Source: a phage. Taken from it: a DNA stretch of 64,000 nucleotides. The DNA lies in the NCBI GenBank assembly GCA_022979955.1, contig GCA_022979955.1_3642.1. One strand, given 5' to 3'. A model generated the notes under the pieces. It did not search any database and was not told the DNA's origin. It worked only from the letters and a program-made list of their open reading frames with translations. The position numbers and the translations under genes are program-made. This document shows, in pieces, positions 1 to 64,000 of this stretch (its first letter is position 1; the number at the start of each line of letters is the position of its first letter).

Positions 1-120
1 CTACCTACCTTACGGAAAAAGAACTGCTGAACCAGGTAAAGATTCAATCATCAAAGTGTTCCCGTGTGCTTTCTGGCTGGAGATTTTGGTATAAGATTGC
101 AGAGGATTTGGGAGAGAATT

Positions 121-315
121 ATGAGAAACAAGAGAGAGCTTTACTCTGGCGAGTGGATCAACGATCAACAAGTCGGAGAGGTAACCTGCTTCCGGTGTTT
201 TACTCGGTACAATCTTAAAACTGCACCAAAAAGTGTTCCAAAGACTGATGGTTATTACATAAAAGAACCTCATTGCCCAAAATGTAAATGCCGATTGTAC
301 TGGAGCAATCTATAA
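121..315 (+). CDS. hypothetical small protein with two CxxC pairs (zinc-ribbon-like)
   Basis: ORF 64..315 trimmed to in-frame ATG at 121 preceded by GGGAGAG; CFRC...CPKC motif. Confidence 0.45.
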   Translation: MRNKRELYSGEWINDQQVGEVTCFRCFTRYNLKTAPKSVPKTDGYYIKEPHCPKCKCRLYWSNL

Positions 316-378
316 GAGGTTGACATCTGAAAACTGCAGTGTATAGTATACGCATAAACTAAAAGAGAGCGATGTATT

Positions 379-570
379 ATGGTAATTTTTAACCGGGATG
401 GTATCATAGTTAGACAGCACCCGTTCCTTGAATACTATCAAATTGAGCAATGGTGCTACGGAGATTGCAGTCACTCCTATGGGCAAAGTTGGGGATATCG
501 CACAGTTTTTGAATCAACAGACCTTGACAAAGTAAGACAGAAAGTTTTAGAACTTATTAACAACAAGTGA
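379..570 (+). CDS. hypothetical protein
   Basis: ORF track; same strand and spacing as neighbouring early genes; weak SD. Confidence 0.4.
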   Translation: MVIFNRDGIIVRQHPFLEYYQIEQWCYGDCSHSYGQSWGYRTVFESTDLDKVRQKVLELINNK

Positions 571-579
571 GTATGATAT

Positions 580-912
580 ATGGTAACATTAGAAAGACGT
601 AAAGCTATCGCCGCCACACTGGCAGACATCTTTTGGGATTGCAACTTAAAAGATACCAGAAATTGTGGCGCATCTGTAGATGTATTATTCCCACGGCCCA
701 CCATTGTTGCAATGGGAAACCTGTTAAACGTAGTGTACGGAGCATGGGACAAAGAAGGTGGATTCTATATCTGGCAACCTGACTACGGAGCCTGGAAAGA
801 GGTAAGGGGTGCGGTTGACTTTGGGCCTACAAGTGCTAAGATGGATGGCTGGGAAATTTATGTTGGAAACGACATGAAGCTGAAAGGCGAGATTGTTTAC
901 TGGTTGCCTTAA
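580..912 (+). CDS. hypothetical protein
   Basis: ORF track 110 aa; packed head-to-tail with neighbours. Confidence 0.45.
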   Translation: MVTLERRKAIAATLADIFWDCNLKDTRNCGASVDVLFPRPTIVAMGNLLNVVYGAWDKEGGFYIWQPDYGAWKEVRGAVDFGPTSAKMDGWEIYVGNDMKLKGEIVYWLP

Positions 913-932
913 GAACGTGCAGGAGATAAAAT

Positions 933-1178
933 ATGAGCAAAGGGTGGACATTTGTAGACGGCGTTAAAAACATGCCTCTTGGAAAGTATATCGTAGCCAT
1001 GGCTGATGAGGATGGCAATGTAGATTTCGGAGCTTGCGAGGTTGTTCTTGCAGGATCTGGTAACTATGTGGACAAAACCGGGATAATTAACGGTCAGTTC
1101 TACTTTGATCACAACCCTGTTGTAGCGTATATGGCTATGCCAGAGTTCAAGTTCCCAAAGGAGGGTGCAGATGTTTAA
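933..1178 (+). CDS. hypothetical protein
   Basis: ORF track; AGGAG SD 8 nt upstream of ATG. Confidence 0.5.
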   Translation: MSKGWTFVDGVKNMPLGKYIVAMADEDGNVDFGACEVVLAGSGNYVDKTGIINGQFYFDHNPVVAYMAMPEFKFPKEGADV

Positions 1179-1368
1179 GCTTAAATCTGCATGGAACATC
1201 GCTGTGGGGGACGAGATCCGTATCCCAGGTGGAAAGACCATTATGAAGATATCTCGTATTGAGTACGAAGGTGACCGTGTATTCCACATCTTCGCAGAAG
1301 ATGGTCGAGAAATTTATATACAGGCAGGTTCTCACATCTATATCCGTAAGAAAGGGGACGACAAATGA
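1171..1368 (+). CDS. hypothetical protein
   Basis: ORF 1165..1368 (GTG) trimmed to ATG at 1171 with AAGGAGGG SD. Confidence 0.5.
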   Translation: MFKLKSAWNIAVGDEIRIPGGKTIMKISRIEYEGDRVFHIFAEDGREIYIQAGSHIYIRKKGDDK

Positions 1369-1697
1369 CAGAGATCATCGTTTCAACTGCAGGGTATGTA
1401 TTCCTGACAATCATTGCGCTGGCTATTCTGGTGGCGGTGTATGGATTTGTTATCCTGCCTATTCTTGAGACATTTAGTTTGTGTCGGTGTTGGAGAAAAG
1501 CTTACGGACCACAACCGTGGAAAGACTGGTTCCATTTGGTGCGTATAGCGTTCTCTTATGCCTATGACCACTCTAGCAGTGCATGCGTAACCGGGTACCA
1601 TGCCTACAACTGGAACTGGGAAGGGCTGGGGAGATGGACTGTTACAAAAACTATACCCTTACGGTTGTACAAAGGAAAGAACACACTGGGAGCCTGA
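1365..1697 (+). CDS. hypothetical membrane protein
   Basis: ATG overlaps upstream stop (ATGA); hydrophobic N-terminal segment. Confidence 0.5.
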   Translation: MTEIIVSTAGYVFLTIIALAILVAVYGFVILPILETFSLCRCWRKAYGPQPWKDWFHLVRIAFSYAYDHSSSACVTGYHAYNWNWEGLGRWTVTKTIPLRLYKGKNTLGA

Positions 1698-1699
1698 TA

Positions 1700-2300
1700 T
1701 TTTAAGTTATCAGGTTGCCAGAGATCAGGAGGATTTCTAAAATGGATTTCCTCCTTTTGATATTTCACCGGGCCGGATATTTTAAAATTCTTAGAAAATC
1801 AGAAAATGGATCGAAAACTAAAATGGATTTTTCAGAGTAGGCGCGACAAGCTGAATAACTCATCCTATCGTTTGCACCATATTCCAGGCCACCATTATAG
1901 ATTTCCCACACATGCTAACCTCTCTCTACTAGAACTTCCTCCACTTACCCTTGACCTTCTATGGTAACAATCTAACCGCTATCTTGAAGTTGCGGTGCAG
2001 CTTTCCAGGTACTCGATCTACTTTTCATTTCAGGGCTTGGATTTTCTGAAAATTTTTCTCGATAAATTTCTCAGTACTCGATCTGTTTTTCGTTTTCTGA
2101 ATCGGATTTTCTGGAAATCGTTCCGGCTCTCAACCTGAAATTTTGGGGACGAAATCGATTTTTCGTTTTCAGAAATGGATTTTTAAAATTTCTATATGGG
2201 AATATTTTAGTGGATACTATTTTATAGTAAATTGTTACGGAGGGTAATTAGCGTGCTAATTAAATTTATTAAATGCGAGGAGTTCTCATTTAGAATTTTG
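1700..2300. repeat. repeat-rich non-coding region (GGATTTTCTG / CAGAAAATGGAT / GTACTCGATCT / TTTCGTTTTC direct and inverted short repeats)
   Basis: no credible ORF; multiple 9-12 bp motifs recur, e.g. 2009 and 2074, 2038 and 2104, 1801/1819/2171. Confidence 0.5.
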
Positions 2301-2331
2301 AATGATAATCATTCTCGTTTGCAGAATAATG

Positions 2332-2354
2332 GGCAGGCCCGGTGATTGTCTCCC
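2332..2354 (+). repeat. 23-bp element GGCAGGCCCGGTGATTGTCTCCC, copy A (inverted partner at 11757..11779)
   Basis: exact reverse-complement match read between the two sites; degenerate third copy near 2476. Confidence 0.55.
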
Positions 2355-2710
2355 GGCCCCTGCTGCCCCGGCTTGTTATTATAGTATCACACAGGACAAA
2401 GAAAGCAAGGATTTTTTGCATAAACTTTTAAATGATAATGATAACCGTTCTCATTTTATGCAGCGCCCATCCCCGGTGGTTGTCTCCCCCGTCACCGGTG
2501 CCTGCCGTCCTTTCGATAGGTATATTGTGCCACCTGGCGGGGCCGCTGTCAACACTTTTCAAAAAATTTTTCTAACCTGATGCGCTAACCGCTGCAACCT
2601 GGCGGGGCCAGCCTGGCAGGACCTAACTGACCAGGTAGGAGAGAATGAAGGCTTGTAAACCTGGTGGGCCTATGCTATAGGAGAGGTAACAATTGAAGAG
2701 GAGGTACAAA

Positions 2711-2836
2711 AATGGAAGGTAATATGATCCCCCTGGAAAATGTAGCTATTAATGACGCTGAGGCTATCGCCCTGGTTGAAAAGGCTATGGCGGGAGCGTT
2801 GGAATATAAAGAAGAGTACGAAAAAATGATGGTTAA
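2711..2836 (+). CDS. small ORF (41 aa), hypothetical
   Basis: strong GAGGAGG SD 7 nt upstream of ATG; below ORF-track size cut-off. Confidence 0.25.
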
Positions 2837-2973
2837 CCTGGCAGGGGCGGCGGCTGGAGAATTCCGCCCAAAAAATAATTTTAACTAATGGTTGACAGCT
2901 CGGACAGTTCTTGTTATTCTTATCCTCACAAGGTGAACAACACCACACTAATTAACAGAGAGGATAAAAAATC

Positions 2974-3171
2974 ATGAACGCCTACGGAATCAAAGTACGT
3001 CGCAGCACTCGCCAGGTGGTCACCGATCAAATGGTTTGCCAGGTGGATGTAACCATCAACAACGGGCAAGGCCTTTATAAATTTCGTCGCGGTCATAGCT
3101 ATACCCTGCAACAGCTTAATCGTTGCGCCCTGACAAAAGGCCAGATCAACCACTGGTTTAATAAAAAATAA
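2974..3171 (+). CDS. hypothetical basic protein
   Basis: ORF track; GAGAGGATAAAAAATC-ATG leader. Confidence 0.5.
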   Translation: MNAYGIKVRRSTRQVVTDQMVCQVDVTINNGQGLYKFRRGHSYTLQQLNRCALTKGQINHWFNKK

Positions 3172-3173
3172 AT

Positions 3174-3203
3174 ATTGACATATAGTCTGACACAAAATAT
3201 ACT
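3174..3203 (+). promoter_or_regulatory. sigma70-like promoter TTGACA-N18-TATACT
   Basis: near-consensus hexamers upstream of gene 3236. Confidence 0.5.
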
Positions 3204-3235
3204 GAAATCACAAAAGACACTAAGAGGATAAAATC

Positions 3236-3634
3236 ATGAAAACCACAACCTTTAATTTTGATAATGCCGACTTCTCTTTTTCTGATGTCAAGAACTGCCG
3301 CCGTGATCGTGGATTTTACAAGGCTTATAATCTGGTTGGCCTGGACGATGATAATAATTTGCACGAAGTAGCGGAGATCCGGTACTATGCCGCCGCCAGC
3401 GGTAACACTAACTATTGCGTTTTTTGGATACACGACAACAAGAACAATAAGTACGGTTATACTGGCGGCAAGGCGAGCGGTCACGGTTATGATAAAGCTA
3501 ACGCAGCACTTGAGAGCGCATTAAATGCTATGGGGATCACTGCCAACGGCTGGGTCTATGAAGAAGAGTTTTTGTCGGCACTTGCTGACCATCTAGGCTA
3601 TAAAAAGCACATTGTAACATGCGCCCACGAATAA
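3236..3634 (+). CDS. hypothetical protein
   Basis: ORF track; AAGAGGATAAAATC-ATG. Confidence 0.55.
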   Translation: MKTTTFNFDNADFSFSDVKNCRRDRGFYKAYNLVGLDDDNNLHEVAEIRYYAAASGNTNYCVFWIHDNKNNKYGYTGGKASGHGYDKANAALESALNAMGITANGWVYEEEFLSALADHLGYKKHIVTCAHE

Positions 3635-3716
3635 AAATCATTGACACGCTGCAAAATTTAAGTAAACTAGGCACAAAAGGTGGGAATGTTTCCCGCCAAC
3701 ACGAAGGAAAAAGATC

Positions 3717-4121
3717 ATGAATAAGAACATACGCCGCATCATGAACGAACTGGCAAACGATGAAAAAATTATTGACATGCATTTAGTCAACATTTGCCGC
3801 CGTTGTGTAACATATAACAACCGCGCCGCAAAAGCGCGTGAGATGAACGCAAAAGGCACCTTAAAGCCATTCCAGGTGGTGGTAAAGGCCATTAAAGATG
3901 TAACTAATACGGCAAACCAGGTACAGGGGAACACCAACGAGAGTACCAATATTGATCCGGCTTACATCATGAAACGGATCCGGACCTGCAAGAACAAAGA
4001 GCAAGTGTATAATGTCATAGACTGGTTGGATTCTATGGGCGATGTGGTTTACAATAGGTTTTCTGCAGCTATCGAGATCCAGCTTGACAGGTTGGACGGT
4101 AAAGTACTGAAAACTTACTAA
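3717..4121 (+). CDS. hypothetical protein
   Basis: ORF track; promoter TTGACA at 3646 and leader hairpin upstream. Confidence 0.55.
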   Translation: MNKNIRRIMNELANDEKIIDMHLVNICRRCVTYNNRAAKAREMNAKGTLKPFQVVVKAIKDVTNTANQVQGNTNESTNIDPAYIMKRIRTCKNKEQVYNVIDWLDSMGDVVYNRFSAAIEIQLDRLDGKVLKTY

Positions 4122-4122
4122 G

Positions 4123-4168
4123 TTTATTTTTAGATGGCCTTGACTCCAGGGTCATCAATAAAGTAAAC
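4123..4168 (+). promoter_or_regulatory. conserved about 45-bp palindromic cassette (TTTATTTTTAGATGGCC-TTGACTCCAG-GGxCATCAATAAAGTAAAC), copy 1
   Basis: near-identical copies at 4744 and 8456; inverted repeat GATGGCC/GGCCATC encloses a -35-like TTGACT; A/T tract upstream. Confidence 0.45.
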
Positions 4169-4202
4169 TAATCTCAACTAAGCGAAAAAGGGGGGCTTTA
4201 AG

Positions 4203-4322
4203 ATGAGCACTACACGCCAATACACAAAGGTAACTATTATCGTTTGCGTTGTCGGTTACATCCTGGCGCAAATGTTAATGAGTAGCGCTAACAGTTTTGC
4301 AAAATTTTTCTTAAATTTTTAA
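4203..4322 (+). CDS. small hydrophobic peptide ORF (39 aa)
   Basis: AAGGGGGG SD; single predicted TM-like stretch; below track cut-off. Confidence 0.25.
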   Translation: MSTTRQYTKVTIIVCVVGYILAQMLMSSANSFAKFFLNF

Positions 4323-4401
4323 TTGACAAACTAACTTAGATCGATATACTTAAACACGTAAACGGGAAAACTTCCCAGAGCACACAAAAGGAGAAAACAC
4401 C

Positions 4402-4743
4402 ATGACTACTATGACCGCCGCAGAAAAAGCTATGCAGATCGCCGCGCTGAAAAAACAGATCGCAGACCTTGAGAATAAGATCGATAACTTTGAAATCGAC
4501 GAGGACAAGTACGACGAAAACTATGATGAATGGTTAGACGAGATCTACGGCGAAATCATGATCGGAAACATTTCTTTTCTTCCGTCGCGTATCCTCAAGG
4601 AGCTAGATCCTATCGCTTACCGCTGCGGATTTAGCGACTACATCGACAGCCTGGATATTGAGGACGATGAAGAATACCAGGAATTACAGACAGAGCTCGA
4701 AGAAGTGAAAGAAGAGCTTGCAGAACTGGAAGAAAACGAGTAA
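4402..4743 (+). CDS. hypothetical highly acidic protein
   Basis: ORF track; AAAAGGAGAAAACACC-ATG; D/E-rich with coiled-coil-like ends. Confidence 0.55.
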   Translation: MTTMTAAEKAMQIAALKKQIADLENKIDNFEIDEDKYDENYDEWLDEIYGEIMIGNISFLPSRILKELDPIAYRCGFSDYIDSLDIEDDEEYQELQTELEEVKEELAELEENE

Positions 4744-4790
4744 ATTTATTTTTAGATGGCCTTGACTTCAGGGCCATCAATAAAGTAAAC
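4744..4790 (+). promoter_or_regulatory. conserved palindromic cassette, copy 2
   Basis: matches 4123..4168 apart from 2 substitutions. Confidence 0.45.
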
Positions 4791-4832
4791 TTTAGACTGT
4801 TAACACTTAACCAATACAGAGGAGTTAAAACC

Positions 4833-5078
4833 ATGGCCGCACTAATTACCAAATATTATGCCCCTACCAACACCAAAAGCGCCCGTATCATGGTAAAAGG
4901 CTTCGGACGTAAAAAGGTTTACACCTGGGATTATGCCTTAGACACGGAAGACAACTACACCAACGCGATGACCGATTTTATTAATGATCTGAACACGCGG
5001 ATCTTAACAAATTATAAAATTACCGACATTGCTTATATAGGTGAAGGCGGGATCTGTTTTGTAGGCATTGTGAAATAG
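4833..5078 (+). CDS. hypothetical protein
   Basis: ORF track; CAGAGGAG SD. Confidence 0.5.
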   Translation: MAALITKYYAPTNTKSARIMVKGFGRKKVYTWDYALDTEDNYTNAMTDFINDLNTRILTNYKITDIAYIGEGGICFVGIVK

Positions 5079-5152
5079 TTATTTTTTCGGTGGTCCTGGC
5101 TGCAGGGCCATCTATAAAGATAATTTATTAACACAATGAAAGGAGAAAGTAC

Positions 5153-5506
5153 ATGATCAGCGGGGCAAGTTTTATTATTGGCGCTATTGCTACGGCTTTA
5201 ATTGTAAACAAGATCCAATCTAAAAACGAAAAAGAGAGCAACGCGCTCACAGAATACCCATTTTGGGTATTCAACGACAATGAAGACTACATTATCAAGT
5301 ACAAGAATGAGAAGGGCGACCAGGTAACACCGCGACCGATCCCAGCTTACAAGATGCAAGAAACACTATACCGCCTAAAGGCTGGAGGCGCAAAAATCGT
5401 AGACTTTTGGGGATATGATTGCAAGGATCAGGAGGTTATAAAACGGCGTATCCGGGCGATTCAGGCAAATATTGAAGTTAGCAAGGGGGGAATATATGAA
5501 GATTAA
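5153..5506 (+). CDS. hypothetical protein with N-terminal TM segment
   Basis: ORF track; AAAGGAGAAAG SD; preceded by variant of the palindromic cassette at about 5085..5135. Confidence 0.5.
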   Translation: MISGASFIIGAIATALIVNKIQSKNEKESNALTEYPFWVFNDNEDYIIKYKNEKGDQVTPRPIPAYKMQETLYRLKAGGAKIVDFWGYDCKDQEVIKRRIRAIQANIEVSKGGIYED

Positions 5507-5693
5507 TTTTGAGAAGATTGTAAAGCGATCTCATGATTCCGAAGAGTTGCCGGAACGCCGCCAGCGCAACAATAAATTGAATAAGCCAAAAAGATTTGGG
5601 AAGATCTGGCGGAATCATTATGATCGTAAATTGCCGGGCCTACTTTTGGAACGTGAACGACAGGCGGAACGATACCGCCACAAAGGCAAATAA
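5496..5693 (+). CDS. hypothetical basic protein
   Basis: ORF 5472..5693 trimmed to ATG with AAGGGGGG SD; K/R-rich. Confidence 0.4.
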   Translation: MKINFEKIVKRSHDSEELPERRQRNNKLNKPKRFGKIWRNHYDRKLPGLLLERERQAERYRHKGK

Positions 5694-5699
5694 CAACCA

Positions 5700-5728
5700 A
5701 CGCCCCGCCATTGTGCGGGGCTTTTTAT
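5700..5728 (+). terminator. rho-independent terminator
   Basis: CGCCCCGCC-loop-GCGGGGC hairpin followed by TTTTTATTT. Confidence 0.55.
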
Positions 5729-5851
5729 TTCTATCATACGAATAGCGCCCCTGGTTGGCCCTGTAAGCGCCAAAAAGGCCCCCACCTATGCAATCGCCCC
5801 CTTTAACCTGAAAACATCGCCCAGGGCCGTTTTATGGCGTTAAAAATATCA

Positions 5852-5879
5852 TTGACATCGTCAACAGGTTAGCTATACT
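5852..5879 (+). promoter_or_regulatory. sigma70-like promoter TTGACA-N16-TATACT
   Basis: hexamers read directly; upstream A/T tract. Confidence 0.5.
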
Positions 5880-5911
5880 AACCACATCAAAGAGAGGAAG
5901 GAGTAAACGCC

Positions 5912-6172
5912 ATGCGTAAATTAAAAAATTTTGATAAAGTTGATGTTATCCTGAATAATTTTTACTACTGCAACAACAAGGCTATTTGGTGGCGTGATAG
6001 TTCCACCGATAAAGTCAAGGCGCGCTTTCTCCAAGGGCACTGGCAAGGCCGCCCAGTGATTAAAATCATGGGGCAATTGGTAGCGTTTAAAAATTGCCGC
6101 CGTGTTGATGACGTTGAGGAGATTTTAAACATTTTGCGCCACAATAATTTAAAAAATAGTGTTGACAAGTAA
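5912..6172 (+). CDS. hypothetical protein
   Basis: ORF track; GAGGAAGGAG SD. Confidence 0.5.
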   Translation: MRKLKNFDKVDVILNNFYYCNNKAIWWRDSSTDKVKARFLQGHWQGRPVIKIMGQLVAFKNCRRVDDVEEILNILRHNNLKNSVDK

Positions 6173-6189
6173 ATCTCAATAAGTATACT
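6162..6189 (+). promoter_or_regulatory. sigma70-like promoter TTGACA-N16-TATACT
   Basis: followed by leader hairpin GGCGGGAAAACTTCCCGCC then SD. Confidence 0.5.
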
Positions 6190-6246
6190 TAAACACACAG
6201 GCGGGAAAACTTCCCGCCACTAACAAAGAAAATAGGAGAAAATATC

Positions 6247-6870
6247 ATGACCACCGTTAACATTACCGCAGGTTACAATTTATCTTTCGACGTGCTGACC
6301 GACGAACAAAAAGAAAAAGCTATTGAAATGGTCCGCGAAAGAGAAGAACACAGTGGGGATAACTTTTTTGCAGAAAGTGTAATTGAATACTATAAAGAAT
6401 ATGTTTTTCCAGAGTACGGGCTTGAAGATACAAAAGTACATTGGTCAGGCTTTTGGTGCCAGGGTGACGGCGCGTCAATCAGTGCGGAAAACGTGGATTT
6501 AGAAAAATTCTTGCGTAAAGTCAAGTCTCTGACTAAATTCCGCTCAATTCGTCGCTTGTTCGGCACAATGCACGATGGCGAACTATCCGCAAGTGTTGAG
6601 CGTGATCCATATAGCCGCTATAGTCACGAAAACACTGTAAGCGGGTACATCGATACTACATGGCTAGACCTGACCGCCAAACAAGAAAATAAAGTGGAAG
6701 ATCTGGAAGAGCTGATCACCGAGACGGTACGGGAGCTATCCCGCAAGGTTTACGTAGACCTGGAGGAGGCCTATCTAGAACAGTTCACTACCGAAAACCT
6801 GATCGGCCTTATTGAGGCCAATGATTGGCGGTTTGATGTAGATGAATATGGAGAGATGAGTTTTTCATAA
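6247..6870 (+). CDS. hypothetical acidic protein (207 aa)
   Basis: ORF track; AATAGGAGAAAATATC-ATG. Confidence 0.6.
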   Translation: MTTVNITAGYNLSFDVLTDEQKEKAIEMVREREEHSGDNFFAESVIEYYKEYVFPEYGLEDTKVHWSGFWCQGDGASISAENVDLEKFLRKVKSLTKFRSIRRLFGTMHDGELSASVERDPYSRYSHENTVSGYIDTTWLDLTAKQENKVEDLEELITETVRELSRKVYVDLEEAYLEQFTTENLIGLIEANDWRFDVDEYGEMSFS

Positions 6871-6959
6871 ATAAAGTGTTGCAATAATCTAAAAACCTGC
6901 TATATTAAAACTCAAGGGGCAAGACGTTTGCCCCCACACAAAACAAAGAGGAAAACATC

Positions 6960-7340
6960 ATGAAAAACACTACTAAAGCTATTGACACCGTCATGTTTAA
7001 CCTAGTTACCTTTCGCGAGGATATGAAAGATCTTCCACGTGAAACAGTGTGCGATCACATTGAAAACTATCGCAAACTAATCAAAGAGTTGCCTTTAAAA
7101 CGTGATCAGTATGCGGCTAACGCCATGCTTAATGCCATGATCAAAAAGATGATCCAGTGTGATTTAACTCTGGCCTATGACTATGCGGGTGGTCGTTTTG
7201 CAGTATACAATCAGCCCGTGCCCGGTATGGGCACCACCGAAGAATTGCACGCGTTAAATCTGAAGCAAGATGTATGGGATAACATGCCCCGCGTGGTGGT
7301 GTGGGCAGAAAGCGGAAAGATTTACGGCGATAATTTTTAA
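6960..7340 (+). CDS. hypothetical protein
   Basis: ORF track; AAAGAGGAAAACATC-ATG. Confidence 0.55.
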   Translation: MKNTTKAIDTVMFNLVTFREDMKDLPRETVCDHIENYRKLIKELPLKRDQYAANAMLNAMIKKMIQCDLTLAYDYAGGRFAVYNQPVPGMGTTEELHALNLKQDVWDNMPRVVVWAESGKIYGDNF

Positions 7341-7404
7341 TCAGGTAACAGGCGGCATATTTGCCGCCTTATTGTTAAACAGAACTGCAAAAGAGGTACA
7401 TAGA

Positions 7405-7776
7405 ATGGAATTTATTATTTTGGCTGTAGTAGTTGCCTTGTTCAACGCCTGGATCGCTGGCAAGATAGGTAGATCCGCTTTTCTATGGTTTGTTATATCT
7501 ATTTTCCTGGGAGTGGTTGCAACTATTGTATTGGTTATCCTTGCAATTGTTGACAAGGGCGATAATAGAAAGGGTAAAGTGTTTTCCGACCTGTATGACG
7601 CACAAACGTTTGTCAACGCCTATTATAGTGATCTTCCAGTCTCCCTACGCTGCAGCCTGGCACAACAGGTTTTTGATGAGGCTAAAACCAGAGACCAAGC
7701 CCATGAGATATGTTTAACTGAGGCGGATCGCCTATTTGAGAGGAATAGAAAATATGTGGACCAGCCGTTTAAATAA
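7405..7776 (+). CDS. hypothetical membrane protein (2 predicted TM)
   Basis: ORF 7270..7776 trimmed to ATG at 7405 with AAGAGG SD. Confidence 0.5.
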   Translation: MEFIILAVVVALFNAWIAGKIGRSAFLWFVISIFLGVVATIVLVILAIVDKGDNRKGKVFSDLYDAQTFVNAYYSDLPVSLRCSLAQQVFDEAKTRDQAHEICLTEADRLFERNRKYVDQPFK

Positions 7777-7999
7777 CGCCACGTTAATTAATCCCTTTAG
7801 TGAAGATTTGAAGCCAGCCGCCTGGCGTGACGGATTCAATAACGAACGCTTTATTTTCAGGCCTGATCTTGAGGAATTTTATAACAATGGATCGAACAAC
7901 AGCGGAGATAATTTTTCTTGTGATGTGCGTGGTGATGGTACTCCTGGGGGCCATTGTAAACCACGTCACTACTACCAGGAGGAAAGGGGGAGACGATGA
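7754..7999 (+). CDS. hypothetical protein (uncertain; alternative overlapping micro-ORFs at about 7887 and 7996 encode TM peptides)
   Basis: ORF track trimmed to ATG with GAGAGG SD; low-complexity C-terminus. Confidence 0.25.
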   Translation: MWTSRLNNATLINPFSEDLKPAAWRDGFNNERFIFRPDLEEFYNNGSNNSGDNFSCDVRGDGTPGGHCKPRHYYQEERGRR

Positions 8000-8107
8000 C
8001 AACCAAGGATAAGCCCCGCACCGATAAGGTGCGCCAGGTTATGGTATGGCTTGAGATCATCGCCCTTGAAATATTGTTAGGGGTAGGAATGTACTTTATT
8101 GCTATAA

Positions 8108-8137
8108 GTAACTGATAACGCCCCCGATCATGGGGGC
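8108..8137 (+). terminator. rho-independent terminator
   Basis: GCCCCCGATCATGGGGGC hairpin followed by T-rich run. Confidence 0.5.
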
Positions 8138-8254
8138 TTAACTTTTTCAAAAAATTTTTCTTCCAGGGTGTTGCAATCTGGTCCGCAATATGGATAATAA
8201 CAATCAACGGGGAAACATCCCCACCAACACAAAAACCAGAAAGGAGAAACAAAA

Positions 8255-8455
8255 ATGAGCAACAATATCCGCGTTATTAACTTCAAAAAAGAAGAAAAAA
8301 TTGCCGTGCTGATTGACGGTCAAGAAATATTCAAGGGGTATTATGAAGATCATCAAACGGCGATTAGTATCACTCGCGTGATTGGTTACCATAATTTTTA
8401 CCCTCAAGGCGCTGAGGCAGCAGTAAAACGAATTAAAGAGATTGTAGGCCTGTAA
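8255..8455 (+). CDS. hypothetical protein
   Basis: ORF track; AAAGGAGAAACAAAA-ATG; promoter TTGCAA..GATAAT upstream. Confidence 0.5.
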   Translation: MSNNIRVINFKKEEKIAVLIDGQEIFKGYYEDHQTAISITRVIGYHNFYPQGAEAAVKRIKEIVGL

Positions 8456-8503
8456 AATTTATTTTTAGATGGCCTTGACTCCAGGGCCATCAATAAAGTA
8501 AAT
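8456..8503 (+). promoter_or_regulatory. conserved palindromic cassette, copy 3
   Basis: identical core to copy 2. Confidence 0.45.
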
Positions 8504-8546
8504 TTAAACCCTGTTAAAATAATCAGTGCAAAAAGGAGTAATGATC

Positions 8547-8846
8547 ATGTTTATCCAGGCTAATAATCTTTATTTCTTTGATGGTCAGATCGTAGACGGC
8601 GTGGAGGTGGAAATCACCGGGTGCCCTGGCGGTCAGGTTATGACTTTTCGGAATAATGCCTTTGATGATTCTCATATCGTTATGAGAATGGAAGTTAGTA
8701 AGCTGGATGACAAGAAAACACTTATCGACTATTCCGTCAAAGATCATCCAGACTACCACATGATCTATGGTGATTTGTGCATTGTTGACCGTGACAAGGT
8801 GAACGGCATTGTTATAGCCATTGTGAACGATGTTTTCTCTGAATAA
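8547..8846 (+). CDS. hypothetical protein
   Basis: ORF 8526..8846 (GTG) trimmed to ATG at 8547 with AAAGGAG SD. Confidence 0.5.
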   Translation: MFIQANNLYFFDGQIVDGVEVEITGCPGGQVMTFRNNAFDDSHIVMRMEVSKLDDKKTLIDYSVKDHPDYHMIYGDLCIVDRDKVNGIVIAIVNDVFSE

Positions 8847-9069
8847 TTCCGGCAAATGATGCAAAATAAGGCCCCTAGCAGGGCCTGCAGCGATATAATC
8901 ACATAAAGGCTATGCGGTTGCATGTCCTTTATTATTTTAGCGTTACAGCGGCCCCAAGGCGCTTAAAAAAATTTTTAAAGAAGTACTTGCATCAAGCCCT
9001 ACAATATGGATAATAGGACGTGTCAGGGGGAGGCCCCAATCATTAACCGGATAGATAGGAGTTAAAACC

Positions 9070-9354
9070 ATGGCTATTGTTACCGCTGGCGATGTAGTAG
9101 AAATGGAAGCAAAATACTTAAAAGCGGGTATGCATATCCTACGCAACGATCTTGAACTGGTCCTGACAATGGTTGACTATAACCCAGGGCAAGATTATCC
9201 AAGTGTTGACTACTTTTTTGAGTATGTTGATGAAGAGTTGAAAGAGGATGAGGCCTATTGCGGTGAGTTCTGCAACTTCTTTTGTCCTGATGAGGTTGTA
9301 AAGGTTATCTATCAACCTGGCGTAGCTTTCCCGCTGCACGCTATCAATAAATAA
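9070..9354 (+). CDS. hypothetical acidic protein
   Basis: ORF track; ATAGGAG SD. Confidence 0.5.
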   Translation: MAIVTAGDVVEMEAKYLKAGMHILRNDLELVLTMVDYNPGQDYPSVDYFFEYVDEELKEDEAYCGEFCNFFCPDEVVKVIYQPGVAFPLHAINK

Positions 9355-9358
9355 ACCT

Positions 9359-9382
9359 GGCGGGGCCGAAAAGGCCCCCGCC
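9359..9382 (+). terminator. terminator-like GC hairpin (GGCGGGGCC-GAAAA-GGCCCCCGCC)
   Basis: perfect stem read directly; weak U tract. Confidence 0.4.
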
Positions 9383-9416
9383 TGAAATTATGAAAAATAA
9401 AAAGAGGCAAACTATC

Positions 9417-9650
9417 ATGATGGAACAAATTAAACGCGCTGAGGCTATTAATGGCAATGTGATCTATTTTGTCAGCAAAAACGAAAAAGGCGTACCCTAT
9501 GCGGCGGTAATAGTACAGCCTGACGGCGATTATTGGTGCACTGTGTACGGCGCTTATTCTTTTGGGCGTCCAGTGCATGATAAAATTTTGAAAGTAGCGA
9601 ACCCTACCGGGAAAAATATTACAGCAGAAAAATTTTTTGAAAATAGTTGA
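9417..9650 (+). CDS. hypothetical protein
   Basis: ORF 9390..9650 trimmed to ATG at 9417 with AAGAGG SD. Confidence 0.45.
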   Translation: MMEQIKRAEAINGNVIYFVSKNEKGVPYAAVIVQPDGDYWCTVYGAYSFGRPVHDKILKVANPTGKNITAEKFFENS

Positions 9651-9725
9651 CATGACCATATAAAACTGTAGTATATAAATCAAAGGGGGCAACAAGCCCC
9701 ACCAACCACAAAGAGGATAAAAATC

Positions 9726-9905
9726 ATGGCTATTATTGCAAAGACTGAGATCGTAGGCTTAGATTCTATTCTCCTCGCATATGAGGAAGCTATAGAAATG
9801 TATGTAGTTTCCTATGGTGAGTATATCCGTGAATATAAATCTATTGATCTGGCTTTTGAATGTTATATTCGCCAGGTAAATAAAGCATATGATGATTATC
9901 GTTAA
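9726..9905 (+). CDS. hypothetical protein (59 aa)
   Basis: promoter TTGACA at about 9643, leader hairpin, AAGAGGATAAAAATC-ATG; just below track cut-off. Confidence 0.45.
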   Translation: MAIIAKTEIVGLDSILLAYEEAIEMYVVSYGEYIREYKSIDLAFECYIRQVNKAYDDYR

Positions 9906-9996
9906 AATAGTTTGACAACAATTACAAATCGGGTAGAATGTATTTCGTAGGGGAGACAAGCGCCCCATTAAACGCAACAGGAAGAGGATAAACACC

Positions 9997-10242
9997 ATGA
10001 AAAGCAATAAAGGTTATAACGGTTACAAAAACAAAACTCATTGGAATGTAAGCCTTTGGATTAATAACGATGAGTCATTGTACCGGTTGGCCCAAGGCTT
10101 TATTAACGCTAATGCTAATCGTAATGATGCGGCGCGGGATATGATGCTTTTTCTGGAGCTAACCGGACAAGATAAGACCCCGGACGGCTTCAAGTACAGC
10201 ACTACGGCGATCCGTTCCGCGATGGTTGGAATGAAACACTAA
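9997..10242 (+). CDS. hypothetical protein
   Basis: ORF track; promoter TTGACA..TAGAAT; GAAGAGGATAAACACC-ATG. Confidence 0.5.
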   Translation: MKSNKGYNGYKNKTHWNVSLWINNDESLYRLAQGFINANANRNDAARDMMLFLELTGQDKTPDGFKYSTTAIRSAMVGMKH

Positions 10243-10319
10243 AAGCACATAGCCGCCTTACCCTGGGGCTGTAGTAGCGGCCCCATGAATAAGGTTACTA
10301 ACAGAAGAGAATAAACACC

Positions 10320-10424
10320 ATGAAACAGAAATTAATCGATGCAGTGATCTTGGTTATTGCCCTTGGTATTGGCCTGATTGCAACCATGTCTAATATGATC
10401 TTGTCTTCCAACGGTATCGGGTGA
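10320..10424 (+). CDS. small hydrophobic peptide ORF (34 aa)
   Basis: AGAAGAGAATAAACACC-ATG leader as in neighbouring genes. Confidence 0.3.
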   Translation: MKQKLIDAVILVIALGIGLIATMSNMILSSNGIG

Positions 10425-10433
10425 GGTTGGCAA

Positions 10434-10649
10434 ATGATCACTAACAAAACAGGCAAAACAGAATTTTTACGCGGCTTGCAAATAGGTAAGCCTGAGATCT
10501 GGCATTGCACTAAAACACCACGCGACGAAATGAAAGACTTTACCGCCACGCTGAAGCGGGTAAAGATATCCATTACGCAGAAAAAAGCCTTGATAGTGGT
10601 GGAAGGTGAGATCCCTCAAGCCGTTGTTATAGTTGAGCGTACAGCATAG
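10434..10649 (+). CDS. hypothetical protein
   Basis: ORF track; GGTGAGG SD. Confidence 0.45.
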   Translation: MITNKTGKTEFLRGLQIGKPEIWHCTKTPRDEMKDFTATLKRVKISITQKKALIVVEGEIPQAVVIVERTA

Positions 10650-10740
10650 TTTAATTTATACCGATACCCGAAAATTAACCAACAAAGCATAAACAGGCGG
10701 TTGCCGCCGCCTTAAACGTAGCAGAAAGAGGATAGATACA

Positions 10741-11025
10741 ATGAAAAAGATGATCGCAGTGGTTGCCCTGGTTGTTGGACTTAATGCGCCTGTAATGGCC
10801 AAAGAGCTGGCAAAAGAGGTAGATCTAACTGATATCCATGCCGTCAATCAAATCGGTGTTACTTATCGCCTATGCCTTGCCGCTAAAACTTTCCAGGATG
10901 GCACGACAGAGTACTACGGATTCGAGGGCGTTCGGTGCGGTGAACTTGCTCACGACCTTAAAGAAGATCCAGACCTGGAGGATCTGCCGATAACCGTAAA
11001 CGGGAAAACTTACGTGAACCGTTAA
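10741..11025 (+). CDS. hypothetical secreted/periplasmic protein
   Basis: ORF track; signal-peptide-like N-terminus MKKMIAVVALVVGLNAPVMA; AGAAAGAGGA SD. Confidence 0.5.
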   Translation: MKKMIAVVALVVGLNAPVMAKELAKEVDLTDIHAVNQIGVTYRLCLAAKTFQDGTTEYYGFEGVRCGELAHDLKEDPDLEDLPITVNGKTYVNR

Positions 11026-11170
11026 CCATGAGAAAGATAATTATTACCATTGGGATCGTGGCGGCAATGTTGGCGATCTTTCCCTTTATGGTTAGGTATG
11101 TGCTGATTAATGTTGTCCTGGTAGTCAGTGATCTGGTGTTATATATTAACTCATTGTTTTAGGCGCGATA

Positions 11171-11362
11171 ATGACAGCGGAAGAAGTTAAAAAAGTACTG
11201 GCGGTACTGCGTTATCATAATCATTGCAAGGTGAAGAATGATCCTGATTATCTTGATTCATCCCTTGAAGAGGATACACTACAAGCCATAAGCAACATGC
11301 AAGAATTGCTTAAGCGTATGACAGAGAAAAACCGACCGGACTACATAGGGGGTAAAATATGA
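11171..11362 (+). CDS. hypothetical protein
   Basis: ORF track; weak SD. Confidence 0.4.
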   Translation: MTAEEVKKVLAVLRYHNHCKVKNDPDYLDSSLEEDTLQAISNMQELLKRMTEKNRPDYIGGKI

Positions 11363-11670
11363 TCGCTATTACGCCAACCGTTTTAGATTGGTATCGGCAA
11401 CGCATAGCGCCTCCGCTGGCTATCTTCAAAGATGCGGAAGCAAAACAACGCCGGATCTCAATACATGAGATCATCAACCTTAACGCCGGAGGCACACCAT
11501 ACCGCCCAGGACCTGGCCGTGAGATGGACAATACGTTAGCGATCCTGAAGATACGCCGTAAACGGTCCTCCCTTACTCTGGACTCATTACACACAATGCA
11601 GCCTCCGTTCCAGGTGACCGGGAAACGGATCGCCAGGTCCTGGACAAAGGCCAATGATCGGACCGTATAA
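11359..11670 (+). CDS. hypothetical protein
   Basis: ORF track; AGGGGG SD; ATGA overlap with upstream gene. Confidence 0.45.
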   Translation: MIAITPTVLDWYRQRIAPPLAIFKDAEAKQRRISIHEIINLNAGGTPYRPGPGREMDNTLAILKIRRKRSSLTLDSLHTMQPPFQVTGKRIARSWTKANDRTV

Positions 11671-11756
11671 ATAAAAGTGTTTTGGTACTGATTTTGGGGT
11701 TGACTTGTTCGGCCCCTTTTGCTATTCTTATTAAACGGGCGGCACTTGGGAACAGG

Positions 11757-11779
11757 GGGAGACAATCACCGGGCCTGCC
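11757..11779 (-). repeat. 23-bp element, inverted copy B of 2332..2354
   Basis: exact reverse complement of copy A. Confidence 0.55.
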
Positions 11780-11887
11780 TGTCATATAAGAACTATAAAA
11801 ACCGTTGACATCTGCCATGGGGTGAGGTAACATTTATCTTGAAGGGGCAAAAGTGCCCACACAACAACCAGGAGAGAGGAAAACACT

Positions 11888-12160
11888 ATGTCAAGCTGGA
11901 TTAATCAAGAAGTCGAATCACGTTTTAATGCTATTTGGGATCTCATCGAAAAAGAGGACGGAACATCAAGCCCCTATCTCAACAATTTGGAATTCCATTT
12001 TGTGGAAGCGATGAACGCAGAACATGATCACGAAGGTGGCGCGGATGAGTTCGCTAAAGGTTATGGCTTTAACAATGCCAACGAAATGATCGAGGCGGTC
12101 GTACTCCAAGCTGAGGAAGATTATCAATTAAAAACGCTTGAATTCTGCCGCCATAAGTAA
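11888..12160 (+). CDS. hypothetical acidic protein
   Basis: ORF track; promoter TTGACA..TAACAT, leader hairpin, GGAGAGAGG SD. Confidence 0.5.
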   Translation: MSSWINQEVESRFNAIWDLIEKEDGTSSPYLNNLEFHFVEAMNAEHDHEGGADEFAKGYGFNNANEMIEAVVLQAEEDYQLKTLEFCRHK

Positions 12161-12220
12161 TAAGATAATGACACGGGCCAAAAGGCCCACTAATCAGAAC
12201 CGCACAAAGAGGTAAACATC

Positions 12221-12484
12221 ATGAAACGTCTTGATCAGCTCAAATTAGTTCAATATATGGCTTATCGTGTTCTTGAAGTCCAGAAAGGTAGCAAAAAAGA
12301 GGTTTGCGAGAAAGCTTATAAGATCTTCACTCGCAAAAAAGATGACTGGATGCTACGCCAGACTAAAAAGGCTGACATCTTGGGGTACCTGGAAGAAGAG
12401 ATCCGCCTTGAAGAGCAAGAAGAGATCCGCCGTAGTGAGGCAGATTATCAGGCAGCTTGGGAAAACTGGATGAGCAACAAATAA
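12221..12484 (+). CDS. hypothetical protein
   Basis: ORF track; AAAGAGG SD. Confidence 0.5.
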   Translation: MKRLDQLKLVQYMAYRVLEVQKGSKKEVCEKAYKIFTRKKDDWMLRQTKKADILGYLEEEIRLEEQEEIRRSEADYQAAWENWMSNK

Positions 12485-12550
12485 TACAACAAGTTACATG
12501 GTCAGGGGCAATAAAGCCCCTTGATCACATAAAAATTATGCTATCCCTGG

Positions 12551-12579
12551 TTGACAGGGATCGGCAGTTTTGCTATATT
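12551..12579 (+). promoter_or_regulatory. sigma70-like promoter TTGACA-N17-TATATT
   Basis: hexamers read directly upstream of gene 12628. Confidence 0.5.
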
Positions 12580-12627
12580 CTTTTTGAAGGGAAGTTGTAA
12601 GAAAATTAACTAAGAGGTAAAAACACC

Positions 12628-13047
12628 ATGAACATTAAATCTAATAATCCGGCATATAGCTTTGATAACGCTTTTTGTCACGGTCCGGCGGCGAAAGGAT
12701 TCGAAATCGATGGTAAACTAATTATTGTCAATGTTGACGGGGAAGAGGTTGCAGTATATCCGGTGGCAGACGTAAAAAGCCGTTTACAATGCCGCATGGA
12801 TGTTACCGCCTATCAGCTTGATCCGGTCCGCATAGTTGCCCTGGTCCTGGAAGAAGAAATTAAAGCCATGCACCATAGCAACAGATTTATTGGTGACGCG
12901 CAGGATAATATGAAAGTATGCCGCCATAAAGTTAATGAAGTGCTTAAAGAGTACGGCTATAGAGATCTTATGATCAAACGTGAGGAAAAATTCCGCTACC
13001 GTAACGACCTGGCAAATCGGATTTTTGAAATATACGAATCATTATAA
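12628..13047 (+). CDS. hypothetical protein
   Basis: ORF track 139 aa; AAGAGGTAAAAACACC-ATG. Confidence 0.55.
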   Translation: MNIKSNNPAYSFDNAFCHGPAAKGFEIDGKLIIVNVDGEEVAVYPVADVKSRLQCRMDVTAYQLDPVRIVALVLEEEIKAMHHSNRFIGDAQDNMKVCRHKVNEVLKEYGYRDLMIKREEKFRYRNDLANRIFEIYESL

Positions 13048-13065
13048 TTTTTTAACTGAATTATC

Positions 13066-13092
13066 AAGGGGCTTAGGCCCCTTTCTTTTTGT
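13066..13092 (+). terminator. rho-independent terminator ending the + strand early block
   Basis: AAGGGGC-TTAG-GCCCCTT hairpin followed by TCTTTTTG. Confidence 0.55.
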
Positions 13093-13695
13093 CTGCTCTT
13101 CTCCTACCATAAACGGCCCTACCTGGCAAGTGGAATAATTGACTAGCCATCAATCCCACATACTGTACAAATATACATGGAAAATAACTATTGCATAATT
13201 TTTCATTGTGTGGTAGCAAGTCCATTTTTACCCGTTTTCTCTCCCAAAAGTGCACGTAATGCCGCTATTGCACAAATTTTAACCTGATGCACATCTCTAA
13301 TATCTTGTCAACAACTAAAAATCTTTATAAGTCATACACTTACACAGCATCGAAAGCGTGTTCTACGCGAAAAATCGAGTATAACTATAGCCGCCAGATC
13401 TCAGAATTCACGTACGCACGCCATTCTATAGCCTGCAAAGTATTTATTCCAACCACAGAATAACGGAATAGTCAATACCTGCATAAAATAATTATTCGTG
13501 TAAACTGCATAACATAAATCAGCTCAGGTGTCAACATTTTTCGTAAACAGTTCGAAATTGTCACGGTAAGTTATTATACACAGAGAAATCTTTAGTCGTC
13601 TAATGGTTACTATACATTACTAATCTGACTGGAATCATTAGATGACTAATAGAAAGATAAGAAATAATTAACAGTCTAATTATATTAACGATAAC

Positions 13696-13970
13696 AATAA
13701 CAGCGGTTAAAGTCATGGCGCGACGGAGTCGCGACATAATAACACCGAGTAACCCTCACCCCCGTGAGCGTTGCGAATGTTATTATGCCATGACTAAATC
13801 ATTTCAACACGTAACTATAGGCATAACAACATTCCCTCGGTGTTATTATGTCGCTAGTTATTATATAACTGTTAACAATAACGCCTCGGGAATAGTTCTG
13901 CCTGCACGATGTTTATAACAGCAAGTTATGATCAACATTTCACAGATTATAATAACAGCGGTTAAAGTCA
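13696..13970. repeat. 20-bp direct repeat AATAACAGCGGTTAAAGTCA (13696..13715 and 13951..13970)
   Basis: two identical copies read directly. Confidence 0.6.
13731..13854. repeat. 19-bp perfect inverted repeat GCGACATAATAACACCGAG / CTCGGTGTTATTATGTCGC separated by 86 bp
   Basis: arms at 13731..13749 and 13836..13854 are exact reverse complements. Confidence 0.6.
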
Positions 13971-14597
13971 GGCGTAGAAACAGTGGAAGTGTAAACAGTC
14001 AATCATGTAAATGATAAGTATGTGAACAGTTATCCATGTAAACTATTAGACATGTAAACAATCAGGTGTGCAAAAGTGTCAAGGGTGTCACCATTGTGTC
14101 TAAAGTGTCGTATGTCATCAGTATGTCAGACAAGTTTTTCTCCTCTTTGTCAAGTGCTGCATGAAAAATTTACAATCTTGTATGGTAGCATTTTTGCGGT
14201 CCTGTTTACATTCAGAGATGTATGTATAATCCTTGTTGTGTGGGCGTTTAGACGTCTAGACGGTCAGAAGTCTGCAGGTCAATATCTAATCTATTGGCTG
14301 CTAACTATATCCCACACAAATAGTAAGAAATATAATTGTTATATGCGTAAACAGTAACCCATGTTATCAATCCCTGTATGGATCGCCAGTGGTGCGCATA
14401 ATGGGTATTATGTTAAATTGCCCGTAATGATAATGGTTCTCACAATGATATGTATTCTCATTCCCCCACACAAAATAGATTGCAAATGTTGTGCCACTAT
14501 GTGAACGGCCTCACCTATTAATTTGCCTCACTGCCTCGATATTTGAGAATTATTATAAGAATGAGAAGTATTCCCATTTCGTCCGCCTGGCAGCGCT

Positions 14598-14900
14598 CCT
14601 GTAGGTCCTGCAAGGACTCTAGCTGAAAGCTAGACCCTTCGGGCCTCCCTGTAGGTCAGGTCAAAATCGTGGTAGAATTGGGCCTATTCAGATATTTCTG
14701 GCTGGCTCTTCAGGTCTGTGTGGGAAAAGCCAACCTCTCCGGCGGGGCAGGGGGAGGTAAATTAAAAAATTTACGGGGTATATGAAGCGCTCTTCAGGTA
14801 AGGCATGTACTATGGGATGAAACCCTCTTCAGGCAATGATATTTGTGGGTGTGATATTTGCTGGAAAGCCAGATATGACGGGACTCCCGGCGGGGCAGGG
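14598..14900. repeat. cluster of short direct repeats: CCTGTAGGTC x2, CTCTTCAGG x3 (4th at 15238), CCGGCGGGGCAGGG x2
   Basis: motifs read at 14598, 14647; 14706, 14790, 14825; 14739, 14887. Confidence 0.55.
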
Positions 14901-15596
14901 GTAGTACAGACAGGGAAAATATGAGAATGTAGTTGGGGAAATTGATCAGACAGGTAGAGTATGGAATATGTTACAAGTATGTTAAATATGGAGGTTGAAT
15001 ATCTGTAGGATTTGTGTGTAAAATCAAAGACTTAAGGGGTGTTGTGGTATTTTCTATAAATAATTCAAGTTTAATAGGCAATATTTGTCTCTATCCGCTT
15101 TGTGTGGTAAACAGATTCAGATTAGATTGGTTTACAAGTGTATACATAATATACAAATTAAAGATACAAGAAACCCCCCTCCCCCTTCGGCTACCATTCA
15201 CCTTTTCCTCTGACTGGTACTTAAACACTTATTCAGACTCTTCAGGTTATCACCCATATATCATATGGCAGTGACTGGTGTCCTCCGGCCCCTCTTTCGT
15301 CACCCGTCCGCTTCGCCATGCTAATGCCATAGCTAATGGTTCGGTTGTTCACCCTGTTCACTCAGGTGTATCTCTATACCCCTTCAAACCGAAGAGAACA
15401 GAAAACCCGAATTACTCGGTAAAAGAAAAGAGAAGAACTTAATTTTATCAGGATAGGCAAGAATGTCAAGGCATGACTGCTCACTAAACAAGCAAACAGT
15501 CATGTGTGGGAGGTAAGTGATTGTGGTGGTAGGAAATTTAGTTGAAAGATGTGTTATAGGTGCTTCCAGCACTTTAGCCTGGCAGCTAATTGTGTG

Positions 15597-15812
15597 TCAG
15601 TCCAGCGGTTCATCCTCTACTTCACTGAAATCAATGTTCATGGTCTCTTCCCAACCATCGATCTCAGCACAAGAGTGGAGTTCTTTAGGGTTTACTCCCA
15701 AAGCCTCAGCAACAGAGTCTATATTTAACACCTCTGGCAGGTATGTTTCATCGAATTCAAGGTAAATCAGGCCACGAGTGTTGTCAGCTCCACCAAATAT
15801 TTCTATCTTCAT
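15597..15812 (-). CDS. hypothetical small acidic protein (MKIEI... N-terminus)
   Basis: ORF track; last gene of - strand block. Confidence 0.45.
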   Translation of the reverse strand: MKIEIFGGADNTRGLIYLEFDETYLPEVLNIDSVAEALGVNPKELHSCAEIDGWEETMNIDFSEVEDEPLD

Positions 15813-15933
15813 GAAATCTCCTCTGGAAATGAGAGTGTGAACAGGGTTTTATACGTTCCAATGCACTGGAATTATACACGTTTGCCTCTTCAGGCCATGC
15901 TTTAGCATGAGGAGCCTGTGTGGGCTCGGTGCT

Positions 15934-16347
15934 TCATAGTCTACCACCTCTGAACTCTTCGTGCTCAGGCATAATAGAGAACCAGATATCTACGATGTCT
16001 TCCCACGTTAGGTCATCAGCCTCAGGATCTGTCTGGGACGAAGATGGAGAATCTTCAGAATCGAAGTTTTCCTCTTGCACTGGCTCAGTCAAGGGACATA
16101 TAGTCACTCCTTTGGATGTCTCTTCAGATGCATGTGTGTTTATCATGTTCCACCCGTGAGTATTCCGGCAACAGCCACTATGGACGTAATGATCATCAGG
16201 ATCACCACCAAAACCTCTGACAATGTTTTCATTGTGTATCCCATATTCTCCAAACGATGTGTGGATACTATCACTGGAGCGGCAATGTGTCAACAGAAAC
16301 GCCGCGAGGGTTTGGTTAAAATCCGAGCGTATGGTGATTTGGGTCAA
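15934..16347 (-). CDS. hypothetical acidic protein
   Basis: ORF track 137 aa. Confidence 0.4.
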   Translation of the reverse strand: MTQITIRSDFNQTLAAFLLTHCRSSDSIHTSFGEYGIHNENIVRGFGGDPDDHYVHSGCCRNTHGWNMINTHASEETSKGVTICPLTEPVQEENFDSEDSPSSSQTDPEADDLTWEDIVDIWFSIMPEHEEFRGGRL

Positions 16348-16451
16348 AACGGACGTGCGTTCTCGCTACGCTCGAAAGAGAGACTTGTTTGTAGAAAGCT
16401 CTTAAACGCTCTGTAACGAGATTATCTGTCCAAGGTATGCAATCGTGCACC

Positions 16452-16482
16452 AGATAAAGAAAAGGACGCCACAGAGCGTCCT
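16452..16482 (-). terminator. rho-independent terminator (- strand)
   Basis: GGACGC-CACAGA-GCGTCC hairpin followed by U-rich run on - strand. Confidence 0.5.
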
Positions 16483-16506
16483 AGGTGTCTTAAATTTGAT
16501 ATTTTG

Positions 16507-16818
16507 CTATACCCATGAGGGCTTATCAAGGTTGGAGTAGCTGAAAGGTGTCAAAAGGTGACTGTCAAAATCCCTCAAACTATCCAAATCTTTTTCCTCG
16601 TCCTGACACCATCTGTGCCTACATTTATTGTTGTAGTGCATAGAATGCATAGCGTTCTGCAACTTAACAGGTACAAGTGATTCAGGAGTAGATAGTATTG
16701 TTGGGTATGCCAGAATCACCTCAAACAGTGGAAACACATCGAAACTAAAGTCTACCTCTGCAGAGGTTGATGGCATATAGGAGTATTTAGCCGCCTTTGT
16801 AGACATAATCCACCTCAC
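16507..16818 (-). CDS. hypothetical protein
   Basis: ORF track. Confidence 0.4.
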   Translation of the reverse strand: MRWIMSTKAAKYSYMPSTSAEVDFSFDVFPLFEVILAYPTILSTPESLVPVKLQNAMHSMHYNNKCRHRWCQDEEKDLDSLRDFDSHLLTPFSYSNLDKPSWV

Positions 16819-17141
16819 ACAGGTTTGATAATACCTTTACCGAATAATTCTTCGTATCTAATCTTATCCGGATCCCACTCTTGGATAATTTCGAAGACAA
16901 TATCCAACCCAGGGATAATCACTTCTCCAGTGTCAAGTTTGGCAAGAACAAAACCAGAAGGCTGAATGGTTTCCCAGTTGCGCCGATTGGAATAGAAGAC
17001 CTCGAAAATATCGCCGACCTTTATCTGTTGATCAAGATGTTCAAGATTCTCTTTCATATAGACGCAGCGGATTTTTCGTGCAGGCCATAGACCACCTGCA
17101 TCACGTTCATTTAGCTCTTTTACAGTAATCGGTATACCCAT
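16815..17141 (-). CDS. hypothetical protein
   Basis: ORF track; 4-nt overlap with downstream gene. Confidence 0.5.
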   Translation of the reverse strand: MGIPITVKELNERDAGGLWPARKIRCVYMKENLEHLDQQIKVGDIFEVFYSNRRNWETIQPSGFVLAKLDTGEVIIPGLDIVFEIIQEWDPDKIRYEELFGKGIIKPV

Positions 17142-17162
17142 CTCAAATCTCCTTCATAGATA

Positions 17163-17190
17163 GTAAAAAGAGGGGCCCAAGCCCCCCTCT
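17163..17190 (-). terminator. rho-independent terminator (- strand)
   Basis: AGAGGGG-CCCAAGC-CCCCTCT hairpin followed by UUUUU on - strand. Confidence 0.5.
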
Positions 17191-17196
17191 TTGTCA

Positions 17197-17502
17197 TTAT
17201 TCTACAGAGCGTTTGAACAGAATGTCTGCCTCAGACATGTGCTCAACCTCTTCTTCGATTTTAGCGCGACGTTTTTCAGCCTCATAGCGAATATCGAACT
17301 CGGTAGCCACCAGAGATTTGATGAATTTAGGAGAATACAGGTGATCCTGCTTCTCAACGAGAATGATATCCTTAATGGCATCTTTCAGATCTTTAATCTG
17401 AAGTTGGAGTTCTACCAGTTCTTCGATTGTTTTGCGAAGGCGATCACGCTCTGCAGTGTCAGAAGGAAGAGAGGTGAACAGTTCAACTTTAGATTTAGCC
17501 AT
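17197..17502 (-). CDS. hypothetical coiled-coil protein
   Basis: ORF track; charged heptad-like sequence. Confidence 0.5.
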   Translation of the reverse strand: MAKSKVELFTSLPSDTAERDRLRKTIEELVELQLQIKDLKDAIKDIILVEKQDHLYSPKFIKSLVATEFDIRYEAEKRRAKIEEEVEHMSEADILFKRSVE

Positions 17503-17530
17503 AGTAAGAGTCTCCTTATGTTGTTTTAAA

Positions 17531-17782
17531 TTAACGTTCTACAAAAATACCGTTCAGTTCAATAACCAGGAATTTCTGGTCTTCACTATCGTCTCGTGCC
17601 AGCACCTCACAGACGTATCGGTCATCCCCATCATCATCGCAGTCAAATACAAGACTGAGGACTTTATCATGGTAAACCTTCGCCACTACCGCCTCGTAAG
17701 TATTGCCGATTGTGAATCCAAGATAATCTCCGATGCATTTGACAACAACATGGTCTCCAGCATTTAAGTCAATCTTCGTCAT
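17531..17782 (-). CDS. hypothetical acidic protein
   Basis: ORF 17531..17848 trimmed to ATG at 17782 preceded by AAGGAG. Confidence 0.45.
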   Translation of the reverse strand: MTKIDLNAGDHVVVKCIGDYLGFTIGNTYEAVVAKVYHDKVLSLVFDCDDDGDDRYVCEVLARDDSEDQKFLVIELNGIFVER

Positions 17783-17937
17783 TACTGCGCTCCTTGGGTA
17801 ATAATACTGTATGTAAAACTTTAACCAGAGATGTGAATAACGCCCCAAAACACACCGATAGCGCTAAAACAGACAAGGCCATCATTAAAGCTTCAGTAAA
17901 ATCAGTCATTCCTCACCTCTTGTTAGTCACTATACTA

Positions 17938-18201
17938 TCATTTATCCTTGTCGTCAAGAACTTTTTTAAATCTTTCAGGGATATCTCCCGTTCTTAGATA
18001 GTTCATGACCTCGCAAGGTTCCCACTTGAATTTCTTACAGAGCAGGGCGGCTGAGATTGTTTCATTGCGAAAAGAAAGGATATTAATATCCCACTCTGAG
18101 AACCCCAACTTCCGAAGGGTAGCTACAGAAATCCTCACCGCAACCCAGCAGCAAAAACATGCAACAAACGCCACTGCTACAACCCACATCAGGATGTTCA
18201 T
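17938..18201 (-). CDS. hypothetical membrane protein
   Basis: ORF track; N-terminal hydrophobic helix. Confidence 0.45.
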   Translation of the reverse strand: MNILMWVVAVAFVACFCCWVAVRISVATLRKLGFSEWDINILSFRNETISAALLCKKFKWEPCEVMNYLRTGDIPERFKKVLDDKDK

Positions 18202-18290
18202 ATAAGCACCTTACTGAAATACAAGACACAGTGTTAAGGTTACTGACCAGCAAATAATTAACAGTGCCGTTGCAACCTTGGCAAGATTTA

Positions 18291-18578
18291 TCATAGTGCC
18301 TCTAAGATTTCATATCCTTCGGGTCGGAATACAAGCCACTCTGTGGCTCCGTTTGGTCGATACGCTTTATACAGAACAACCTGGTCTCGGCACATGCACA
18401 TGGCTACATAGTTTTCATCCACACCTGCAGCCTGCATTGTATCTTCTTCTCCGGCAACTGCTTTGCTTACAACCTCCTTGGTAGGCAGGTGTGCGATCAG
18501 CTCGTCACCATCATTAATTCCAAAATGGCTGAGTTCTCCATTGGTATCTTTAATCTTAATCTTAACCAGATCTTTCAT
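18291..18578 (-). CDS. hypothetical small acidic protein
   Basis: ORF track; tiled with neighbours. Confidence 0.5.
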   Translation of the reverse strand: MKDLVKIKIKDTNGELSHFGINDGDELIAHLPTKEVVSKAVAGEEDTMQAAGVDENYVAMCMCRDQVVLYKAYRPNGATEWLVFRPEGYEILEAL

Positions 18579-18907
18579 TAGTCTTCCTCCAGGTTCAAAG
18601 GTCCTAAGATTTCATATGCCAGATTAGAAGTTACCAGAGGGTCTTCTGCATCTTTAGTATTATACCACCCGTGAATAACCAGAGTCCCACTCTGTTTCAT
18701 ATCTAACTGGAACTGTTCTGCAGTTTCCTCATCCATCTCTAAGATCTCCATAAGGTACTTGATGTTAGGAAGGTATGCAGCTGTTACAGTTCCCTCTACC
18801 AGACCTTCGGGCCAACCTACATCCGGATGACAAGTAGGAACCAGGTTGGTCAGCTTAATGGTGTACGCTTTTTCTGCACGAGCCTTCAGTAACGGGTCAA
18901 TTTTCAT
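18578..18907 (-). CDS. hypothetical small acidic protein
   Basis: ORF track; start/stop overlaps with neighbours. Confidence 0.5.
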   Translation of the reverse strand: MKIDPLLKARAEKAYTIKLTNLVPTCHPDVGWPEGLVEGTVTAAYLPNIKYLMEILEMDEETAEQFQLDMKQSGTLVIHGWYNTKDAEDPLVTSNLAYEILGPLNLEED

Positions 18908-19257
18908 TATTCGTCCTCCTCTTCGGTGCCTGCTTCCAGTAATAAGTTAAGAATATCTTCTGCACAAGGCTCATAGAACTCTTGGCCTTCATTATCGATG
19001 ATTTTGTAGTCATCTCCACGAATAATCAGGGGATCACTCTCAAAATTATCGAGACCTTTAACAACGACAACACGATCGATTGCCATCATTGTAAGAACTT
19101 TATCGACATTTTCCTCTGCTACACCATACTGCAGCAGAATGTCTTTGGTAGGAGGAACAGCATCCACAACAACACCGTTACCAAAACCTTCCGGAAGTTT
19201 AACTAAAATATCTTCCGGAACAACATTCACATCAAAACCAGTAATTTCTACTTTCAT
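18907..19257 (-). CDS. hypothetical small acidic protein (MKVEITG... N-terminus, acidic tail)
   Basis: ORF track. Confidence 0.5.
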   Translation of the reverse strand: MKVEITGFDVNVVPEDILVKLPEGFGNGVVVDAVPPTKDILLQYGVAEENVDKVLTMMAIDRVVVVKGLDNFESDPLIIRGDDYKIIDNEGQEFYEPCAEDILNLLLEAGTEEEDE

Positions 19258-19518
19258 TTACAGCACCTCTTCGTCAACTACTTCATAAAAATGGCTTGGG
19301 ATTGCAATAGCGTTCTCACCTTCACCCAAGAACACTGTCCCACTAACGATTAACATTAGAAGAACGTCTGCGATACCTTCCTCGGGGACGTTGCCAAAAC
19401 CTTTAATCAGCTCGTAGGTTGGAATATTTACCTCTAAGATGTCACCATCTTTAGAACGGAAATCAACACCGTCCTGAATCTCTGCCGTTTCAAGGTTTTT
19501 CAATTTAATCTTCATCAA
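19258..19518 (-). CDS. hypothetical small acidic protein (MKIK...YEVVDEE termini shared with paralog array)
   Basis: ORF track; own promoter upstream. Confidence 0.5.
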   Translation of the reverse strand: MMKIKLKNLETAEIQDGVDFRSKDGDILEVNIPTYELIKGFGNVPEEGIADVLLMLIVSGTVFLGEGENAIAIPSHFYEVVDEEVL

Positions 19519-19547
19519 TCGGTCTCCTATCTTGTTAAGATGAAGGT

Positions 19548-19586
19548 ATTATTTCACACAGGGTTGGCGTTGTCAACACCTGTGTG
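19548..19586 (-). promoter_or_regulatory. sigma70-like promoter (TTGACA-N17-AATAAT on - strand) overlapped by inverted repeat CACACAGG / CCTGTGTG
   Basis: hexamers and 8-bp inverted repeat arms (19555..19562, 19579..19586) read directly. Confidence 0.45.
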
Positions 19587-19594
19587 CAAGAAAA

Positions 19595-19990
19595 TTACTG
19601 AAACAGTGCGGATAAATTACCTTCTGGTGGGAACTTATCTGCCAAAAACGGTGTTAGCACAGTAGCCTTCTGAAGATCTGGGGTCCACTCGTTGTTCAGA
19701 ACATCCCAGTAGTACGCAATGTTACTGTGTGGGTGCCGCATTACGAACTTTTTCCCCTCGTAGTCATCTGAAACCTCTACAGAAGAAATAACAACAGAAT
19801 CTTCAAGGGTTTCTTCATAGAAAGATCCGCCTTCAAATTTCCAACGAGATGCAAGAGCCCCTGCCTTGAACGCTGCAGATAACGGACTGTCGGCAAGAAC
19901 ATACATTTCTTGCACTCTGTCGCTGCGATCTTTGCTTCTTACGTTGTATACAGTATCTGAGCTATACTCAACACGGTATAGGCTTACCAT
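19595..19990 (-). CDS. hypothetical protein, paralog of 21800..22198
   Basis: shared segment FV.RHP.S...YW......WTP with 21800..22198. Confidence 0.5.
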   Translation of the reverse strand: MVSLYRVEYSSDTVYNVRSKDRSDRVQEMYVLADSPLSAAFKAGALASRWKFEGGSFYEETLEDSVVISSVEVSDDYEGKKFVMRHPHSNIAYYWDVLNNEWTPDLQKATVLTPFLADKFPPEGNLSALFQ

Positions 19991-20322
19991 TACCGCACCT
20001 CCTCAATAACTTCCACATCTGAACCCACCACAAATGCAAAAGGACAGGTTTCATGAAAGACATCCGGATCGCCGCCAAGCTTGCTAACAATTTCTCCACC
20101 ACTAATAAACACAAGCTCACCGATATTCATCAGATTGCTGAAATAGTATCCATAATGATTAAAGAATGCAGCAGGGTCAGGTAGACTAGTAGCCTCAAGT
20201 TCTACATCGGTTGAGATTACTTTCTTATCATAACCTCTCGCCTTCTGAGATGCAAGATCTGCAGAATCTTCAGGCGACCGGAGATGCACAGGAATTGTTT
20301 CACCAATAAATCGTACTTTCAT
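19990..20322 (-). CDS. hypothetical small acidic protein, paralog-family A member
   Basis: ORF 19990..20349 begins at TTG; trimmed to ATG at 20322; motif LVFISGGEIVSKLGG and C-terminal VEVIEE. Confidence 0.45.
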   Translation of the reverse strand: MKVRFIGETIPVHLRSPEDSADLASQKARGYDKKVISTDVELEATSLPDPAAFFNHYGYYFSNLMNIGELVFISGGEIVSKLGGDPDVFHETCPFAFVVGSDVEVIEEVR

Positions 20323-20326
20323 ATTC

Positions 20327-20590
20327 TTACCCAACAACCATAGCTTCAAAAGGAGTCATGAACGAATAAACGGCATCATCATCTGCTTCAGGAAATGCTC
20401 CCAAAGACTTCATATCTGAGCCCTTGACAAATACAAGGTTTTGATCAAAAGCTTCTTGAGGGTCAATCCGATACATATCTCGTAGGATATCGCTTACCTC
20501 CTCATCAAGAGGTGAGTATGCTGTGCACGTTTTTCCGATCAAGCTTTGAGAATCAGGGTATCCACCTGAAGTTTTAAAATAAACAATCAT
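20327..20590 (-). CDS. hypothetical small acidic protein, paralog-family A member
   Basis: motif LIGKT...LVFVKGSDMKSLGA. Confidence 0.5.
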   Translation of the reverse strand: MIVYFKTSGGYPDSQSLIGKTCTAYSPLDEEVSDILRDMYRIDPQEAFDQNLVFVKGSDMKSLGAFPEADDDAVYSFMTPFEAMVVG

Positions 20591-20684
20591 ATAGTATCAC
20601 CTCTGGCAAGAGATGGGGATTCCTTTCCCACAAATAATTACAAACTTTTCTTTTTATTGAGGGAGTATGCTAATCAAAGCAGGA

Positions 20685-20954
20685 TTACTCTTCTACAATC
20701 TCATACACATCAGGAGTTACAATCAACTCTTCTCCGTTACCTGGTGCAACAAACACCACCAAGCCTTCAGGTGTGTGCTTTTTAGCCATCTCGATGACAT
20801 CTTCTCGCAGAGCTGGCTCCATCAGATCAAAGCCTTCACCCAGTGCATCACGAACTACCTTCATGTAGTCCACTGGTTGTGCTTCAACGATCATGCCTTC
20901 AACCAGTCCGCAGTTTTTGTCTGCCAGCTCAGTTTTGAATAATTTAATTTTCAT
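20685..20954 (-). CDS. hypothetical small acidic protein (MKIK...YEIVEE)
   Basis: ORF track; leader hairpin GGGAAAGGAATCCCC upstream. Confidence 0.5.
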   Translation of the reverse strand: MKIKLFKTELADKNCGLVEGMIVEAQPVDYMKVVRDALGEGFDLMEPALREDVIEMAKKHTPEGLVVFVAPGNGEELIVTPDVYEIVEE

Positions 20955-21091
20955 TTAGAGGTCTCCTCGATTATTTGATATTAATAGCCGTAACCTAACA
21001 CATTAACTACAACTGCGATTGCAAACATAATTTCAAAGCATGCAATCTCTACATTTGGGACTAATTTCTTAATCATACCCATTGTAGCACC

Positions 21092-21409
21092 TCAATCCCA
21101 AAAGTCAATCTTTACTTTACCTTTTCCCTTACCTTTCTTTCCACCGCATTTAGCCAACTGGCGTGCTGCAACATCCACCATACGGTCAGTTGCCTCGTAA
21201 GCATCGCTACCTTTAGCTTTGGCGATAACTTCTTTCCCAGAATTGTCAAAAATAAAAGCCATAACTTCCTGGTGATCATTTTCAACTTTTACACTCACAC
21301 GTGCATAGTTGGCAGAGGGGTGCAAGCGCTCCAGCTTGGACATTTTGTGGGAAATGAAAGACACCATACCTTCAGTGATCTCTACGTTGCCAGTGATTTC
21401 AATCTGCAT
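21092..21409 (-). CDS. hpf: ribosome hibernation promoting factor / RaiA (YfiA)-like protein
   Basis: N-terminus MQIEITGNVEITEG and C-terminal DAYEATDRMVDVAARQLAK track the E. coli HPF pattern MQLNITGNNVEITEA...DMYAAIDGLIDKLARQLTK (recalled); followed by lysine-rich tail. Confidence 0.6.
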   Translation of the reverse strand: MQIEITGNVEITEGMVSFISHKMSKLERLHPSANYARVSVKVENDHQEVMAFIFDNSGKEVIAKAKGSDAYEATDRMVDVAARQLAKCGGKKGKGKGKVKIDFWD

Positions 21410-21456
21410 AACGTGCTCCTTTTAAAGAAGAGGGAACCAAACCCTCTTTGAAAATA

Positions 21457-21485
21457 ATGATACTAAAGATCAAATGTTGTGTCAA
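21457..21485 (-). promoter_or_regulatory. sigma70-like promoter TTGACA-N17-TATCAT (- strand) for hpf-like gene
   Basis: hexamers read directly; leader hairpin AGAGGGTTTGGTTCCCTCT then AAAAGGAG SD. Confidence 0.5.
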
Positions 21486-21491
21486 CAGTTT

Positions 21492-21782
21492 TTACAGCTT
21501 GTCGTCGATAGTTTTTAAAATATCTACTGCAAGATCTGCCATTTTACGAACATACTCTGCAAACTCAACAGGATCCTTGATCAATGAGTTCACAGGGTCA
21601 TACCCTAAAGCGTTTAAAATGGCTACAGCATCCACAACCTTCTCATCATTTGCGAAGATCTCACCGTCAAACTTGTAGGTCCATTTTGAGTCAATCTTGG
21701 CATGGCAGGATTGGTCCATGCTTATTACACCATCTTTTTTAAACGATTCGGTGTTATCAGTGTCCAAAACTAAATCCATCAT
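21492..21782 (-). CDS. hypothetical acidic protein
   Basis: ORF track. Confidence 0.5.
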   Translation of the reverse strand: MMDLVLDTDNTESFKKDGVISMDQSCHAKIDSKWTYKFDGEIFANDEKVVDAVAILNALGYDPVNSLIKDPVEFAEYVRKMADLAVDILKTIDDKL

Positions 21783-21799
21783 GTAAGTACCCCACTATT

Positions 21800-22198
21800 T
21801 CAGCTTATTTTTTCTTCAACAACCCCGTAGCTCGGGGCAGAGTCAAGAGCTTTCTGGTTTAAAAGTGGTGTAGCAGAATCTGCAAACGGTGTCCAAGTTT
21901 TTGTTCTGGCATTCCAGTAATGCTTCACTCTGGAATCCGGATGCACTATAACAAAAACTTTTTCACTTGTCAACACATTAATTTCTTCTACACCCTTGCT
22001 GATAATTTCTCCGTCATAGCCCCCAGTCTGGTATCCTTCGTACCAGGTTCTTGCATAGGCATAGCCAGCCTGCCAGCATGCAGCCTCCTCCGAGGTGGAG
22101 ACTACGTAGAAGTCTTTCTCAAATTCCGGAATACGCCCTTGCTTTACGCTCCAAGCTCCGCGAATTTTCATTGTAACTTTGAACAGTTTATTTTTCAC
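21800..22198 (-). CDS. hypothetical protein, paralog of 19595..19990
   Basis: shared FVIVHPDSRVKHYWNARTKTWTP-like segment. Confidence 0.5.
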   Translation of the reverse strand: MKNKLFKVTMKIRGAWSVKQGRIPEFEKDFYVVSTSEEAACWQAGYAYARTWYEGYQTGGYDGEIISKGVEEINVLTSEKVFVIVHPDSRVKHYWNARTKTWTPFADSATPLLNQKALDSAPSYGVVEEKIS

Positions 22199-22210
22199 AA
22201 CGGTTACCCA

Positions 22211-22465
22211 TCACAGCTCTACAATATCTGCATCTGACCCTGCCCCAAAGGCATAATAGGACTCTTCCCCGAAATAATATTCAGGTGCACCAGCGGTGAT
22301 CAGGTCTGCTCCTAAGATAAACACCACGTTGTGGCCTACATAACTGTGATGTTGCCGCACAGGATCATCCCACGGCAACCCTTCGAAGTATACCGCAGGA
22401 ACGACCTTTCCATTCAGGAAGGATTGTCCCAAGTAGACGTTAGAATCAAGAATTTTAACCTTCAT
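22211..22465 (-). CDS. hypothetical small acidic protein, paralog-family A member
   Basis: MKVKILDS...NGKVV...VVFILGADLITAGA. Confidence 0.5.
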   Translation of the reverse strand: MKVKILDSNVYLGQSFLNGKVVPAVYFEGLPWDDPVRQHHSYVGHNVVFILGADLITAGAPEYYFGEESYYAFGAGSDADIVEL

Positions 22466-22682
22466 GATCGTCCTCCACTACCTCTACATCCTCACCTAGG
22501 GCAAAGTTGTAGGTCCACTGACTGTCAAAGCATTCCTGAGATGCACCAGCGGCAATAAGATCTGCTCCTTTTATTTTTAAAAGGTCATGGTAATCTTCGT
22601 TAGGGACAGCAGTAAACACTTTTCCTACTAAAGGATCCTGACCAATATAGAAGCTTGAATCTAAAACTTTAACTTTCATCAA
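22455..22682 (-). CDS. hypothetical small acidic protein, paralog-family A member
   Basis: MKVKVLDS...VGKVF...LLKIKGADLIAAGA...VEVVED. Confidence 0.5.
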   Translation of the reverse strand: MMKVKVLDSSFYIGQDPLVGKVFTAVPNEDYHDLLKIKGADLIAAGASQECFDSQWTYNFALGEDVEVVEDDHEG

Positions 22683-22963
22683 CGGTCTCCATCAGGTGGT
22701 TGTGGGACGTAAACACTGTTACGAATATCGTCCGCAGTATAGTAATAAGTGTCTCCAACCCTATCTCTGGCTGCAATGTACTCTGCTATACCAATAAGTG
22801 CCATTGATTTGGTGGCGTATCTTCCCCATTCGTTAGCTCCCCAGCAAAATCTCTGCCAAAACGGTATGAAACCGAATAGGTACACCTTCTGTTTCACTAT
22901 CCAATAAGTTCCTTTACAGATCACTTTAAACTCTGCAGCACTGTTACTGACACCATTGTTCAT
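22679..22963 (-). CDS. hypothetical protein
   Basis: ORF track; 4-nt overlaps. Confidence 0.5.
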   Translation of the reverse strand: MNNGVSNSAAEFKVICKGTYWIVKQKVYLFGFIPFWQRFCWGANEWGRYATKSMALIGIAEYIAARDRVGDTYYYTADDIRNSVYVPQPPDGDR

Positions 22964-22975
22964 TATCTTCTCCTT

Positions 22976-23296
22976 TTATTTTTCTGGGTTTGGCAGATAT
23001 TGCACATTGGCAGGAGGAACACCGGATAGCTCCCAAACAACCATAGTGCTGTACCCTGGCACACTTCTAACATTTAAAAGAGTAGGAGCACCAACACATT
23101 TAAACTTCCTTTTCCCAAATCCGTTCTCCATCATAACCCAGTATCCGGTATCCTGATCACCTGGAATTTGTGTTCCATCATCGTCCACCCAGCGGACGGT
23201 CCATTTTGATACAGCAACGGCTCGGTATTTAAACTTTTTAAACCACTCAAACAGTTTCATCTTCAGCCTCGCTTGGCAGCTCTTCCATTTTGACAT
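22976..23296 (-). CDS. hypothetical protein (true start possibly at internal ATG near 23260)
   Basis: ORF track. Confidence 0.45.
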   Translation of the reverse strand: MSKWKSCQARLKMKLFEWFKKFKYRAVAVSKWTVRWVDDDGTQIPGDQDTGYWVMMENGFGKRKFKCVGAPTLLNVRSVPGYSTMVVWELSGVPPANVQYLPNPEK

Positions 23297-23444
23297 ACCG
23301 GAAAGTGTTGCCGTAATAGTTGATCCATGACATCAGCTCGCTTTCTTGCTCTTCCTCTGGGATTGACTCTCGGATGCTGACAAGTTTTAAGAAAATCCAA
23401 TCACAATCTACACCCATCCTACCAGACAGGCAATAGTGCTTCAT
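23247..23444 (-). CDS. hypothetical protein
   Basis: ORF track. Confidence 0.4.
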   Translation of the reverse strand: MKHYCLSGRMGVDCDWIFLKLVSIRESIPEEEQESELMSWINYYGNTFRYVKMEELPSEAEDETV

Positions 23445-23462
23445 AGAACCCTCCCGACTGGT

Positions 23463-23657
23463 TTAGAATATTGCTTCTTCCATTGCACCTGAGAGCAACA
23501 AAGAGGTAATATGGCTAACATTCATCTCAGACTCTACTTCCTCCCCTTTGAAAGGTTCGCGGCAGAATAGGACTGTTTCAGGACTTTTACTTCGAACAAT
23601 ATAATACAAATCATTCAAAGTGTTGTAGTAATAAGTGTTAAAACGTAAGTTTTTCAT
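23463..23657 (-). CDS. hypothetical protein
   Basis: ORF track. Confidence 0.4.
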   Translation of the reverse strand: MKNLRFNTYYYNTLNDLYYIVRSKSPETVLFCREPFKGEEVESEMNVSHITSLLLSGAMEEAIF

Positions 23658-23941
23658 TTTCTAGTCCCCTTCTTAGATTTTTGTGCAGAAACGCTTTCTG
23701 CAATACGAGACAGGCGTTCTTCTGAAGCTTTACCTACCCCAGGTTTCTTGAGCGGGTTATCTTTATGACCGCAATCCAATTGGATGCTAGATACCTCCCC
23801 AACCTTGTAAGTCAATTCTAACAAAAGGTTGTCGTCCTTGTCAAATGTTTTTACGATAAATTTTTTATCGTCCTCCTGAACCTCATATCGGGTACCTGCA
23901 GTATACAGCATGGTGCCATCAGTATAGGATATCCAGATCAT
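23654..23941 (-). CDS. hypothetical protein
   Basis: ORF track; overlaps neighbours by 4 nt. Confidence 0.45.
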   Translation of the reverse strand: MIWISYTDGTMLYTAGTRYEVQEDDKKFIVKTFDKDDNLLLELTYKVGEVSSIQLDCGHKDNPLKKPGVGKASEERLSRIAESVSAQKSKKGTRK

Positions 23942-24285
23942 TGAGCCTCCTTCTGCTGCAACAGCATTAACTCTTTGTTAGAGATCTTTACTGCTGTTTT
24001 TATTGTTCCATCTTCACGGAACCACGACCAGAACTCTACAGTGTCACCACTATCAAGCAAAGCATGCCCATGGTAAAAATCCTTGTCCTTAGACAGTTTC
24101 TCATCTATATCTGCATCAACACATTCGTGATCCATAGCATTTTGCCTGAATGCATCGGTTATGCCAATGCATGCCTTGCTCTCAAGACTGGTATATCCGA
24201 TATCTTTTAATTCAGTTTCCCAAGTCCAGTATCCTACAAAAGCTACAACAGCTGCCCACATTAATACCGACTTAATCTTTGGCAT
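23938..24285 (-). CDS. hypothetical membrane-anchored protein
   Basis: ORF track; N-terminal TM-like helix. Confidence 0.45.
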   Translation of the reverse strand: MPKIKSVLMWAAVVAFVGYWTWETELKDIGYTSLESKACIGITDAFRQNAMDHECVDADIDEKLSKDKDFYHGHALLDSGDTVEFWSWFREDGTIKTAVKISNKELMLLQQKEAQ

Positions 24286-24345
24286 TCTCTCTACCTCTTT
24301 CTTAGTTTATTTAATCATGGCACATCCTTTGTGCCTTGTTGCACA

Positions 24346-24807
24346 CTACTTGAACAACAGTTCAAGATAGTGCAAAATTAACAGAAGTTGAATTACGCCT
24401 AGCACAACGGCGAGTATGTTAATCTTAGAATCAAAAAACTTCTTAACTTTTACCCTAAAAGGCTCTTTAATGTCCTTTACGATCCTATTTATAGATGATT
24501 TCATATCCCTGATTACCATCCTAAACATTAGAGACGGATCCTCCTTCTCTGTAACAGAATCGAAAACATACTCTCTTCGGTCATAAGGCCCTCCAGATCT
24601 GCGTATTAACCTCTCCACAGAGACCTCGTACGACACACCTGTAACGTAATCATCTATGACAAGTAGTGACGGGTCTTTATCATCCAAGGGTATCAAAGTT
24701 ATCTTTCCAGATCTTGTTAAAATTTCTCCTTTTTCAAGCAAGGTGTACCAATGCTCTCTACCAAGGTTGTTGAGGCACGTTTTTACATATTTAACAAACA
24801 TCGTCAC
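24346..24807 (-). CDS. hypothetical protein with C-terminal TM anchor
   Basis: ORF track; hydrophobic C-terminus. Confidence 0.5.
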   Translation of the reverse strand: MTMFVKYVKTCLNNLGREHWYTLLEKGEILTRSGKITLIPLDDKDPSLLVIDDYVTGVSYEVSVERLIRRSGGPYDRREYVFDSVTEKEDPSLMFRMVIRDMKSSINRIVKDIKEPFRVKVKKFFDSKINILAVVLGVIQLLLILHYLELLFK

Positions 24808-25007
24808 CCCTCATCACACGTCTGATATAACCATTCTATGAAATCTTGATACCACTCTCCCTCTGAGCGCTCCGTAGGCCAATAATCTTCCCCCTCTCTT
24901 GCATTAAAATCTGAGTATTCGACTTTCCACTCCTTTACCAGCTCGTGGAGAAGGTTTTCAGCCTGTTCTAAGGATTTATTTTTTGTCATTACTGTCCCCT
25001 TTTTCAA
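24804..25007 (-). CDS. hypothetical acidic protein
   Basis: ORF track. Confidence 0.45.
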   Translation of the reverse strand: MKKGTVMTKNKSLEQAENLLHELVKEWKVEYSDFNAREGEDYWPTERSEGEWYQDFIEWLYQTCDEG

Positions 25008-25209
25008 GATAATTATACATTAGTGCCGCACCACCCAAAATGGCTACCAGCAGTAATACTCCGGAGAGCATTTCAATAAACATGGCTTGAAACATTAGAA
25101 GGTCCCCTCTAATTTCACGCACCATTTTAAATACACACTCTTTTCCCATGAAGATACTGAACTAAGGTCTGTATAGAATGCAATCTCCCTAAGAACAGTA
25201 TAAACAGTT

Positions 25210-25446
25210 TCAGTCACTGTTACCATTCTTATCTTCCTCCTTCATTTTTCTGACGGTTTTACAGTGATCTACCAAGCACATAACAACAATGAAGAGAACG
25301 ACAGGCCAAAAAGGTGCGGCAGTGATTATAGTTATAAAGTCGTCAAACTTAATTTTTCTACAAGATATGATGCAAAGAGTTGCTAAAACAACCATTGTCA
25401 GAAAGGTCAATGCGCAATACCAAACCAACACAGTATCTATGGCCAT
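25210..25446 (-). CDS. hypothetical membrane protein
   Basis: ORF track; two hydrophobic segments. Confidence 0.4.
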   Translation of the reverse strand: MAIDTVLVWYCALTFLTMVVLATLCIISCRKIKFDDFITIITAAPFWPVVLFIVVMCLVDHCKTVRKMKEEDKNGNSD

Positions 25447-25447
25447 A

Positions 25448-25975
25448 TTACATCTCCTGGTTCAAACTGTTAAGAAAGGATACTCTGTCTTCGCTATTTT
25501 TCTCTGTGATATACCCTCCAAACATGGAAAGAATCACATGCTTCAAGTAATCTTTTTCTGGGTCGCTTAGATGATTGCGTGGCTTTATTTCCACATCATG
25601 GTAGTCATACAATCCACAATCATGATACCCCCAGTATCGACACACCTCAATACTGATCGGGAGTTTTTTGTCACACGAAACTTTCCAACGGGTTACGTTG
25701 TTACCAGGGGATAAATCCTCGCCCACCTTCACGAATGACAAATCGTAATTCATAAACTTTTCGTGCAGTTTAAGTACAAAACCCTCTACCTGTGGAGAAA
25801 CACCAGCCACTAGCTGGGCGTATCTATATTTACTTTCAATAATTTTTCGGCGCTTTGCTGTAAGGTTTATTGCAGCAATTTGACTCTCTGAGTATCTCCA
25901 AGGCTTATATATAAATGCTTTCGGGTCTTTATCGCCATAAAAATCTTTCCAATCAACCAGTAGCATACCTGTCAC
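25448..25975 (-). CDS. hypothetical protein
   Basis: ORF track 175 aa. Confidence 0.5.
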   Translation of the reverse strand: MTGMLLVDWKDFYGDKDPKAFIYKPWRYSESQIAAINLTAKRRKIIESKYRYAQLVAGVSPQVEGFVLKLHEKFMNYDLSFVKVGEDLSPGNNVTRWKVSCDKKLPISIEVCRYWGYHDCGLYDYHDVEIKPRNHLSDPEKDYLKHVILSMFGGYITEKNSEDRVSFLNSLNQEM

Positions 25976-26205
25976 TCCTCCACAACTTCAAGGCCTTTGC
26001 CGCCTCGTTCTGGTAGATTACTTAAAGACAGGTAATACGTATAGTCAGGAGAGATCCTGCCAGACTCTGCACCTGCAGATAGTAAATCTTTTCCCTTAAC
26101 CATGACAACATTATCGTTTGCAGATAGTCGTTTTGCTTCCACAATTTTACCAACGCAGTCAACCAAGGAAGGGTACCCTAAATCTGTAAGAAATTTAACT
26201 TTCAT
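25972..26205 (-). CDS. hypothetical small acidic protein, paralog-family A member
   Basis: MKVKFLTD...VGKIVEA...VVMVKGKDLLSAGAE...LEVVEE. Confidence 0.5.
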   Translation of the reverse strand: MKVKFLTDLGYPSLVDCVGKIVEAKRLSANDNVVMVKGKDLLSAGAESGRISPDYTYYLSLSNLPERGGKGLEVVEE

Positions 26206-26244
26206 GCTACCTCCTACTTCTACCGTCCCTGGTAAGATAAATTA

Positions 26245-26643
26245 TTACTGAACAGAGCGCGGAGCTGGGAAGGATAACTCTTCTAAAGAGAAGATTTCAT
26301 TCCCCACAATCCATGTTGCAGGATCATCTGGGTTGACTGGATAGATAATCATCACCTCGTCAGTGTTACATACCCGCTTTTTACCTGTGGAGTCATCAGC
26401 GACCAGCATGCGCGGTTCTTCAGAAATGCACAGGTAGCCTCCTCGGCCCACTGTTCCTTCCACAGGATCTTGTCCTTTGATCACGATGATTATCTTCTCT
26501 CCTGAGGTGATATTACCTTGCACACTCACCGTTTGACCAACTTTAGATGTGCCGAACTTGGTGGTTTCAAACATTAAATCTCGAATTACTGTTGCATAGT
26601 CTCCAGACACTTTCTTACCTTCTTTAGTGATCTCAATCTTCAT
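26245..26643 (-). CDS. hypothetical protein
   Basis: ORF track. Confidence 0.5.
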   Translation of the reverse strand: MKIEITKEGKKVSGDYATVIRDLMFETTKFGTSKVGQTVSVQGNITSGEKIIIVIKGQDPVEGTVGRGGYLCISEEPRMLVADDSTGKKRVCNTDEVMIIYPVNPDDPATWIVGNEIFSLEELSFPAPRSVQ

Positions 26644-26906
26644 ACACTGGGCTCCTTAAATGAATCTATGTAATCAATTAAATCCCAAGCATCCCTATGA
26701 CCTGTCAGAGGGTATACTTCTCCAAGAGGGATCATAGCAATAAGTCTATCAAAAACCCAATCTGGGCGCAACATTTTATGGTGATACTCCCACTCACCTT
26801 CTACAGATTTTTTCTGAGTAATCAGGATCTCTGTGTAGTGTTTCGCCTGTCTTGAGTAAATTGAAAATGACTTGTACATAAATGACCCCCTTGTTGAGAA
26901 CAACAA
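26640..26906 (-). CDS. hypothetical protein
   Basis: ORF track. Confidence 0.45.
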   Translation of the reverse strand: MLFSTRGSFMYKSFSIYSRQAKHYTEILITQKKSVEGEWEYHHKMLRPDWVFDRLIAMIPLGEVYPLTGHRDAWDLIDYIDSFKEPSV

Positions 26907-26913
26907 TACATAA

Positions 26914-27198
26914 CTACCAGGTTACTGTCAAGTAGGCAACCGTGTTATTTTTCTCTGGAGAGATGCCAACAACATCTACCTGCAGACCTCCTGCCCTCAA
27001 ATCCCCAACAATATGCGGGAAGTAATCTGAGAGATGTGAGGGTAGATTTATCGAAAATCCGCATCCCAGAAAGCCTGCTAACGCTTTATTTTGTATCTCC
27101 CCTACAATCGCATCATAAATGGAGTTAAGCTCGTCAGGGAGCGTTACAGGACGTTTTAGCGCTAACTGGTGCAACTTGTCCTTAGCACTCATTTTCAT
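26914..27198 (-). CDS. hypothetical protein
   Basis: ORF 26914..27267 trimmed to ATG at 27198 giving ATGA overlap with upstream methyltransferase. Confidence 0.45.
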   Translation of the reverse strand: MKMSAKDKLHQLALKRPVTLPDELNSIYDAIVGEIQNKALAGFLGCGFSINLPSHLSDYFPHIVGDLRAGGLQVDVVGISPEKNNTVAYLTVTW

Positions 27199-27728
27199 TT
27201 CAAATCTGCCTCTGGTGGTGCCAACCACATAAATGGCGGCAAGTTTAGACGGTTTTTCTTGTCCCATACAAAATATGCATATGCCTGCCCATCCGTTCTA
27301 CCATTGGATTGGAATGACGGGCGCTTAGATATTGTGATCACAGTGGTAGGTGCATTATCAAGCCACCATTCAAATCTGGCCTTGCTTTCCAGAAAATTAA
27401 GACGCAAAAGCATAATAACTACGTCAGCATCTTTCAACGCCTTGTCTACAAACTCACGAGCCAGGCTGTATGGTGGGTTGGTGATAATACAGTCAACATG
27501 GTTGTATTCTGTATTCAGATAGTCAACACCTTCTTGGATTTCTCCCCATGCAGATCCTAACGGCATACGGGAGTAGAACACACCTGAGGCACTATTCCTG
27601 CAAGGCTCTAAGTAGGTCCAGTCTTCTGGGAACGGAATAAGGTCATACAGCCCTTCTGCACACCACTCCGGTGTCACATACTCATCGTAGGCGTTACGTT
27701 GTTCATCAGGTTTTCTAGCACAAGTCAT
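27195..27728 (-). CDS. small DNA N6-adenine methyltransferase-like protein
   Basis: motif IV DCIITNPPYS; motif I-like LEPCRNSASG upstream. Confidence 0.55.
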   Translation of the reverse strand: MTCARKPDEQRNAYDEYVTPEWCAEGLYDLIPFPEDWTYLEPCRNSASGVFYSRMPLGSAWGEIQEGVDYLNTEYNHVDCIITNPPYSLAREFVDKALKDADVVIMLLRLNFLESKARFEWWLDNAPTTVITISKRPSFQSNGRTDGQAYAYFVWDKKNRLNLPPFMWLAPPEADLK

Positions 27729-27741
27729 GCAAATCTCCAGA

Positions 27742-27770
27742 TCATAAAAGCCCTCCGAAGAGGGCTTTAG
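27742..27770 (-). terminator. hairpin terminator (bidirectional-looking)
   Basis: AAAGCCCTC-CGAA-GAGGGCTTT flanked by A and T runs. Confidence 0.5.
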
Positions 27771-27779
27771 AATTAATGT

Positions 27780-28826
27780 TTAAGCTTCTTCGACAATTCC
27801 TGCACCCAGGATTTTTTCATTGAGCTCTTTTGCTGTTTTAATAATATTGTCCACCAGACGCTTGCGAGTCTTATCTTTCACCTTAACCTCTTCACCGCCG
27901 TTCAGAGTAGTCTTCAATTGAGACAGAATATCCTGAAGTTCAACGACAGAGAATCTCTGCAGATCTTCTGAAGTAATCTCACCTAGGGCAATTCTGACGG
28001 TCTCGCCACTTTCCATCTGCAGATTCAGGAACACAGTGTGAACATCACCTTTCGAACCAACCGCTTTCGCAGATTCAACAGCATGAACTAACTCATCTAA
28101 AGAGGTGCACTGGTGAATCTCAGGAAGACCTGCTTCACCTAACACTCCTTCATCACCTTTTGCCAGAAGCTTTTTAGGTTTTTGTCCGTTCTGGATGCGT
28201 TGTATGTTACCTTCATCCAGAATAATAGCTCCAGTGCGTGCTGCCAGCTCTTCTCCGTCCAACCACACTTCGCCACCAGCTGTGATGGATGCGATCTCAT
28301 CTTCTGTCAGCACCCCACCGTAGTATTTTTCGATCAGGCGTTCGAAACGTTTTTTCCAGTAGCTGACCTGAGTATTCATGTTCACACCGTTACCATAAGT
28401 GCCGCCTTGATAGTAGTGGAACATAAACTCTGTGTCCGGAGCCACGGTGCGTTCTTTGCAACCCAGCCATAGGATTGTTCCAGCAGAGCAGCACATCCCT
28501 TCAGCATGTGCAACAACGCTTGCCTGAGATTCGCGGAATGCCTGCAGATAAGCCATTGCAATGTGCACGCAACCCCCAGGGCTATTGATGATTACCCGAA
28601 TGCTTTCTTCCGGCTGAGCCATACGGATCGTCTGCAGACGAGACATATGATCCTGCAGGTCTTCCAAATCGTCGATATAAAGAACGTGGTCAACAACAGG
28701 TGTTGGGTAGCTGTATGTTTCCATGATACCGCCCGGCATACCAAACATTTTATTACTCATAGGTTCGAAACCGTTCTGTTTTTCTTTCATGCCGTGTACC
28801 ATGGTGCTGCGAGGTGTTAAATTCAT
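27780..28826 (-). CDS. ClpP-like (S14 family) serine protease with C-terminal coiled-coil extension
   Basis: INSPGG motif; Ser in GMCCSAG, His in FMFHYYQGG, Asp in WLDGEE; about 150-aa Ala/Glu/Lys-rich tail. Confidence 0.6.
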   Translation of the reverse strand: MNLTPRSTMVHGMKEKQNGFEPMSNKMFGMPGGIMETYSYPTPVVDHVLYIDDLEDLQDHMSRLQTIRMAQPEESIRVIINSPGGCVHIAMAYLQAFRESQASVVAHAEGMCCSAGTILWLGCKERTVAPDTEFMFHYYQGGTYGNGVNMNTQVSYWKKRFERLIEKYYGGVLTEDEIASITAGGEVWLDGEELAARTGAIILDEGNIQRIQNGQKPKKLLAKGDEGVLGEAGLPEIHQCTSLDELVHAVESAKAVGSKGDVHTVFLNLQMESGETVRIALGEITSEDLQRFSVVELQDILSQLKTTLNGGEEVKVKDKTRKRLVDNIIKTAKELNEKILGAGIVEEA

Positions 28827-28886
28827 GAGAAATCCTTAATATTGGAAGTTGAAAGCTATTTATTTAAACCTGATTCACATTTACCT

Positions 28887-29321
28887 TTATTTAGCAATCA
28901 CTATGGAATACTTACGATTGTCAGAAGCATCACAACTCAATGATTGCCAGTCTACCACATACCACGTATCATTGTCAACAATTACTTTATCGCCTGTTCT
29001 GTAGCAGGTGCTGCTTTCAATAATCCGAGACTCGATAAAGAATCTGTGTCGGCGCTCACGTAGCAACGCTAAGTTGATTATATTACCACCACTGTCCTTG
29101 ATCCACACATTCTTGGATCCTTTATTTGCCAAAATTGTCTCGCCGTTATAGACAAACAGGCAGTATATTTTATTCAGTTTCTCTTGTATTGTAGCCATAC
29201 TGTCCTCCTCCTTGTTTTGTCCGATAATAATATCTAAAGCTTGCCTATTTGTCAACAACTGTTTTAGATATTTAAGGGTGGAATAACCACCCTTCTGTAT
29301 TACTCGGAAACAGGGGTCCAA
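28887..29321 (-). CDS. hypothetical protein
   Basis: ORF track. Confidence 0.45.
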   Translation of the reverse strand: MDPCFRVIQKGGYSTLKYLKQLLTNRQALDIIIGQNKEEDSMATIQEKLNKIYCLFVYNGETILANKGSKNVWIKDSGGNIINLALLRERRHRFFIESRIIESSTCYRTGDKVIVDNDTWYVVDWQSLSCDASDNRKYSIVIAK

Positions 29322-30088
29322 ATATGATTTGCACGATCCTCAATAAGATTGAGTGCAATCTGACGACCCAACCCGGAACGAACGACATCATCTGGACTAT
29401 CAAAGCTGATCATTCCAACCTCAGGATCTGGATGACGAGTAAAGAAATCCGTCACCCATGCAAGGCCAGATTTACCAGGGATGTCACGTTGGCTATTATC
29501 GCCCATAATTACAAGGGTTGCCTGATCAGAGATCCTTGTGATAATTGACAACATTTCTTCAGGGTTAGTTTGCTGTGCCTCGTCAATCAGGACAAAGCAT
29601 CGCTCATCGAAACTACGACCACGAATGCTTTCAACTTCACAAATCTCGATACGGCTGTTCTGACCGTCTCCCAGCATTGCGGCAAAAGCACCTTTACCAA
29701 CACGACGACAAATCGTGTCCATCATGCTTCGAAGATAGGGCCACAGTTTCTGCATTGCATTTCCGGGTTTAAATCCTGAAGTCTTTCCTGTCTGGACGTA
29801 AGGACGTGCAACAATGATCTTATCAATCTCGTTCTTACGCAGAAGATCACCTGCATATGCAGATGCCATGAATGTCTTACCGGATCCAAACACACCGTTT
29901 ACAATAATAATCTTACGTGACCCTAGATAATCAAGATACTTTTGCTGCTTCTTATTCATTGGTCGGAGAGCTGGAGCGGTGTGCTCTCGTTCGTCAGCAA
30001 ATTTCTCAGCAGCCTTACGCAGGCGATCAGATTTGCGAGCCTCTCTAGCTTCATCACGCATGCGTTTTGTTTCTTTAGCTCGACCCAT
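29300..30088 (-). CDS. phoH: PhoH-like ATPase
   Basis: Walker A GVFGSGKTF; Walker B-like FVLIDEAQ; size typical of phage PhoH. Confidence 0.7.
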   Translation of the reverse strand: MGRAKETKRMRDEAREARKSDRLRKAAEKFADEREHTAPALRPMNKKQQKYLDYLGSRKIIIVNGVFGSGKTFMASAYAGDLLRKNEIDKIIVARPYVQTGKTSGFKPGNAMQKLWPYLRSMMDTICRRVGKGAFAAMLGDGQNSRIEICEVESIRGRSFDERCFVLIDEAQQTNPEEMLSIITRISDQATLVIMGDNSQRDIPGKSGLAWVTDFFTRHPDPEVGMISFDSPDDVVRSGLGRQIALNLIEDRANHIWTPVSE

Positions 30089-30126
30089 GTTGGGACTCCT
30101 TTCAGATTGAGATGTGCCAAGTACTT

Positions 30127-30477
30127 TTACTGCAACAGTTTTTCAATAGCCGCTTCCATGCTGCTTGCAACAGCCTGAACTCGGATATTCATCTCTTCTT
30201 GGTGGATCAGCTCCTTAAGCTCTTTAATGGTAAATTCTTTAGAGAAACCTTCCACCATAATCTTGTGTAAGGCTTCTTGCGTATCTACTTGCAAGAACTT
30301 TTCCAGTTTGTTGGCAGAGGCTTCTAAATCAGCCCGAATACGAGGGTCATCTGTGCGATTCAGCATTAGGCGTAAGCCATCAAGATTAGTAGAAATAGCA
30401 TCTGCATGTTGAGTAACTAACCGTGGCAAAATGAGATCTACAAACTTATTAGCCAAATCGATACGTTCTTGTGTCAC
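30127..30477 (-). CDS. hypothetical protein (GTG start)
   Basis: ORF track; first codon read as GTG. Confidence 0.4.
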   Translation of the reverse strand: MTQERIDLANKFVDLILPRLVTQHADAISTNLDGLRLMLNRTDDPRIRADLEASANKLEKFLQVDTQEALHKIMVEGFSKEFTIKELKELIHQEEMNIRVQAVASSMEAAIEKLLQ

Positions 30478-30587
30478 TGTTGCACCCCCTCTTCATCTTC
30501 ATGATGTTTCTTTTCACGCTTGTGTTTTTTCTTAAGCTCAAGCGCAATCTCTTTCTTGTACGCCTTCTTCAAGGCTTTTTTAGCCAT
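30474..30587 (-). CDS. small basic peptide ORF (37 aa)
   Basis: GGAGGTG SD upstream of ATG; K-rich; coordinates hand-counted. Confidence 0.3.
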   Translation of the reverse strand: MAKKALKKAYKKEIALELKKKHKREKKHHEDEEGVQQ

Positions 30588-30649
30588 TTGGCACCTCCTC
30601 TGCTTTCATTACGGCAATTATAACCAACTCAACAAAGCTTTGTCAACAA

Positions 30650-31123
30650 CTAGTCCACCTGAACCCAACCGCCTGATACTTTTTTAAACATTCTTTGGTT
30701 ATCACTGCCTCGGAACGGTTTCTTGGTTGGTAAATCTTTTACATACTTACCGTCAATGATGATATCAGCCAGTTTAAGAACATCACTAGAGATATGGTCA
30801 AATGTGAACCCAGTATATACAAGAATAGTTTTCTTGTCACCAAATTTTTCCTTAATTTTCTCCATCAGGCTAATAATATCTGGCTCATTATAGTATGCTA
30901 AGGGTTCTCCACCCAGTAGAGAGATACCGCACACAGACGGGTTATCTAAATCTGACAAGATTTTTTGCAAATCTTCTTCAGTGAACTCTCTCCCCTTATC
31001 CTTTGACCAAAATGCCTGATTAAAGCAACCAGGGCAAGCGTGTGGGCACCCAGATACCCACAAGGCAGTTCTAATACCTGGCCCTTCGATGTAAGATATT
31101 TCTGTATATCCGGCAATGTTCAT
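30650..31123 (-). CDS. nrdG: anaerobic ribonucleotide reductase activating protein (radical SAM)
   Basis: CPHACPGCFN radical-SAM cysteine motif; size about 157 aa; adjacent to nrdD. Confidence 0.7.
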   Translation of the reverse strand: MNIAGYTEISYIEGPGIRTALWVSGCPHACPGCFNQAFWSKDKGREFTEEDLQKILSDLDNPSVCGISLLGGEPLAYYNEPDIISLMEKIKEKFGDKKTILVYTGFTFDHISSDVLKLADIIIDGKYVKDLPTKKPFRGSDNQRMFKKVSGGWVQVD

Positions 31124-31236
31124 AGATACTCCGCATCACATTTGGGGCAATGCCAAATAAAATCGTCCAGTGCCTTGCACCAACGAAGATTGCAATGACA
31201 ACCACACTTGCAAATTTTATAAATACCTGATGACAT
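31120..31236 (-). CDS. Cys-rich micro-protein (38 aa, zinc-ribbon-like)
   Basis: AGGAGGTG SD; CKCGCHC...HCPKC; stop overlaps nrdG ATG. Confidence 0.35.
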   Translation of the reverse strand: MSSGIYKICKCGCHCNLRWCKALDDFIWHCPKCDAEYL

Positions 31237-31299
31237 ACTGCACCTCCTAGCTCGCTGTGTGTCAATAATATGCCACATCCTTGTGGCTTTTGTCAAGAA

Positions 31300-32292
31300 T
31301 CAGCAACCACAACTTCCGTAGTGCTTAACTCGCTCGATAACTTCCGCTTGCTTACCTTTATTGTAAGGACGGGAGTTAGGACTGGAAAGATATCCAGACA
31401 CTCTTCGGATCACTGAGATATATTGTTCATCGTGGCATCCACACGCAGGGCAGCAGAACCCTTTAGCTGTTGCACTGAACTCACCAGAGAAACCGCACTT
31501 AAGACATTTATCCACAGGCTGGTTAATACCAAAATACATAATGTGTTTATATCCGAAATCAACAAGAGCTTCCAAAGCATCTAAGTTGTTTTTCAGATTT
31601 GGTGTCTCTATGTACCCAATGTTGCCACCAGAGGAGATCATAGCAAAACCTTCCTCATACTTCCACTTATCAAAAGGCGAGCTATTTATCCATACTGGCT
31701 GATGGAAACTGTTGGTGAGATATTCATGCTCATGCTTCAACACTTCAGGATATTCACGATCCAGACAGGTTGCAGCTTTATAGCATAGACTCTCAGAAGG
31801 GGTGCCGTACAAGCTAAACGCTAGTCTACTTTCCTTCTTGTATCGCTCACAAGCATCTCTCATGTGCTGAAGGATTCCAAGAGCTAAAGCCTTGTCACCC
31901 TCTCTGCCCAAAATCTGACAGGTTTCATACACACCAATATACCCAATACTGATGGAAGCGTACCCGTCATAGAAGAGTTTATCAATACTCTCTTCAGGAT
32001 CCAGGCGAGCAAGAGCGCCTTCACACCACATGATAGGGTTCTGCCCTGCCTTGGTGCCTTTCAGACGGTTAACCCTTACAAGGTGAGCTTCATATGCCAA
32101 ATCCAGATACTCGTCAAGAACGGCAAAGAAATCAACACCTTCCGTCTTAGCTTTTGCCGCAATCATTGGTAGGTTAAGGCTAACAACACCCAAGTTGAAT
32201 CTGCCGAGGTATTTCTCCTCGCCTGTTACAGGGTCGCTATATTTCGATAAGAAACTTCTACACATTATGTTCAGGGTGGTTCGCAAGTCCAC
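31300..32292 (-). CDS. nrdD: anaerobic ribonucleoside-triphosphate reductase, C-terminal exon (glycyl-radical domain)
   Basis: GRFNLGVVSLNLP, Zn-site cysteines CLKCG...CPACGC, glycyl radical motif RVSGY; exon boundary upstream of 32292 not resolved. Confidence 0.7.
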   Translation of the reverse strand: MDLRTTLNIMCRSFLSKYSDPVTGEEKYLGRFNLGVVSLNLPMIAAKAKTEGVDFFAVLDEYLDLAYEAHLVRVNRLKGTKAGQNPIMWCEGALARLDPEESIDKLFYDGYASISIGYIGVYETCQILGREGDKALALGILQHMRDACERYKKESRLAFSLYGTPSESLCYKAATCLDREYPEVLKHEHEYLTNSFHQPVWINSSPFDKWKYEEGFAMISSGGNIGYIETPNLKNNLDALEALVDFGYKHIMYFGINQPVDKCLKCGFSGEFSATAKGFCCPACGCHDEQYISVIRRVSGYLSSPNSRPYNKGKQAEVIERVKHYGSCGC

Positions 32293-33015
32293 CCCCGCAC
32301 CTTTACGTGCTGCTGCATGTTCCCATGCAGATCAGACTATATCTTCACACTTAGTGTGTCTACCATTTCGAGTGTCATCGGCTTACACCCTACACCGCTA
32401 CATTCATCACGGTTAGTCGTTAGGCATTTCGTAACAGAACTCGTAATCATAGTTATTAGGCGCACCACGTTTCAGGATAGCAGATATTCTTTTTCTATCC
32501 ACTCCTAAAACATCAGCACAACATCTCAGACTTTTAAAGTGGAAAACCTCACCAGTTAATTTGTTGGTGGCTTTCACACCGTGGCATCTTGTGTAAAAAG
32601 CATAACAGTTGTTGTTGTATCCTTCTTGCGTATTGTCTGGGCAAGCTCCCCACTCAAGGTTGTATACACTGTTATCTTTCCTGTTGTCCCCTTTGTGCTT
32701 AACATAGGGTAAATTGTCTGGATTTGGTAAGAACGCTTCAGCAACAAGTCTGTGAACCCTTAGGCAAACAGTCTTTTTGTTCTTGCGTATCCTAACAAGA
32801 CGGTAACCTGTGTTTATCTCTTCCCACGAATGAATAATTCTTTCATTTTCGTAGCGGGTGCAATAAACATTGCCCATCTCGTCAATTTCATAACCTTCAA
32901 AATCACGAATTTGTTTTCTCATTTCAGGACTCCTCTTGGTCAGGAGTTCTGTTACGTTTAGCACGGGATTGTCCGTTCTGGAGTTTCCCCGTTTAGATAG
33001 ATTTTACATGAGCAG
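32293..33015 (-). mobile_element. putative group I intron in nrdD carrying an HNH homing endonuclease gene
   Basis: nrdD reading frame interrupted; free-standing HNH ORF with own start inside. Confidence 0.5.
32413..32964 (-). CDS. HNH homing endonuclease
   Basis: HRLVAEAFLPNPDNLPYVKHKGDNRKDNSVYNLEW pattern typical of phage HNH endonucleases. Confidence 0.7.
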   Translation of the reverse strand: MLNVTELLTKRSPEMRKQIRDFEGYEIDEMGNVYCTRYENERIIHSWEEINTGYRLVRIRKNKKTVCLRVHRLVAEAFLPNPDNLPYVKHKGDNRKDNSVYNLEWGACPDNTQEGYNNNCYAFYTRCHGVKATNKLTGEVFHFKSLRCCADVLGVDRKRISAILKRGAPNNYDYEFCYEMPND

Positions 33016-33270
33016 TTATAGTTTACCCATGCTCGTTACTTTACCATCTGTCGATCCTGTCACTTTACGATTTAGTGGAACAGAGACAAAGTCAGGATAA
33101 ATCCGCTCTGCAGAGCATTCCAGAGCTAATCGTTTCAAATCATAGTTAGGATCTCCAGGGTTCATGTTGACACCATCTTCTAGGAAGAACAGCACTTTAG
33201 GGAACACAGGTGTGATACGTTCTTCACCAAGACCCATTTTGTGGACTTTCAAGTAGTTTTTGGTAATCAT
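33016..33270 (-). CDS. nrdD: probable middle exon of nrdD
   Basis: segment PVFPKVLFFLEDGVNMNPGDPNYDL..CSAERIYPDF resembles class III RNR core; boundaries not resolved. Confidence 0.4.
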   Translation of the reverse strand: MITKNYLKVHKMGLGEERITPVFPKVLFFLEDGVNMNPGDPNYDLKRLALECSAERIYPDFVSVPLNRKVTGSTDGKVTSMGKL

Positions 33271-33578
33271 TCTACCAAATACTGAGGTGTCCAGACCTAA
33301 ACTTAATGTGATAAAAGGGGTTTGCGGTCCCCACCCTTATGTTTCCACAAGGCCAGACTATCTCTTGCCTGAAATCACACCGTGTGATTCTTAATCAGAC
33401 CTCTGCGTTTCGGAATCTTCCATAATCCCTACACCAAAAGGTTAGTCGTTACAACCGCCTCACTCCTTGTGAAGCTAGTCACGGGATTGGCATAGCTTGA
33501 GCCTTAGCGTTCCCCGTTAGCCAGCGATCAGCTGACCCCTCATACTGAGGTTAGCAGAGTTTTAAAACGGCCAGCTTG
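33271..33578 (-). other. putative ORF-less group I intron (or spacer) within nrdD
   Basis: about 300 nt GC-balanced, stop-rich sequence between two nrdD-like reading frames. Confidence 0.35.
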
Positions 33579-34442
33579 TTAACCGTTGACAGAAGTTAAC
33601 GTATTGATTTGATAGAGCAAAGTCTGCATGCTGTCAAATACGTCTTTATCTGTCATTTGCATTGCAACAGTCTCAGCATCTGGCAACCAATGTTCCTGGC
33701 AAAATTTAAGGTTCTTCTCATAGGTCGCTTCAGCATACTGTGCCAGATAATGATCAATATGGCTCATAGTCTGACCCCCATATTGAGCACTAGCTACTGC
33801 ACTAGAGATTTGGCTAAGGATTGTTGTTGCAACCCCTATTGACTTAGGCTTACTGACATGGGCGTTACCAATGTTGAATCCGTTTTCCAACATATCTGGA
33901 TAATTTACCAAACAACAGTTTGTTAACGGACTAATCAAGTAGTCAAGATCATGCACATGGATGAAGCCTCTATTGTGCTCTTCTGAGACACGGTCTGGCA
34001 GGATCTGTGTTGATGCAAGGTGTTTGCTAAGGATGCCTGCAAGCAGGTCACGATGAGTGTGTACATGATTGGTAGGCTTATTTGCGTTTTCTTTTGTAAA
34101 TTCATCACAAGTGCGATCCAAGAAGCCACTAATATCTGCAAGCAGTTTTCCACCTGCCTCTCTGTTATTATCTCTTGTCTGCCTATACTGGATGTATTCT
34201 CTGGCTGCACATTTTAAACCCATATCCATAAAAGCGTCTTCAACAAGGGTATGGATATTTTCTACAGAGATCGTGCACTGGTCGGTTGGTAGATTGTTAG
34301 CAACAACTTCATTAACCGCGCAGGCGATCCGGTAAGCTTCTTCTTCAGTATGTCCAGACTCAAGTAAGGCGGACTCTGCCGCCTTGATCACCTTAATCCC
34401 GTTATATACCTCTTCTCTACCGTCCCGTTTTACAACTTTCAC
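33579..34442 (-). CDS. nrdD: anaerobic ribonucleoside-triphosphate reductase, N-terminal exon (ATP-cone)
   Basis: N-terminal ATP-cone-like MKVVKRDGREEVYNGIKV; continues into class III RNR-like sequence. Confidence 0.7.
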   Translation of the reverse strand: MKVVKRDGREEVYNGIKVIKAAESALLESGHTEEEAYRIACAVNEVVANNLPTDQCTISVENIHTLVEDAFMDMGLKCAAREYIQYRQTRDNNREAGGKLLADISGFLDRTCDEFTKENANKPTNHVHTHRDLLAGILSKHLASTQILPDRVSEEHNRGFIHVHDLDYLISPLTNCCLVNYPDMLENGFNIGNAHVSKPKSIGVATTILSQISSAVASAQYGGQTMSHIDHYLAQYAEATYEKNLKFCQEHWLPDAETVAMQMTDKDVFDSMQTLLYQINTLTSVNG

Positions 34443-34717
34443 TTTTTCTCTCCAAAACCATTCTTAACAAAAGAGATGAAATCGTCGGCACCGCCTATAT
34501 GGACACTTTCAAGATTGCTTTCTAAGAAGATCTGCGGCAACGTTCTGGGTACGATTGGACTGCACTTCTCAATAAGCTCTTCTTTTGTGTAACCCTCGCC
34601 AAGTGTCTTATACACAAAAGGTATGCCTTTGCTGACTGCAAATTCTTTTGCTCTTACACAATGTGGGCAGTTATCTTTACCGTAAATAATAAAGAAAAAA
34701 GATTTTTCACAGCTCAT
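34439..34717 (-). CDS. glutaredoxin-like redoxin
   Basis: CPHC active site, TLPQIF motif; sits between nrdB and nrdD. Confidence 0.6.
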   Translation of the reverse strand: MSCEKSFFFIIYGKDNCPHCVRAKEFAVSKGIPFVYKTLGEGYTKEELIEKCSPIVPRTLPQIFLESNLESVHIGGADDFISFVKNGFGEKK

Positions 34718-34720
34718 GTA

Positions 34721-35809
34721 TTAAAACTCCCAAATTTCTTCTTCAGCGTCATTAACAGTTGTGTTGACGCGGTAGTCAGTGTTCGACATTTCTTGGTTCG
34801 CCGTCTGTTGCAATGAAGGTTTCATCCACACCTGCATAAACGGTAGCGGGTCCTTTGTTGGCGGCACAAAGTCTTTGTCGATGTCGTAGTAATCATAAAT
34901 AGGTGAGCAGTTATAGTCAACCCATTCTTTAAGCAACGGTGAGTTAAGACCTATAATCGCTCTTCCTTCGCTGAAAATATAGTCACTCCAACCGTACTCC
35001 TTGGTTCGTACTTCATCAAGAATCTCTTTTAACTCTCCTTTTATCTCAAGGAAGCTTTTCTCCCATGCTGGATCATTAAGCAAGATATCAATGATGGCAA
35101 AATCACCTTTCGAATGCAGCATTTCGTCAAGCATGATTTTTTGAACAAGCTGCGCCACCTGAACAAAAATACCCTGTTCAGCTACTGCGAAAGTGCATGC
35201 AAAACTTGCAATAAACTCAATACTTTCCAGGGCTAAAAGTGCAAAAAGCGCTCTAAGAATGCATTTCCGCACAATATCTTCTTCAACACTAGAAGGATCC
35301 AGTCGGTATTTTGCACCAATAACCTCAAGCTCTTGCATGTATTTGACAATAACGCCAGATCTGCTCAGAACGTTTTGGTTTTCCTGAATCTCTTCTATAA
35401 TCTCACGGGCATTGGGGAGGCATTGTCTAACAATCTCTGAGTAAGTTAGTGCGTGAAGAACTTCAATCTCTGACTGTTTCATCAATAGAGTGAAAAGCTC
35501 ACTATTAGTGATGAATGGTGAAAAGAGGCAGATGATCGATCTTGCCGCAACGCTATCAGCCTCCCATTGCCACATCAAGGTCTGCACCATCACATCATAA
35601 GTTGACTTGGAGCATGTTACAAAATCTGAAATAGATTGCGACAAATCCACTTCATCCTCTGCCCAGTCTTGTTCTTTTTGTTTTTTGTATAGTTCAAACA
35701 GTTGTGGATATTTTTTGTTGATAGAGTCGTACATACCCATTTGCTGTCCTAGAAACAGCGGATAGTCACCAGTTTTATGAGCGGTGTTCTCAGCATTAAA
35801 TACAGCCAT
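34721..35809 (-). CDS. nrdB: ribonucleotide reductase class Ia beta subunit
   Basis: 362 aa; ATG verified; diiron-site-like EXXH segments and C-terminal aromatic tail; adjacent to nrdA. Confidence 0.8.
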   Translation of the reverse strand: MAVFNAENTAHKTGDYPLFLGQQMGMYDSINKKYPQLFELYKKQKEQDWAEDEVDLSQSISDFVTCSKSTYDVMVQTLMWQWEADSVAARSIICLFSPFITNSELFTLLMKQSEIEVLHALTYSEIVRQCLPNAREIIEEIQENQNVLSRSGVIVKYMQELEVIGAKYRLDPSSVEEDIVRKCILRALFALLALESIEFIASFACTFAVAEQGIFVQVAQLVQKIMLDEMLHSKGDFAIIDILLNDPAWEKSFLEIKGELKEILDEVRTKEYGWSDYIFSEGRAIIGLNSPLLKEWVDYNCSPIYDYYDIDKDFVPPTKDPLPFMQVWMKPSLQQTANQEMSNTDYRVNTTVNDAEEEIWEF

Positions 35810-35848
35810 TATTCTAACCTCTAAAATGGGGCCGAAGCCCCTTTAAAA

Positions 35849-38164
35849 TTATAGTGCACAACTTTCGCAATACGGATCTTCAACTGAACTATCTGCAATC
35901 AAAGGATAGTTCTTTCTGGTTTCATCTTCAGCCTGTTTCTTGGCATGAAGTTCCTCTGCCAAGGAGTCCCCCGCACCAACCCTAGAGTTTAAATAATACC
36001 ATGTCTTCATTCCGAATTTAGTGGCACGGATAAGGTACCCTAGCTGCTCCTTCATTGAAATTTTACCATCTTTCAACTTGGTGTAGTCTATGTATAAATC
36101 CGCGCTGATTGCCTGACCTGTGAATTTTTGAATCACAGCATACATATCGATCATGTCGTTAGTATCAACGTCCCAAGCCGAAGTGTAATACTCTTTCAAC
36201 TCATCATAGTCAGGAACGATAAACAGCACCTGCCCTTGTGGCGATTTTTTAAAGATAATGTGCTCACGAACAGGATAAACCCCATTAGTGGTGTTTGTTG
36301 CCAGCGAAGAGCTTTCATTAGGCATATATGCTTCAAGAACGCTATTACGTAGCCCACCATTTTCAATGATTTCTTTACGTAACCCTTCCCAATCCTGTTT
36401 AAGAGAAGGATCTTTCACCACACTATCGACCTCTTTGTTATAGGTGTCGATTGGTAACCAACCTTCTGGATATTTTGTTTTATGCATCCACTCGCAGACA
36501 CCACGCTCTTTTGCCAACCGTAAACTTGCCTTATGCAAGCTGTAGCTGTGAAGTTCTGCAAGATCGTGAACAAGCTGTTTACTTTCAGGAGATCCGTAAG
36601 TAACCTTGTGGCTGGCAATAAAATGTGCAACATTGGTAAGGCCAACCCCGATGGATCTGCGTTTTTTAACAGTGCTCTCCATATTTTCATACGGATATGT
36701 CATGATTTCCATAACATTGTCAATCATAAGCACCGTGTAGTATGCAACATCCTCATACTCCTCTGGGGTAACCCTTCCAGCTACAAGAGATGACAGGAAG
36801 CACAATGCAACCTCACCATCATCAACATCGTACTTGAAGATATTACGCATATCTGAATAGCCTTTTGTCGGGAGGGCTATTTCTGCACACAGGTTACTTG
36901 AATAGATCACATCTTTAAAGGGTGTATGTCTATTCATCTCATCTGTCCAGTATACGTACAGCCTTCCCACCTCGGTACGCTGCGTGATCAGCTCAACAGC
37001 AAGATCTCTAGCTCGGATCCATGTTTTAGGAATACTGTCATCTTTAGCGATACGATCAACCTCTGCATCAAACTCCTCCATAGACATGGTGAAGATACCC
37101 TCATGCAGTTGAGGAGCGTGCTTATAAGAAACAAGCATCCAATCTAAATTCTTAGCCACACGGTTGATAAACGACCTATTAATACCGATGGAGTAGTCCA
37201 TGGTGTTGATTCTTTTTGAAGCAACAGTCATAGGGTTTCTCAAGCGTATTAGCTCATCAATCTGCGGGTCTAGTGCAAGGAATGATACTGTTGCAGAACC
37301 GCCACGTGATTGTTGCCTGTTCTCCTTAACCCCAGCGTCAATACCTCGATAATATGGAATCTTACCCATGTGTTTAATAGTGTTACCACGAACACCATCG
37401 CCTGCAGATCTTGATGATAGATAGTAGCCGATACCTGCTTGGTTAACCGTCATTGTGTACGCAACTTCACGTGCCACACCAATAGATTTTGCTGTATCGT
37501 CAGCTTTTATTACACAACAAGATGCATACCCTGTCTTACCTGTGCGCAGCCCGTTTAAGTATGGTGTCGGGGCATTGATCTTTAGGTCGGACAGATAGGT
37601 GTATAATTTTACAACATCGTTGATACGACGTTCTTTCGGCATATTCTTCATGACAGCCATTGCTATCCCCATAAACATCATCTGGGGAGATTCAAACAAG
37701 GTGTCTTTAAGAGTATCCTTGATCCCGTATTTGTCGCGAAACTGTTTAAGTACTGCATAGCCATAACCGAGATCTTTACTGTGGTCAATAACAGCTCCTA
37801 AAGTGTTTAGCTCGGTAAAGCTATAACCCATATCCTCCCAATACCCTTTCTCAACCATGGTATTGTAAAATGATGGTAAGGAAGGGATCTTTGTAAACCC
37901 TCCAAAAGCCTCTTTATAAATCTGACCAATAAGAACACGACCAGCCATACGGGAATGTGCTTCGTCTTTACGGCTAACACAGGAGTCTATGATAGCTTGG
38001 TTAACTTCTTTGGTTGTACATCCATCATACAGTCGTTTGTATGCATCCAGTGCAATGTGTGACCAATTGCCGTTACCGTCGTCACCGAAAATAGCTGCCT
38101 TATTTAAACGTTCTGGATCGAATGCCACTTCACATCCGTTGCTTTTAATTACCTTGGTGATCAA
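35849..38164 (-). CDS. nrdA: ribonucleotide reductase class Ia alpha subunit (TTG start)
   Basis: 771 aa; N-terminal ATP cone ITKVIKSNGCEVAFDP; start codon read as TTG preceded by GGAGGA SD. Confidence 0.85.
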   Translation of the reverse strand: MITKVIKSNGCEVAFDPERLNKAAIFGDDGNGNWSHIALDAYKRLYDGCTTKEVNQAIIDSCVSRKDEAHSRMAGRVLIGQIYKEAFGGFTKIPSLPSFYNTMVEKGYWEDMGYSFTELNTLGAVIDHSKDLGYGYAVLKQFRDKYGIKDTLKDTLFESPQMMFMGIAMAVMKNMPKERRINDVVKLYTYLSDLKINAPTPYLNGLRTGKTGYASCCVIKADDTAKSIGVAREVAYTMTVNQAGIGYYLSSRSAGDGVRGNTIKHMGKIPYYRGIDAGVKENRQQSRGGSATVSFLALDPQIDELIRLRNPMTVASKRINTMDYSIGINRSFINRVAKNLDWMLVSYKHAPQLHEGIFTMSMEEFDAEVDRIAKDDSIPKTWIRARDLAVELITQRTEVGRLYVYWTDEMNRHTPFKDVIYSSNLCAEIALPTKGYSDMRNIFKYDVDDGEVALCFLSSLVAGRVTPEEYEDVAYYTVLMIDNVMEIMTYPYENMESTVKKRRSIGVGLTNVAHFIASHKVTYGSPESKQLVHDLAELHSYSLHKASLRLAKERGVCEWMHKTKYPEGWLPIDTYNKEVDSVVKDPSLKQDWEGLRKEIIENGGLRNSVLEAYMPNESSSLATNTTNGVYPVREHIIFKKSPQGQVLFIVPDYDELKEYYTSAWDVDTNDMIDMYAVIQKFTGQAISADLYIDYTKLKDGKISMKEQLGYLIRATKFGMKTWYYLNSRVGAGDSLAEELHAKKQAEDETRKNYPLIADSSVEDPYCESCAL

Positions 38165-38469
38165 TTTGCTTCCTCCACTTCATTAACGTATTTATCAAGG
38201 CAGGTATCAGTATTTTGCTGTATAAAGGTATCCTCTTCTACAGAGATATTTATAATTTTACCTGTATACTCGTCATAATAAACATCATCATACATTTTAA
38301 TATCGTTTGTCAGACCGTTGAACCAAAGCCAACCAACATATTCTGCCCGACTTGCAAAACCAAGATCCTTCCACTTGGAGTTATGACTCATCTTCACCAC
38401 CTTAGCTTTCAATACCGAATAATTTTTCCAGGCGATGCAGATCTTCAAAATTGAAAGGTTCATCAACAA
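38161..38469 (-). CDS. hypothetical protein
   Basis: ORF track. Confidence 0.45.
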   Translation of the reverse strand: MLMNLSILKICIAWKNYSVLKAKVVKMSHNSKWKDLGFASRAEYVGWLWFNGLTNDIKMYDDVYYDEYTGKIINISVEEDTFIQQNTDTCLDKYVNEVEEAN

Positions 38470-38902
38470 TATGAATATCTTCAGCCTTTTCAGATTGTTT
38501 TGTATACTTTCTTACATTAACACGATCTTCTACAGGGATATCATACGGGAGATCTTGAACAAGCATTGCCTCACCAGGTGCTTTATCTACATCTAAAATA
38601 TCTACACCGTTATACATTTGTGGGTATCTAAAGTCTGCACGCATGACACCAGCAAATACATCTGCCTTTCGATAATGTGTTGGCTTATTTTTGCATCGAA
38701 CGTTTTTTCCACGAAGAACATCAATACTTTTTAAATCAAACCCTACGGCAAAGAGTGCAGCTCGGAGACCGTTTCGTGTGCGAACGTTAAACCCGGGGAC
38801 GGTAGATAGAAAATCTAAAGTAACTGAAATAAATGTCTTTTTAGGAATCATAACATTACTCATATCTGTCTCCATTTCTGGCTCACCAACAAAGTGAGCC
38901 AT
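38402..38902 (-). CDS. hypothetical protein
   Basis: ORF track 166 aa. Confidence 0.45.
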   Translation of the reverse strand: MAHFVGEPEMETDMSNVMIPKKTFISVTLDFLSTVPGFNVRTRNGLRAALFAVGFDLKSIDVLRGKNVRCKNKPTHYRKADVFAGVMRADFRYPQMYNGVDILDVDKAPGEAMLVQDLPYDIPVEDRVNVRKYTKQSEKAEDIHIVDEPFNFEDLHRLEKLFGIES

Positions 38903-38961
38903 TATTATAGATTATCTAATACTATTAGTCAACACAAAAGTTACCTATCGCTGTGATAGGA

Positions 38962-39945
38962 TTAACCTTTCACGAAGTGGTTATTAAGCAGTTGTCTGTG
39001 CTGAACCCACCCACAAAAGTTGGCAGACCAGAATTTACCATCACGGTCTTGATGGGTTACACCTTCCTGCCAAGTACTGATGTCTTGTGTGATTTCACAT
39101 GAAGACAGGTAGTAGTTTAAACGTTCCATTGCGTTATCGTGATCCATAGGTGTTGCCTGGTGCTCGTAAGGGCTTGCATGAATACGATCCCCACCAATCA
39201 ATTTTTTAGCCACACTATCTGCCTTTTCAAACGTGCTGTCAATATTTCGATAAGATACTTGTGCACAGCAACTAGCACTGATAGACAGAGCTTCTTTAGT
39301 ATCGAGAATGCAGAGCTTTCCTTCTGTGTCACGTACAGCGTAGTTAAACTCTCCGTCCAAATAAACGTGCTCTACATATGGGGTGTGCCATTGACCCGGT
39401 TTAAGGATTTCAGGAGTGCTATTCTCAAGAGCCTCCCACATACAATTAGCTAACATCTGAATCGTAGGATCCGCATCGTGCCAGCAACGGAGGTGGAAAA
39501 AATTATTCCACTCGGTGCTTGTTACAACTGTTTTCATGCGCTGGAACGGCTCCACTAAGCGGTTACATACTTGCTTATGGTAACCAGCAAGGGCGAACTT
39601 CTCTGCATGCCAAGCGGCGTTTTTTGCAGCTTCTTTCCAAAACTCTTCAGGAGTTAGCTCCATGTCAGTGTACTCTACACGGATCTTTTGATCGTGTTCC
39701 CCACCATCTTCCATTCCTCGCTTATTTACACCGAAGCGAACTGGCATTGCCGGATTCTCCACAATCTGTTGCAGCATCTTGCCGACAGGTACTGCACGGG
39801 AAGACATGGCGTTTCGGCTGAACACTCGGTGCGTCATAAGCTCTGAGTGAATAATTCGAGGATACTCTAGTTCAAAAGTGGTGATACGCTTACCTTTCTC
39901 GGAAATGCTGTCAGCAATAATCTTTGCAGTGCACAGTTTTAGCAT
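38962..39945 (-). CDS. thyX: flavin-dependent thymidylate synthase (ThyX)-like protein
   Basis: THRVFSRNAMSSR resembles ThyX motif RHRx7S; placed in dNTP-synthesis module; longer than typical ThyX. Confidence 0.45.
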   Translation of the reverse strand: MLKLCTAKIIADSISEKGKRITTFELEYPRIIHSELMTHRVFSRNAMSSRAVPVGKMLQQIVENPAMPVRFGVNKRGMEDGGEHDQKIRVEYTDMELTPEEFWKEAAKNAAWHAEKFALAGYHKQVCNRLVEPFQRMKTVVTSTEWNNFFHLRCWHDADPTIQMLANCMWEALENSTPEILKPGQWHTPYVEHVYLDGEFNYAVRDTEGKLCILDTKEALSISASCCAQVSYRNIDSTFEKADSVAKKLIGGDRIHASPYEHQATPMDHDNAMERLNYYLSSCEITQDISTWQEGVTHQDRDGKFWSANFCGWVQHRQLLNNHFVKG

Positions 39946-40145
39946 TATTTAGCTCTCCTTGTTTTAATTTTGGAAATTTCGTCTGGGTTTATGTTGGCCT
40001 TAAATGCAAGGTATCTGTTGAACATGTCAGAGCACATATCTTGGGTGATCCTAGAGGCATACACTAGCTTACCTCCTAGATCATACACCTCTAGCCAGTC
40101 ACCGTATCTGACTACAGGATCGCCACCTTTAGAACATCTGCCCAT
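39945..40145 (-). CDS. hypothetical protein
   Basis: ORF track. Confidence 0.4.
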   Translation of the reverse strand: MGRCSKGGDPVVRYGDWLEVYDLGGKLVYASRITQDMCSDMFNRYLAFKANINPDEISKIKTRRAK

Positions 40146-40146
40146 T

Positions 40147-40740
40147 TCAAATACCTTCTAAAAATTTTCCTATTTTATACCAGCTATTAGCGGTATAGTC
40201 AACACTGACCTTTAACTCCTCGAATTGCTCATAAGGCGTATCTTTTAGGATTTTAATAACTTCAGGTCGTGAAGCGAATTGGTTCAGGTATTCATGCCTG
40301 TCGTCAATTATAACATCTACAGCCACATTCCCTTTGAAATGTGTGGCGTAGAAGCCGTGGCCCTGGGTGTGATCGTCCAGATCCATAAAATCACTGGTCC
40401 AACGCTTTAAGAACCTTGATTTAGATGCAAGGTGACCTTTCTTGCATACCGAGATAAATGCAAGCTTGTGACCACGAGCCACCAAATCTTTCATAACCTC
40501 AATAGCCCCCTCTTCAGGCTTAAGGAAGTCGTAGAGGAACGGATCACTCCAGAAATCAAAAGGTCCTATGATGTTTTCTTTGGGACGATCAGGCCAATAC
40601 TTTGACAGATCGTAATACATTAGCCCATTAGAAGGTTTAGCTACTGTCTTACTGGCTGGACCATACAAACGCTCCAACCACTCCCACCATGCTGTTCCTG
40701 AATCTACCAGTGTCAGATCTACATCAATTCCGATTAACAT
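40147..40740 (-). CDS. HAD-superfamily phosphatase (5'-deoxynucleotidase-like)
   Basis: N-terminal IGIDVDLTLVDS (DxDxT) motif. Confidence 0.55.
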   Translation of the reverse strand: MLIGIDVDLTLVDSGTAWWEWLERLYGPASKTVAKPSNGLMYYDLSKYWPDRPKENIIGPFDFWSDPFLYDFLKPEEGAIEVMKDLVARGHKLAFISVCKKGHLASKSRFLKRWTSDFMDLDDHTQGHGFYATHFKGNVAVDVIIDDRHEYLNQFASRPEVIKILKDTPYEQFEELKVSVDYTANSWYKIGKFLEGI

Positions 40741-41348
40741 TCTTCTTGGGCCTCTTTAGCATCAATATACTTGCACACAATCTCCGATGCACACTCCCAA
40801 GGTGCACCTTCAGGGTTTACAACATCAAACTCAACCCCTTTTATTCCGTTCTTTTCCAGACTTAGATAGGTTCTGGAATCATTTCCCCAGTCATATCCTA
40901 CACGGTGAATACGGAACAACAACAGATCTCCACCTGTGCTGTATGCGTACTCGCTAAGGCATGCCAGCTCCTCTTTGAATCCCCCATCGGAGTAAACAAT
41001 AACCCCTTTACCTTCAGGGAAATCTTTCTTCAAAGATGCGACTGCGGCTTTACCGAAAGCATCTTCACCAAAGATAGGTTTAATCAGATTTTCACTACAA
41101 TGGATCATCCATTCTCGCGGAGAAACATGCTTGCCGTCTATCATTAAGAAAGGGCAAGGCTCTTCTTTGTAGTGGCGGTCATAAAGTGCATTCCAGAGTT
41201 GAGGAGTTACACCAGCTGCCTTAATTGCCACACTGAAGAGCATTTCCTTAACCTCACGGTGGTGTGAGTTAGGAATAGCTTCCAACAAGAGATCTGCAAT
41301 GTGATCCTTACCACTGCTGGGTGGGGCGTTAAGAACAATAATATCCAT
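40734..41348 (-). CDS. P-loop nucleotide kinase (dNMP kinase-like)
   Basis: N-terminal P-loop NAPPSSGKD; size about 200 aa; context. Confidence 0.45.
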   Translation of the reverse strand: MDIIVLNAPPSSGKDHIADLLLEAIPNSHHREVKEMLFSVAIKAAGVTPQLWNALYDRHYKEEPCPFLMIDGKHVSPREWMIHCSENLIKPIFGEDAFGKAAVASLKKDFPEGKGVIVYSDGGFKEELACLSEYAYSTGGDLLLFRIHRVGYDWGNDSRTYLSLEKNGIKGVEFDVVNPEGAPWECASEIVCKYIDAKEAQEEC

Positions 41349-41551
41349 TAAAAACCTCCGTGGTATTCTTCAACTGCATCAATAATACTTTTACACTTAT
41401 CTACCAGCTCGTTAGCCACTACAGCATCGTCTTCCCAAACAGCCTCCTCAATCTGATCAAGCAATGATCGCATCTTACTCATCATTTCTGGGATAAAGTT
41501 TTCTGAAAAGCTGTCTGGAATTGTTAACTCTAGTGTCATTTCGGTCTCCAA
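41348..41551 (-). CDS. hypothetical acidic protein
   Basis: ORF track. Confidence 0.4.
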   Translation of the reverse strand: METEMTLELTIPDSFSENFIPEMMSKMRSLLDQIEEAVWEDDAVVANELVDKCKSIIDAVEEYHGGF

Positions 41552-41566
41552 TCATACTATGCGTTA

Positions 41567-42025
41567 TTAGAAGTTTGTTTTTACACGTCCCTTCTCATCA
41601 ACCTCGTTGTTAGCTAAAAGCGTTACAAAGTCTGTGAAACGAACATGAAGAACCCTTTTCTTATCAAGGTATCCTAAAGCCACCCCTGAGAAATTTAGCA
41701 TCAAAGGGGCTAAAGAAGCTCTGGCACTGAAATGCTGTTGTTCTACCCTTCCAACACCCTTAGTGTAGGATGGGTTAAGATTGTAAGTTCTGAATCCCAG
41801 TTTTGTTGGAGCTTTAGAATTAAAAACGACTTTATAGCGTTTCTTACTCAACTTATGCTCCAGGATAAGCATTCCCTTATCACCTTTGATAAGTTGAAAA
41901 TCTGTAAAGTGCTCTTTTAAGACGAAAGGTAGTGCCAGTCCCATCGCCTGTCCTCTTTGTACCGCTGTCTCACCAAAAGCTTTTGCATCAGTAAGTTCTT
42001 TGGTCAAGTCTATGCTTTTGATCAT
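41567..42025 (-). CDS. hypothetical protein
   Basis: ORF track; ATG verified. Confidence 0.45.
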   Translation of the reverse strand: MIKSIDLTKELTDAKAFGETAVQRGQAMGLALPFVLKEHFTDFQLIKGDKGMLILEHKLSKKRYKVVFNSKAPTKLGFRTYNLNPSYTKGVGRVEQQHFSARASLAPLMLNFSGVALGYLDKKRVLHVRFTDFVTLLANNEVDEKGRVKTNF

Positions 42026-42836
42026 ACCTGGTCTCCAAAATGTATTGTAGTTCTTTCTTACCTATACTCTTCATTCCAGCAGTCTTACCTGCTTCTTCTT
42101 GAAAAGAAGAATAGCATTCAGCAAACACTCTGTCAACACCGTTAACTAAAGATTTTATGAAATATGTTGATTCTTCAGATTTTGGGTCATCATCCCCCAA
42201 TACTTTTCCAGCATTATACCCAACACGTCTTACACAGAAGTCGTAGTCATCTGGTGTGCTAAAAGAAAATAACTTATTCTCTCCAATCTCTACAGGATCC
42301 CTATTGCACGCCTTTTTCTCCCAAATTTGGAAAACACATGGCACGTCATAAGGTTTGCCATTAAGTAAAAACGAATTCTTAGGGCACCTTTCGCTGTAGA
42401 CAAGGTGCATCGACATGTCCAGTTTGTTTGCAAAAAATATTTTTTCAAATGTCCGTGGCAAGATGAAGGCTATAGCCCCTCCAAGCTCTAGCAATGATGC
42501 ACAATGGTTAAAGAATTTGCAAGCTAAGGATGAATTCTTGCCAAATGGTGGGTTACCTATGAAGACATCTGCCTTGGGATGCACCTCCAAGAAGTTTGCC
42601 TGAATGCACGGTGTTGGTCCTTCAAATTCAGGATCTGGTACTAAATCGTACGACAGTATCTCTGAAAATAGTTTTGAAAAAGAACCCCTTCCAGCAGAAG
42701 GCTCAACGTATGCACAATTCCCATACTTATCTTTTACTTTACCAACAAGATATTCTGCATACTCAGGGTTTGTGTAGTATTTGTCGTTGGACTCTTTCTT
42801 GCTCAAAGTGCCTCCAAAAGGAAAAGGGAGGCGCAA
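41988..42836 (-). CDS. DNA N6-adenine methyltransferase
   Basis: motif I VEPSAGRGSF and motif IV VFIGNPPFG. Confidence 0.6.
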   Translation of the reverse strand: MRLPFPFGGTLSKKESNDKYYTNPEYAEYLVGKVKDKYGNCAYVEPSAGRGSFSKLFSEILSYDLVPDPEFEGPTPCIQANFLEVHPKADVFIGNPPFGKNSSLACKFFNHCASLLELGGAIAFILPRTFEKIFFANKLDMSMHLVYSERCPKNSFLLNGKPYDVPCVFQIWEKKACNRDPVEIGENKLFSFSTPDDYDFCVRRVGYNAGKVLGDDDPKSEESTYFIKSLVNGVDRVFAECYSSFQEEAGKTAGMKSIGKKELQYILETRYDQKHRLDQRTY

Positions 42837-42851
42837 GCCTCCCTATAATTG

Positions 42852-43835
42852 TTAGATTATCTGAATCAGGGTATTTTTCATTTCTTCTCTGGTGCGGATG
42901 TTGTTACGGTCACGAACAACAGATCCACAACCTTCGCAGCGGTATGTTTTAAATGCACTCAGTTGAGTATATGCCAAAGCTTCTTCCTCGTGAAGGTGTT
43001 CTCCACCACATCGTGGGCAACGAACCTTTGGCTCCTCGTCCTGGTAGTACAATGACATGTTTGGGTGCTGCTTAGCAAACGGGCGAGCCAGCAAATACAG
43101 TCCTTCCAGAGACAGGATATCACCAACATTATACTCCCGCATCTGTTTAAATGCCTCAAGATCGCCATGGACACACTTGATCCACATTTCAAATGTGTGA
43201 TCAATCAGTTTCTGTCGGGCCAGTTGGAAGTATTTGCATGCATACTCCAAAGTGTTTGCATTCAAACGGAATGCCTTCTTGATCATTTTAAGGGTGTCAA
43301 CCTCTTTGTAGGGGCTTGTTGGAGGCAACCCGTGAAATGCAAATCGTTGGTTGGCCCACCCGCAGTCAAAACCTGAATTGTGGGCTACTGCGACATCGCA
43401 TTTATCCAGATAATACCACAAATCCTGAATCAATTCGAGATCATTGTGAATATCCTCATCCCACATTTTGTAATCGGGAAGAGCGCAGTCAACCACACTA
43501 GGGCTGTCTAACCACTTACCTGCGAAAGTTAGCATATAAGGCATAACTTCAATACCACAGGTTTGAATGTTGGTCTTATAGTGCCCAAAGAACCAGCCGT
43601 TTGTTGGGGATGTCTCTGTATCATACACCCAAACTTTAGCGCCTTTGTGCTCTTCAAGGAAGCGCTCCGTTGCTTCTCCTACAATCTCTGACATATTCTC
43701 TTGTGCACGTTTAAGCTGTAGTCGGATCCAGCTCTCACGTGACTCACGACCTAAAAATTCACGAGCAATTTGTCTATTAGTGTATCCCTGTTGCTTTAGT
43801 GTTAAAATTTGCTCAAGAGTTAACTTTGTCATCAT
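42852..43835 (-). CDS. DEDD-family 3'-5' exonuclease with N-terminal HTH and C-terminal Cys-rich ribbon
   Basis: Exo I VYDTETS, Exo II VAHNSGFDCGW, Exo III YNVGDILSLEGLY; N-terminal TNRQIAREF; C-terminal CPRCGG...CEGCG. Confidence 0.6.
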   Translation of the reverse strand: MMTKLTLEQILTLKQQGYTNRQIAREFLGRESRESWIRLQLKRAQENMSEIVGEATERFLEEHKGAKVWVYDTETSPTNGWFFGHYKTNIQTCGIEVMPYMLTFAGKWLDSPSVVDCALPDYKMWDEDIHNDLELIQDLWYYLDKCDVAVAHNSGFDCGWANQRFAFHGLPPTSPYKEVDTLKMIKKAFRLNANTLEYACKYFQLARQKLIDHTFEMWIKCVHGDLEAFKQMREYNVGDILSLEGLYLLARPFAKQHPNMSLYYQDEEPKVRCPRCGGEHLHEEEALAYTQLSAFKTYRCEGCGSVVRDRNNIRTREEMKNTLIQII

Positions 43836-43847
43836 CGTTAAGATTCC

Positions 43848-44069
43848 TTAGTAAAACTGAAGAATGTCTTTTAAAGCGAAGTCACGATATTCGCCCTTGT
43901 CTACATCGAAGGCACGCATCAACCACTGCTCTTCTTTATGATACTCTGTAGAACCAAACCATAAATTAGGCTCAGTAACGCAGCGATCTGCAACAACACC
44001 TTTCCAGTTACGGTATTTCATCCTGATCAGGACCGAGTCGCAAGGATTGAATACCTTTTTCATCCCCAT
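43848..44069 (-). CDS. hypothetical protein
   Basis: ORF track. Confidence 0.4.
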   Translation of the reverse strand: MGMKKVFNPCDSVLIRMKYRNWKGVVADRCVTEPNLWFGSTEYHKEEQWLMRAFDVDKGEYRDFALKDILQFY

Positions 44070-44613
44070 AGAAATCTCTCTCCTCAGTTTTCTTTATAAA
44101 CTCCTGCATGTAGAACTCAATAGCCTCATGCTTGGTGCACTCCGGATTAATGACAAGATTGAGATCTGATTCTGCTCGTGCAATAATCGTAGCTTTAGAG
44201 CATCTCCTCAAGAATTTTGTCATATCATCTCTGTAGTTTTTGTGGAGCGGGAAGTCGCTGTAGTCTTTCTCCAAATAGTCAGCCATCCGGCGCAACGCCT
44301 CTGATAAACTGCAATCTGTATACTCGTTACAGTATTTCATCCAGTATTTAAGCACATACCCCTCAAAGGTATTAGTGCATTGAGACAAAACACCCCTGCA
44401 ACGACCAGTCAGATGATCATGATCTAAACAAGGCTTACGAAGTGGCTCGCACAAGATCGGATCAAGACCATCCTGCTCCTCTGACAATTCTTTTCGAAAG
44501 TTGGCTATGTCCTTAGAATCTTTTAACCACCCGTTATGAACTGGGGCTTTGACAGCTTTCTTTCTTATTTTACGCTTTGCGATAATCCCTCCAGATGAGC
44601 CCTGCCTATCCAA
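44008..44613 (-). CDS. endonuclease VII-type HNH nuclease (TTG start, overlaps RuvC-like gene)
   Basis: CLDHDHLTGRCRGVLSQCTN motif; first codon read as TTG; no in-frame ATG before motif. Confidence 0.4.
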   Translation of the reverse strand: MDRQGSSGGIIAKRKIRKKAVKAPVHNGWLKDSKDIANFRKELSEEQDGLDPILCEPLRKPCLDHDHLTGRCRGVLSQCTNTFEGYVLKYWMKYCNEYTDCSLSEALRRMADYLEKDYSDFPLHKNYRDDMTKFLRRCSKATIIARAESDLNLVINPECTKHEAIEFYMQEFIKKTEERDFYGDEKGIQSLRLGPDQDEIP

Positions 44614-45194
44614 TAAGCATCTGCGAGATCGGCCTTACCTTGTACCAAATTGATCCCGTCTAGGAACCCAGGTTCAGATACTTCGCAGGCCTTAACCATC
44701 AACTTTTTATCCATTGTAACAGGTTTCTTCACAGTATGCTCTTTACCTGTCTTTTTGTCAAGCTTTTTCTTCTCCTCAAAAGCAAGTTCTTCAGGAAGAT
44801 GACTACGAGCAAACTTTTTGGCAGTTGTTGGTGTCACTGTGTGGACCTTAAACAGGCCGTCATTTTCACAATCAGCTAAGGCATCCCAAAGCATAATTTC
44901 AAGACCGTAAAACAACCCAGCCAGTTCACGTGTGGCATCCCCGCGTGATCCAAAGGAAAGCCCTTCCATAACCACGGTGTCAATGTGATGCGTGTGGATA
45001 TAATATCTGACCTGTTTGCAGATCCAGTCAATACGCTCAGCAGCTGTTGCAAAAGAAACCGTCCCTGGTTTCTTCTCTTTTGCAGATGAGCTTTGAGTTC
45101 GTAACACAACCTTGTGAACAGGCTTTCCATCGTCCCATACAACGCAAGCTGTGTGTGTCAACGACTGGTCTATGGATAATAGACGCTCTCTCAT
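44565..45194 (-). CDS. RuvC-like Holliday junction resolvase
   Basis: N-terminal LSIDQSLTHTACVVW and HIDTVVMEGLSF resemble RuvC-fold catalytic segments. Confidence 0.45.
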   Translation of the reverse strand: MRERLLSIDQSLTHTACVVWDDGKPVHKVVLRTQSSSAKEKKPGTVSFATAAERIDWICKQVRYYIHTHHIDTVVMEGLSFGSRGDATRELAGLFYGLEIMLWDALADCENDGLFKVHTVTPTTAKKFARSHLPEELAFEEKKKLDKKTGKEHTVKKPVTMDKKLMVKACEVSEPGFLDGINLVQGKADLADAYWIGRAHLEGLSQSVK

Positions 45195-45526
45195 GCTTCC
45201 TCATCCTCCTCTCCTTCATCAGGAGCATAAGCCTTATCTTTGAACAAGACGAGAGAGCAAAGCTTAACATCTGTTTCCACACTGGTGAACATGCATAACC
45301 GCTCGCCCTCAATCAACTCACAATCCTCTTTTAAAACAGCAGACCATACACGGTCATCTGCGTAATCATCTGTGTACAGGATGTATGAAATGGTGTCATC
45401 TTCATACAACCGCCACATACCTGTGGCAACAACGAATGTATTTTTTGTTTTAAGGGCCCCTGTTGTATGATCATCCTCAAAAACAGCTTCCATAATTGCA
45501 CTATCTACAGAGTTTTTAGTCATCAA
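45191..45526 (-). CDS. hypothetical acidic protein
   Basis: ORF track. Confidence 0.45.
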   Translation of the reverse strand: MMTKNSVDSAIMEAVFEDDHTTGALKTKNTFVVATGMWRLYEDDTISYILYTDDYADDRVWSAVLKEDCELIEGERLCMFTSVETDVKLCSLVLFKDKAYAPDEGEEDEEA

Positions 45527-46662
45527 ATTGCTCCAACATTTCTAAGAACGTTAACAAGTTTTGTTTGATCATTGAATGTCCGCTTCATATACAAACAGTC
45601 AAAAATTATACTCATCCACTGACCTACGGAAATTCTACGATCAATACCATTGAAATCAGTATACTTAACAACACCTTTCGGGAACCACTTCTTGTACTGA
45701 TCAATAATAGCCACCCACATCTCCTTTGGAGTGCTGCACTGAGACAGCAGGTAGAATGCTGAGGCATCCCCGAACTTACCCTTACCGATAAGTCCTTGAT
45801 ACGGCTTGATGTTGTCGGCAGAGTCACCACACAGCATTTGGTATCCGAAGAACAGCATTCCGTAACCACCAACCTCTCCATTAGGCTTCATGAAGATGTT
45901 ACCCATACCGTTATCGATCAGCATAGGGGTTTCCCTTACAAAATCTCCCTTATCGTTTCGCATGGGATCGAACACAAGCCCCGGTAGTGTTCTTTGGTCC
46001 TTATCAATAGAGATAATAAACTTGTTGAACTTACCTGTTTTTTGGTAGTGGTTCCAACCTTCAAATTGCTGGATAGCTAACCAGTCATCAGCCTCGATAC
46101 CGTTGATCACTTGAGCATTATACTGCTTTTGGAGATACTGTCTTGCATCTCCAAGCAGCAGTGGTCGAAGAGTATTGTTACGGTTGGCTTTATATCTTTC
46201 CGGCATGGGAAGATCTAGTCTGAAATTACCTGTGCCTCCAAGTACCCCCACGCACCGATCTTCCGGAATACCGAGATAATTAAGGACTGCATTAGCTTTA
46301 CACTTAATTGTGTGCAAGCAGTTCTCTACAGGATCAGGGGTTTGGATATCCAAGACATCGAAATCTTCCCGTGTCCACGGAATAAACTCCTTGCCAGCCT
46401 TTTTACATGCAGCTTCACGGTTGGTATTCTCAGCTTTTAACCAACCACCAACGGTGTTCTTCTGCCGCCCCCAGAACTCTGTTCGTGTTTTAAACATCTT
46501 CTTACGTCCGGAGGCTTTGTGTGTTACCTCAATTGTCCTTTTTTCACAACTTGCTGCAGCTTGATATGCAACCTGATCGAAGTCATAATAAACTATAGCG
46601 TCAGGTTCAAGAAGATCAGCCAGACAATCTATGGACTCAATAAGTGGATATTCTCTACTCAA
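45523..46662 (-). CDS. 5'-3' exonuclease / flap endonuclease (RNase H-like, FEN family)
   Basis: GIEADDW and CGDSADNI motifs. Confidence 0.55.
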   Translation of the reverse strand: MSREYPLIESIDCLADLLEPDAIVYYDFDQVAYQAAASCEKRTIEVTHKASGRKKMFKTRTEFWGRQKNTVGGWLKAENTNREAACKKAGKEFIPWTREDFDVLDIQTPDPVENCLHTIKCKANAVLNYLGIPEDRCVGVLGGTGNFRLDLPMPERYKANRNNTLRPLLLGDARQYLQKQYNAQVINGIEADDWLAIQQFEGWNHYQKTGKFNKFIISIDKDQRTLPGLVFDPMRNDKGDFVRETPMLIDNGMGNIFMKPNGEVGGYGMLFFGYQMLCGDSADNIKPYQGLIGKGKFGDASAFYLLSQCSTPKEMWVAIIDQYKKWFPKGVVKYTDFNGIDRRISVGQWMSIIFDCLYMKRTFNDQTKLVNVLRNVGAI

Positions 46663-46963
46663 AGACCCTCCTGTTAGTTATTCTGCAAGATGGTTGGATG
46701 CTGTAATGGAATGCATCATCACTTTCTGCAATAAGTGACTCAACATCCCAATACTTTTCAAAAAGGAACGGATTAGAACCCCAGTGATGAGTTATTTTCA
46801 TCAAGGAGTCTGGTATCAGATAACCAGAGATCTTAACTACATCGCCAGGTTGAATTGTGTTTTCATGAAGGTTGCTTGCCTTCTTCAGGATCATACCTTT
46901 ATGATTCTCGTTTGCATACAACTGGACAATATCTTTATCTTCAACAATAAAAATTTTAAGCAT
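46655..46963 (-). CDS. hypothetical protein
   Basis: ORF track. Confidence 0.45.
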   Translation of the reverse strand: MLKIFIVEDKDIVQLYANENHKGMILKKASNLHENTIQPGDVVKISGYLIPDSLMKITHHWGSNPFLFEKYWDVESLIAESDDAFHYSIQPSCRITNRRVFE

Positions 46964-47022
46964 ATCTAGTTCTCCTGGTTTATAAATATCTGAACGATAA
47001 TATCAGATTAATAACACTTTTG

Positions 47023-47316
47023 TCAAGACTTTTTAGTCTTTCTTGGAGAGCTTTTTGTTGATCTTTTCCTTTTGTGGTAGATTCCAAGTGCAGCGTTTTC
47101 TTGGGCGCACGTTTTAACAGTTCTCAGACAAGAACTTTCAGCTTTAGGCAGGTTTAACTCCCACCAACCAAGCCAGTAAAGTTCTGATTCAGACAACTGC
47201 TCAGATTCAGCCTTCCGATACAAGGCTTGCATACCTCTGATGATATCGTCCAGAGGTGTATCGAATACAAAAGCTGTCTTATCGAATTTCTCTTTTACAG
47301 GTTTCTTAGCCATCAA
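47023..47316 (-). CDS. hypothetical basic protein
   Basis: ORF track. Confidence 0.4.
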   Translation of the reverse strand: MMAKKPVKEKFDKTAFVFDTPLDDIIRGMQALYRKAESEQLSESELYWLGWWELNLPKAESSCLRTVKTCAQENAALGIYHKRKRSTKSSPRKTKKS

Positions 47317-47770
47317 GGTAACCCTCTATCCACGAAAAGTCAGTCTTCCATTCTGGAACTTTACTAAGCTCACGCCACTCTGCAAAGCAGTCTCGGTAAT
47401 AGGCCTCTGCCATACCCTTGGTGATCTTATTCACCTTAGCTAACTGACTAACTGCCTGAGCATACTTTCCACGGATACTTGCTAACCCAGGATGCACCGA
47501 TGTGTGACAATCTGGGCACAACGCTATCAGTCCGACAAGCCGGATCACTCCCTCTTCGAAAGTGTAAAGTTCATGACACTCCACTGGGTGTTTGCTGCCT
47601 TTACCGCCGCACACCTCACAGGTGTAGTTGGCTTCTCTATAGCACTTCTTGCGGATCTTATCCCACTCACTCTTCTTCACAGCGTTTCGGAGGTTATTAT
47701 ACCAAGCTGTTTCTGGGATCAGTTGCACAATAAGCCTGCGTTCAGACTTCATTAAACGTCCGTCTTCCAC
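47306..47770 (-). CDS. zinc-finger / HNH-like protein
   Basis: CEVCGG...H....CPDCH cysteine/histidine pattern. Confidence 0.4.
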   Translation of the reverse strand: MEDGRLMKSERRLIVQLIPETAWYNNLRNAVKKSEWDKIRKKCYREANYTCEVCGGKGSKHPVECHELYTFEEGVIRLVGLIALCPDCHTSVHPGLASIRGKYAQAVSQLAKVNKITKGMAEAYYRDCFAEWRELSKVPEWKTDFSWIEGYLDG

Positions 47771-47779
47771 GTATTCTCC

Positions 47780-47986
47780 TCACTCAAAGAAATGGGTGCG
47801 AGGACAAGATCCAGCCTCGCCTTGTTTCACAAGCTCGTAGAGCTCACCTTGACTTGTCTCATAAAGGCAAATACGTTTACCATTGTCCCGATATACATCG
47901 ACAAGATACGCTGTTTCACCTGCAAACACGACACCACAGGCCAGACATGCTGCCATGAACAAAATTGCCAACAGAAAGTCTTTCAT
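47780..47986 (-). CDS. putative small lipoprotein
   Basis: hydrophobic N-terminus with lipobox-like FMAAC. Confidence 0.4.
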   Translation of the reverse strand: MKDFLLAILFMAACLACGVVFAGETAYLVDVYRDNGKRICLYETSQGELYELVKQGEAGSCPRTHFFE

Positions 47987-48049
47987 GGTTAAACCCTCCT
48001 AAACATTTTATGAGGTAACAATACCACGTCCGTGTGGTTATGTCAATGA

Positions 48050-48520
48050 TCAATCAAGGACAACACCGCCTGCCTTTTTAAACACCTCGATCAACTTCTC
48101 AATCTTCTGTTCATGCTGACCATATCCAGCACCAGGCAACGAAGCCCAGCGGGAACGGCATTTATGGATAGCCTCGTGGATACGCCCTTCGTCAATGTCG
48201 GCGAGAGCCTTGCACTCACGGATCAGTTGCAACGCAATCTTGTCCTGACTGGCAGGGCCAAAATCTGGCAATCCTAACTGTTCCATGTAGTGTTTAGCAA
48301 ACTTCTCCAAAACCTGGTAACGCCCAGCAGCGGAGGAGGTAAGTTTAGCATTTAGCTTAACGTAAACACCGGGATGCTTGCTGTAATCGCTGAACAGCTT
48401 GCCTCCGACTATGACATCGTATCCCCGATCCTTGGTAGGTTGTCTACCATTATCTGTGCCTTCCGAATATGCGATCATATCCAAGAAAGCCTTTCGTTGA
48501 ACATTTTTATCAAGTTTCAT
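48050..48520 (-). CDS. endolysin, lambda R-type lytic transglycosylase
   Basis: NVQRKAFLDMIAYSEGTDNGRQ...YDVIVGG...SAAGRYQ...WASLPGAGYGQ closely tracks lambda R (recalled). Confidence 0.85.
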   Translation of the reverse strand: MKLDKNVQRKAFLDMIAYSEGTDNGRQPTKDRGYDVIVGGKLFSDYSKHPGVYVKLNAKLTSSAAGRYQVLEKFAKHYMEQLGLPDFGPASQDKIALQLIRECKALADIDEGRIHEAIHKCRSRWASLPGAGYGQHEQKIEKLIEVFKKAGGVVLD

Positions 48521-48662
48521 TTTTCATACTCTCCAGTTCACTCATAACGAGCCCCGATCAGCACCACTGTGTGGTGTGGCTAGGTTGCACAGTTCATACA
48601 TCAGGGCATATGTAGGTGCAAATTGAAAACACTTATTCAATTGGCTACTAAACATACCTAAA

Positions 48663-49946
48663 TTATTCCAGCACCTCCCAAGTGTCTGGGTTAACATTTC
48701 GGACGCAGATACCGACAGGGAATTGGTAGTTGTTGTCTTCTGTCCTTGCTTGATATTTGAAGGTGACAAACTTGCCGATCATTTCCTGCATTCTGTCATA
48801 GCTACGCTCCTCGTGCGTACCTTTCATCTTCATTTTAACAACAATACCTTCCTTGTCAACACAGATAAGAACACCTTCATCATTCTTATCTTTCTCAACG
48901 TCAATAACTTTCACCTCTGCGTCGTTGAACTTTTTCCATTTCAATGCTTCAGATGTTCGCTGACCGTACTCATATTTACCACAGAAGTTACGCATAATGG
49001 TACCTTCATATCCTTCGGACATGAATATACCAACAGATTCTTCGCAATGATCAACTGTGTACGCAAGCTCTGCGTCAACAACCTTGATATGGTCAAGCAT
49101 CAGAGTGGTAACGGTATCCTCTGCATCCATAAGATCCTTGCAGCGTCCAGACTCTGTTTCGGGATCCCACCACACCTTGTCGCTAGGAATATCAAAAATG
49201 TGATACTCCAGATCGTAGCTACAGTACCCACCGTAACGCAAATCATCACGAACAGGCTCAACATCGACAGGAATATCTACCTTGTTGAAGTTTTTGTATG
49301 TTGATAAGCCGGACTTAATTGCGGCATGACGGCGTTTTTTATCTGCCTCATAGTCTTTATCGATCTCGGCCTGAATCTCTTCCTGTGTGCGCCACCGTTT
49401 AGCAAGAGACACTATTTTCTGCAAAGGAAGACCATGAATGTATAGTTCCCCATCAAGTTGTTTAATCCCAGTGGTAGAATGGAAAGAACGAAGTTGCTCT
49501 AAAAGCTTTCCTTGAATAGGGTAGGACTTATTACCACGGGAAATAAATTTAGGCTCACCATTTTGGAAAACAACAAGCAGACGAAGGCCATCTAACTTAC
49601 GCAAGATCCAGCAAGGTAGTTTAAGTGCCTTGCCACGCTTCAGGTAGTCATGCACCAGCATGGGTAAAAGATCAACACCCTGCTCGCAATCTTCCATGTT
49701 TTCAACATACCCAAGACGGACTTGTTTTTCCCACTTGCTGATAGCCTCAAGCTCGGCCTGTTGCTCAGCTGTAGTCTCATTGGCACGACCTACGTTCTTA
49801 GGTGTGCATACCGTCTCTTTGTACTGCAATTTACCGTCAAGCTTGCCAAACTCTACGATAACCTTTTCGCCATCAGTGAATACTTTCCACTGTTGGTAGC
49901 TGCCATCTTTGTTCAGTGCGTACAGTGTTGTTTTGATTTGATGCAT
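48663..49946 (-). CDS. ATP-dependent DNA ligase
   Basis: motif I KLDGLR, motif III GELYIHG, motif IV EGTIMRN, motif V KWKKF. Confidence 0.65.
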   Translation of the reverse strand: MHQIKTTLYALNKDGSYQQWKVFTDGEKVIVEFGKLDGKLQYKETVCTPKNVGRANETTAEQQAELEAISKWEKQVRLGYVENMEDCEQGVDLLPMLVHDYLKRGKALKLPCWILRKLDGLRLLVVFQNGEPKFISRGNKSYPIQGKLLEQLRSFHSTTGIKQLDGELYIHGLPLQKIVSLAKRWRTQEEIQAEIDKDYEADKKRRHAAIKSGLSTYKNFNKVDIPVDVEPVRDDLRYGGYCSYDLEYHIFDIPSDKVWWDPETESGRCKDLMDAEDTVTTLMLDHIKVVDAELAYTVDHCEESVGIFMSEGYEGTIMRNFCGKYEYGQRTSEALKWKKFNDAEVKVIDVEKDKNDEGVLICVDKEGIVVKMKMKGTHEERSYDRMQEMIGKFVTFKYQARTEDNNYQFPVGICVRNVNPDTWEVLE

Positions 49947-50215
49947 TACTCGGCCTCTTCCTTAAAAATTTTAAACATCTCTTCTTTACTCATTACCAAC
50001 CAGTCTCCCATAAAGTCAACTAGCCAATCTCCCTGGTACAAGACAAGGTTACCAAAAGGCTCGACAAGCTCACACATGCGACGAAGATCTCTGGTCCGAA
50101 CAGGTGACGATGTAAACACACCTGTATCAATCCACCGTTGCAGATCAGATACTGATGAAGAGCTTCCGTCAAACTGGTGGGCTTCTACAGGTTTAGCAAG
50201 ATTAAATAACGGCAT
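49946..50215 (-). CDS. hypothetical protein
   Basis: ORF track. Confidence 0.4.
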   Translation of the reverse strand: MPLFNLAKPVEAHQFDGSSSSVSDLQRWIDTGVFTSSPVRTRDLRRMCELVEPFGNLVLYQGDWLVDFMGDWLVMSKEEMFKIFKEEAE

Positions 50216-50540
50216 TGCAGTCCTCCTTATCTAATAGATCTTTTATTGGGTAAACAAGCAGGTGTGGATCGTAATAATTTATAGTTTTATTCTGCCACAC
50301 TATGAACTTAATTACAACTAAATTTACCACATCTTTATCTCCATGTAGTCCAACACACAGATTTGTCCATATTTTGTGGTTGAATACTTTGCTGTCGATG
50401 TAGATCTTAGTGTCAAACTTATCCTCTATCCTGCCTATAAGTTTAACCAACTCTTTCATCTGATCCCCAAACACAGCATCGTTTTCAAGATCTCTAGAGT
50501 GCTTGTACATAACTATCTGCCTCACTTGCATACTTTCCAC
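50202..50540 (-). CDS. hypothetical protein
   Basis: ORF track. Confidence 0.4.
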   Translation of the reverse strand: MESMQVRQIVMYKHSRDLENDAVFGDQMKELVKLIGRIEDKFDTKIYIDSKVFNHKIWTNLCVGLHGDKDVVNLVVIKFIVWQNKTINYYDPHLLVYPIKDLLDKEDCNAVI

Positions 50541-50573
50541 AACAAGTAAAGCCGGGTAATCCCGGCCATGTTG

Positions 50574-51287
50574 TTAAATATACTCTGCTACATCCTTGAA
50601 GCTCGAAGGCTTCATGATCTTACCTTTACTGTCAAGGAATATGATAACTTTATTACCGTTGTAGAATTCTTCCTTAGCAACAAAACCTTCATATCGACCA
50701 TCAAAGCGTCGCTCAAGATCTTTAATCTCCAACTCTATGAGTTGTTCAGCAGGCATATCTGCACTGGCACCGTGTGAATACCGTAGATGGTTGACCCGTG
50801 CAAACTTGCTGTCATTCGATTTGAGAACCTTACGCATCATCCCGCACACATCGCCGCGAAGCTGGAACAGCAAAGCTGTTGACAACTCCGCTAAACGGTA
50901 AGCTGACGCTCTTTGCTTGGATGTGTTTTTCGCAGCGATCAGTGTGTCATAGAACTCACCGATCTTGAACTTAAGACCTCGTGGATTATCAAACAGGTTT
51001 GACCACTTTTCGTGATTGTCATTAACAAGATAAGCTGCATAACTTGTGACAACGTGAAGATCGCAGGCCTCCTTTAGCAGGTGATCTCCACCATCACCTT
51101 TCTCCAGCTCTTCCAAAACTTCATTGAACTCTTCCTCAATGAAGCTAAGCTGTAATTCGAATGGTGTGTATGATTTTTTCACTTTAGCTGCCACACGGTT
51201 CCAGTTTTCCACCCAGTTGGCAGACCAAAGGTAGTTTTCAGGTTGGGATAGTTTTTCCAGGTTGTCAATTAATTTAGTATTCAGCAT
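50574..51287 (-). CDS. MazG-like all-alpha NTP pyrophosphohydrolase domain protein
   Basis: SFIEEEFNEVLEELEKGD...KEACDL resembles EExxE/ExxD metal-binding helices of MazG/HisE. Confidence 0.4.
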   Translation of the reverse strand: MLNTKLIDNLEKLSQPENYLWSANWVENWNRVAAKVKKSYTPFELQLSFIEEEFNEVLEELEKGDGGDHLLKEACDLHVVTSYAAYLVNDNHEKWSNLFDNPRGLKFKIGEFYDTLIAAKNTSKQRASAYRLAELSTALLFQLRGDVCGMMRKVLKSNDSKFARVNHLRYSHGASADMPAEQLIELEIKDLERRFDGRYEGFVAKEEFYNGNKVIIFLDSKGKIMKPSSFKDVAEYI

Positions 51288-51300
51288 TAAAGGTCTCCTT

Positions 51301-52062
51301 TTAAAGTTCCATAAAGTTTTCTACAGTCTCAATGAATGTTTTATCAGAGAAGGCATCAACCGCACCGTTAAACCAAACTGGGATGCCACGATCCTCATAC
51401 TGGTAAATATCACTACGTGAAATGCCATTCTCCTCTAGATGCTGTGAGTCGTATTTATTAACGATCAGTAGTTTGGTTCCCTTATTGCAGGCAGGGAATA
51501 GCTCCCAGTTAAAATTGATAACTGTGTTGGAGCACCCTACAAGGATAACCATATCATTGCTCGTAAGAGAAGTCAACAGGTCATACATGTCTGTATACTT
51601 CGGAGCTACTTCTCCGAAGAACACCACATTAGGCTTAACCCAGGTATACTTTCCTGCGTCTACCTCAGAGTATCCAATGTCCTTAATGACGTCACTTCCT
51701 TCATCGTCCTCATAGACTATTTCTGGCAAATACCCGTGGACATGTAAAATATCTTCATGTTTTACACCAGCACGCTCCAGCAAATCATCTACATTGGTGG
51801 TAAGGTTGATCACACGACCAGACCAGCGGGAATACCACTCAGCGATCCGAAGATGTGCAAGGTTAGGCTCAACACTGCCTAAAGCTACACGACGTGCATT
51901 GTAAAAGTCATGCACCTTATAGTAGTTCTTGGCAAAGGTGTGGATGTTGCACACCTCATCGATGCTGAAATTCTCCCACATTGCAGTGCTACCAGATCGG
52001 AAAGTGGGAATACCAGATTCAGCGCTCAAACCAGCACCGGAGATAATAATCAGTCGTCGCAT
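51301..52062 (-). CDS. Sir2-family (sirtuin-like) NAD-dependent protein, apparently lacking Zn-ribbon
   Basis: GAGLSAESGIPTFR, TTNVDDLLERAG, VHGYL, VVFFGE motifs; no CxxC pairs between them. Confidence 0.7.
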   Translation of the reverse strand: MRRLIIISGAGLSAESGIPTFRSGSTAMWENFSIDEVCNIHTFAKNYYKVHDFYNARRVALGSVEPNLAHLRIAEWYSRWSGRVINLTTNVDDLLERAGVKHEDILHVHGYLPEIVYEDDEGSDVIKDIGYSEVDAGKYTWVKPNVVFFGEVAPKYTDMYDLLTSLTSNDMVILVGCSNTVINFNWELFPACNKGTKLLIVNKYDSQHLEENGISRSDIYQYEDRGIPVWFNGAVDAFSDKTFIETVENFMEL

Positions 52063-52070
52063 AAGTGTCC

Positions 52071-52421
52071 TCAGTAGATGTTTTGTTTAATCTCTATTCC
52101 AAACTTTTTAAACGAGTCAGCTGCAAGCATGAATTTACGAGCCGCTGATGGGTTAGAAGTATGCACGAAAATCTTCACGTTGTCAACTACAGGAGGCTTA
52201 CCAAATACAAATTTTTCCTCCAACATAGATAGGCAATCGTACCCTTCGAATACCTCTCCAAGGTCGTTGTCCATATGCCACTCAGAAACGCGTCTGTAGA
52301 GCTTTCTATTATCGTTAATAAAATCTATAAACTCGGAGGAATTCTTTAGCCAAACAGCGTCTTGGAGCCCGTACTTTGACGGATCTCTCAAGTCATCCAG
52401 CCACACAATCAACTTCTTCAT
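52071..52421 (-). CDS. hypothetical protein (possible CheY-like receiver fold)
   Basis: ORF 52071..52451 trimmed to MKKLIV start at 52421 abutting RNA ligase stop; DD...D...T pattern IVWLDD / HMDNDLGE / VHTSNP. Confidence 0.4.
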   Translation of the reverse strand: MKKLIVWLDDLRDPSKYGLQDAVWLKNSSEFIDFINDNRKLYRRVSEWHMDNDLGEVFEGYDCLSMLEEKFVFGKPPVVDNVKIFVHTSNPSAARKFMLAADSFKKFGIEIKQNIY

Positions 52422-53353
52422 TGCATATAGTCCTCGTTGTGAAAATAGCAATCAAGTATCTCACGGCGTTCCTGCTCCAGGAGGCAGTTCCACACATCTT
52501 CTGTGTAATTGCTACGAATGAAGTTTACCATGCCGTAAAACTCTTCGTCAATACGTTTAAAGATATCATCATCCCAAATCTTCCAAGCTTTACCCCTCAT
52601 TACGGCCTTCCGTGCCAAATAGTATGGAGACTTGATCTTCAGCTGCAGGTCATAAGGGTAGTAAGGCTTACGGATCATATACCCTTCGCCCCTTGTTTCT
52701 GCAGCTAATTCTTTTGCATAGCTGAACGGGATTTCACGCACAGTGTGAGGACGTTTTGCACCAAGGTATTTGGCAATCCCATCTAAAGCTGCTTCTGGTA
52801 GCATTATTCCAGAATCATTATATCTGCAACCTATCAAATATGCGCCATGGTCTTCTTGAACAATATGCGGATCTGAAGGGTGACAAATTTCAAACATGAA
52901 TGTCATGTTTTCATTGCCCATAACCTTCTTGATAAGATCTAAATTACCACATTGCTCTTGGATGGTTTCCTTTGCAAGGTTACAATATGGAGAATCAAGA
53001 GACCCGGTTGTTGAGAACAATAGGTCACCTTTATGAGATGATACCACACCAAGGAATCCGTTCTTTTTCTCTACCGCAGTCACAAGCTTATTGTCAGGCA
53101 GGTTGGTGGAGTTTTCTCCCAAGTTAAACACTTTTGTGAAGGGCCATGCCACAACATTTCCTTCATTACCTACAACAATGCCTCGGCACTCCAGTAAACG
53201 AGGGGACAAATGCCATAAATTGTTGTAAAATACTTTTCTAGCATATTTATAGATCTTTAACCCGAGATCTGGGTAATACCTACTGGTTACAAGACCTTTG
53301 TCAACTAGGTCGTCTGCATTAAAATACTTCATCATACGTTCCTCATTTGTCAT
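52418..53353 (-). CDS. Rnl1-family RNA ligase
   Basis: LLECRGIVVGNEG...TKVFNLGEN...TAVEKKNGFLGVV tracks T4 Rnl1 segment ALECRGIMF...KFFNLNEN...TKEDGSLVS (recalled), incl. motif I lysine. Confidence 0.65.
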   Translation of the reverse strand: MTNEERMMKYFNADDLVDKGLVTSRYYPDLGLKIYKYARKVFYNNLWHLSPRLLECRGIVVGNEGNVVAWPFTKVFNLGENSTNLPDNKLVTAVEKKNGFLGVVSSHKGDLLFSTTGSLDSPYCNLAKETIQEQCGNLDLIKKVMGNENMTFMFEICHPSDPHIVQEDHGAYLIGCRYNDSGIMLPEAALDGIAKYLGAKRPHTVREIPFSYAKELAAETRGEGYMIRKPYYPYDLQLKIKSPYYLARKAVMRGKAWKIWDDDIFKRIDEEFYGMVNFIRSNYTEDVWNCLLEQERREILDCYFHNEDYMQ

Positions 53354-53396
53354 TTTGTCAGTCTATCCTGCCACACAAATAACCTGGTGTCAACAC

Positions 53397-53425
53397 TTGA
53401 AATTAACAAAACAGTTAGGTATACT
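53397..53425 (+). promoter_or_regulatory. sigma70-like promoter TTGAAA-N17-TATACT
   Basis: divergent intergenic region; hexamers read directly. Confidence 0.45.
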
Positions 53426-53453
53426 ATCGTTGAAATTAAAACGGAGGGTCACT

Positions 53454-53864
53454 ATGTCTAAAATGCTATATATCGTGCGTGGTCTGCCAGGGTCTGGCAA
53501 ATCAACACTGGCAAATGCGCTATCTTTAGAGGGTCTGTATCCACATTTTGAGAACGACATGTTCTGGTATGACGATGACGGCAATTACAACTGGGATGCA
53601 AGTAAAGTAACACTCGCAGCGAAATGGTGCAAAGATAACGTAGAAGATATGATGCGTATGGGATACGACCGTATCGTGGTAAGTAATACGTTTACAAAAG
53701 AAAAACATGTGCAGGAATATGTTGACATGGCAATCAGTCATGGGTATAGTTATACCGTGATCGTGGTTGAAAACCGCCACGGTAATAAAAGCATTCATGA
53801 TGTTCCAGACAAGGTTGTGGATCGTATGGAACGCCAGCTTAAAAACTGCATTAAACTTAAATGA
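53454..53864 (+). CDS. polynucleotide kinase-like P-loop kinase
   Basis: ORF 53298..53864 trimmed to ATG with GGAGGG SD; P-loop GLPGSGKST as in T4 Pnk kinase domain. Confidence 0.55.
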   Translation: MSKMLYIVRGLPGSGKSTLANALSLEGLYPHFENDMFWYDDDGNYNWDASKVTLAAKWCKDNVEDMMRMGYDRIVVSNTFTKEKHVQEYVDMAISHGYSYTVIVVENRHGNKSIHDVPDKVVDRMERQLKNCIKLK

Positions 53865-53871
53865 GGAATGT

Positions 53872-54426
53872 ATGAAATACTTTGTAACAAGCGACACACA
53901 CTTTCTCCACCAGCGGGTCATGGAGTTCGATTCATGTCAAAAACACAGATCTCAGTATGATCACAATCTTGACAGTATGAATGCGGGAATCATCACCAAG
54001 TGGAACTCTGTTGTGTCACCTGCAGACACTGTGTTTCACTTGGGAGATATTGCGTGCACTAATGATAAGAATATCAACAAATTGCTCCCAGATGTTCTAA
54101 ATATGTTGAACGGACATATTATTCTTGTTCGTGGTAACCATGACACAAGGACGACTGTCAGAATTATGAAAGAGTTCGGTCATGAGGTTGTAGATTATTA
54201 CGAGCTTCGCCACAACAAGAATTTGATCTGTATGAGCCATTACCAGTTTGCAAAGTGGAACAGAAAGCCTCACGGATCAGTCCAACTGTTCGGTCATGCT
54301 CACGGAACCACACAGCAGTTGTTTGGCAGGCAGTTTGATGTCGGTTGGGATGTGTGGGGGAGACTCTTACCATTAGAAGAGGCATACCGTATTGCAATGA
54401 GTCTTGCTATTGACAGCGGGGAGTAA
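53872..54426 (+). CDS. metallophosphoesterase (calcineurin-like phosphatase)
   Basis: ORF 53767..54426 trimmed to ATG with GAGGA SD; VTSDTHF, HLGDI, VRGNHD motifs. Confidence 0.6.
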   Translation: MKYFVTSDTHFLHQRVMEFDSCQKHRSQYDHNLDSMNAGIITKWNSVVSPADTVFHLGDIACTNDKNINKLLPDVLNMLNGHIILVRGNHDTRTTVRIMKEFGHEVVDYYELRHNKNLICMSHYQFAKWNRKPHGSVQLFGHAHGTTQQLFGRQFDVGWDVWGRLLPLEEAYRIAMSLAIDSGE

Positions 54427-54473
54427 TCCCTGCTATTTTAAAGAAAATTGCCACACAAGGAGAATCAGGAGAT

Positions 54474-54824
54474 ATGAAAGATGGGGATAAGCTGCTATAT
54501 CTTAAAGTCCCCCTTGAAATACTGTCTATGTCAAAAGTTTTGAATGACACAACTGGGGAGGTTGTTGTTCTTGACTTATATGACAAGATCGTATACTGCT
54601 ACCTGCACAACTGGTATAAGCTTGGAGGAAATTCACGCTTCACACCCAGCACAAGGAAAATTGCAGCAGATGTTGGGATAAAGAAAACAAAAGCAGCAGC
54701 GTGCGTTAAAACTTTAGAATGTGCAGGAGTGGTTGAAATATCCACACAAGGGAGAGGTAAAAGATGTACATTTTCCAAAGTTTTGCCACCAGAAGAGGTT
54801 ATTCGAATGTCAACAACTGGTTAG
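54474..54824 (+). CDS. winged-helix/HTH DNA-binding protein (candidate origin-binding or regulatory protein)
   Basis: TRKIAADVGIKKTKAAACVKTLECAGVV HTH-like segment; GAATCAGGAGA SD; iterons immediately downstream. Confidence 0.45.
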   Translation: MKDGDKLLYLKVPLEILSMSKVLNDTTGEVVVLDLYDKIVYCYLHNWYKLGGNSRFTPSTRKIAADVGIKKTKAAACVKTLECAGVVEISTQGRGKRCTFSKVLPPEEVIRMSTTG

Positions 54825-54895
54825 ACCAGTAAAAACTTAAATATCTGTACTATAAGGATTCGTATGTTTTATGTTCGCTCTGGAACAGAGGTCAG

Positions 54896-54981
54896 TAACT
54901 GTCCGTGATACGGACACTACTGTCCGTCACGCGGACACATCTGCCCGTAATACGGACACTAACTGTCCGTGATACGGACAC
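54896..54981. repeat. four tandem 21-22 bp iterons, each with core GTCCGT-N3/4-ACGGACAC
   Basis: 54896..54917, 54918..54938, 54939..54959, 54960..54981 read directly; copies 1 and 4 identical. Confidence 0.7.
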
Positions 54982-55125
54982 ATAAAGAATATAACTAAAA
55001 TAACTAAATAATAAAAATAAAAGATCTAGTACTTATGGTACTAAGTACATATACTTAACTTATGTAGAATATACTAGATCCTAAGTACCATGTTTTAAAA
55101 TTATTACTTACTATAGGTAGTGTCG
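54982..55125. other. AT-rich tract with short palindromes next to the iterons (candidate DNA-unwinding element)
   Basis: ATAACTAAA x2, AGTAC...GTACT palindromes; no ORF. Confidence 0.45.
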
Positions 55126-55400
55126 GCCCTTCATTGGCACTCGCCTACGAGGGGCGAGATGCCGGGCCTCCTTGGTGCACACAATAACAGAAGTGCATAC
55201 ATGCAGGTCTGTTAACATGTGTGGGAGCGAAGCGATAGCGCAGGCCAAAGGCCGAGCACTGATGTGGACCACCGACGAAAGCTTGCCAGCGCCGTAAGGA
55301 GTCGGTTGAGAGTCTCCCGCGCGAGCTTGGATGAAGTTTATGTGTGGAAACTGACAAGAAGGCCCCTAAATCGCTCCACAGCTATATAAACTATACCAGG
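55126..55400. ncRNA. candidate structured non-coding RNA (GC-rich, nested hairpins)
   Basis: no SD-associated ORF; nested stem GGCCC..GGCA/CTCGCC-TACGAG-GGCGAG/TGCC..GGGCC and further hairpins. Confidence 0.35.
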
Positions 55401-55483
55401 TAATGCAATCGCACCAGTTTGATAGAAAAGCTCGTTACAAAGTGATACAGTGAGTTTTTCTATAACTTGAAGAGGAGGCAGCT

Positions 55484-56062
55484 ATGGGTTCACGCAAAGA
55501 TGACCGTGAAAAGATTGCAAAACGTTATCAGAATGAAGAACAGATGGAGAAAACTTTCAAGTGGAAGCCTGGTTTCCAGCGTAATCATTCTAACGCTCGT
55601 GATCGTAAGCATCCGGATAAGTGGCTAACACCGCCAAATGATGGCATGCAGGTTGGTGATGAGAAGGAGATGTCACCTGGAAAAGATGGCAACTACATTC
55701 GCACTAAGGAAGCTGGTCCAAAGGATGACAGCTATCTTGTAGATAAGGTTCTTAATGGTATTGATGTAGATGTTGACACTGCACGAAACCTTTTTCTTGG
55801 TTGGTATCGTACAGGGTTTTTCGACATCAAGGCTATTCGTCGTGTTTGCGATATTAAAAAGTCTGCCTATGATGATGACTCCCTACATCGCACTCTGAGA
55901 CAATACTCAGAGAGATACGGTCATCCAGTTATCACTCTTGACGATATTAACGAAGTGATGTATCATGCAGAGGTTGTTGCAGGTAGATTCGGTGATGCAT
56001 ATCTAGATATCCTTTCTGCAAAGGATGAGGTAATGTTAAATAAGATTTACTATGAACGCTGA
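55484..56062 (+). CDS. hypothetical protein
   Basis: ORF track; GAGGAGG SD. Confidence 0.5.
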   Translation: MGSRKDDREKIAKRYQNEEQMEKTFKWKPGFQRNHSNARDRKHPDKWLTPPNDGMQVGDEKEMSPGKDGNYIRTKEAGPKDDSYLVDKVLNGIDVDVDTARNLFLGWYRTGFFDIKAIRRVCDIKKSAYDDDSLHRTLRQYSERYGHPVITLDDINEVMYHAEVVAGRFGDAYLDILSAKDEVMLNKIYYER

Positions 56063-56072
56063 GGGGTGCTTA

Positions 56073-56261
56073 ATGAACAATCCGGTAGCAAAGAACTGTA
56101 CTAAGTTTAACAAGTCTGCGATTCACACTGACAGGAAAAAGGGCTGGTCTCCTGACATTGACGAGGAGCTTGAGAGTTACTTTGAAGACCTGGTCACTAA
56201 TGCAGATGAGGTTGCGATTAAAGAATACGCAGACAGGAAGGATAAGGCCGGAATCTGTTGA
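56073..56261 (+). CDS. hypothetical acidic protein
   Basis: ORF 56052..56261 trimmed to ATG with GAGGGG SD. Confidence 0.35.
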   Translation: MNNPVAKNCTKFNKSAIHTDRKKGWSPDIDEELESYFEDLVTNADEVAIKEYADRKDKAGIC

Positions 56262-56337
56262 CAAAAATAGTGTTACCTGATAAGATCTGCAATATGATGT
56301 GATGCAATTTTAACTTACGAGGTCTACAGGTAATGCT

Positions 56338-56580
56338 ATGTTTAAGGTTAAGCTCGTTTTTCGTTCCATGAATGAGGATTATTTAGAAGATGAAGGTGAA
56401 TTTCGTGCACTGGATGATGCAATAGATTTTGCCAACGACTTAGCTTGTATGAATACAGGTTATGGGCTATGTTGTTGGGATGGTGGTGTTCAGATCGGTG
56501 ATAGCAAGATCTTCTACTTCTACCCTGAGCCTGATAACAAACAAATTAAGTATGTTTTATTTATTTGTGCTTTACAATGA
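56338..56580 (+). CDS. hypothetical protein
   Basis: ORF track; promoter-like TTGACA at about 56270. Confidence 0.35.
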   Translation: MFKVKLVFRSMNEDYLEDEGEFRALDDAIDFANDLACMNTGYGLCCWDGGVQIGDSKIFYFYPEPDNKQIKYVLFICALQ

Positions 56581-56589
56581 GGTTGTTTT

Positions 56590-56900
56590 CGTGTATCATG
56601 ATGAATATCCAATTTAAAGATGAATTTGATGGCTTTATCTCCGGATGCTTTGAAACAGGGTTCGGAGAAGACTGAGTTCCCCTCAGAGGGCTTGATAGTG
56701 CACCACACTTAAAATGGTAGGGGCAGCCAGCACATGACGATGTGACCCCAGCCAACCTGTAACAAGGTCGAGCCGAAGCGCGGGTAATAGGCCTCTGGTA
56801 ACCCACTTGTTGGGTCTTGCTGGTCCAGGACGCTGGACAAGTCGCAGGGAATACCACCCTGCGGCGAACTTGACAATCAGTATTTGCTATGATAAAATCC
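56590..56900. ncRNA. candidate structured non-coding region (several GC hairpins)
   Basis: hairpins CACATGACGATGTG, GTCCAGG-ACG-CTGGAC, CGCAGGG-AATACCA-CCCTGCG; ORF 56807 start lacks SD. Confidence 0.3.
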
Positions 56901-56926
56901 ACCTATCACGTGATAATGGAGGAAAC

Positions 56927-57265
56927 ATGGCGGATACAACTAAAAAGCGTCGCCGTAGAGGCAGACCTCTGAAAGAGGAGTCCAACGCCATTCAGCTAGA
57001 GAAGAACATCCTTGATATGAAGGAATCTTTTATAGCGATGGTTCCAGAAGCTCACAAAGTTTTAAGAGAGCTGATGTTGGACCCGAAAACCAAACAAAAC
57101 ATTCGTCAAAGCATTGCAGAGTATGTTCTTGATAAGGCAGACCGAATGCAGGAAGAATATGATGAGATGTTTGGTGAAGAGGAAGAGGTGGTAGTAGAAG
57201 AGGCTGAAAAACCAGCACCTTTTATGCCATTTACTACAGAAATACAGCCTGTTAGCAATAGCTAA
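56927..57265 (+). CDS. hypothetical protein (basic N-terminus, acidic C-terminus)
   Basis: ORF 56807..57265 trimmed to ATG with GGAGGAAAC SD; promoter TTGACA..TAAAAT upstream. Confidence 0.5.
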   Translation: MADTTKKRRRRGRPLKEESNAIQLEKNILDMKESFIAMVPEAHKVLRELMLDPKTKQNIRQSIAEYVLDKADRMQEEYDEMFGEEEEVVVEEAEKPAPFMPFTTEIQPVSNS

Positions 57266-57274
57266 AATATTTTC

Positions 57275-57303
57275 TTGACAAACTTTGCTTAACAGTGTAA
57301 TAT
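57275..57303 (+). promoter_or_regulatory. sigma70-like promoter TTGACA-N17-TAATAT upstream of tRNA cluster
   Basis: hexamers read directly. Confidence 0.45.
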
Positions 57304-57361
57304 TGTAAACATGGTCTCCCACCTTTTCTGGCGGCTAAGGTGTAAAAGAAAGCCACCCAGT

Positions 57362-57436
57362 GCCCTGTTAGCTTAGTGGATAAAGCAGCGGCCTTCTAAG
57401 CCGTTGACACTGGTTCGAGTCCAGTACGGGGTGCCA
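57362..57436 (+). tRNA. tRNA-Arg (anticodon UCU)
   Basis: hand-folded cloverleaf: acceptor GCCCTGT/ACGGGGT, anticodon loop CTTCTAA, T-loop TTCGAGT, 3' CCA encoded. Confidence 0.7.
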
Positions 57437-57440
57437 AATT

Positions 57441-57527
57441 GGGGAGTTATCCCGTAGAGGTAGCGGTGTAGACTGTAAATCTATTGTCATTGCGACTCGG
57501 GTGGTTCGACTCCACCACTCCCCACCA
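57441..57527 (+). tRNA. tRNA-Tyr (anticodon GUA), type II long variable arm
   Basis: acceptor GGGGAGT/ACTCCCC, anticodon loop CTGTAAA, T-arm GGTGG-TTCGACT-CCACC, CCA encoded. Confidence 0.7.
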
Positions 57528-57641
57528 AATTTATATTTTTAGATGCGTAAATAATACAGATAATGGCATTGATATTTATCGTCGTTTATACTAGTCACTA
57601 ACTGCTCGAAAATCAGTGTCATTATCAGTATAATTTATAAA

Positions 57642-57732
57642 GGAGGGTAGGGAGCAATGGTGCTCAAGCGGTCTTGAAAACCGTCCCATTGAGGATGACT
57701 CGATGATGGTTCGATTCCATTACTCTCCGCCA
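57642..57732 (+). tRNA. tRNA-Ser (anticodon UGA), type II
   Basis: acceptor GGAGGGT/ACTCTCC, anticodon loop CTTGAAA, long variable arm, T-loop TTCGATT, CCA encoded. Confidence 0.65.
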
Positions 57733-57830
57733 CATTGTTGACCTTGTAATTAAGCGAAAGCCGGAAGCAGAACCGGATTATCAAATGTTACAGTCGTCAT
57801 CGCCGACTAGCAACATGGTCAACATACTGA

Positions 57831-57927
57831 GCTAGGTAAGCCCTTTGGCAAGGGCGAGGATTTTTAATCCTGAAAATAGACGAGGTAGTCGTTGAATACA
57901 TAGGTGGTTCGATTCCACCGCCTAGCA
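57831..57927 (+). tRNA. atypical tRNA-like gene (anticodon loop TTTTTAA, nominal Lys-UUU) with about 30-nt extra arm
   Basis: acceptor GCTAGGT/GCCTAGC, D-arm GCCC-TTTGGCAA-GGGC, T-arm GGTGG-TTCGATT-CCACC; 4-bp anticodon stem; no encoded CCA. Confidence 0.35.
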
Positions 57928-57933
57928 CCTTTT

Positions 57934-58009
57934 GCTGATGTAGCACAATTGGCAGTGCAATTGATTTGTAATCAATAGGTTGCAGGTTCAAGTCCTGCCA
58001 TCAGCACCA
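57934..58009 (+). tRNA. tRNA-Thr (anticodon UGU)
   Basis: acceptor GCTGATG/CATCAGC, anticodon stem ATTGA/TCAAT with loop TTTGTAA, T-arm GCAGG-TTCAAGT-CCTGC, CCA encoded. Confidence 0.75.
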
Positions 58010-58010
58010 T

Positions 58011-58085
58011 GGCCCTGTAGCTGGAAGGTTCAAGCAAGCGACTCATAATCGCCAGATGGTGGTTCAATTCCACCCAGGGCCACCA
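58011..58085 (+). tRNA. tRNA with CAU anticodon (Met, or Ile if lysidine-modified)
   Basis: acceptor GGCCCTG/CAGGGCC, anticodon loop CTCATAA, T-arm GGTGG-TTCAATT-CCACC, CCA encoded. Confidence 0.65.
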
Positions 58086-58096
58086 AATTATAAATA

Positions 58097-58163
58097 CTCC
58101 GCGTAGCTCAGCTTGGTAGAGCGCCTGATTTGGGATCAGGAGGTCGAGTGTTCGAATCACTCC
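58097..58163 (+). tRNA. tRNA-Pro (anticodon UGG)
   Basis: acceptor CTCCGCG/CGTGGAG, anticodon stem CCTGA/TCAGG with loop TTTGGGA, T-loop TTCGAAT, CCA encoded. Confidence 0.7.
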
Positions 58164-58219
58164 GTGGAGACCACCTTTAGTTATACTTTAAACATATACA
58201 AACGAAAGGAACCTTTAAA

Positions 58220-58489
58220 ATGTATACACTTAAAATTGTAGAGCGTGTAAATCCAACAAATACTGTAGATTTTCGTGACGATTTCAATCCTCTGGCTGTA
58301 AATCTTCGAGAGTCATATCATGAACTCAGCTGCGATGCAGTGGTGGTCTTTTTTGAAGACAACTCTGAAGGGGCGGTAGCTTGTGTTGTTGATAGTGAGC
58401 AGAAGTTTTATATTTACAGAGATGTAGATGCATACTTGATGAATGAAAATGCAGTTACTGTTAGAATCATCCACAGAGTGCCTCGATAA
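58220..58489 (+). CDS. hypothetical protein
   Basis: ORF track; AAAGGAACC SD-like. Confidence 0.45.
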   Translation: MYTLKIVERVNPTNTVDFRDDFNPLAVNLRESYHELSCDAVVVFFEDNSEGAVACVVDSEQKFYIYRDVDAYLMNENAVTVRIIHRVPR

Positions 58490-58544
58490 GTATTAGTCTC
58501 CTTTTAGTTAGTTTCGATCTATTTAGGTTACTCAATTTTAACCC

Positions 58545-58575
58545 GCCCCGTTAGCTGTATAGCTGCGGGGTTTTT
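58545..58575 (+). terminator. rho-independent terminator
   Basis: GC hairpin CCCCG...CGGGG followed by TTTTTTCGTTT. Confidence 0.5.
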
Positions 58576-58594
58576 TCGTTTCTGGAGCCTTAAA

Positions 58595-58993
58595 ATGATT
58601 TCAGGTTTAACATGGCTGAGTAGGTATAGAGGGATCATAAAAGGTTTAGTTTTTGCAGCGGCTATAGGTGCAGCTTATCTTGGGGCCGTGTATTGGTTTA
58701 ACTCTAAGCTTAATGATGCCTACCAAGAGGGTGTGTCAGCAACAGAGTTAAAGTGGGAACGGATCCTTGATCAGCAACAAAAGCAGGCCGACAAAATTAA
58801 AATGGGCCACGCAGAGGAGGTTAAAAACCTTGAAAAATCTCTTTCTGATTTGCAGGATAAATTAAATATAGCTGAGAGGGCAGGTAGAGAAAAGCAGATT
58901 ATCTACCTCCAATCACCTGAAGGTAAGAAGTCAACACTTCCTGATCAGCTTATAGATATTTATAATGAGAGTATCAATCAGGAGGATCGATGA
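58595..58993 (+). CDS. putative i-spanin (Rz-like)
   Basis: N-terminal TM helix then charged coiled-coil-like periplasmic domain; followed by overlapping lipoprotein gene. Confidence 0.5.
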   Translation: MISGLTWLSRYRGIIKGLVFAAAIGAAYLGAVYWFNSKLNDAYQEGVSATELKWERILDQQQKQADKIKMGHAEEVKNLEKSLSDLQDKLNIAERAGREKQIIYLQSPEGKKSTLPDQLIDIYNESINQEDR

Positions 58994-59277
58994 GAGTTGC
59001 TACACTGTTTATTGCGTGCTTGTTATTATGTGGGTGTGCAACCAGTGTTGAGAAAGAATACAAGATTGACCCTCCAGATGTAGGAAGGTTGATTGTTAAA
59101 CCCCCAGAAGGTGCCATGAAACCACCTGCTAAAGCTATGCCTTTGAAGAAAGGTGCGCCAGATGCAGTGAACTCTGGCATTATGAGGGATAATAATCTGT
59201 CTTGTAGCAATGATAGAGCTAAATTGATCATTTTGCAAGACTATATTAGAACACTGTTTCCAAAGGAGAGAGGTTAA
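58990..59277 (+). CDS. putative o-spanin (Rz1-like lipoprotein)
   Basis: signal peptide with lipobox LLCGC; Pro-rich mature region; ATGA overlap with upstream gene. Confidence 0.5.
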   Translation: MRVATLFIACLLLCGCATSVEKEYKIDPPDVGRLIVKPPEGAMKPPAKAMPLKKGAPDAVNSGIMRDNNLSCSNDRAKLIILQDYIRTLFPKERG

Positions 59278-59705
59278 TGTCTAAGATTTACGGACCGTGT
59301 TCTGAAAAGCAGAAGATGATCCTAGAAAACGATGCAGATATTTTGGTAATCGGCGGTGCCGCAGGGTCTGGCAAGTCGTTCCTCTTGCAGTTGATGCCAC
59401 TTAAAATTATTGATGACCCCCACAGCTCTGTGGTTATGTTCCGAAGAACAACCCCACAGTTGGAAGGTGAGGGTGGACTATGGCCTAAAGCAGTAGCTAT
59501 TTATAGTGATCTGCCTGAAAACATTAAGCCAAAGTTCAGAGAGAAGGATCATAAGTTCATTTTTCCACGGTTTGATCCGAACACTGGCAAGTGGGATAGG
59601 AGCAAAAAGGGAGCTGTTGTAAAATACTGCCACATGGAGTATGTACAAGATAAGCTTAACCATCAAGGGCTTGAGTACACCATGGTTTGCTTCGATGAGG
59701 GTTAA
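59277..59705 (+). CDS. terL: terminase large subunit, N-terminal exon (ATPase Walker A/B)
   Basis: Walker A VIGGAAGSGKS, Walker B-like MVCFDEG immediately before stop; C-terminal part resumes at about 60619. Confidence 0.6.
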   Translation: MSKIYGPCSEKQKMILENDADILVIGGAAGSGKSFLLQLMPLKIIDDPHSSVVMFRRTTPQLEGEGGLWPKAVAIYSDLPENIKPKFREKDHKFIFPRFDPNTGKWDRSKKGAVVKYCHMEYVQDKLNHQGLEYTMVCFDEG

Positions 59706-60640
59706 TTTGTAGCTCTCGTAAAACCTCCCTAATTGCGGGGAAATCTTTATTATTGACACCACCAACCTGTTATGGTAACATAATAGAGGCTTCGAAGAGA
59801 GATCGAAGGTATGGTAATAGTGTGTTAATTTAGATAATCCGCAGCGAAGCATCCGAGAGGATGAACGTTCAACGACTAGTCGAAAGACGTAGAATCAAGC
59901 GATTCGAAACGGGAGGGTGAATGTGTAATACTAAAAAATGTATGGATTGTCAAAGAGTTCTACCTATTGATGATTTCTTTTTATCATCTAAGAGCAAGGA
60001 TGGATACTCAGGTACATGCAAGGAATGCTATATGTACTACAGGAAGGGTGGATCTCGTAAAAACAAAAATATGGTTAAGAGAGATGACGCAGCATTGTTT
60101 ATTCAAGACTTGCTGAAGAAAGGTGAACTTTTTGAATGCAAATCTTGTCATGAAAGTATGCTCGCTGATAGTTTTTACACAAAACGTGACTATGGTAAAG
60201 TATACCTGGTTACGAACAGGTGTAAGATGTGTGAAAAGTTTTATCAGATTGAGAAAAAATTTCACATAACAAAAGATGAATACTATCGTCTACTCTCAGA
60301 TCAAGATCATAAGTGTGCCATTTGTAGAATATCTCTTGATGAGTATAGGACGCAAGGGTACAGAGATTTCTTTTGTGTTGATCATGACCATAAAACTGGC
60401 GCTGTAAGAGGGTTGCTTTGTGATAAATGCAACAGAGCTTTAGGTTTCTTCCAAGAGGATGAGGAAACTATTCTTAGAGCGGCAGAGTATTTGCACATTC
60501 ATAAGATATAGTCTGGTCTGCATGGAGACATGCAGCTGCCTGAAAATGGCGGGGCAAGACTAGCGACCTTGCCCGAACATAAACGACACAATTCGAATGG
60601 GAGCAGATAGACTACCTGATGTCTCGTTTGCGATCTCAGT
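59706..60640 (+). mobile_element. putative group I intron in terL carrying an HNH homing endonuclease gene
   Basis: terL frame interrupted right after Walker B; structured-looking flanks; free-standing HNH ORF with own SD; boundaries approximate. Confidence 0.5.
59921..60511 (+). CDS. HNH homing endonuclease (endonuclease VII-type motif)
   Basis: CVDHDHKTGAVRGLLCDKCNRALG motif plus N-terminal Cys-rich region; GGGAGGGTGA SD. Confidence 0.7.
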   Translation: MCNTKKCMDCQRVLPIDDFFLSSKSKDGYSGTCKECYMYYRKGGSRKNKNMVKRDDAALFIQDLLKKGELFECKSCHESMLADSFYTKRDYGKVYLVTNRCKMCEKFYQIEKKFHITKDEYYRLLSDQDHKCAICRISLDEYRTQGYRDFFCVDHDHKTGAVRGLLCDKCNRALGFFQEDEETILRAAEYLHIHKI

Positions 60641-61707
60641 CAAAGTATCCATCAAGGATGGTTATCAGCTGTAACCCTGATTCAGAACACATGCTTGCCA
60701 AACTGGTTAGATGGTGGTTGGACGATGAAGGGTATCCAGATCCGGAGAAATGTGGTAAGAAAAGATATTTTATCCGACGCGACGGTGAATTTATTTGGGG
60801 AGACTCTAAGGAAGAGTTGATAGAGAAATACACCACGGTTAACGGACTGGGTGTAGAGATCAAGCCAAGACCGTTGTCATTCTCGTTCATAGGCGCAACA
60901 ATATTTGATAATCCTGTCTGTTTGAGAGACAACCCAGAATACCTTGCTTTCCTCGAAGGTCTGCCAGAGCTGGAAAAAGCTCAGCTTCTCCATGGTAACT
61001 GGTTTGCAAAGCCTGAGGGTGCAAACTATTTTCAAAGATCTTTCCTTCGTGATGCCGATAGAGTACCCCTTGGATCAGTATCTTGCAGGGCATGGGATAA
61101 GGCAGGAACCGAGAGAACTTCTGGCAATAAATTTCCTGACTTTACTGCCAGTATTAAGGTAAGTAAAGATAGCGACGGCTTTTATTACCTGTCAGGGGAT
61201 TATTGTCCTGAAAACGTGGATGACGGGAGGTATTCCACAGGTCTGGAAGGCAAGTTCTGTAAAAAGGCTGGTGAACGAGATGTGATCATCAGGAAACAGG
61301 CGCAGTTTGATGGTGATGATTGCATAATCGTATTCTCTGTGGACCCTGGTCAGGCAGGTAAGAGTGAGTTCTTAACCTCATCCAGATCCTTGCTCGCCGA
61401 AGGGTTCAGGGTTGAAGAAGACCCAATGCCTTCCAACAAATCTAAACTGACAAGGTTCTCACCTTTTGCCAATCTTGCACAACAAGGGATGGTGAGGATT
61501 GTAAAATCCAGTTTCCATCCTGATACTCTGGAAGCATTTCTGACTGAACTTGAAAAATTCAACGGGGAAAGATCAACATTTAACAGAAAAGACGACTGGG
61601 CAGACTGTGTAGCTTCTGCGATTAATTTCCTGGAGAAAGAGGAGGTAGCACTTCCTTGTGTGATTCCATCAATCTCATCACCTTCTATGTTCAAGCGTTT
61701 TATCTAA
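60619..61707 (+). CDS. terL: terminase large subunit, C-terminal exon (nuclease domain); true exon start unresolved
   Basis: continues terminase after the intron (ISCNPD segment near start); size and position before portal. Confidence 0.55.
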   Translation: MSRLRSQSKYPSRMVISCNPDSEHMLAKLVRWWLDDEGYPDPEKCGKKRYFIRRDGEFIWGDSKEELIEKYTTVNGLGVEIKPRPLSFSFIGATIFDNPVCLRDNPEYLAFLEGLPELEKAQLLHGNWFAKPEGANYFQRSFLRDADRVPLGSVSCRAWDKAGTERTSGNKFPDFTASIKVSKDSDGFYYLSGDYCPENVDDGRYSTGLEGKFCKKAGERDVIIRKQAQFDGDDCIIVFSVDPGQAGKSEFLTSSRSLLAEGFRVEEDPMPSNKSKLTRFSPFANLAQQGMVRIVKSSFHPDTLEAFLTELEKFNGERSTFNRKDDWADCVASAINFLEKEEVALPCVIPSISSPSMFKRFI

Positions 61708-61809
61708 GTGTTGCCAATCTTAATTAGATGTGGTAGAATAGAGTAATCGGAGATACTAGCCCTCTAACACGAGGGCTATTTTGTTATACTGTTTTGAGGG
61801 GTAAAGCTT

Positions 61810-63366
61810 GTGTCCAAAAAGAACCGCAGGAAACACAACGCCACAGCCAAAACTGTGAATAAATCTGGGAACGCAGGCGCACCAACTCATAATGTTCGTA
61901 TGAGTGAGATCGGTTCTGGCGCACTTTCCCAAATTATGGCAGAATCGCAATCTATGATGGTTGAGGAATTGCGTTGGCCTCAGCTGATTGCCACAGTGGA
62001 GACTATGAAATGTGATTCCACAGTTGCTACTGCCTTAGATACAAAATATGTTTTCATCACGAAAGCATTCAATGATTTTAAGATCCTTTATAATGTTAAA
62101 AGTGAAGACTCTAAGAAAGCTGCTGAGCTTATAGAGTATTCTTTGCGTAATTTGGCAAACCAACAAACTCTTCGAGATATTGCAAGAAGCGCAGCTACCT
62201 TTAACGAGTATGGTTTTTCACTGTTTGAGAAAGTATACCGCAGAGAGAAAGAAGGTAAATATGCCGGGATGCTTCTTATTGATAAAATTGCATTCCGACC
62301 TCAGGCCAGTTTGTCCAGATCAGAGCCGTTTGTCTTTGACAAGAATAGTAGAACACTGACAGGTATTTATCAGTCACCTAATGCATTTCTAAACACTCAG
62401 AATGCACGCTGGGCTGGACCTCTTGCTGCAATGCCTTCAAAAGGCTTTAATGAGCCTGAAATTTTCATCCCTGCTAAAAAGCTTATGCTCATGACCCTGT
62501 CAGGAACAGAATCTAACCCTGCAGGTGTGTCACCGATGATAGGTTGCTACAGATCTTTCCGTGAGAAAGTTCTGATTGAAAACCTTGAGGTTGTTGGCTG
62601 TTCCAAAGACCTTGGTGGTGTGCTTGAGCTGAAAATTCCTTCCAATATTTTGAACAAGGCCAGCATTGACCCGAATTCAATGGAAGGGAGAATGGTTGCA
62701 GACCTTATGCTTGACGCAGCAAACGCCCATAGTGGTGAGCAAAGTTTCTTTATACTTCCGTCTGATAGAGATAAGTCTGGTAAAGAGCTTTACTCCATGA
62801 CCCTGAAGGGGGTTGACGGTATGGGTAAGCAATATTCCACTAAAGATTTGATCGATGCCCGTAAGAAGGCGATTCTTGACCGTTTCGGTGCTGGCTTTAT
62901 TAACCTCGGTAACGATAACGTTGGATCCTTCTCTCTGTCTGAGTCAAAACAGTCTATCCATGGTCATTTTGTTCAGCGTGATATAGATATTATCACTGAA
63001 GCCTTCAATAAGGATCTTATTCCACAGCTTCTGGCATTGAATGGTATCATCCTTGAAGATGATGATATGCCTAAACTGAAACCTGGTCTGATTGAAGAGG
63101 TGGACATGGAGAGCTTCTCCAAGTTTGTCCAGAGGATCGGTGCTGTAGGTTACTTGCCAAAAACTCCTGCAGTAATTAATAAGATTCTTGAAGTAGGCGG
63201 GTTTGATGAAAGATTTGACGAGGACATGGATCAGGAAGAGCTGATGAAGCTCTTGGGCCAGGACATCAGTAGGGCTGGTGATGGAATGGCTGCAGGATCC
63301 ACTGGTAACGGCACTTCTAAGATGTCATCAACCAGAGATAATTCCATATCCAACATGGAAAATTAA
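61810..63366 (+). CDS. putative portal protein (GTG start)
   Basis: 518 aa directly downstream of terL; GAGGGG SD before GTG; call by position and size only. Confidence 0.45.
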   Translation: MSKKNRRKHNATAKTVNKSGNAGAPTHNVRMSEIGSGALSQIMAESQSMMVEELRWPQLIATVETMKCDSTVATALDTKYVFITKAFNDFKILYNVKSEDSKKAAELIEYSLRNLANQQTLRDIARSAATFNEYGFSLFEKVYRREKEGKYAGMLLIDKIAFRPQASLSRSEPFVFDKNSRTLTGIYQSPNAFLNTQNARWAGPLAAMPSKGFNEPEIFIPAKKLMLMTLSGTESNPAGVSPMIGCYRSFREKVLIENLEVVGCSKDLGGVLELKIPSNILNKASIDPNSMEGRMVADLMLDAANAHSGEQSFFILPSDRDKSGKELYSMTLKGVDGMGKQYSTKDLIDARKKAILDRFGAGFINLGNDNVGSFSLSESKQSIHGHFVQRDIDIITEAFNKDLIPQLLALNGIILEDDDMPKLKPGLIEEVDMESFSKFVQRIGAVGYLPKTPAVINKILEVGGFDERFDEDMDQEELMKLLGQDISRAGDGMAAGSTGNGTSKMSSTRDNSISNMEN

Positions 63367-63433
63367 AAATTATCAACACAGGGGGTTGCAAAACCTCCTT
63401 TGGCGTGATAAAATAATCCACATGGGGAATAAT

Positions 63434-63853
63434 ATGCCACAGGAAGAAATGATTTCCTACGAAATCATCTACGAGCCTGACACTAAAGATGCTCACGGTG
63501 AGTGGATGAGTAAAGACACCATCAAAAAGGCTAAAGATAACTGGGACGCAGCATACGCCGCAGGCCTAGTTTCTGAGAACCTTTTCCACTTGACCTCTAC
63601 AGATGCTTTCACCATTGAAAAAACGTGGATTCAAGAAGAGTTTGATGTTGTAGTAATTGGCACTGAGCAGGTCATCAAGGCTGGCTCTTGGGTTGCTAAA
63701 GTTAAATACAATAATCCTGAACTATGGGAAGCTAAGAAGGCTGGCATTGTTGGTGGCCTAAGCATTCAGGCAACAGGTAATGTTGATGAAGAAACTGGTG
63801 AAATTACCAACGTAAACTTCGGGATCAGTGTTGTAGAAGAGGGCAATGAATAA
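63434..63853 (+). CDS. hypothetical head-module protein
   Basis: ORF 63278..63853 trimmed to ATG with GGGG SD; follows portal gene. Confidence 0.4.
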   Translation: MPQEEMISYEIIYEPDTKDAHGEWMSKDTIKKAKDNWDAAYAAGLVSENLFHLTSTDAFTIEKTWIQEEFDVVVIGTEQVIKAGSWVAKVKYNNPELWEAKKAGIVGGLSIQATGNVDEETGEITNVNFGISVVEEGNE

Positions 63854-64000
63854 TGTCTGAAAAAACGATTACTATTAAAGAGAAGGGGATTGCCCTGTGC
63901 CACAAGGCGCAAGGCTATAGCGCTAACAATAGACCTGTATCTCTTTTGATGAAGAGTGATCTTAAGCCTGAGCAGTTAACAGACGATATTGTTAAGGCAC
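63853..64000 (+). CDS. hypothetical protein, 5' partial (runs off window)
   Basis: ATG overlaps upstream stop (TAATG); open to window end. Confidence 0.3.
   Translation, partial: MSEKTITIKEKGIALCHKAQGYSANNRPVSLLMKSDLKPEQLTDDIVKA

What the first reader, a model, noticed from the sequence alone, without database searches (positions are those of the whole stretch)
1700..2300. 600-bp repeat-rich non-coding tract inside the early block
Short motifs recur in direct and inverted orientation (GGATTTTCTG at 2038 and 2104; CAGAAAATGGAT-like at 1801, 1819, 2171; GTACTCGATCT at 2009 and 2074; TTTCGTTTTC at 2090 and 2161) with no credible ORF. This could be a second iteron-type origin, a host-factor binding array or a small-RNA locus.
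Basis: seen in the sequence. Interest (0 to 1): 0.5.

Follow-up and report, generated by a model that had tools for sequence, protein, structure and literature searches.

The report
Essential non-coding phage control cassette
The repeat-rich stretch is real. It is the left part of a 1-kb gene-free cassette, conserved in rV5-like phages, with tandem repeats, an A+T-rich stretch, host iron-regulator (Fur) sites and inward-pointing promoters. Published transposon data show the phage cannot tolerate insertions there, so it is most likely an internal replication origin.

Summary
The window is an rV5-like Vequintavirus. The reported repeats exist (two coordinates are 1-2 nt off) and are far above chance. 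No ORF is credible.

The gene-free tract is larger than reported, 1698-2711. Its order is kept across five Vequintavirinae genera and a Phapecoctavirus:
- short GATATTT and AAAATGGAT repeats;
- a hypervariable spacer;
- three 65-73-bp tandem units;
- an A+T-rich stretch;
- two cassettes of Fur-box palindromes with face-to-face sigma-70-like promoters.

A matrix built only from the phage palindromes ranks the three Fur-regulated ent-fep intergenic regions as its top four hits in 50 kb of E. coli K-12.

Published transposon data for phage Bas54 (96% identical here) show 0 of 11 TA sites hit over unit 3 plus the A+T stretch. Only 5 of 15 were hit over the Fur/promoter cassettes. All flanking genes tolerate insertions.

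The virion ends map about 12 kb away, so this is not the packaging site. No RNA family or conserved fold was found.

Best reading (about 0.4): a transcription-activated internal replication origin modulated by host Fur. A pure transcription switch or a long non-coding RNA remain possible.

The parts
1727..1768 (+). Hairpin AGGAGGA(1727-1733)/TCCTCCT(1749-1755) followed by TTTTGATATTT. Probable intrinsic terminator of the upstream early operon and left border of the cassette.
   Evidence: RNA fold -15.3 kcal/mol. A G->A / C->T double change keeps the pair in phage slur16. The ATG at 1742 inside the loop opens an ORF that is 32 aa here, 84-99 aa in FV3 and YN3, and stopped at codon 8 in slur16.
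1696..1832 (.). Module A: GATATTT x3 (1696, 1759, 1776) and AAAATGGAT x3 (1739, 1803, 1820).
   Evidence: Equivalent GATATTTG plus GAAATGGTTTT arrays start at the stop codon of the upstream gene in Certre-, Mydo-, Seuna- and Henunavirus. Positions 1751-1850 are 91-92% conserved within the genus.
1836..2001 (.). Module B: hypervariable spacer of nearly constant length.
   Evidence: 59% of columns vary among 8 Vequintavirus genomes, with no codon periodicity (35/34/29) and only 1-2-nt indels.
2002..2195 (.). Module C: three tandem 65-73-bp units (about 2002-2066, 2067-2139, 2140-2195). Each has a GTACTCGATCT-type head (degenerate in unit 3), a TTTTCGTTTTC block, a GGATTTT block and an A/T tract.
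   Evidence: Only 17.5% of columns are variable, against 26% in the flanking gene. Three units (two in phiWec186) sit at the same place in every genus. First-to-last spacing is 138-145 bp, but the sequence is lineage-specific. Bas54 transposon data: 1 of 3 TA sites hit over units 1-2, 0 of 11 over unit 3 plus the next stretch.
2196..2271 (.). A+T-rich stretch (70-80% A+T in 40-nt windows from 2170 to 2330) with palindrome TAATTAGCGTGCTAATTA (2245-2262). Candidate unwinding element.
   Evidence: Lies within the 0-of-11 TA interval of Bas54 (bas54_0101 = window 2143-2247).
2272..2319 (.). Fur-box pair, 29 bp apart: degenerate box 2272-2290 and strong box 2301-2319 (perfect palindrome GAATGATAATCATTC at 2300-2314).
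   Evidence: The pattern gives 11 matches in the window against 0.43 expected, confined to two non-coding regions apart from one weak site at 11033. A phage-derived matrix finds the fepD-entS, fepB-entC and fepA-fes Fur regions of E. coli as its top 4 hits.
2298..2327 (+). Rightward promoter-like site P_R: TTGAAT-N18-CAGAAT, overlapped by the Fur box.
   Evidence: the same hexamers and spacing occur in 6 of 9 cassettes across genera. Prediction only. An alternative leftward reading exists on the other strand: GAGACA (2352-2347)-N18-TATTCT (2328-2323).
2331..2356 (.). Conserved core GGGCAGGCCCGGTGATTGTCTCCCGG. A second copy of the motif, CCCCGGTGGTTGTCTCCCCC, is at 2471-2490.
   Evidence: Window 2256-2417 is the only part of the tract detectable by blastn in distant genera, and the core lies within it. 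Alignment. No convincing RNA helix.
2381..2419 (-). Leftward promoter P_L1: TTGCTT (2408-2403)-N16-TGaTACTAT (2389-2381), with an A-tract upstream (2419-2409).
   Evidence: A leftward sigma-70-like promoter sits at the equivalent position in each of the other genera except phiWec186 (L006), where the only leftward candidate lies about 40 bp further out; scores 9-10 of 12.
2434..2455 (.). Fur box of the second cassette: GATAATGATAACCGTTCTC matches 16 of 19 positions of the E. coli consensus.
2524..2573 (-). Leftward promoter P_L2: UP-like A/T tract (2573-2553), TTGACA (2552-2547), N17, TGgCACAAT (2532-2524). It points into the cassette, where no ORF exists.
   Evidence: 10 of 12 plus TG. 98-99% conserved in the genus. 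The leftward RNA would carry G clusters: 7 C-runs against 2 G-runs on the + strand in 2300-2560.
2574..2711 (+). Right border: CCTGGCGGGG-type short repeats, variable with deletions in some relatives, then the ribosome-binding site of the 58-aa gene (2712-2888).

Best explanation
Positions 1698-2711 form one conserved, gene-free, cis-acting cassette that the phage needs. I read it as an internal origin of DNA replication of the transcription-activated kind. Inferred mechanism: host RNA polymerase starts at two leftward sigma-70 promoters (P_L2 near 2552-2524, P_L1 near 2408-2381) that face no gene. The transcripts run through G-cluster segments and Fur boxes into a 75-80% A+T stretch (2170-2330) and the three tandem units (2002-2195). 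There the RNA, or the act of transcription, opens the duplex and primes or loads the phage replisome. The tandem units differ in sequence between phage lineages while keeping their place and their roughly 140-bp span, so they probably bind a phage-encoded protein. Host Fur, bound to palindromes that overlap a facing rightward promoter, modulates the system according to iron status but is not required. Shown here: the repeats, the conservation, the absence of coding signal, the Fur-like specificity of the palindromes, and (from published data) the intolerance to insertions. Inferred: that the promoters are active, what the units bind, and the replication role itself.
For: 1. The modular order is conserved while the flanking genes differ, in Certre-, Mydo-, Seuna-, Henuna- and Phapecoctavirus.
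2. Within the genus, modules C and D are more conserved (8-17% variable columns) than the flanking gene (26%), with no codon periodicity.
3. HIDEN-SEQ on Bas54/MaxBurger, 95.7% identical here: bas54_0101 (window 2143-2247) had 0 of 11 TA sites hit in two libraries. bas54_0102 (2302-2575) had 5 of 15, then 2 of 15, with mean count 12.7 against about 150-560 for neighbours. bas54_0100 (1992-2138) had 1 of 3, then 0 of 3. Genes 0092-0099 and 0104-0109 tolerate insertions. The transposon has no terminator, and the authors argue against widespread polar effects.
4. A sigma-70-like leftward promoter, strong in most lineages (9-10 of 12; 7 of 12 plus an extended -10 for window P_L1), points into the ORF-free part in every lineage.
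5. G clusters in that RNA are followed by an A+T-rich stretch. [quoted passage not shown]
6. The packaging role is taken by another locus. The 459-bp terminal repeat of Gotham maps to window 14129-14587.
7. The palindromes have Fur specificity, and no phage-encoded Fur homologue was found.
Against: No replication data exist for any of these phages. There is no DnaA box with one mismatch or fewer, no IHF consensus, and no GATC enrichment. The units are 65-73 bp, not classical iterons. The A+T-rich stretch is less marked in Seunavirus. No initiator-like gene is adjacent, and the neighbours are variable and of unknown function. GC skew shows no shift here, and the rV5 paper found skew changes only at switches of transcription direction. 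All promoters are consensus predictions. The 'essential' calls could reflect poor marker expression at this locus, loss of a diffusible RNA, or deregulated transcription. Per-site transposon data for 1698-1991 are not available in the stored supplement.
Confidence: 0.4

Rival explanations
1. A transcription-control hub only. Face-to-face promoters with Fur operators form a switch that sets early gene expression by iron status. The tandem units and A/T tracts are upstream binding or bending sites for a phage or nucleoid protein. Insertions are harmful because they deregulate transcription, not replication.
For: Fur boxes overlap a conserved TTGAAT-N18-CAGAAT site and sit 29 bp apart. Convergent promoters lie about 55-75 bp apart in every genus. 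An exact match to what I recall as the H-NS high-affinity motif, TCGATAAATT, is at 2059-2068 (the consensus is from memory). A+T tracts adjoin the -35 elements like UP elements.
Against: The genes downstream (bas54_0104-0109) are individually dispensable, and insertions in them are tolerated, so loss of rightward expression should not be lethal. The leftward promoters face no gene. The 0-of-11 interval (2143-2247) lies outside the promoter and operator cassettes.
Confidence: 0.25
2. A long non-coding or antisense RNA locus. The product is the leftward (or rightward) RNA itself, acting in trans on host or phage targets.
For: Strong leftward promoters have no ORF downstream. The conserved core GGAGACAAUCACCGG lies near the 5' end of that RNA. 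An inverted repeat ATAGCGGG/CCCGCTAT occurs in genera other than Vequintavirus.
Against: There is no Rfam match in the window or in 7 relatives. No terminator-like site was found on the minus strand of the tract. The one helix is not kept in the window and shows no strand preference. Folding of the adjacent conserved block in relatives is no better than shuffles, with z of +1.0 to +1.3. The insertion-intolerant span, about 590 bp, is long for a small RNA.
Confidence: 0.12
3. Real small proteins. The ORFs annotated in some records (34 aa at 2143-2247, 92 aa at 2302-2580) are genuine essential genes.
For: They are annotated in BASEL and other records, and Bas54 scores them 'Essential' and 'Strong fitness defect'. 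The 92-aa frame is open in 8 of 8 genomes.
Against: Variable sites fall 7/6/8 over codon positions, and the differences visible in the eight translations are almost all amino-acid changes. The ATG of the 92-aa ORF is part of the Fur palindrome, and no Shine-Dalgarno sequence precedes it. The 34-aa ORF starts with TTG and has a premature stop in 3 of 8 genomes. The ORFs are absent in other genera although the DNA motifs persist.
Confidence: 0.05
4. A packaging or terminus-related site (pac).
For: It is cis-essential, repeat-rich and non-coding. Fur-like boxes also occur in the terminal repeat.
Against: A Vequintavirus with mapped ends (Gotham: 459-bp terminal repeats and one fixed packaging start, PMC7471380) places them at window 14129-14587, about 12 kb away. 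No listed GenBank record starts at the tract.
Confidence: 0.03
5. Chance or neutral low-complexity repeats with no function.
For: The region is A+T-rich (36% G+C in 1700-2300), which favours short repeats.
Against: Shuffles, conservation across genera, conservation above that of coding flanks, and insertion intolerance all argue against it.
Confidence: 0.01

Closest known systems
Phage T4 origins oriF(uvsY)/oriG(34) and oriE
   Same: A promoter used by host RNA polymerase points into an A+T-rich unwinding element, and no protein product is needed. oriE adds a cluster of direct repeats and depends on an early-type promoter (PMC3016281).
   Different: The T4 minimal origins are about 100 bp and use MotA-dependent middle promoters. 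Here the promoters have sigma-70 -35 boxes, the cassette is about 600-1000 bp, the repeats are 65-73 bp (T4 oriE: 12 nt), and Fur operators are present. By my recollection, no single T4 origin is required for growth, whereas this tract does not tolerate insertions.
Iteron origins of lambda, P1 oriR and plasmids F, pSC101, R6K (features recalled from general knowledge)
   Same: The layout is similar: direct repeats, an A+T-rich stretch, then a palindromic operator overlapping a promoter.
   Different: Classical iterons are 17-22 bp at about 22-bp spacing, lie next to their initiator gene, and usually come with DnaA or IHF sites. None of this holds here. The operator palindromes match host Fur, not the repeats.
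Fur-repressed promoters of E. coli (fepA-fes, fepB-entC, fepD-entS)
   Same: The 19-bp palindromes have the same specificity (cross-scan), occur in multiples and overlap promoter elements.
   Different: They sit in virulent phage genomes, in a gene-free cassette and in the terminal repeat. They are spaced 29 bp apart rather than forming overlapping 6-bp arrays (PMC2189734). The preferred half-site is TGAGAAT rather than TGATAAT.
Face-to-face promoters of coliphage 186 and P2 (recalled from general knowledge)
   Same: Convergent promoters lie a few tens of bp apart and could interfere with each other.
   Different: Those switch between lysis and lysogeny and transcribe genes in both directions. 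Here the leftward side has no gene, and the phage is virulent.

Membership tests
Fur box / Fur operator | A 19-bp palindrome matching GATAATGATAATCATTATC (7-1-7 TGATAATnATTATCA) | tested here: met
   Box 2301-2319 matches 15 of 19 (hand count on the sequence) and 2434-2452 matches 16 of 19. A matrix from 22 phage boxes puts its top 4 hits in 50 kb of E. coli K-12 in the three Fur-regulated ent-fep intergenic regions, which are 1.45% of the DNA.
Fur box / Fur operator | The box overlaps the -35/-10 of the regulated promoter | tested here: inconclusive
   It overlaps the predicted TTGAAT-N18-CAGAAT site, but promoter activity and direction are unverified. A leftward reading, GAGACA-N18-TATTCT, fits equally well.
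Fur box / Fur operator | Fe-Fur binds the site and expression responds to iron or to a fur deletion | not testable with these tools
   Needs EMSA, footprinting, ChIP or reporter assays. fur was not among the 6 host genes required by V5-like phage LL12 (PMC7229145), so Fur is not essential to the phage.
Iteron-type replication origin | Three or more tandem direct repeats of 17-22 bp at helical phasing | tested here: not met
   There are three repeats, but of 65-73 bp with only sub-blocks conserved.
Iteron-type replication origin | An adjacent A+T-rich unwinding region | tested here: inconclusive
   70-80% A+T over 2170-2330 in the window. This is weaker in Seunavirus SSE121.
Iteron-type replication origin | DnaA boxes or IHF sites | tested here: not met
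   No TTATCCACA with one mismatch or fewer, and no WATCARNNNNTTR.
Iteron-type replication origin | A cognate initiator gene next to the repeats | tested here: not met
   The neighbouring genes differ between genera (a 110-aa protein, a roughly 275-aa protein of unknown function, NADAR, HNH). None has a Rep-like domain.
Iteron-type replication origin | Replication initiates there, or the segment replicates autonomously | not testable with these tools
   Needs marker-frequency, 2D-gel or plasmid assays.
R-loop / transcription-activated origin (T4 oriF/G type) | A promoter directed into an A+T-rich element with no gene downstream | tested here: met
   In silico only. P_L2 and P_L1 point leftward into 2170-2330, and there is no conserved ORF on the minus strand.
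R-loop / transcription-activated origin (T4 oriF/G type) | A persistent RNA-DNA hybrid that primes the leading strand | not testable with these tools
   Only G clusters in the predicted RNA can be shown.
Small regulatory RNA gene | A discrete promoter-to-terminator unit, a conserved fold, or an Rfam family match | tested here: not met
Packaging site / genome terminus | Coincides with the virion DNA ends | tested here: not met
   The terminal repeat of Gotham maps to window 14129-14587.
Protein-coding gene | Third-position bias of substitutions and a conserved open frame | tested here: not met

The most novel reading that the evidence does not exclude
Virulent rV5-like and phi92/phAPEC8-like phages couple an essential, transcription-primed replication origin to the host iron sensor. 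Fe-Fur bound to phased boxes in the origin cassette, and to further boxes in the terminal repeat right at the virion DNA end, would gate the leftward primer transcripts against a facing promoter. Origin firing, or the choice between early programmes, would then follow host iron status.
Probability: 0.15. Interest if true: 0.8.

Novelty: new variant of a known kind. Interest (0 to 1): 0.62.

Why it matters
rV5-like phages are widely isolated and are used in therapy and biocontrol cocktails, yet their origin of replication and early regulation are unknown. The rV5 paper looked for an origin by skew analysis and found none. This cassette gives a concrete, testable candidate. It also explains two 'essential hypothetical genes' of the Bas54 essentiality map as non-coding DNA. 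Finally, it shows that these virulent phages carry conserved binding sites for the host iron regulator, which hints that phage development senses iron, a condition that varies strongly in the gut and in infection sites. For genome engineering, it marks a segment that should not be used as an insertion site.

Tried and rejected
- Rfam at permissive thresholds on window 1-6000 and on 7 related loci found nothing usable.
- RNAalifold on both strands of the conserved core gave one weak helix, which is not kept in the window and shows no strand preference.
- Folding the 90-nt block conserved in other genera was no better than shuffles.
- CsrA-type GGA sponge: the GGA motifs seen by eye in the window are not present in Seunavirus, whose equivalent repeats read TGGTTTT.
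- The tandem units as sigma-70 promoters: the only candidate, TTGAGA-N16-GAAAAT on the minus strand, is not conserved.
- DnaA boxes, IHF sites and Dam-site clustering are absent.
- A phage-encoded Fur homologue: none in these subfamilies.
- An initiator in the neighbouring genes: Pfam and PHROGs give only unknown function, NADAR or HNH.
- Per-TA-site transposon counts for 1698-1991 are not in the stored supplement.
- The literature searches for a described Fur link or an origin in these phages found nothing; the transcriptome search returned only unrelated papers and was uninformative.

Full report
**Identity and context.** The window is an rV5-like Vequintavirus, 93-95% identical over 1500-2750 to phages bov10K2, JeffSchatz, rV5_ev and FFH2. 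The finding lies in a block of small + strand genes. Each gene has a strong TTGACA-N16/17-TATAcT-type promoter.

**The observation.**
- The pairs are fragments of longer units. Positions 2002-2058 and 2067-2123 are 74% identical, and a third partial copy lies at 2154-2183.
- AAAATGGAT occurs at 1739, 1803 and 1820, and GATATTT at 1696, 1759 and 1776.
- Exact direct 10-mer pairs number 15 in 1700-2300 against 0.83 in dinucleotide shuffles (3 of 1000 shuffles reach this). None of the exact motifs occurs elsewhere in the 64 kb.

**Coding potential.** The gene-free tract is larger than reported. It runs from the stop codon at 1697 to the ATG at 2712.
- Among eight Vequintavirus genomes, the flanking gene 1365-1697 shows the expected third-position excess of substitutions (23/14/49). 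No part of the tract does: 12/11/11 in the tandem units, 7/6/8 in 2302-2560, 35/34/29 in the spacer.
- The small ORFs that some records annotate here lose their start codon, gain stops or change length through a T-run indel.

**Conservation.** Within the genus, 2001-2600 is 88-99% identical per 50 nt. Only 8-17% of its columns vary, against 26% in the neighbouring gene. The segment 1836-2001 is hypervariable (59% of columns) but keeps its length.

Sensitive blastn finds only window 2256-2417 in distant phages. Reading those loci shows that the whole architecture is nevertheless syntenic. This holds in Certrevirus (PcCB7V, PBES02), Mydovirus (BIS47), Seunavirus (SSE121, FENT2, GE_vB_MG), Henunavirus (Hena1) and the Stephanstirmvirinae phage phiWec186. 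The order on the early-gene strand is:
- GATATTTG repeats starting at the stop codon of whatever gene lies upstream, followed by GAAATGGTTTT-type short repeats;
- a variable spacer;
- two or three tandem 63-78-bp units;
- one to four 19-bp palindromes;
- a conserved core, GGGCAGGnCCGGTGATTGTCTCC.

The flanking genes differ between genera: a 110-aa protein, a roughly 275-aa protein of unknown function, a NADAR protein and an HNH endonuclease. The tandem units have lineage-specific sequences but keep a first-to-last spacing of 138-145 bp. In phiWec186 there are two copies, 139 bp apart.

**The palindromes are Fur boxes.**
- The consensus of 22 phage boxes is AATGAGAATCATTCTCATT. In most loci they are spaced 29 bp apart.
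- In the window the pattern gives 11 matches against 0.43 expected. Apart from one weak site at 11033, these lie only at 2301, 2437, 14426, 14444 and 14560; a further degenerate box at 2272-2290 (4 mismatches) was picked up by the looser scan.
- The box at 2434-2452 matches 16 of 19 positions of the E. coli consensus GATAATGATAATCATTATC (consensus as in PMC4506495 and others).
- I built a symmetric matrix from the phage boxes alone and scanned 50 kb of E. coli K-12 around the ent-fep cluster. The four best hits scored 16.0, 15.3, 14.8 and 12.4 bits; the next scored 7.8. All four fall in the fepD-entS, fepB-entC (twice) and fepA-fes intergenic regions, which are 1.45% of the stretch. These are footprinted Fur targets (PMC2189734).
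- No Vequintavirinae or Stephanstirmvirinae record encodes a Fur homologue, so host Fur is the expected binder.
- A Keio screen of the V5-like phage LL12 found six required host genes, and fur was not among them (PMC7229145). Fur is therefore a modulator, not a requirement.

**Promoters (predictions only).**
- In six of nine cassettes a rightward TTGAAT-N18-CAGAAT site is overlapped by the promoter-proximal Fur box.
- About 55-75 bp to its right, most genera have a stronger leftward sigma-70 promoter; in phiWec186 the only leftward candidate lies about 40 bp further out.
- In the window these are TTGCTT-N16-TGaTACTAT (2408-2381) and TTGACA-N17-TGgCACAAT (2552-2524). The second is preceded by an UP-like A/T tract at 2573-2553.
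- The cassette is duplicated in Vequintavirus (2272-2420 and 2434-2573).
- The leftward promoters face no ORF. Their transcripts would carry G clusters: 7 C-runs against 2 G-runs on the + strand. They would then cross the Fur boxes, a 70-80% A+T stretch (2170-2330) and the tandem units.

**Experimental evidence from the literature.** HIDEN-SEQ transposon mapping of Bas54 (bioRxiv 10.1101/2025.11.20.689424) used phage MaxBurger, MZ501093.1. It is 95.7% identical to the window here. The spurious ORFs annotated inside the tract serve as probes.

| Bas54 feature | Window coordinates | TA sites hit, reference library | TA sites hit, first library | Call |
|---|---|---|---|---|
| bas54_0100 | 1992-2138 | 1 of 3 | 0 of 3 | NA |
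| bas54_0101 | 2143-2247 | 0 of 11 | 0 of 11 | Essential (both libraries) |
| bas54_0102 | 2302-2575 | 5 of 15 | 2 of 15 | Strong fitness defect, then Essential |
| bas54_0099 | 1365-1697 | 18 of 21 | 13 of 21 | Non-essential, then Intermediate |
| bas54_0103 | 2712-2888 | 12 of 14 | 7 of 14 | Intermediate |
| bas54_0104-0109 | downstream genes | tolerant | tolerant | Non-essential (0107 Intermediate in the first library) |

- The mean read count for bas54_0102 was 12.7, against about 150-560 in neighbouring genes.
- My TA-site counts reproduce the paper's totals.
[quoted passage not shown]
- At least 1992-2575 is therefore needed, either in cis or as a non-protein product.
- The paper counts bas54_0101 among its unannotated essential 'genes'. 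Its main text does not mention this locus or use the term 'non-coding'.

**Excluding the packaging site.** Vequintavirus Gotham has 459-bp direct terminal repeats and a single fixed packaging start (PMC7471380). Its repeat maps to window 14129-14587. That lies inside the other large non-coding region, which the rV5 paper marks as 'non-coding' at 104013-106618. By position I identify that region with the roughly 2-kb intergenic stretch (bas54_0134/0135) in which Bas54 shows no insertions; this correspondence was not checked by alignment. The tract studied here is about 12 kb from that end.

**Interpretation.** The cassette is essential, gene-free and about 600 bp or longer. It combines host-type promoters pointing into an A+T-rich stretch, lineage-specific tandem repeats and an operator/promoter module.

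The closest parallels are transcription-activated phage origins. T4 oriF and oriG consist of a promoter plus an A+T-rich unwinding element, and T4 oriE has iterons plus an early promoter (PMC3016281). The layout also recalls iteron origins. I therefore favour an internal replication origin modulated by Fur, with confidence about 0.4.

Weaknesses of this reading:
- No replication data exist for these phages.
- There are no DnaA or IHF sites.
- The repeat length is not classical.
- No initiator gene is adjacent.
- GC skew gives no signal here.
- The A+T-rich stretch is less marked in other genera.

Rivals are a pure transcription switch (0.25), a long non-coding RNA (0.12), real micro-proteins (0.05), a packaging site (0.03) and chance (0.01).

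**Verdict.**
- The origin-like reading is plausible.
- The host-factor array is real, but it is a Fur array lying mostly just beyond the reported right edge.
- The small-RNA reading is unsupported.

The cassette and its Fur boxes do not appear in the rV5, CB7, BASEL or HIDEN-SEQ papers that I searched.

Noticed in passing
window 14129-14587: By homology to Gotham (MT682716.1; 459-bp direct terminal repeats), this is the virion terminal repeat. The left DNA end corresponds to window 14587, directly beside a Fur-like box (14560-14578). Two more boxes (14426, 14444) lie inside the repeat. The 'other' non-coding region is therefore at least partly the genome terminus and packaging region.
   Followed up: partly
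window 13990-14070: Five TGTAAAC-type repeats at about 16-17-bp spacing lie just inside the unique sequence next to the terminal repeat. Two GATATTTG copies, the same motif as in module A of relatives, lie at about 14850-14870.
   Followed up: no
L005 2640-2735; L004 2680-2770; also L006-L009: A roughly 90-nt block, GAACTACCGGCGATCCACCTTCCGACCTGG...GTTAGCCCCGCCTTTnCGCCGTGGGGTGGCG, is strongly conserved across Seuna-, Mydo-, Henuna-, Certre- and Phapecoctavirus, to the right of the Fur/promoter cassette. It is not recognisable in the window. It has no Rfam hit and no stable fold. A strong minus-strand promoter (TTGCAA-N17-TATAGT) reads into it.
   Followed up: partly
L004 2826-3011 (-); L005 about 2795-2980 (-): A conserved small minus-strand ORF of about 61 aa lies inside the otherwise + strand early block of Mydo- and Seunavirus. 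It is absent from Vequintavirus.
   Followed up: no
window 2712-2888: The 58-aa gene (PHROG 21957) shows no third-position bias of substitutions in my 8-genome alignment (15/13/14), and one relative lacks its start. Bas54 scores it 'Intermediate'. The alignment is gappy here, so this may be an artefact.
   Followed up: no
window 5153-5506: This 117-aa predicted membrane-anchored protein, which by gene order appears to correspond to bas54_0110 (not checked by alignment), is 'Essential' in Bas54 (9 of 31 TA sites hit) and has no annotation. It is the nearest essential protein gene downstream of the cassette.
   Followed up: no
window 57831-57929: ARAGORN calls a 99-nt tRNA with a four-base anticodon (atcc) inside the tRNA cluster at 57362-58173. 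It could be a frameshift-suppressor-like tRNA, an intron-containing tRNA or a false call.
   Followed up: no
plasmid record CP057073.1 (137,565 bp): This record, filed in PLSDB as an E. coli plasmid, is 95% identical to the tract across the full 591-nt query and has the size of a Vequintavirus genome.
   Followed up: no

Follow-up and report, generated by a model that had tools for sequence, protein, structure and literature searches.

What leader do the small genes at one end of a phage genome share, and what might the GC-rich hairpin within it do? The DNA examined is a stretch of 64,000 nt (the window) from a phage that is an rV5-like Escherichia coli phage (Vequintavirus). Between 2.9 and 12.3 kb, about 11 plus-strand ORFan genes, all small and of unknown function, carry a promoter-hairpin leader cassette (type-1). 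Its parts are a sigma70 promoter, a gap of 8-13 nt, a GC hairpin of 4-8 bp, an A/C-rich and U-poor spacer, a Shine-Dalgarno sequence (SD) and an ATG, in that order.

The leader cassette and its surroundings

Both strands of the window were scanned with a descriptor that specified a promoter score of at least 9/12, a gap of 6-13 nt, a stem of at least 4 bp with at least 3 GC pairs, a loop of 3-8 nt, a spacer of at least 6 nt, an SD and an ATG. This yielded 11 matches, versus a mean of 0.175 and a maximum of 1 in 40 dinucleotide shuffles. The original prediction of a shared leader is thereby borne out, although the list of genes that came with it contained errors. The strict plus-strand members have their ATG at 2974, 3717, 4402, 6247, 6960, 8255, 9726 and 11888, and 9997 is counted with them despite its imperfect stem. 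Their promoters are near-consensus (9-11/12), as had been proposed. Hairpin, spacer and SD are also present at 9070 and 12221, where the promoters are weaker (-35 element 3/6 at 9070; 8/12 overall at 12221). All cassettes listed are on the plus strand.

2892..2976, +, weak type-1 member: -35 TTGACA 2892-2897; -10 TATTCT 2915-2920; hairpin 2932-2944, GGTG-aacaa-CACC, then A-rich spacer and SD; ATG 2974
3641..3719, +, type-1 cassette: -35 3641-3646; -10 TAAACT 3663-3668; hairpin 3679-3697, GGTGGGAA-tgt-TTCCCGCC, one G-U pair; ATG 3717
4323..4404, +, type-1 cassette: -35 4323-4328; -10 TATACT 4345-4350; 13-nt gap; weak hairpin 4364-4376, GGGAA-aac-TTCCC, CA-rich spacer; ATG 4402
6162..6249, +, type-1 cassette: -35 6162-6167; -10 TATACT 6184-6189; hairpin 6200-6218, GGCGGGAA-aac-TTCCCGCC, -14.6 kcal/mol, z = -5.5; ATG 6247
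6879..6962, +, type-1 cassette: -35 TTGCAA 6879-6884; -10 TATATT 6901-6906; hairpin 6916-6934, GGGGCAA-gacgt-TTGCCCC, leader CACACAAAACAAAGAGGA; ATG 6960
8171..8257, +, type-1 cassette: -35 TTGCAA 8171-8176; -10 GATAAT 8193-8198; hairpin 8209-8222, GGGGA-aaca-TCCCC; ATG 8255
8987..9072, +, type-1 with weaker -35: TTGCAT 8987-8992; -10 GATAAT 9009-9014; hairpin 9026-9037, GGGG-gagg-CCCC; ATG 9070
9647..9728, +, type-1 cassette: -35 9647-9652; -10 TAGTAT 9669-9674; hairpin 9686-9700, GGGGC-aacaa-GCCCC, leader ACCAACCACAAAGAGGA; ATG 9726
9912..9999, +, type-1 with imperfect stem: -35 9912-9917; -10 TAGAAT 9934-9939; hairpin 9950-9966, GGGGAG-acaag-CGCCCC, A-G mismatch; ATG 9997
11805..11890, +, type-1 cassette: -35 11805-11810; -10 TAACAT 11828-11833; hairpin 11845-11858, GGGCA-aaag-TGCCC, leader ACACAACAACCAGGAGAGAGGA; ATG 11888
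12138..12223, +, type-1-like with weak promoter (8/12): TTGAAT 12138-12143, 17 nt, TAAGAT 12161-12166; hairpin 12175-12188, GGGCC-aaaa-GGCCC; ATG 12221

The 9070 cassette was missing from the original list. That list had at least 12 plus-strand and several minus-strand genes, and the count falls to about 11 plus-strand genes because the memberships of 10741, 20954 and 21409 failed wholly or partly. Gene 10741 has hairpin and SD, yet the scan gave no promoter of 9/12 or better upstream of it, and the 27-nt intergenic gap at 20954 holds neither promoter nor leader hairpin. Promoter and hairpin are both present at 21409, but with an A/G-rich stem, a spacer of 6 nt and U in the tail. The predicted AAGAGGA-N7-ATG initiation region was recovered as a 9-copy repeat family.

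The cassette had been assigned to the whole early gene set, but it is limited to a 9.5-kb ORFan array; in phage naam, the 40 kb upstream in the same transcription unit hold one clear extra copy. Uniformity among the leaders had been read as a sign of co-evolution. It stems in part from paralogy and cassette exchange: the leader of 4402 is a paralogue of that of 6247 (74% over 54 nt), and the 9997 leader is chimeric, its promoter half resembling Justusliebigvirus promoters and its hairpin/SD half resembling ESCO5. The 8255 and 9070 leaders have CAATATGGATAATA in common.

The array also contains other hairpin elements:

9359..9419, +, intercistronic hairpin and SD, no promoter: GGCGGGGCC-gaaaa-GGCCCCCGCC 9359-9382; ATG 9417
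10695..10743, +, hairpin and SD, no promoter: AGGCGG-ttgccg-CCGCCT 10695-10712; ATG 10741
4120..4170, +, type-2 copy 1: 51-nt extended hairpin from the upstream stop codon, -22.3 kcal/mol, z = -6.2; -35 TTGACT inside the hairpin, -10 TAAACT in its 3' arm
4742..4792, +, type-2 copy 2
5076..5126, +, type-2 copy 3, diverged (73% identity)
8455..8505, +, type-2 copy 4
11696..11733, +, composite intrinsic terminator/promoter: GGGG-ttgacttgttc-GGCCCC, -35 TTGACT in the loop, T run, -10 TATTCT
5702..5731, +, canonical intrinsic terminator: GCCCCGC-cattgt-GCGGGGC, then TTTTTATTT
7350-7369, 8120-8137 and 13066-13083, other terminators

The type-2 cassette is carried by genes 4204, 4833, 5153 and 8547. 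Compensatory changes preserve the fold of its diverged third copy, and phage ECP32 lacks the module of about 620 bp (4171-4792) between copies 1 and 2. The 11696-11733 element was flagged by the scan both as terminator and as promoter, and is conserved in relatives with differing stems. No recognisable promoter lies upstream of 9417, whose hairpin in relative L017 keeps its stem with a loop that now reads TTTTC. Because the 9417 and 10741 hairpins lack a promoter, a purely 5'-terminal role cannot cover all hairpins of the array.

Position and pairing of the hairpin

The type-1 hairpin keeps its place relative to the promoter rather than to the ATG or the stop codon upstream. It begins 9-11 nt from the -10 hexamer in 29 of 37 cassettes, whereas its distance to the ATG is 19-32 nt and that from the upstream stop codon ranges from about 15 to 180 nt. 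In these 37 cassettes, the 12 nt that follow the hairpin are 11% T and contain no U tract. None of the leader hairpins was flagged by the plus-strand terminator scan, which detected canonical terminators in the same array. The expected A/C-rich tract, predicted to be unstructured, was also found: leaders are composed of 52% A, 20% C, 17% G and 10% T, whereas T makes up 24.6% of the region (p about 1e-12). When the predicted mRNAs are folded, 11/11 retain the hairpin, and most of the initiation region is left unpaired (0.44-0.88).

Twelve orthologous leaders were compared among 13 close relatives. Pairwise diversity was 0.048 in stems and in -10 hexamers, 0.000 in -35 hexamers, 0.132 in the spacer and 0.183 in loops, the most variable class of leader parts. 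Among stem changes, nine were single changes that leave a G-C, G-U or A-U pair on the plus strand, two were double (GGGG/CCCC to GGAGG/CCTCC in the 9070 orthologue of relative L003, and a new G-C pair gained at 8255 in five relatives, where the loop varies) and seven were disruptive; these counts are small, and the substitutions are not independent because the cassettes are partly paralogous. Most are switches among G-C, G-U and A-U, which retain pairing on the mRNA strand alone. RNAalifold recovers 8 pairs in the 6960 orthologues, with AU->GU three times, GC->GU once and GU->GC three times in relatives. The 2974 hairpin is likewise retained, an A->G change in L003 yielding U-G, and the 12221 stem is invariant while its AAAA loop becomes GGGA or GAAA. 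Orthologues of the 3717 hairpin carry GGCGGGAA in relatives, and its loop changes from TGT to ACA in L003.

Across the 37 cassettes, the sense fold is the better one in 16 cases and the antisense fold in 2, counting differences above 1 kcal/mol, and G-U pairs number 16 on the sense versus 3 on the antisense strand. Taken together, these sequence patterns clearly point to selection of the hairpin as a sense-strand RNA structure. The design is conserved across three genera and two subfamilies, recurring in PVP-SE1, in phi92-like phages, and in Justusliebigvirus and Phapecoctavirus, each time with different stem sequences. The hairpins matched no Rfam family.

A possible protective leader and its alternatives

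We see an even chance that the hairpin is a 5'-terminal element that protects and insulates the mRNA, within a leader that is poor in RNase E sites and accessible to ribosomes. Host sigma70 RNA polymerase would initiate about 7-8 nt past the -10 hexamer, presumably early in infection, and the transcript would open with 2-5 unpaired nt before a stable GC hairpin that sequesters its 5' end. RppH and the 5'-monophosphate sensor of RNase E, both of which need single-stranded 5' termini, would then engage poorly, and the 5' end would be kept from pairing with any downstream coding sequence. The next 19-32 nt, rich in A and C and with little U or G, would not pair with themselves. AU-rich sites for RNase E would be scarce in them, and the lack of a U tract would keep the hairpin from becoming a terminator. 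A strong SD (AAGAGGA or AAGGAG, 7-nt spacing) would stay open, so that hairpin and bound ribosome together might cover nearly the entire 5' UTR.

Since RppH and RNase E require single-stranded 5' ends, secondary structure at that end stabilises mRNA (PMC3997798). Ordinary stem-loops located elsewhere than at the extreme 5' end are readily bypassed by RNase E (PMC9943677). Furthermore, rV5 encodes a homologue of T4 Srd (PMC3606486), a protein that activates RNase E on host mRNA (PMC4980113). The predicted location of the hairpin, at about +2 to +6 of the transcript, fits the 5'-terminal stabiliser originally proposed. However, with the start set exactly 7 nt past the -10 hexamer, the predicted overhang is 2-7 nt (median 4), which is borderline for protection: overhangs near 7 nt would leave a single-stranded terminus to RppH and RNase E. 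Our search of the literature found no transcription start or mRNA half-life data for any rV5-like phage. Other observations also run against a protective role. The hairpins at 2974 (-3 to -4.5 kcal/mol) and 4402 (-4 to -5.5 kcal/mol, gap 13 nt) are weak, three strong promoters inside the array (3175, 5852 and 12551) do without a hairpin, and the analogous promoter-early stem-loops (PeSLs) of T4-like phages have been interpreted in print as acting in termination or attenuation.

It is unlikely, though worth weighing, that the type-1 hairpins are themselves PeSL-type attenuators, or 3'-end hairpins, that act on the transcripts of upstream genes and lie in a downstream leader only incidentally. 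As attenuators they would limit read-through and so avoid a pile-up of transcription along a promoter-dense array; as 3' ends they would block 3' exonucleases and stabilise the upstream message. Consistent with attenuation, G(n)-loop-C(n) stem-loops by sigma70 promoters in T4-like ORFan regions are reported to cut downstream lacZ expression about as much as rrnB T1 (PMC2839356; PMC4122927), the array holds composite terminator/promoters (11696-11733 and the type-2 hairpins that start at stop codons), and the promoterless hairpins at 9359 and 10695 follow stop codons. Yet the type-1 hairpins lie past the start of their own promoter, where a terminator would kill its own transcript. Their U-depleted tails, the negative terminator scan and their fixed spacing from the -10 hexamer rather than from the upstream stop codon also argue against this role, and the canonical terminator at 5702-5731 indicates that the array employs U tracts where termination is needed. 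An element acting in transcription or on DNA (a hairpin of the initial transcribed region that helps escape from very strong promoters or keeps polymerase from backtracking there, a palindromic operator or cruciform, or an antisense terminator on the minus strand) looks improbable. Constant spacing from the -10 hexamer would suit it, as would near-consensus promoters, at which escape can be limiting, and six hairpins precede T-rich sequence on the minus strand and are flagged terminator-like there. The wobble pairs favour the plus-strand RNA (also 9 versus 3 in orthologues), because G-U positions would be A-C mismatches on the minus strand or in duplex DNA, and the diversity of stem sequences speaks against a sequence-specific operator.

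We find it still harder to credit that the hairpin binds a phage or host RNA-binding factor, be it for nut/boxB-like antitermination, translational regulation or shut-off of early genes by an endonuclease. Lambda-type nut sites (boxA plus boxB) do give early transcripts a short RNA hairpin close to the promoter, with a loop rich in A, and loops are rather uniform in the phi92-like phages and PVP-SE1 (AAUAGU or AAUGGU). In Vequintavirus, by contrast, loops are the part that drifts most, whole loops being swapped between orthologues (TGT->ACA, AAAA->GGGA, GAAAA->TTTTC), and stems differ among cassettes in sequence and length. Nut sites, moreover, occur once per operon, whereas here there is one hairpin per gene, with no conserved loop sequence or size, no conserved boxA-like partner and no Rfam match. 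There is only a slight chance, finally, that the hairpin merely hitch-hikes in a promoter cassette spread by duplication or recombination, with little function beyond homology for ORFan shuffling. The paralogous 4402/6247 leaders, the shared 8255/9070 sequence, the chimeric 9997 leader and the ECP32 deletion fit such a history. Nevertheless, cassettes are not enriched for rearrangement breakpoints (10 of 55, against 17.6% of the region, in 12 relatives), purifying selection acts on the stems, whose changes preserve pairing, whereas the loops and spacers next to them drift, and the design recurs across genera with unrelated stem sequences.

Relation to known systems

PeSLs, described in RB49/phi1, PST/T4 and nt-1/KVP40 (Arbiol et al. 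2010, PMC2839356; Comeau et al. 2014, PMC4122927), are likewise repeated cassettes of about 100 bp in ORFan-rich regions. Each combines a sigma70 promoter close to consensus, preceded by an AT-rich element, with a G(n)-loop-C(n) stem-loop, and carries the SD and start codon for the small gene that comes next. Both are tied to gene gain or loss among close relatives, here through the ECP32 deletion between type-2 copies. The phage lineage differs (Vequintavirinae/Stephanstirmvirinae), and so does the layout: PeSL stem-loops lie mostly between -35 and -10 or over the -10 and are read as terminators or attenuators (PMC2839356), whereas the type-1 hairpin sits downstream of the -10, inside the transcript, with a U-depleted tail and without enrichment of breakpoints. 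Only the type-2 and 11696 elements match the PeSL layout in the window. With intrinsic (Rho-independent) terminators, the type-1 hairpin shares a GC-rich 4-8 bp stem and a short loop, but not the U tract or the location after a gene.

The 5' UTR stabilisers of ompA and papA (Emory, Bouvet and Belasco 1992, cited in PMC3997798) also have a hairpin at the 5' end or close to it, followed by an accessible ribosome-binding site, and are proposed to deny RppH and RNase E a single-stranded 5' terminus. Those are single genes with experimental half-lives, whereas here a stereotyped module fused to a consensus promoter recurs on about 11 phage genes, with 5' ends and half-lives that are predicted and overhangs that may be too long in some copies.

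A further parallel is with morons and synthetic insulated cassettes (promoter, 5' hairpin or insulator, and standard ribosome-binding site), in which every small accessory gene comes with a promoter of its own and a leader that does not depend on context; the logic of the design resembles that of engineered 5' hairpin stabilisers and leader insulators. The type-1 cassettes differ in being natural and tandem, in a virulent phage and mostly without a terminator after each gene. Each may be a self-contained expression module for one small ORFan gene, and among known elements its design comes closest to the PeSL promoter/stem-loop cassettes of T4-like phages and the ompA-type 5' stabilisers.

A repeated promoter and leader hairpin in the ORFan array

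Matches to a 9.1-kb region of the window were found in 303 phage records by database comparison, the best of them (93-96% identity) being in ECP2303, naam, rV5_ev168 and Murica. Because these best matches are Vequintavirus genomes, the window is, judged by sequence similarity, that of an rV5-like coliphage of this genus. The genes under the match are all annotated as 'hypothetical', and Pfam and PHROGs searches matched the genes downstream of the cassettes described here only to families of unknown function. GC skew and open reading frames place the genes on the plus strand from 1 to ~15.8 kb, on the minus strand to 53.3 kb, and on the plus strand again thereafter. In naam, the plus-strand unit that terminates in the ORFan array begins ~40 kb upstream, adjoining an annotated anti-sigma factor, and takes in rIIA/B, helicase, primase and DNA polymerase. 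A further feature of the window lies inside its tRNA cluster (57.36-58.17 kb):

57831-57929, plus strand: tRNA-like gene of 99 nt, called by ARAGORN with the four-base anticodon atcc and no assigned identity

Eleven plus-strand genes, with ATGs at 2974, 3717, 4402, 6247, 6960, 8255, 9070, 9726, 9997, 11888 and 12221, have a common upstream layout that we call the type-1 cassette, and sequence reading, a hairpin-first scan and a promoter-first scan all agree on it. The sigma70-type promoters match the consensus at 9-11 of 12 positions in nine of the eleven, with A/T-rich runs such as AAAATTTTT upstream of the -35 hexamers. The hairpin is of the G(n)-loop-C(n) type, with a GC-rich stem of 4-8 bp and a loop of 3-5 nt; those of 2974 and 4402 are weak. 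Between hairpin and ATG lie 19-32 nt that are A/C-rich and hold a strong SD. A strict descriptor of this design found 11 sites on both strands of the 64-kb window, compared with a mean of 0.175 in 40 dinucleotide-preserving shuffles, and 8 of the 11 are uniform, on the plus strand, and located between 2.9 and 11.9 kb.

The original prediction was that at least 12 plus-strand genes and several minus-strand genes share one leader. The eleven plus-strand genes bear out the core of this claim, but 10741, 20954 and 21409 differ. The gene at 10741, like that at 9417, has the hairpin and SD and lacks the promoter, and 20954 follows a 27-nt gap that holds no such leader. Two cases are mixed: 12221 has the hairpin layout but a promoter with just 8/12 matches, and 21409 has a promoter and a hairpin, but the composition of the hairpin differs and the spacer is 6 nt. 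The promoter-first scan also returned strong promoters in the array, at 3175, 5852 and 12551, that have no hairpin. One minus-strand hairpin was rejected as a cassette member because its stem begins just 2 nt past the -10 hexamer:

38932-38863, minus strand: consensus-like promoter TTGACT-17-TATAAT, 2 nt, an 8-bp palindrome TGGCTCAC-tttgttg-GTGAGCCA, and a short leader

This stem would span the predicted transcription start, and its appearance suggests an operator or an upstream terminator rather than a 5' hairpin.

The initiation region AAAGAGGAAAACAYCATGA forms a repeat family of nine copies. In its extended form, AAAGAGGAAAACAYCATGA(AA), it comprises an SD, an A-rich 7-nt spacer, the ATG and A-rich second codons, and some of the nine genes that carry it have no leader hairpin:

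2959-2977, plus strand: initiation region, copy 1
4387-4405, plus strand: copy 2
5897-5915, plus strand: copy 3
6232-6250, plus strand: copy 4
6945-6963, plus strand: copy 5
8240-8258, plus strand: copy 6
10305-10323, plus strand: copy 7
12206-12224, plus strand: copy 8
12613-12631, plus strand: copy 9

Conservation of the helix and its spread among phages

Pairwise diversity was computed for each element from 12 leaders aligned with orthologues from 13 close relatives.

Pairwise diversity by leader element
-35 hexamer: 0.000
Stem: 0.048
-10 hexamer: 0.048
SD: 0.062
First codons: 0.070
-10-to-stem interval: 0.094
Promoter spacer: 0.105
A/C spacer: 0.132
Loop: 0.183

The low diversity of stems compared with loops, together with wobble and compensatory changes, indicates that pairing rather than sequence counts in the stem. 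Loops in the strict cassettes (3-5 nt) differ among paralogues and among orthologues, and orthologous loops have been swapped outright while the stems were kept (TGT to ACA, AAAA to GGGA, GAAAA to TTTTC, AAACA to AGCTACA). The tally of stem changes among orthologues comprises nine single changes that preserve pairing on the plus strand by G-C/G-U/A-U switches, two double changes (GGGG/CCCC to GGAGG/CCTCC in 9070, and a new G-C pair in 8255), and seven disruptive changes, three of which would be wobbles on the minus strand. The 9070 variants were folded singly, and their G run carries indels. For 6960, RNAalifold gave 8 pairs with AU to GU (3), GC to GU (1) and GU to GC (3) switches and one broken cell.

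For 37 promoter-hairpin-SD cassettes, taken from the window and from three distant relatives, sense and antisense folding were compared. A margin of more than 1 kcal/mol favours the sense RNA in 16 of them and the antisense RNA in 2, and G-U pairs are likewise commoner in the sense RNA (16, compared with 3). All of these lines, from small numbers of non-independent copies, point to selection on a helix in the plus-strand, mRNA-sense transcript, for which the loop sequence would be irrelevant. A covariance model of the leader was set aside, since stems and loops vary in length and the MAFFT alignment of 28 hairpins was therefore not consistent with structure. Fitted to hairpins that are not homologous, such a model would be bound to show covariation. 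Orthologous alignments and the descriptor with its shuffles were used in its place. An Rfam search of 2500-13000 returned no family and just two sub-threshold chance matches (E > 0.5).

The same design precedes small genes in Justusliebigvirus (alia, KKP_3264) and Phapecoctavirus (ESCO5), which are members of another subfamily, Stephanstirmvirinae. Their stems, GGGCGGCA..UGCCGCUC and GGCGGGAA..UUCCCGCC, are preceded by CACAUA and fold at -12 to -18 kcal/mol. Salmonella phage PVP-SE1 (Seunavirus) also has the design, with GGCCGGGGA..UCCCCGGC stems. Within Vequintavirus the type-1 design is local, and in naam only one further clear copy was found across the 40 kb that precede the array. Relatives were taken from GenBank phage records, since protein-based retrieval from IMG/VR gave two close relatives only. 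A scan of IMG/VR for a promoter with GGCGGGAA gave mostly single chance matches, and also high-GC Cluster-B-like mycobacteriophages (relatives of Thonko and Imvubu). There the cassette TTGACA-N17-TAACTT-N10-GGCGGGaaguaCCCGCC-GGGAAG-N8-ATG occurs in four copies in 3.5 kb before small right-arm genes; its carriers are Thonko (L038, 61.8-69.5 kb) and the phage sequences L056, L060, L066, L075 and L078. Because these unrelated phages repeat the cassette, the sequences suggest that the combination of promoter, leader hairpin and SD is convergent. Separately, four AT-rich IMG/VR sequences of 134-169 kb (L033, L088, L096, L100) carry repeats of a promoter-like TTGACA-N17-TGTATAATAGGGGTGGTTGGGCGGGAATAGATAAT followed by very AT-rich sequence; these have no hairpin and are unrelated to the type-1 cassettes.

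A predicted 5'-terminal hairpin and alternative functions

In 29 of the 37 cassettes the stem begins 9-11 nt past the -10 hexamer, most often at 10; for the cassettes of the window the spacing is 8-13 nt. The distance from the preceding stop codon to the hairpin ranges from about 15 to 180 nt. Transcription from sigma70 promoters starts 7-8 nt past the -10 hexamer, which would put the start of type-1 stems at ~+2 to +6; for a start 7 nt past the hexamer, the predicted 5' overhang is 2-7 nt. All 11 folds of predicted mRNAs retained the hairpin and left positions -18 to +13 relative to the ATG mostly unpaired (mean unpaired probability 0.44-0.88). Across the 37 cassettes, the 12 nt 3' of the stems are 58% A, 13% C, 18% G and 11% T, and the hairpin-to-ATG leaders of the window contain 10% T compared with 24.6% regionally (binomial p about 1e-12). 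A terminator scan of the plus strand flagged none of the type-1 leader hairpins; canonical terminators with a hairpin and U tract occur in the array at 5702, 7350, 8120, 11696 and 13066. A literature search for rV5-like phages found no transcription-start, transcriptome or mRNA half-life data.

These features fit a model in which a few unpaired nucleotides would form the extreme 5' end of the transcript, followed by the GC hairpin. The accepted explanation for mRNA stabilisation by 5' secondary structure in E. coli is that RppH and the RNase E 5' sensor require single-stranded 5' termini (PMC3997798). The A/C-only spacer would not pair with itself, would lack the AU-rich single-stranded sites at which RNase E cuts (PMC9943677), and would lack the U tract that could turn the hairpin into a terminator. 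Ribosomes would be recruited by the strong SD with its 7-nt spacing, so that hairpin and ribosome might together blanket nearly the whole 40-55 nt UTR. Insulation could be a second benefit, as any gene placed behind the cassette would gain the same open initiation region. Because RNase E bypasses ordinary stem-loops away from the extreme 5' end (PMC9943677), most of the protection would be lost with an overhang of 5-7 nt. Further caveats to the model are the weak 2974 and 4402 hairpins, the hairpins of 9417 and 10741 that have no promoter, and the three strong promoters of the array that have no hairpin. The type-1 finding itself is real and conserved, and the mechanism is sensible, though predicted.

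The same array holds two other kinds of promoter/stem-loop composite, the first being a 51-nt repeat that we call type 2:

4120-4170, plus strand: type-2 element upstream of gene 4204
4742-4792, plus strand: type-2 element upstream of gene 4833
5076-5126, plus strand: type-2 element upstream of gene 5153
8455-8505, plus strand: type-2 element upstream of gene 8547
11696-11733, plus strand: terminator/promoter composite, with its -35 in the hairpin loop and its -10 past the T run

The four genes behind type-2 elements carry these rather than type-1 cassettes. Each element forms an extended hairpin of 20 bp (-20 to -23 kcal/mol, z about -6) that begins where the upstream gene has its stop codon; the -35 (TTGACT) is located apically and the -10 within the 3' arm. 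Double compensatory changes affect three pairs across just four copies, wobble switches affect several, and neither strand has a U tract. Type 2 resembles the promoter-early stem-loop (PeSL) composites of T4-like phages, and an RNase III-like processing site is conceivable. The phage ECP32 (L019, 892-1015) lacks a 620-bp module, 4171-4792, that lies between copies 1 and 2 and consists of the small ORF 4204-4322 together with the gene at 4402 and its cassette. Where the module is missing, ECP32 joins the two copies in a clean chimera, which is what recombination between repeats predicts and is, as read from the sequence, PeSL-like behaviour.

The 11696 composite is kept in relatives with different stems (L003 12276, L017 8775, L020 13367, L021 10870, L022 14011). 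On its 3' side is a conserved non-coding core of ~45 nt, ACGGGCGGCACYTGGGnACAGGGGnAGAnAATCACCGG, that is common to Vequintavirus and Stephanstirmvirinae; composite and core together lie in 11696-11800, plus strand. The core has no ATG, no Rfam match and a weak consensus structure (-7 kcal/mol, one compensatory pair), and could represent a small RNA or a site of protein binding. Two leaders, those of 9997 and 12221, are chimeric. In the former (9912-9999), the promoter half tagtttgacaacaattacaaatcgggtagaatgtatttcgta is near-identical to Justusliebigvirus promoters of other genes (L020 11144, L022 12231), and the hairpin/SD half matches the ESCO5 orthologue (L021 10354-10399), whose stem GGGGCG-GUAA-CGCCCC is perfect; other Vequintavirus genomes have a different promoter at this position.

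The main alternative to 5' protection is that the type-1 hairpins, like PeSLs, attenuate upstream transcription or stabilise the 3' end of the upstream message. Attenuation is how published work interprets the G(n)-loop-C(n) stem-loops that adjoin sigma70 promoters in the ORFan regions of T4-like phages (PMC2839356; PMC4122927), and the array does hold clear composites of this kind in type 2 and at 11696-11733. However, the type-1 hairpin lies downstream of its own predicted start site, is anchored to the -10 hexamer rather than to a stop codon, and has a U-depleted tail. Unlike an intrinsic terminator, a reading that we rejected for type 1, it has no following U tract.

The conservation data bear on the other candidates, all of which we disfavour. 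A nut/boxB-type antitermination site was rejected because conserved loop sequence and size, along with a boxA partner, would be expected of it and the loops vary freely, and the same drift argues against other protein-binding roles. The G-U pairs on the sense strand speak against a role at the DNA level (operator or cruciform) or on the minus strand. Two results disfavour pure hitch-hiking with a mobile repeat: purifying selection on pairing, and rearrangement breakpoints that are not enriched in cassettes (10 of 55, with cassettes making up 17.6% of the region).

Relation to known elements and implications

The rV5 genome paper describes 33 promoters and 20 terminators and no leader hairpins (PMC3606486). 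The closest described elements are PeSLs and the 5' stabiliser hairpins of the ompA/papA type. With PeSLs, the type-1 cassettes share a parts list and a genomic niche: a near-consensus sigma70 promoter with an AT-rich upstream region, a G(n)-loop-C(n) stem-loop, and, last in the cassette, an ORFan's SD and start codon. In the commonest PeSL layout, the stem-loop lies between -35 and -10 or over -10 and acts on upstream transcripts (PMC2839356). Type-1 hairpins, in contrast, begin 8-13 nt past -10, and only type 2 and 11696 fit that layout. The lineage also differs, being Vequintavirus rather than T4-like myovirus, as does the assigned function. PeSLs are preferred places for recombination that border insertions and deletions among closely related phages; the array offers a single clean case, that of the type-2 copies, and the chimeric 9997 and 12221 leaders, with breakpoints overall unenriched in cassettes. 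The proposed mechanism is in common with ompA/papA stabilisers, which are single genes with experimental support, unlike the predicted mechanism for type 1.

T4 Srd stimulates the action of RNase E on host mRNA (PMC4980113), and rV5 encodes a homologue of Srd (PMC3606486). It is therefore plausible, as speculation, that the selective reason for protection by type-1 hairpins is the shielding of phage messages. A bolder proposal, which we think improbable, is that the 5' hairpin is a 'self' mark on phage mRNA and the cassette a general, convergent plug-and-play chassis. The hairpin and U-poor leader would then exempt accessory-gene messages from phage-accelerated 5'-end-dependent decay, and a chassis for newly acquired genes may hold more generally because mycobacteriophages and, in altered form, PeSLs show the same solution.

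Should the hairpins indeed cap 5' ends, rV5-like phages would offer, in many natural copies, a system for studying a minimal 5' UTR design composed of hairpin, unstructured U-free spacer and strong SD. Whether this design controls mRNA lifetime in infected cells would become testable, as would the escape of phage messages from phage-stimulated RNase E, and synthetic biology would gain naturally optimised, sequence-diverse promoter/leader parts. Vequintavirinae and Stephanstirmvirinae find use in phage therapy and biocontrol, and the cassette would offer a simple annotation signature for early ORFan promoters in both. With three kinds of promoter/stem-loop composite in one array, the PeSL concept reaches beyond T4-like phages.

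Follow-up and report, generated by a model that had tools for sequence, protein, structure and literature searches.

Repeated cassettes in the early region

The window (the whole 64-kb stretch of phage DNA that was analysed) carries four copies of a cassette of ~50 bases among the small early genes of a Vequintavirus (rV5-like coliphage). All of them lie on the + strand of the early region and are confined to 4.4 kb (Table 1). Three copies (C1, C2 and C3) are near-identical and one (C4) is diverged: with 4742-4792 as the reference, repeat search defined a 51-nt family whose other members are found at 4120-4170 (92%), 8455-8505 (96%) and 5076-5126 (73%). The original prediction had placed copies at 4123, 4744 and 8456 and a diverged one near 5085; these are real, with starts correct to within about 2 nt. 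A 24-nt core, GATGGCCTTGACTCCAGGGCCATC, was identified on the + strand at 8468-8491 (exact) and, with one mismatch each, at 4133-4156 and 4755-4778, whereas 0 occurrences were expected by chance (100 dinucleotide shuffles). Genome-wide, the cassette is present in four copies only, no further one being found either in the 64-kb window or in the remaining 72.6 kb, taken from a 95%-identical genome. Among 121 Vequintavirus records, blastn detected ~3 copies per genome, and the sequence was absent from the 5,426 E. coli genomes searched. Individual copies are dispensable, as C1 of phage Gotham has a 5-nt deletion and C3 of phage C9 is truncated.

Each cassette adjoins a stop codon in an intercistronic gap and has a promoter of 11/12 or 10/12 upstream of it. 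The 3641 promoter is predicted to start a transcript that runs through ORF 3717-4121 into C1, the 4323 promoter, with a 5' hairpin (GGGAAAACUUCCC) downstream of it at 4364-4376, to start an operon consisting of ORF4402, C2, ORF4833, C4, ORF5153 and ORF5496, and the 8171 promoter to start a transcript with ORF8255, C3 and ORF8547. The region scan detected no terminator between upstream promoter and cassette. The last gene of the second operon is a homologue of T7 gene 1.1, as also named in the annotation of phage Murica; in T7, gene 1.1 directly follows R1.1, an RNase III site, and here its homologue shares an operon with C2 and C4. No RNase III gene is annotated in rV5.

Table 1. Cassettes and surrounding features of the early region (window coordinates)
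Feature	Position	Strand	Lower stem	Upper stem	Internal loop	Terminal loop	Predicted cut	Context
Cassette C1	4121-4169	+	4121-4130/4160-4169	4133-4142/4147-4156	4131-4132 (UA), 4157-4159 (AAU)	4143-4146, ACUC	after U4159	Begins on last base of stop codon of ORF 3717-4121; next ATG 4203
Cassette C2	4743-4791	+	4743-4752/4782-4791	4755-4764/4769-4778	4753-4754, 4779-4781 (AAU)	4765-4768, ACUU	after U4781	Overlaps stop codon of ORF 4402-4743; next ATG 4833
Cassette C4 (diverged)	5077-5125	+	5077-5086/5116-5125	5089-5098/5103-5112	UC, 5113-5115 (UAU)	GCUG	after U5115	Overlaps stop codon of ORF 4833-5078; next ATG 5153
Cassette C3	8456-8504	+	8456-8465/8495-8504	8468-8477/8482-8491	8466-8467, 8492-8494 (AAU)	8478-8481, ACUC	after U8494	Immediately 3' of stop codon of ORF 8255-8455; next ATG 8547
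Strong sigma-70-type promoter, TTGACA-16-TAAACT	3641-3668	+						P194 in rV5; 5' hairpin 3679-3697
Strong sigma-70-type promoter, TTGACA-16-TATACT (11/12)	4323-4350	+						P192 in rV5
Sigma-70-type promoter, TTGCAA-16-GATAAT	8171-8198	+						5' hairpin 8209-8222
Intrinsic-terminator-like hairpin and T-run	5702-5731	+						Ends operon with C2 and C4
T7 gene 1.1 homologue	5496-5693	+						Pfam PF08200, 42.3 bits (cut-off 21)

RNA structure and covariation

On the + strand, 4/4 copies fold into a two-tier hairpin: two stems of 10 bp each, lower and upper, are separated by a 2x3 internal loop, and a tetraloop caps the upper one. The upper stem (GAUGGCCUUG/CAGGGCCAUC) includes one U.G pair and carries the 4-nt loop; C1 has one G.U in this stem that is specific to this genome. 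The second stem is formed by the T-rich 5' flank paired with the A-rich 3' flank. The inverted repeat GATGGCC/GGCCATC described originally is present but too short, as it covers neither the full 10 bp nor the flank stem, and it does not enclose TTGACT, whose first half (TTG) tops the stem while ACT belongs to the loop. Fold energies of the four copies ranged from -20.9 to -23.6 kcal/mol on the + strand (z -5.0 to -6.5) and from -8 to -16 on the - strand. Averaged over 27 distinct orthologues and paralogues, the energy was -23.5 on the + strand versus -14.4 on the - strand, the + strand being better in 27/27.

When the copies were aligned, 97.8% of the cells were paired on the + strand versus 85.9% on the - strand; slid controls gave 34-57%, and 0/500 shuffles reached the observed value. 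The upper helix was 100% paired, with four one-sided changes, each via G.U, and the lower helix showed both-sided changes at four pairs, including a U-A > U.G > C-G series. The terminal loop was hypervariable (ACUC, ACUU, ACGC, ACAC, AUAAC, GCUG, GUAG, GUAA and GUUG), the stems being fixed. It should be noted that the number of independent events behind this covariation is small, and that one lineage, C4, contributes many of them.

The palindrome most likely acts as an RNA structure and not, as the original prediction had it, as an operator bound by a dimeric regulator at the DNA level. Changes in the arms break the DNA symmetry yet keep the RNA pairs via G.U (hence 97.8% versus 85.9%), the flanks form a helix with compensatory changes, and the loop that holds half of the '-35' is the hypervariable part. 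In addition, C4 retains the complete structure but has CTGGCT in place of the -35, and the ORFs flanking the cassettes yielded no DNA-binding domain.

Match to the RNase III sites of T7

A covariance model (model R1) trained solely on the T7 sites R0.3, R0.5, R1, R1.1 and R1.3 was run without filters on the 64 kb, covering both strands. The top four matches were exactly the four cassettes, each matched from end to end, with 24.1-26.6 bits and E values of 9e-5 to 5e-4; the fifth match scored 13.2 bits. Genuine T7 late sites that had been held out scored 47, 44, 28 and 14 bits and one was missed; the cassettes thus lie inside the range of held-out sites and far above the controls, which reached at most 13.8 bits in 880 kb of unrelated viral DNA, though every control locus has an upper-stem-like hairpin, and at most 11 bits in the other 72.6 kb. 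Orthologous copies from six other genomes scored 21-31.6 bits. The reciprocal search was weak and not significant, the best match of a cassette model in the T7 early region being the R1 site (11.4 bits, E 2.1).

Like the T7 early sites, the cassettes form a set of similar hairpins between cistrons of early operons, here predicted to be transcribed by host RNA polymerase; both have a lower stem rich in AU, an internal loop that is small and asymmetric, a GC-rich upper stem of 9-10 bp and a loop of 4-5 nt. T7 R1 has the same 5' UA/3' AAU internal loop, 9-10-bp upper stem and tetraloop, the UAU strand of the C4 internal loop is that of R0.3, R0.5 and R1.1, and the U.G at bp 8 and U-A at bp 9 of the cassette upper stem are placed as in R1.1. 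On the other hand, the cassettes belong to an unrelated 137-kb myovirus (Vequintavirinae), their lower stem, at 10 bp, exceeds that of the T7 sites in length and regularity, R0.3, R0.5 and R1.1 have larger internal loops, the stems can be aligned only over short motifs, and the cassettes overlap a sigma-70-like hexamer pair. Their cleavage is a prediction, and for the T7 early sites we take the cleavage coordinates to be those of Dunn & Studier 1983.

RNase III recognition needs a span of 11 positions between cut and tetraloop (Pertzev & Nicholson, PMC1540722), and the cassettes provide 10 bp plus one non-canonical pair. The canonical distal box is UA/UG (Pertzev & Nicholson, PMC1540722), with which the U.G and U-A at bp 8 and 9 agree. 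The 2-amino group of a G.U at position 2 of the proximal box has been described as an RNase III antideterminant (PMC1540722); this position is A-U in C1-C3 and G.U in C4, and C4 may therefore bind uncut or be a poor substrate. Position 3 is G-C, not the preferred A-U; T7 R1 has C-G there.

On balance, and with moderate confidence, we regard the cassettes as RNA hairpins that lie between cistrons and are of the same type as the T7 early RNase III sites. Structure, strand specificity, covariation, the match to the T7 model and the place in predicted operons support this assignment; the weak reciprocal search and the dispensability of individual copies count against it.

Alternative functions

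It is possible, if rather unlikely, that the cassette is primarily a sigma-70 promoter for the downstream gene, optionally with an operator for a dimeric regulator, and that the RNA hairpin is secondary. Such a promoter would consist of an UP-like T-run, TTGACT, an 18-nt spacer and TAAACT/TAAATT. The hexamers of the original prediction do exist (TTGACT-18-TAAACT), and C1-C3 match 9/12 with an allowed spacer; however, this is a weak match at chance level (~35 expected per 16 kb), and the real promoters nearby have 10-11/12, spacers of 16-17 nt and a 5' hairpin that the cassettes here lack. PhagePromoter called a promoter at the cassette in phage Gotham, whereas the cassette is missing from the stringent promoter list of the rV5 authors. 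All C1-C3 orthologues keep TTGAC, but C4 combines the whole hairpin with CTGGCT as -35 and no TGn, and promoter function would not explain why the 'UP' region pairs with the '-10' region by compensatory changes. Further observations favor a role in initiation. In phage UAB_1 (Justusliebigvirus), a TTGCAA-16-TAAACT promoter that has no hairpin carries a -10 context identical to the 3' arm, AATAAAGTAAACT, and this arm is also similar to the native muut promoter and to P3641; in phage KKE7M the cassette replaces a promoter -10, 11 nt ahead of a 5' hairpin, as in normal promoters; and a promoter is present in every other long intergenic gap of the region. Because a related phage has this -10 context in a promoter that lacks the hairpin, overlapping promoter activity is possible, and part of the conservation may thus serve transcription initiation.

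It appears improbable that the hairpin works as a sense-strand RNA element without being an RNase III substrate, whether by passively stopping 3' exonucleases once RNase E has cut the AU-rich flanks or by binding an RNA-binding protein, of phage or host origin, that regulates translation or stability. The AU-rich flanks of the cassette presumably resemble RNase E-preferred sequence, which counts in its favor. The structural and covariation evidence would fit equally, and C4 bears the possible RNase III antideterminant (PMC1540722). However, this reading would not account for the two-tier geometry, for the 3-nt loop strand, which is conserved and ends in U, for the positions of the UA/UG pairs or for the selective match to the T7 model.

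Comparable systems and recombination between copies

The promoter-early stem-loop (PeSL) cassettes of T4-like phages (Arbiol 2010, PMC2839356; Comeau 2014, PMC4122927) are likewise short, conserved and repeated intergenic cassettes of a plastic early region rich in small ORFs, with a sigma-70-like promoter and a stem-loop directly past the upstream stop codon, and crossovers between their copies delete or insert gene modules that pass between phages. In contrast, the PeSL stem-loop is a G/C-run terminator upstream of an AT-rich region and promoter, whereas here hairpin and hexamers overlap fully; PeSL promoters are near-consensus versus 9/12, PeSL copies number dozens versus four, and the cassettes have no U-tract and an RNase III-type internal loop. 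The ordinary promoters of the window, each with a 5' hairpin downstream, represent another arrangement. REP/BIME elements of E. coli operons are repeated imperfect palindromes between cistrons that act at the RNA level and leave a 3' hairpin on the upstream message. The cassettes resemble them as repeated imperfect intercistronic palindromes read as RNA, and differ in being phage-specific (0/5,426 E. coli genomes), with two tiers, an internal loop and four copies.

A hybrid C1/C2 cassette with precise deletion of the 622-bp interval was identified in three genomes (magaca, ECP26 and one IMG/VR contig), which bears out the suggestion of recombination in the original prediction. Moreover, a promoter-gene-cassette module has moved into Justusliebigvirus KKE7M (95.5% identity), the right junction being inside the cassette. 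Judged from these sequences, the cassettes, as 50-bp direct repeats, demonstrably serve as crossover points for module deletions and one cross-subfamily transfer. The deletion and the transfer would also fit the view that the copies are kept mainly as recombination linkers (portable homology for module gain, loss or exchange, as proposed for PeSLs), with any RNA or promoter role incidental. We consider this quite improbable: any 50-bp direct repeats are expected to recombine in such phages and selection is unnecessary, only four copies exist, within 4.4 kb, and the strand-specific G.U and compensatory changes, like the fold that C4 keeps in a diverged sequence, would be unexplained.

Very improbable is an intrinsic terminator or attenuator of the upstream gene, that is, a PeSL-like terminator and promoter unit: the element is labelled 'terminator' in phage Murica (NC_041871), its stable hairpin lies immediately 3' of the stop codon and in T4-like phages the PeSL stem-loops do cause termination (PMC2839356), but the GC-rich stem is followed by AAUAAAGUAAAC with no U-tract, the T-run sits 5' and not 3' of the hairpin, the region scan finds terminators at 5702, 7350 and 8120 and no cassette, and the cassette is unlisted by ARNold/MFOLD in the rV5 paper.

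Proposed mechanism

If the cassettes are RNase III-type processing hairpins, transcripts would read through them and RNase III would cut. Host RNA polymerase would start at the strong sigma-70 promoters 3641, 4323 and 8171, read the first gene and enter the cassette, where the transcript would fold into a roughly 22-bp-equivalent helix made up of the AU-rich lower stem, the 2x3-nt internal loop, the GC-rich 10-bp upper stem and the tetraloop. Host RNase III would bind this helix, and the internal loop would limit it to a single cut, on the 3' side and immediately past the 3-nt loop strand (AAU or UAU). The upstream message would then end a few bases past its stop codon, with a stable hairpin of -15 to -18 kcal/mol as a block to 3' exonucleases, and the downstream cistron would become a separate mRNA. 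The same 50 bp also bears a weak sigma-70-like promoter, which may fire too. The cassettes would thus be a known kind of element, previously unnoticed in this phage group, that also serves as a recombination joint.

Distribution and genomic context of the cassette

The region that holds the cassettes is matched over its full length at 94-95% identity by rV5-like coliphages (genus Vequintavirus, ∼136 kb). The original prediction had described a palindromic cassette repeated at least three times (4123-8503), and this repeat proved to be real: a repeat search recovered one family comprising three near-identical copies, C1, C2 and C3 (4120-4170, 4742-4792 and 8455-8505; 92-100% identical), and a diverged variant, C4 (5076-5126; 73%). 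Its 24-nt core occurred three times at ≤1 mismatch, versus 0 expected. The genome-wide core search that had been proposed was carried out with a model of the cassette and yielded four copies only: no copy beyond C1-C4 was detected in the window, and a 95%-identical genome yielded nothing in its remaining 72.6 kb, either with the cassette model or with a covariance model built from the T7 RNase III sites R0.3, R0.5, R1, R1.1 and R1.3 only (the T7-trained model; ≤11 bits).

In the phage database the element was confined to Vequintavirus (121 records, ∼3 blastn-level copies each). It was absent from 5,426 complete Escherichia coli genomes, and an origin from a host repeat was rejected on this basis. 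Rfam contained no family for the element and returned sub-threshold noise only, and a loose degenerate scan of IMG/VR gave ∼120 loci, nearly all of them chance hairpins, with only two Vequintavirus contigs. The element is not among the entries of the promoter and terminator tables of the rV5 paper, and its GenBank labels conflict ('promoter' in phage Gotham, from PhagePromoter, versus 'terminator' in phage Murica).

The cassettes are located among small + strand open reading frames (ORFs) whose functions are unknown and all of which have a strong Shine-Dalgarno sequence. In all copies the 5' edge lies at the upstream ORF's stop codon or ≤2 nt from it, and the 3' edge 27-42 nt ahead of the next start codon. 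Three operons were predicted, so every cassette would lie between cistrons with no terminator preceding it.

Cassettes, predicted operon elements, hairpin parts and promoter-associated 5' hairpins in the window
Feature	Position or size	Strand	Composition or basis
C1	4121-4169	+	
C2	4743-4791	+	
C4	5077-5125	+	diverged copy
C3	8456-8504	+	
Sigma-70 promoters, consensus-like (P3641, P4323, P8171)	3641, 4323, 8171	+	sequence prediction
Intrinsic-terminator-like sites	5702, 7350, 8120		terminator scan
Operon 1		+	predicted; P3641 - ORF - C1 - ORF
Operon 2		+	predicted; P4323 - ORF - C2 - ORF - C4 - ORF - ORF - terminator
Operon 3		+	predicted; P8171 - ORF - C3 - ORFs
Lower stem	10 bp	+	T-run pairs with AAAGUAAA; conserved U.G included
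Internal loop	2 nt (5') x 3 nt (3')	+	UA/AAU in C1-C3, UC/UAU in C4
Upper stem	10 bp	+	GAUGGCCUUG/CAGGGCCAUC, one U.G
Apical loop	tetraloop	+	all four copies
5' hairpins after promoters	3679-3697, 4364-4376, 6200-6218, 6916-6934, 8209-8222, 9686-9700, 9950-9966		

In T7, gene 1.1 comes after site R1.1. The second operon ends with an ORF (5496-5693) that falls into the T7 gene 1.1 family (Pfam PF08200, 42.3 bits, E 1e-10), a member of which is here encoded by a large myovirus; the presence of this homolog shows exchange between T7-like early regions and the region examined here. An 'anti-termination' protein of bov10K2 was dropped as a lead because it had no Pfam support.

Hairpin structure and conservation of pairing

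As + strand RNA, C1-C4 adopt an identical fold, with folding energies of -20.9 to -23.6 kcal/mol (z -5.0 to -6.5), versus just -8 to -16 kcal/mol for the complementary strand. The conservation of pairing was analyzed in 27 distinct sequences from the window, nine GenBank genomes and two IMG/VR contigs, in which standard pairs made up 97.8% of pair cells. The upper helix was 100% paired, and its four one-sided changes all proceeded via G.U. In the lower helix four pairs were altered on both sides, including A-U/U-A swaps between paralogs and a U-A > U.G > C-G series among C4 orthologs, a covariation that rests on few independent events, many of them from the single diverged (C4) lineage. Protein searches with two flanking ORFs revealed mosaic gene content and no conserved locus, and because of this mosaicism the covariation set could not be widened. 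Sliding the partners by 1-3 columns lowered pairing to 34-57%, none of the shuffled controls reached the observed values, and pairing dropped to 85.9% when read on the - strand. The + strand folded better in all 27 sequences (mean -23.5 versus -14.4 kcal/mol). The loop was free to vary (nine variants), with the stems fixed. This substitution pattern fits a sense-strand RNA structure.

Similarity to the RNase III sites of T7

The five T7 early sites were folded for comparison. An internal loop limits RNase III cutting to one strand. All cassette copies contain a central internal loop with a 3-nt 3' strand, as at the T7 sites, and their 10 + 10 bp and 2x3 loop form a sense-strand hairpin of the T7 type of ∼20-22 bp (two turns). 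The internal loop of C1-C3 (5' UA, 3' AAU) is also that of T7 R1, whose upper stem is 9 bp long and capped by a tetraloop, and C4 has UAU as its 3' loop strand, as do R0.3, R0.5 and R1.1, in which the 5' loop strand likewise ends in C. The stem arms also seem to resemble R1 when swapped; this was noted but not counted as evidence. The T7 cleavage positions, which we take to be 890, 1468, 3138, 5887 and 6448 (Dunn and Studier, 1983), each fall just after the 3-nt strand.

When both strands of the 64 kb (128 kb searched) were scanned with filters off, the best four matches of the T7-trained model were exactly C1-C4, each over its full length (24.1-26.6 bits; E-values 9e-5 to 5e-4), and the fifth-ranked match reached 13.2 bits. 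Among the held-out T7 late sites, R4.7, R18.5, R6.5 and R3.8 scored 47.4, 44.1, 28.4 and 14.1 bits, respectively, and R13 was missed; the cassette scores fall among these values, and the cassettes thus score like true sites. The chance hairpin loci of the IMG/VR scan served as a background control: in 880 kb of unrelated viral contigs, each with an upper-stem-like hairpin, the model gave ≤13.8 bits in a search run with default speed filters. Cassette orthologs in six other genomes scored 21-31.6 bits. The reciprocal search was only suggestive, as the top match of the cassette model in the T7 early region was R1 at 11.4 bits (E 2.1). Overall, the cassette shares its architecture with the early RNase III sites of T7.

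We also checked the cassettes against published recognition rules for E. coli RNase III (PMC1540722, PMC3867540), according to which at least 11 bp-equivalents are required from cut to tetraloop, G-C/C-G is disallowed at proximal-box position 2, and UA/UG is a favorable distal box (PMC1540722). In C1-C3 the span from the predicted cut to the tetraloop consists of 10 bp and a non-canonical A.A, which would provide the minimum of 11 positions; this A.A pair also occurs in R1, and the C.U of C4 is as in R1.1. Box positions were assigned by analogy to R1.1. On this assignment, the critical position 2 is A-U in C1-C3, and their upper-stem bp 8 and 9 are U.G and U-A, where R1.1 carries its UA/UG distal box. 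By the same analogy, position 2 of C4 is G.U, a possible antideterminant, and its bp 8 is C-G. No RNase III is annotated in rV5, which makes the host enzyme the candidate. A literature search for Vequintavirus transcriptomics or any link to RNase III found nothing relevant.

The best explanation for these data, which we consider moderately probable, is that the cassettes are predicted T7-type RNase III processing and stabilizer hairpins located where one cistron of an early operon gives way to the next. Cleavage as in T7 would leave the upstream message with a terminal hairpin of -15 to -18 kcal/mol.

Proposed promoter, operator and terminator functions

A broader proposal, which we regard as rather doubtful, is that the cassette combines two functions in one compact cistron boundary, acting as a sigma-70 promoter in DNA and as a T7-type RNase III hairpin in RNA from upstream transcripts, and forming a mobile module. 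The UP-like T-run would then pair with the -10 region, the -35 would form the top of the stem, and RNase III would cut read-through messages, leaving a 3' hairpin on them at the very point where a new transcript can begin. Together with its upstream gene, the unit would constitute a self-contained expression module, passed from Vequintavirinae to Stephanstirmvirinae.

The -35/-10-like hexamers of the original prediction are present: C1-C3 have TTGACT-18-TAAACT, a 9/12 match of which ∼35 would be expected by chance in 16 kb, and C4 (CTGGCT-17-GATAAT) is without a -35. The obvious promoters of the region match at 10-11/12 with 16-17-nt spacers, and most of them have a GC-rich 5' hairpin after them. 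A hairpin-less TTGCAA-16-TAAACT promoter in phage UAB_1 (Justusliebigvirus) contains the 3' arm AATAAAGTAAACT unchanged as its -10 context, and the arm also resembles the native promoter of phage muut and P3641; the promoter-likeness of the cassette may therefore be ancestral. An overlapping, weak promoter activity is possible.

That the palindrome is an operator for a dimeric regulator is unlikely. One-sided changes in the arms were kept only where a G.U resulted on the + strand, and the lower pairing on the - strand together with the hypervariable loop and spacer misfits a symmetric DNA operator; no DNA-binding Pfam domain was found in the ten flanking ORFs. The earlier interpretation is supported in part, for its repeat, palindrome, promoter-like hexamers and remark on recombination, and not for its operator. 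An intrinsic terminator was rejected, as no U-tract follows the GC-rich stem (the tail is AAUAAAGUAAAC), and the terminator scan did not report the cassettes though it recovered the three terminator-like sites of the table.

Recombination at the cassettes

A single hybrid cassette, with the left flank of C1 and the right flank of C2, was found in phages magaca and ECP26 and in one IMG/VR contig, all of which are without the 622 bp between C1 and C2 (a 39-aa ORF, P4323 and a 113-aa ORF). In phage KKE7M (Justusliebigvirus, Stephanstirmvirinae), a module composed of a P4323-like promoter, a 5' hairpin, a 113-aa ORF and a cassette is present at 95.5% identity; at the equivalent place, relatives of this phage have a different module or none. 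The left junction in KKE7M lies within the promoter and the right junction within the 3' arm of the cassette, where the arm matches the native -10. Judging from such junctions, the cassette also serves as a crossover point. Decayed copies were observed in Gotham, where a 5-nt deletion destroys the upper stem of C1 (655-690), and in phage C9, where C3 (9857-9913) is truncated and the 3' lower arm is missing; single copies are therefore dispensable. Separately, in rV5_ev146 (LR699804, 4940-4990) C1 and its upstream gene are deleted, and the 5' hairpin of P3641 is joined to the middle of the 39-aa ORF.

The copies of PeSL in T4-like phages are likewise crossover points for the gain and loss of modules. 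PeSL consists of a terminator stem-loop, an AT-rich region and then a near-consensus early promoter (PMC2839356). However, in PeSL the terminator stem-loop lies upstream of a strong promoter, whereas in the cassette a processing-type hairpin without a terminator tail overlaps a weak promoter, and the phage is not T4-like.

Other elements in the window and its relatives

Seven out of ten strong sigma-70-type early promoters have a GC-rich hairpin ∼10-14 nt past the -10 (for example, GGGAAAACUUCCC and GGCGGGAAAACUUCCCGCC). Transcripts would begin with such a hairpin, which may be an mRNA-stabilizing 5' stem-loop. The same design was observed in KKE7M (5722-5745, 6484-6505 and 6743-6765). Two of these promoter and 5'-hairpin units in the window (4323-4376 and 6162-6215; repeat family D8) are 74% identical over 54 nt, and the units form a second repeated regulatory cassette family in the region; the KKE7M insertion had its left crossover at a homologous Justusliebigvirus promoter.

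A terminator-like hairpin at 8887-8947 (AAAGGCUAUGCGGUUGCAUGUCCUUUAUUAUUUU; t177 in rV5) was the fifth-best match of the T7-trained model (13 bits here, 15-18 bits in relatives). It shares the motif AAGG...CCUUUAU.AUU with T7 sites and coincides with a synteny breakpoint between relatives (8859/8860). Three copies of a ∼57-65-nt unit (ATCT.TTTTTC.TTTC...GGATTTTCTG), spaced by 65 and 73 nt, occupy a stretch without long ORFs at 2002-2183, and could be iterons or another non-coding element. A 28-nt unit with a small palindrome (GTCCGTGATACGGAC) occurs three times in close spacing at 54890-54981. Seven tRNA genes (Arg, Tyr, Ser, Thr, Met, Pro) are clustered at 57362-58173, including an odd 99-nt call with a 4-base anticodon (57831-57929). 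The rV5 paper suggested TGGTAAAATA as a late-promoter motif; it adjoins a cassette-like -10 in early-region intergenic spacers of UAB_1 (1195-1235) and C9 (9895-9913). Finally, ∼17-22 'Campylobacter phage' records (MG0656xx, UNVERIFIED; Campylobacter jejuni) are 94-95% identical to E. coli Vequintavirus/Justusliebigvirus, and probably reflect a wrong host label or contaminated preparations.

Implications for rV5-like phages

The rV5-like phages are widely used candidates for therapy and biocontrol. If the cassettes are RNase III sites, host RNase III would shape early expression in a second, unrelated coliphage lineage through the same RNA architecture as in T7, and the GenBank labels in Gotham and Murica would need correction. 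In engineering, the elements could find use as compact insulators or processing sites. In addition, the module deletions and the transfer between subfamilies provide a concrete picture of the way in which small early genes move among large myoviruses.
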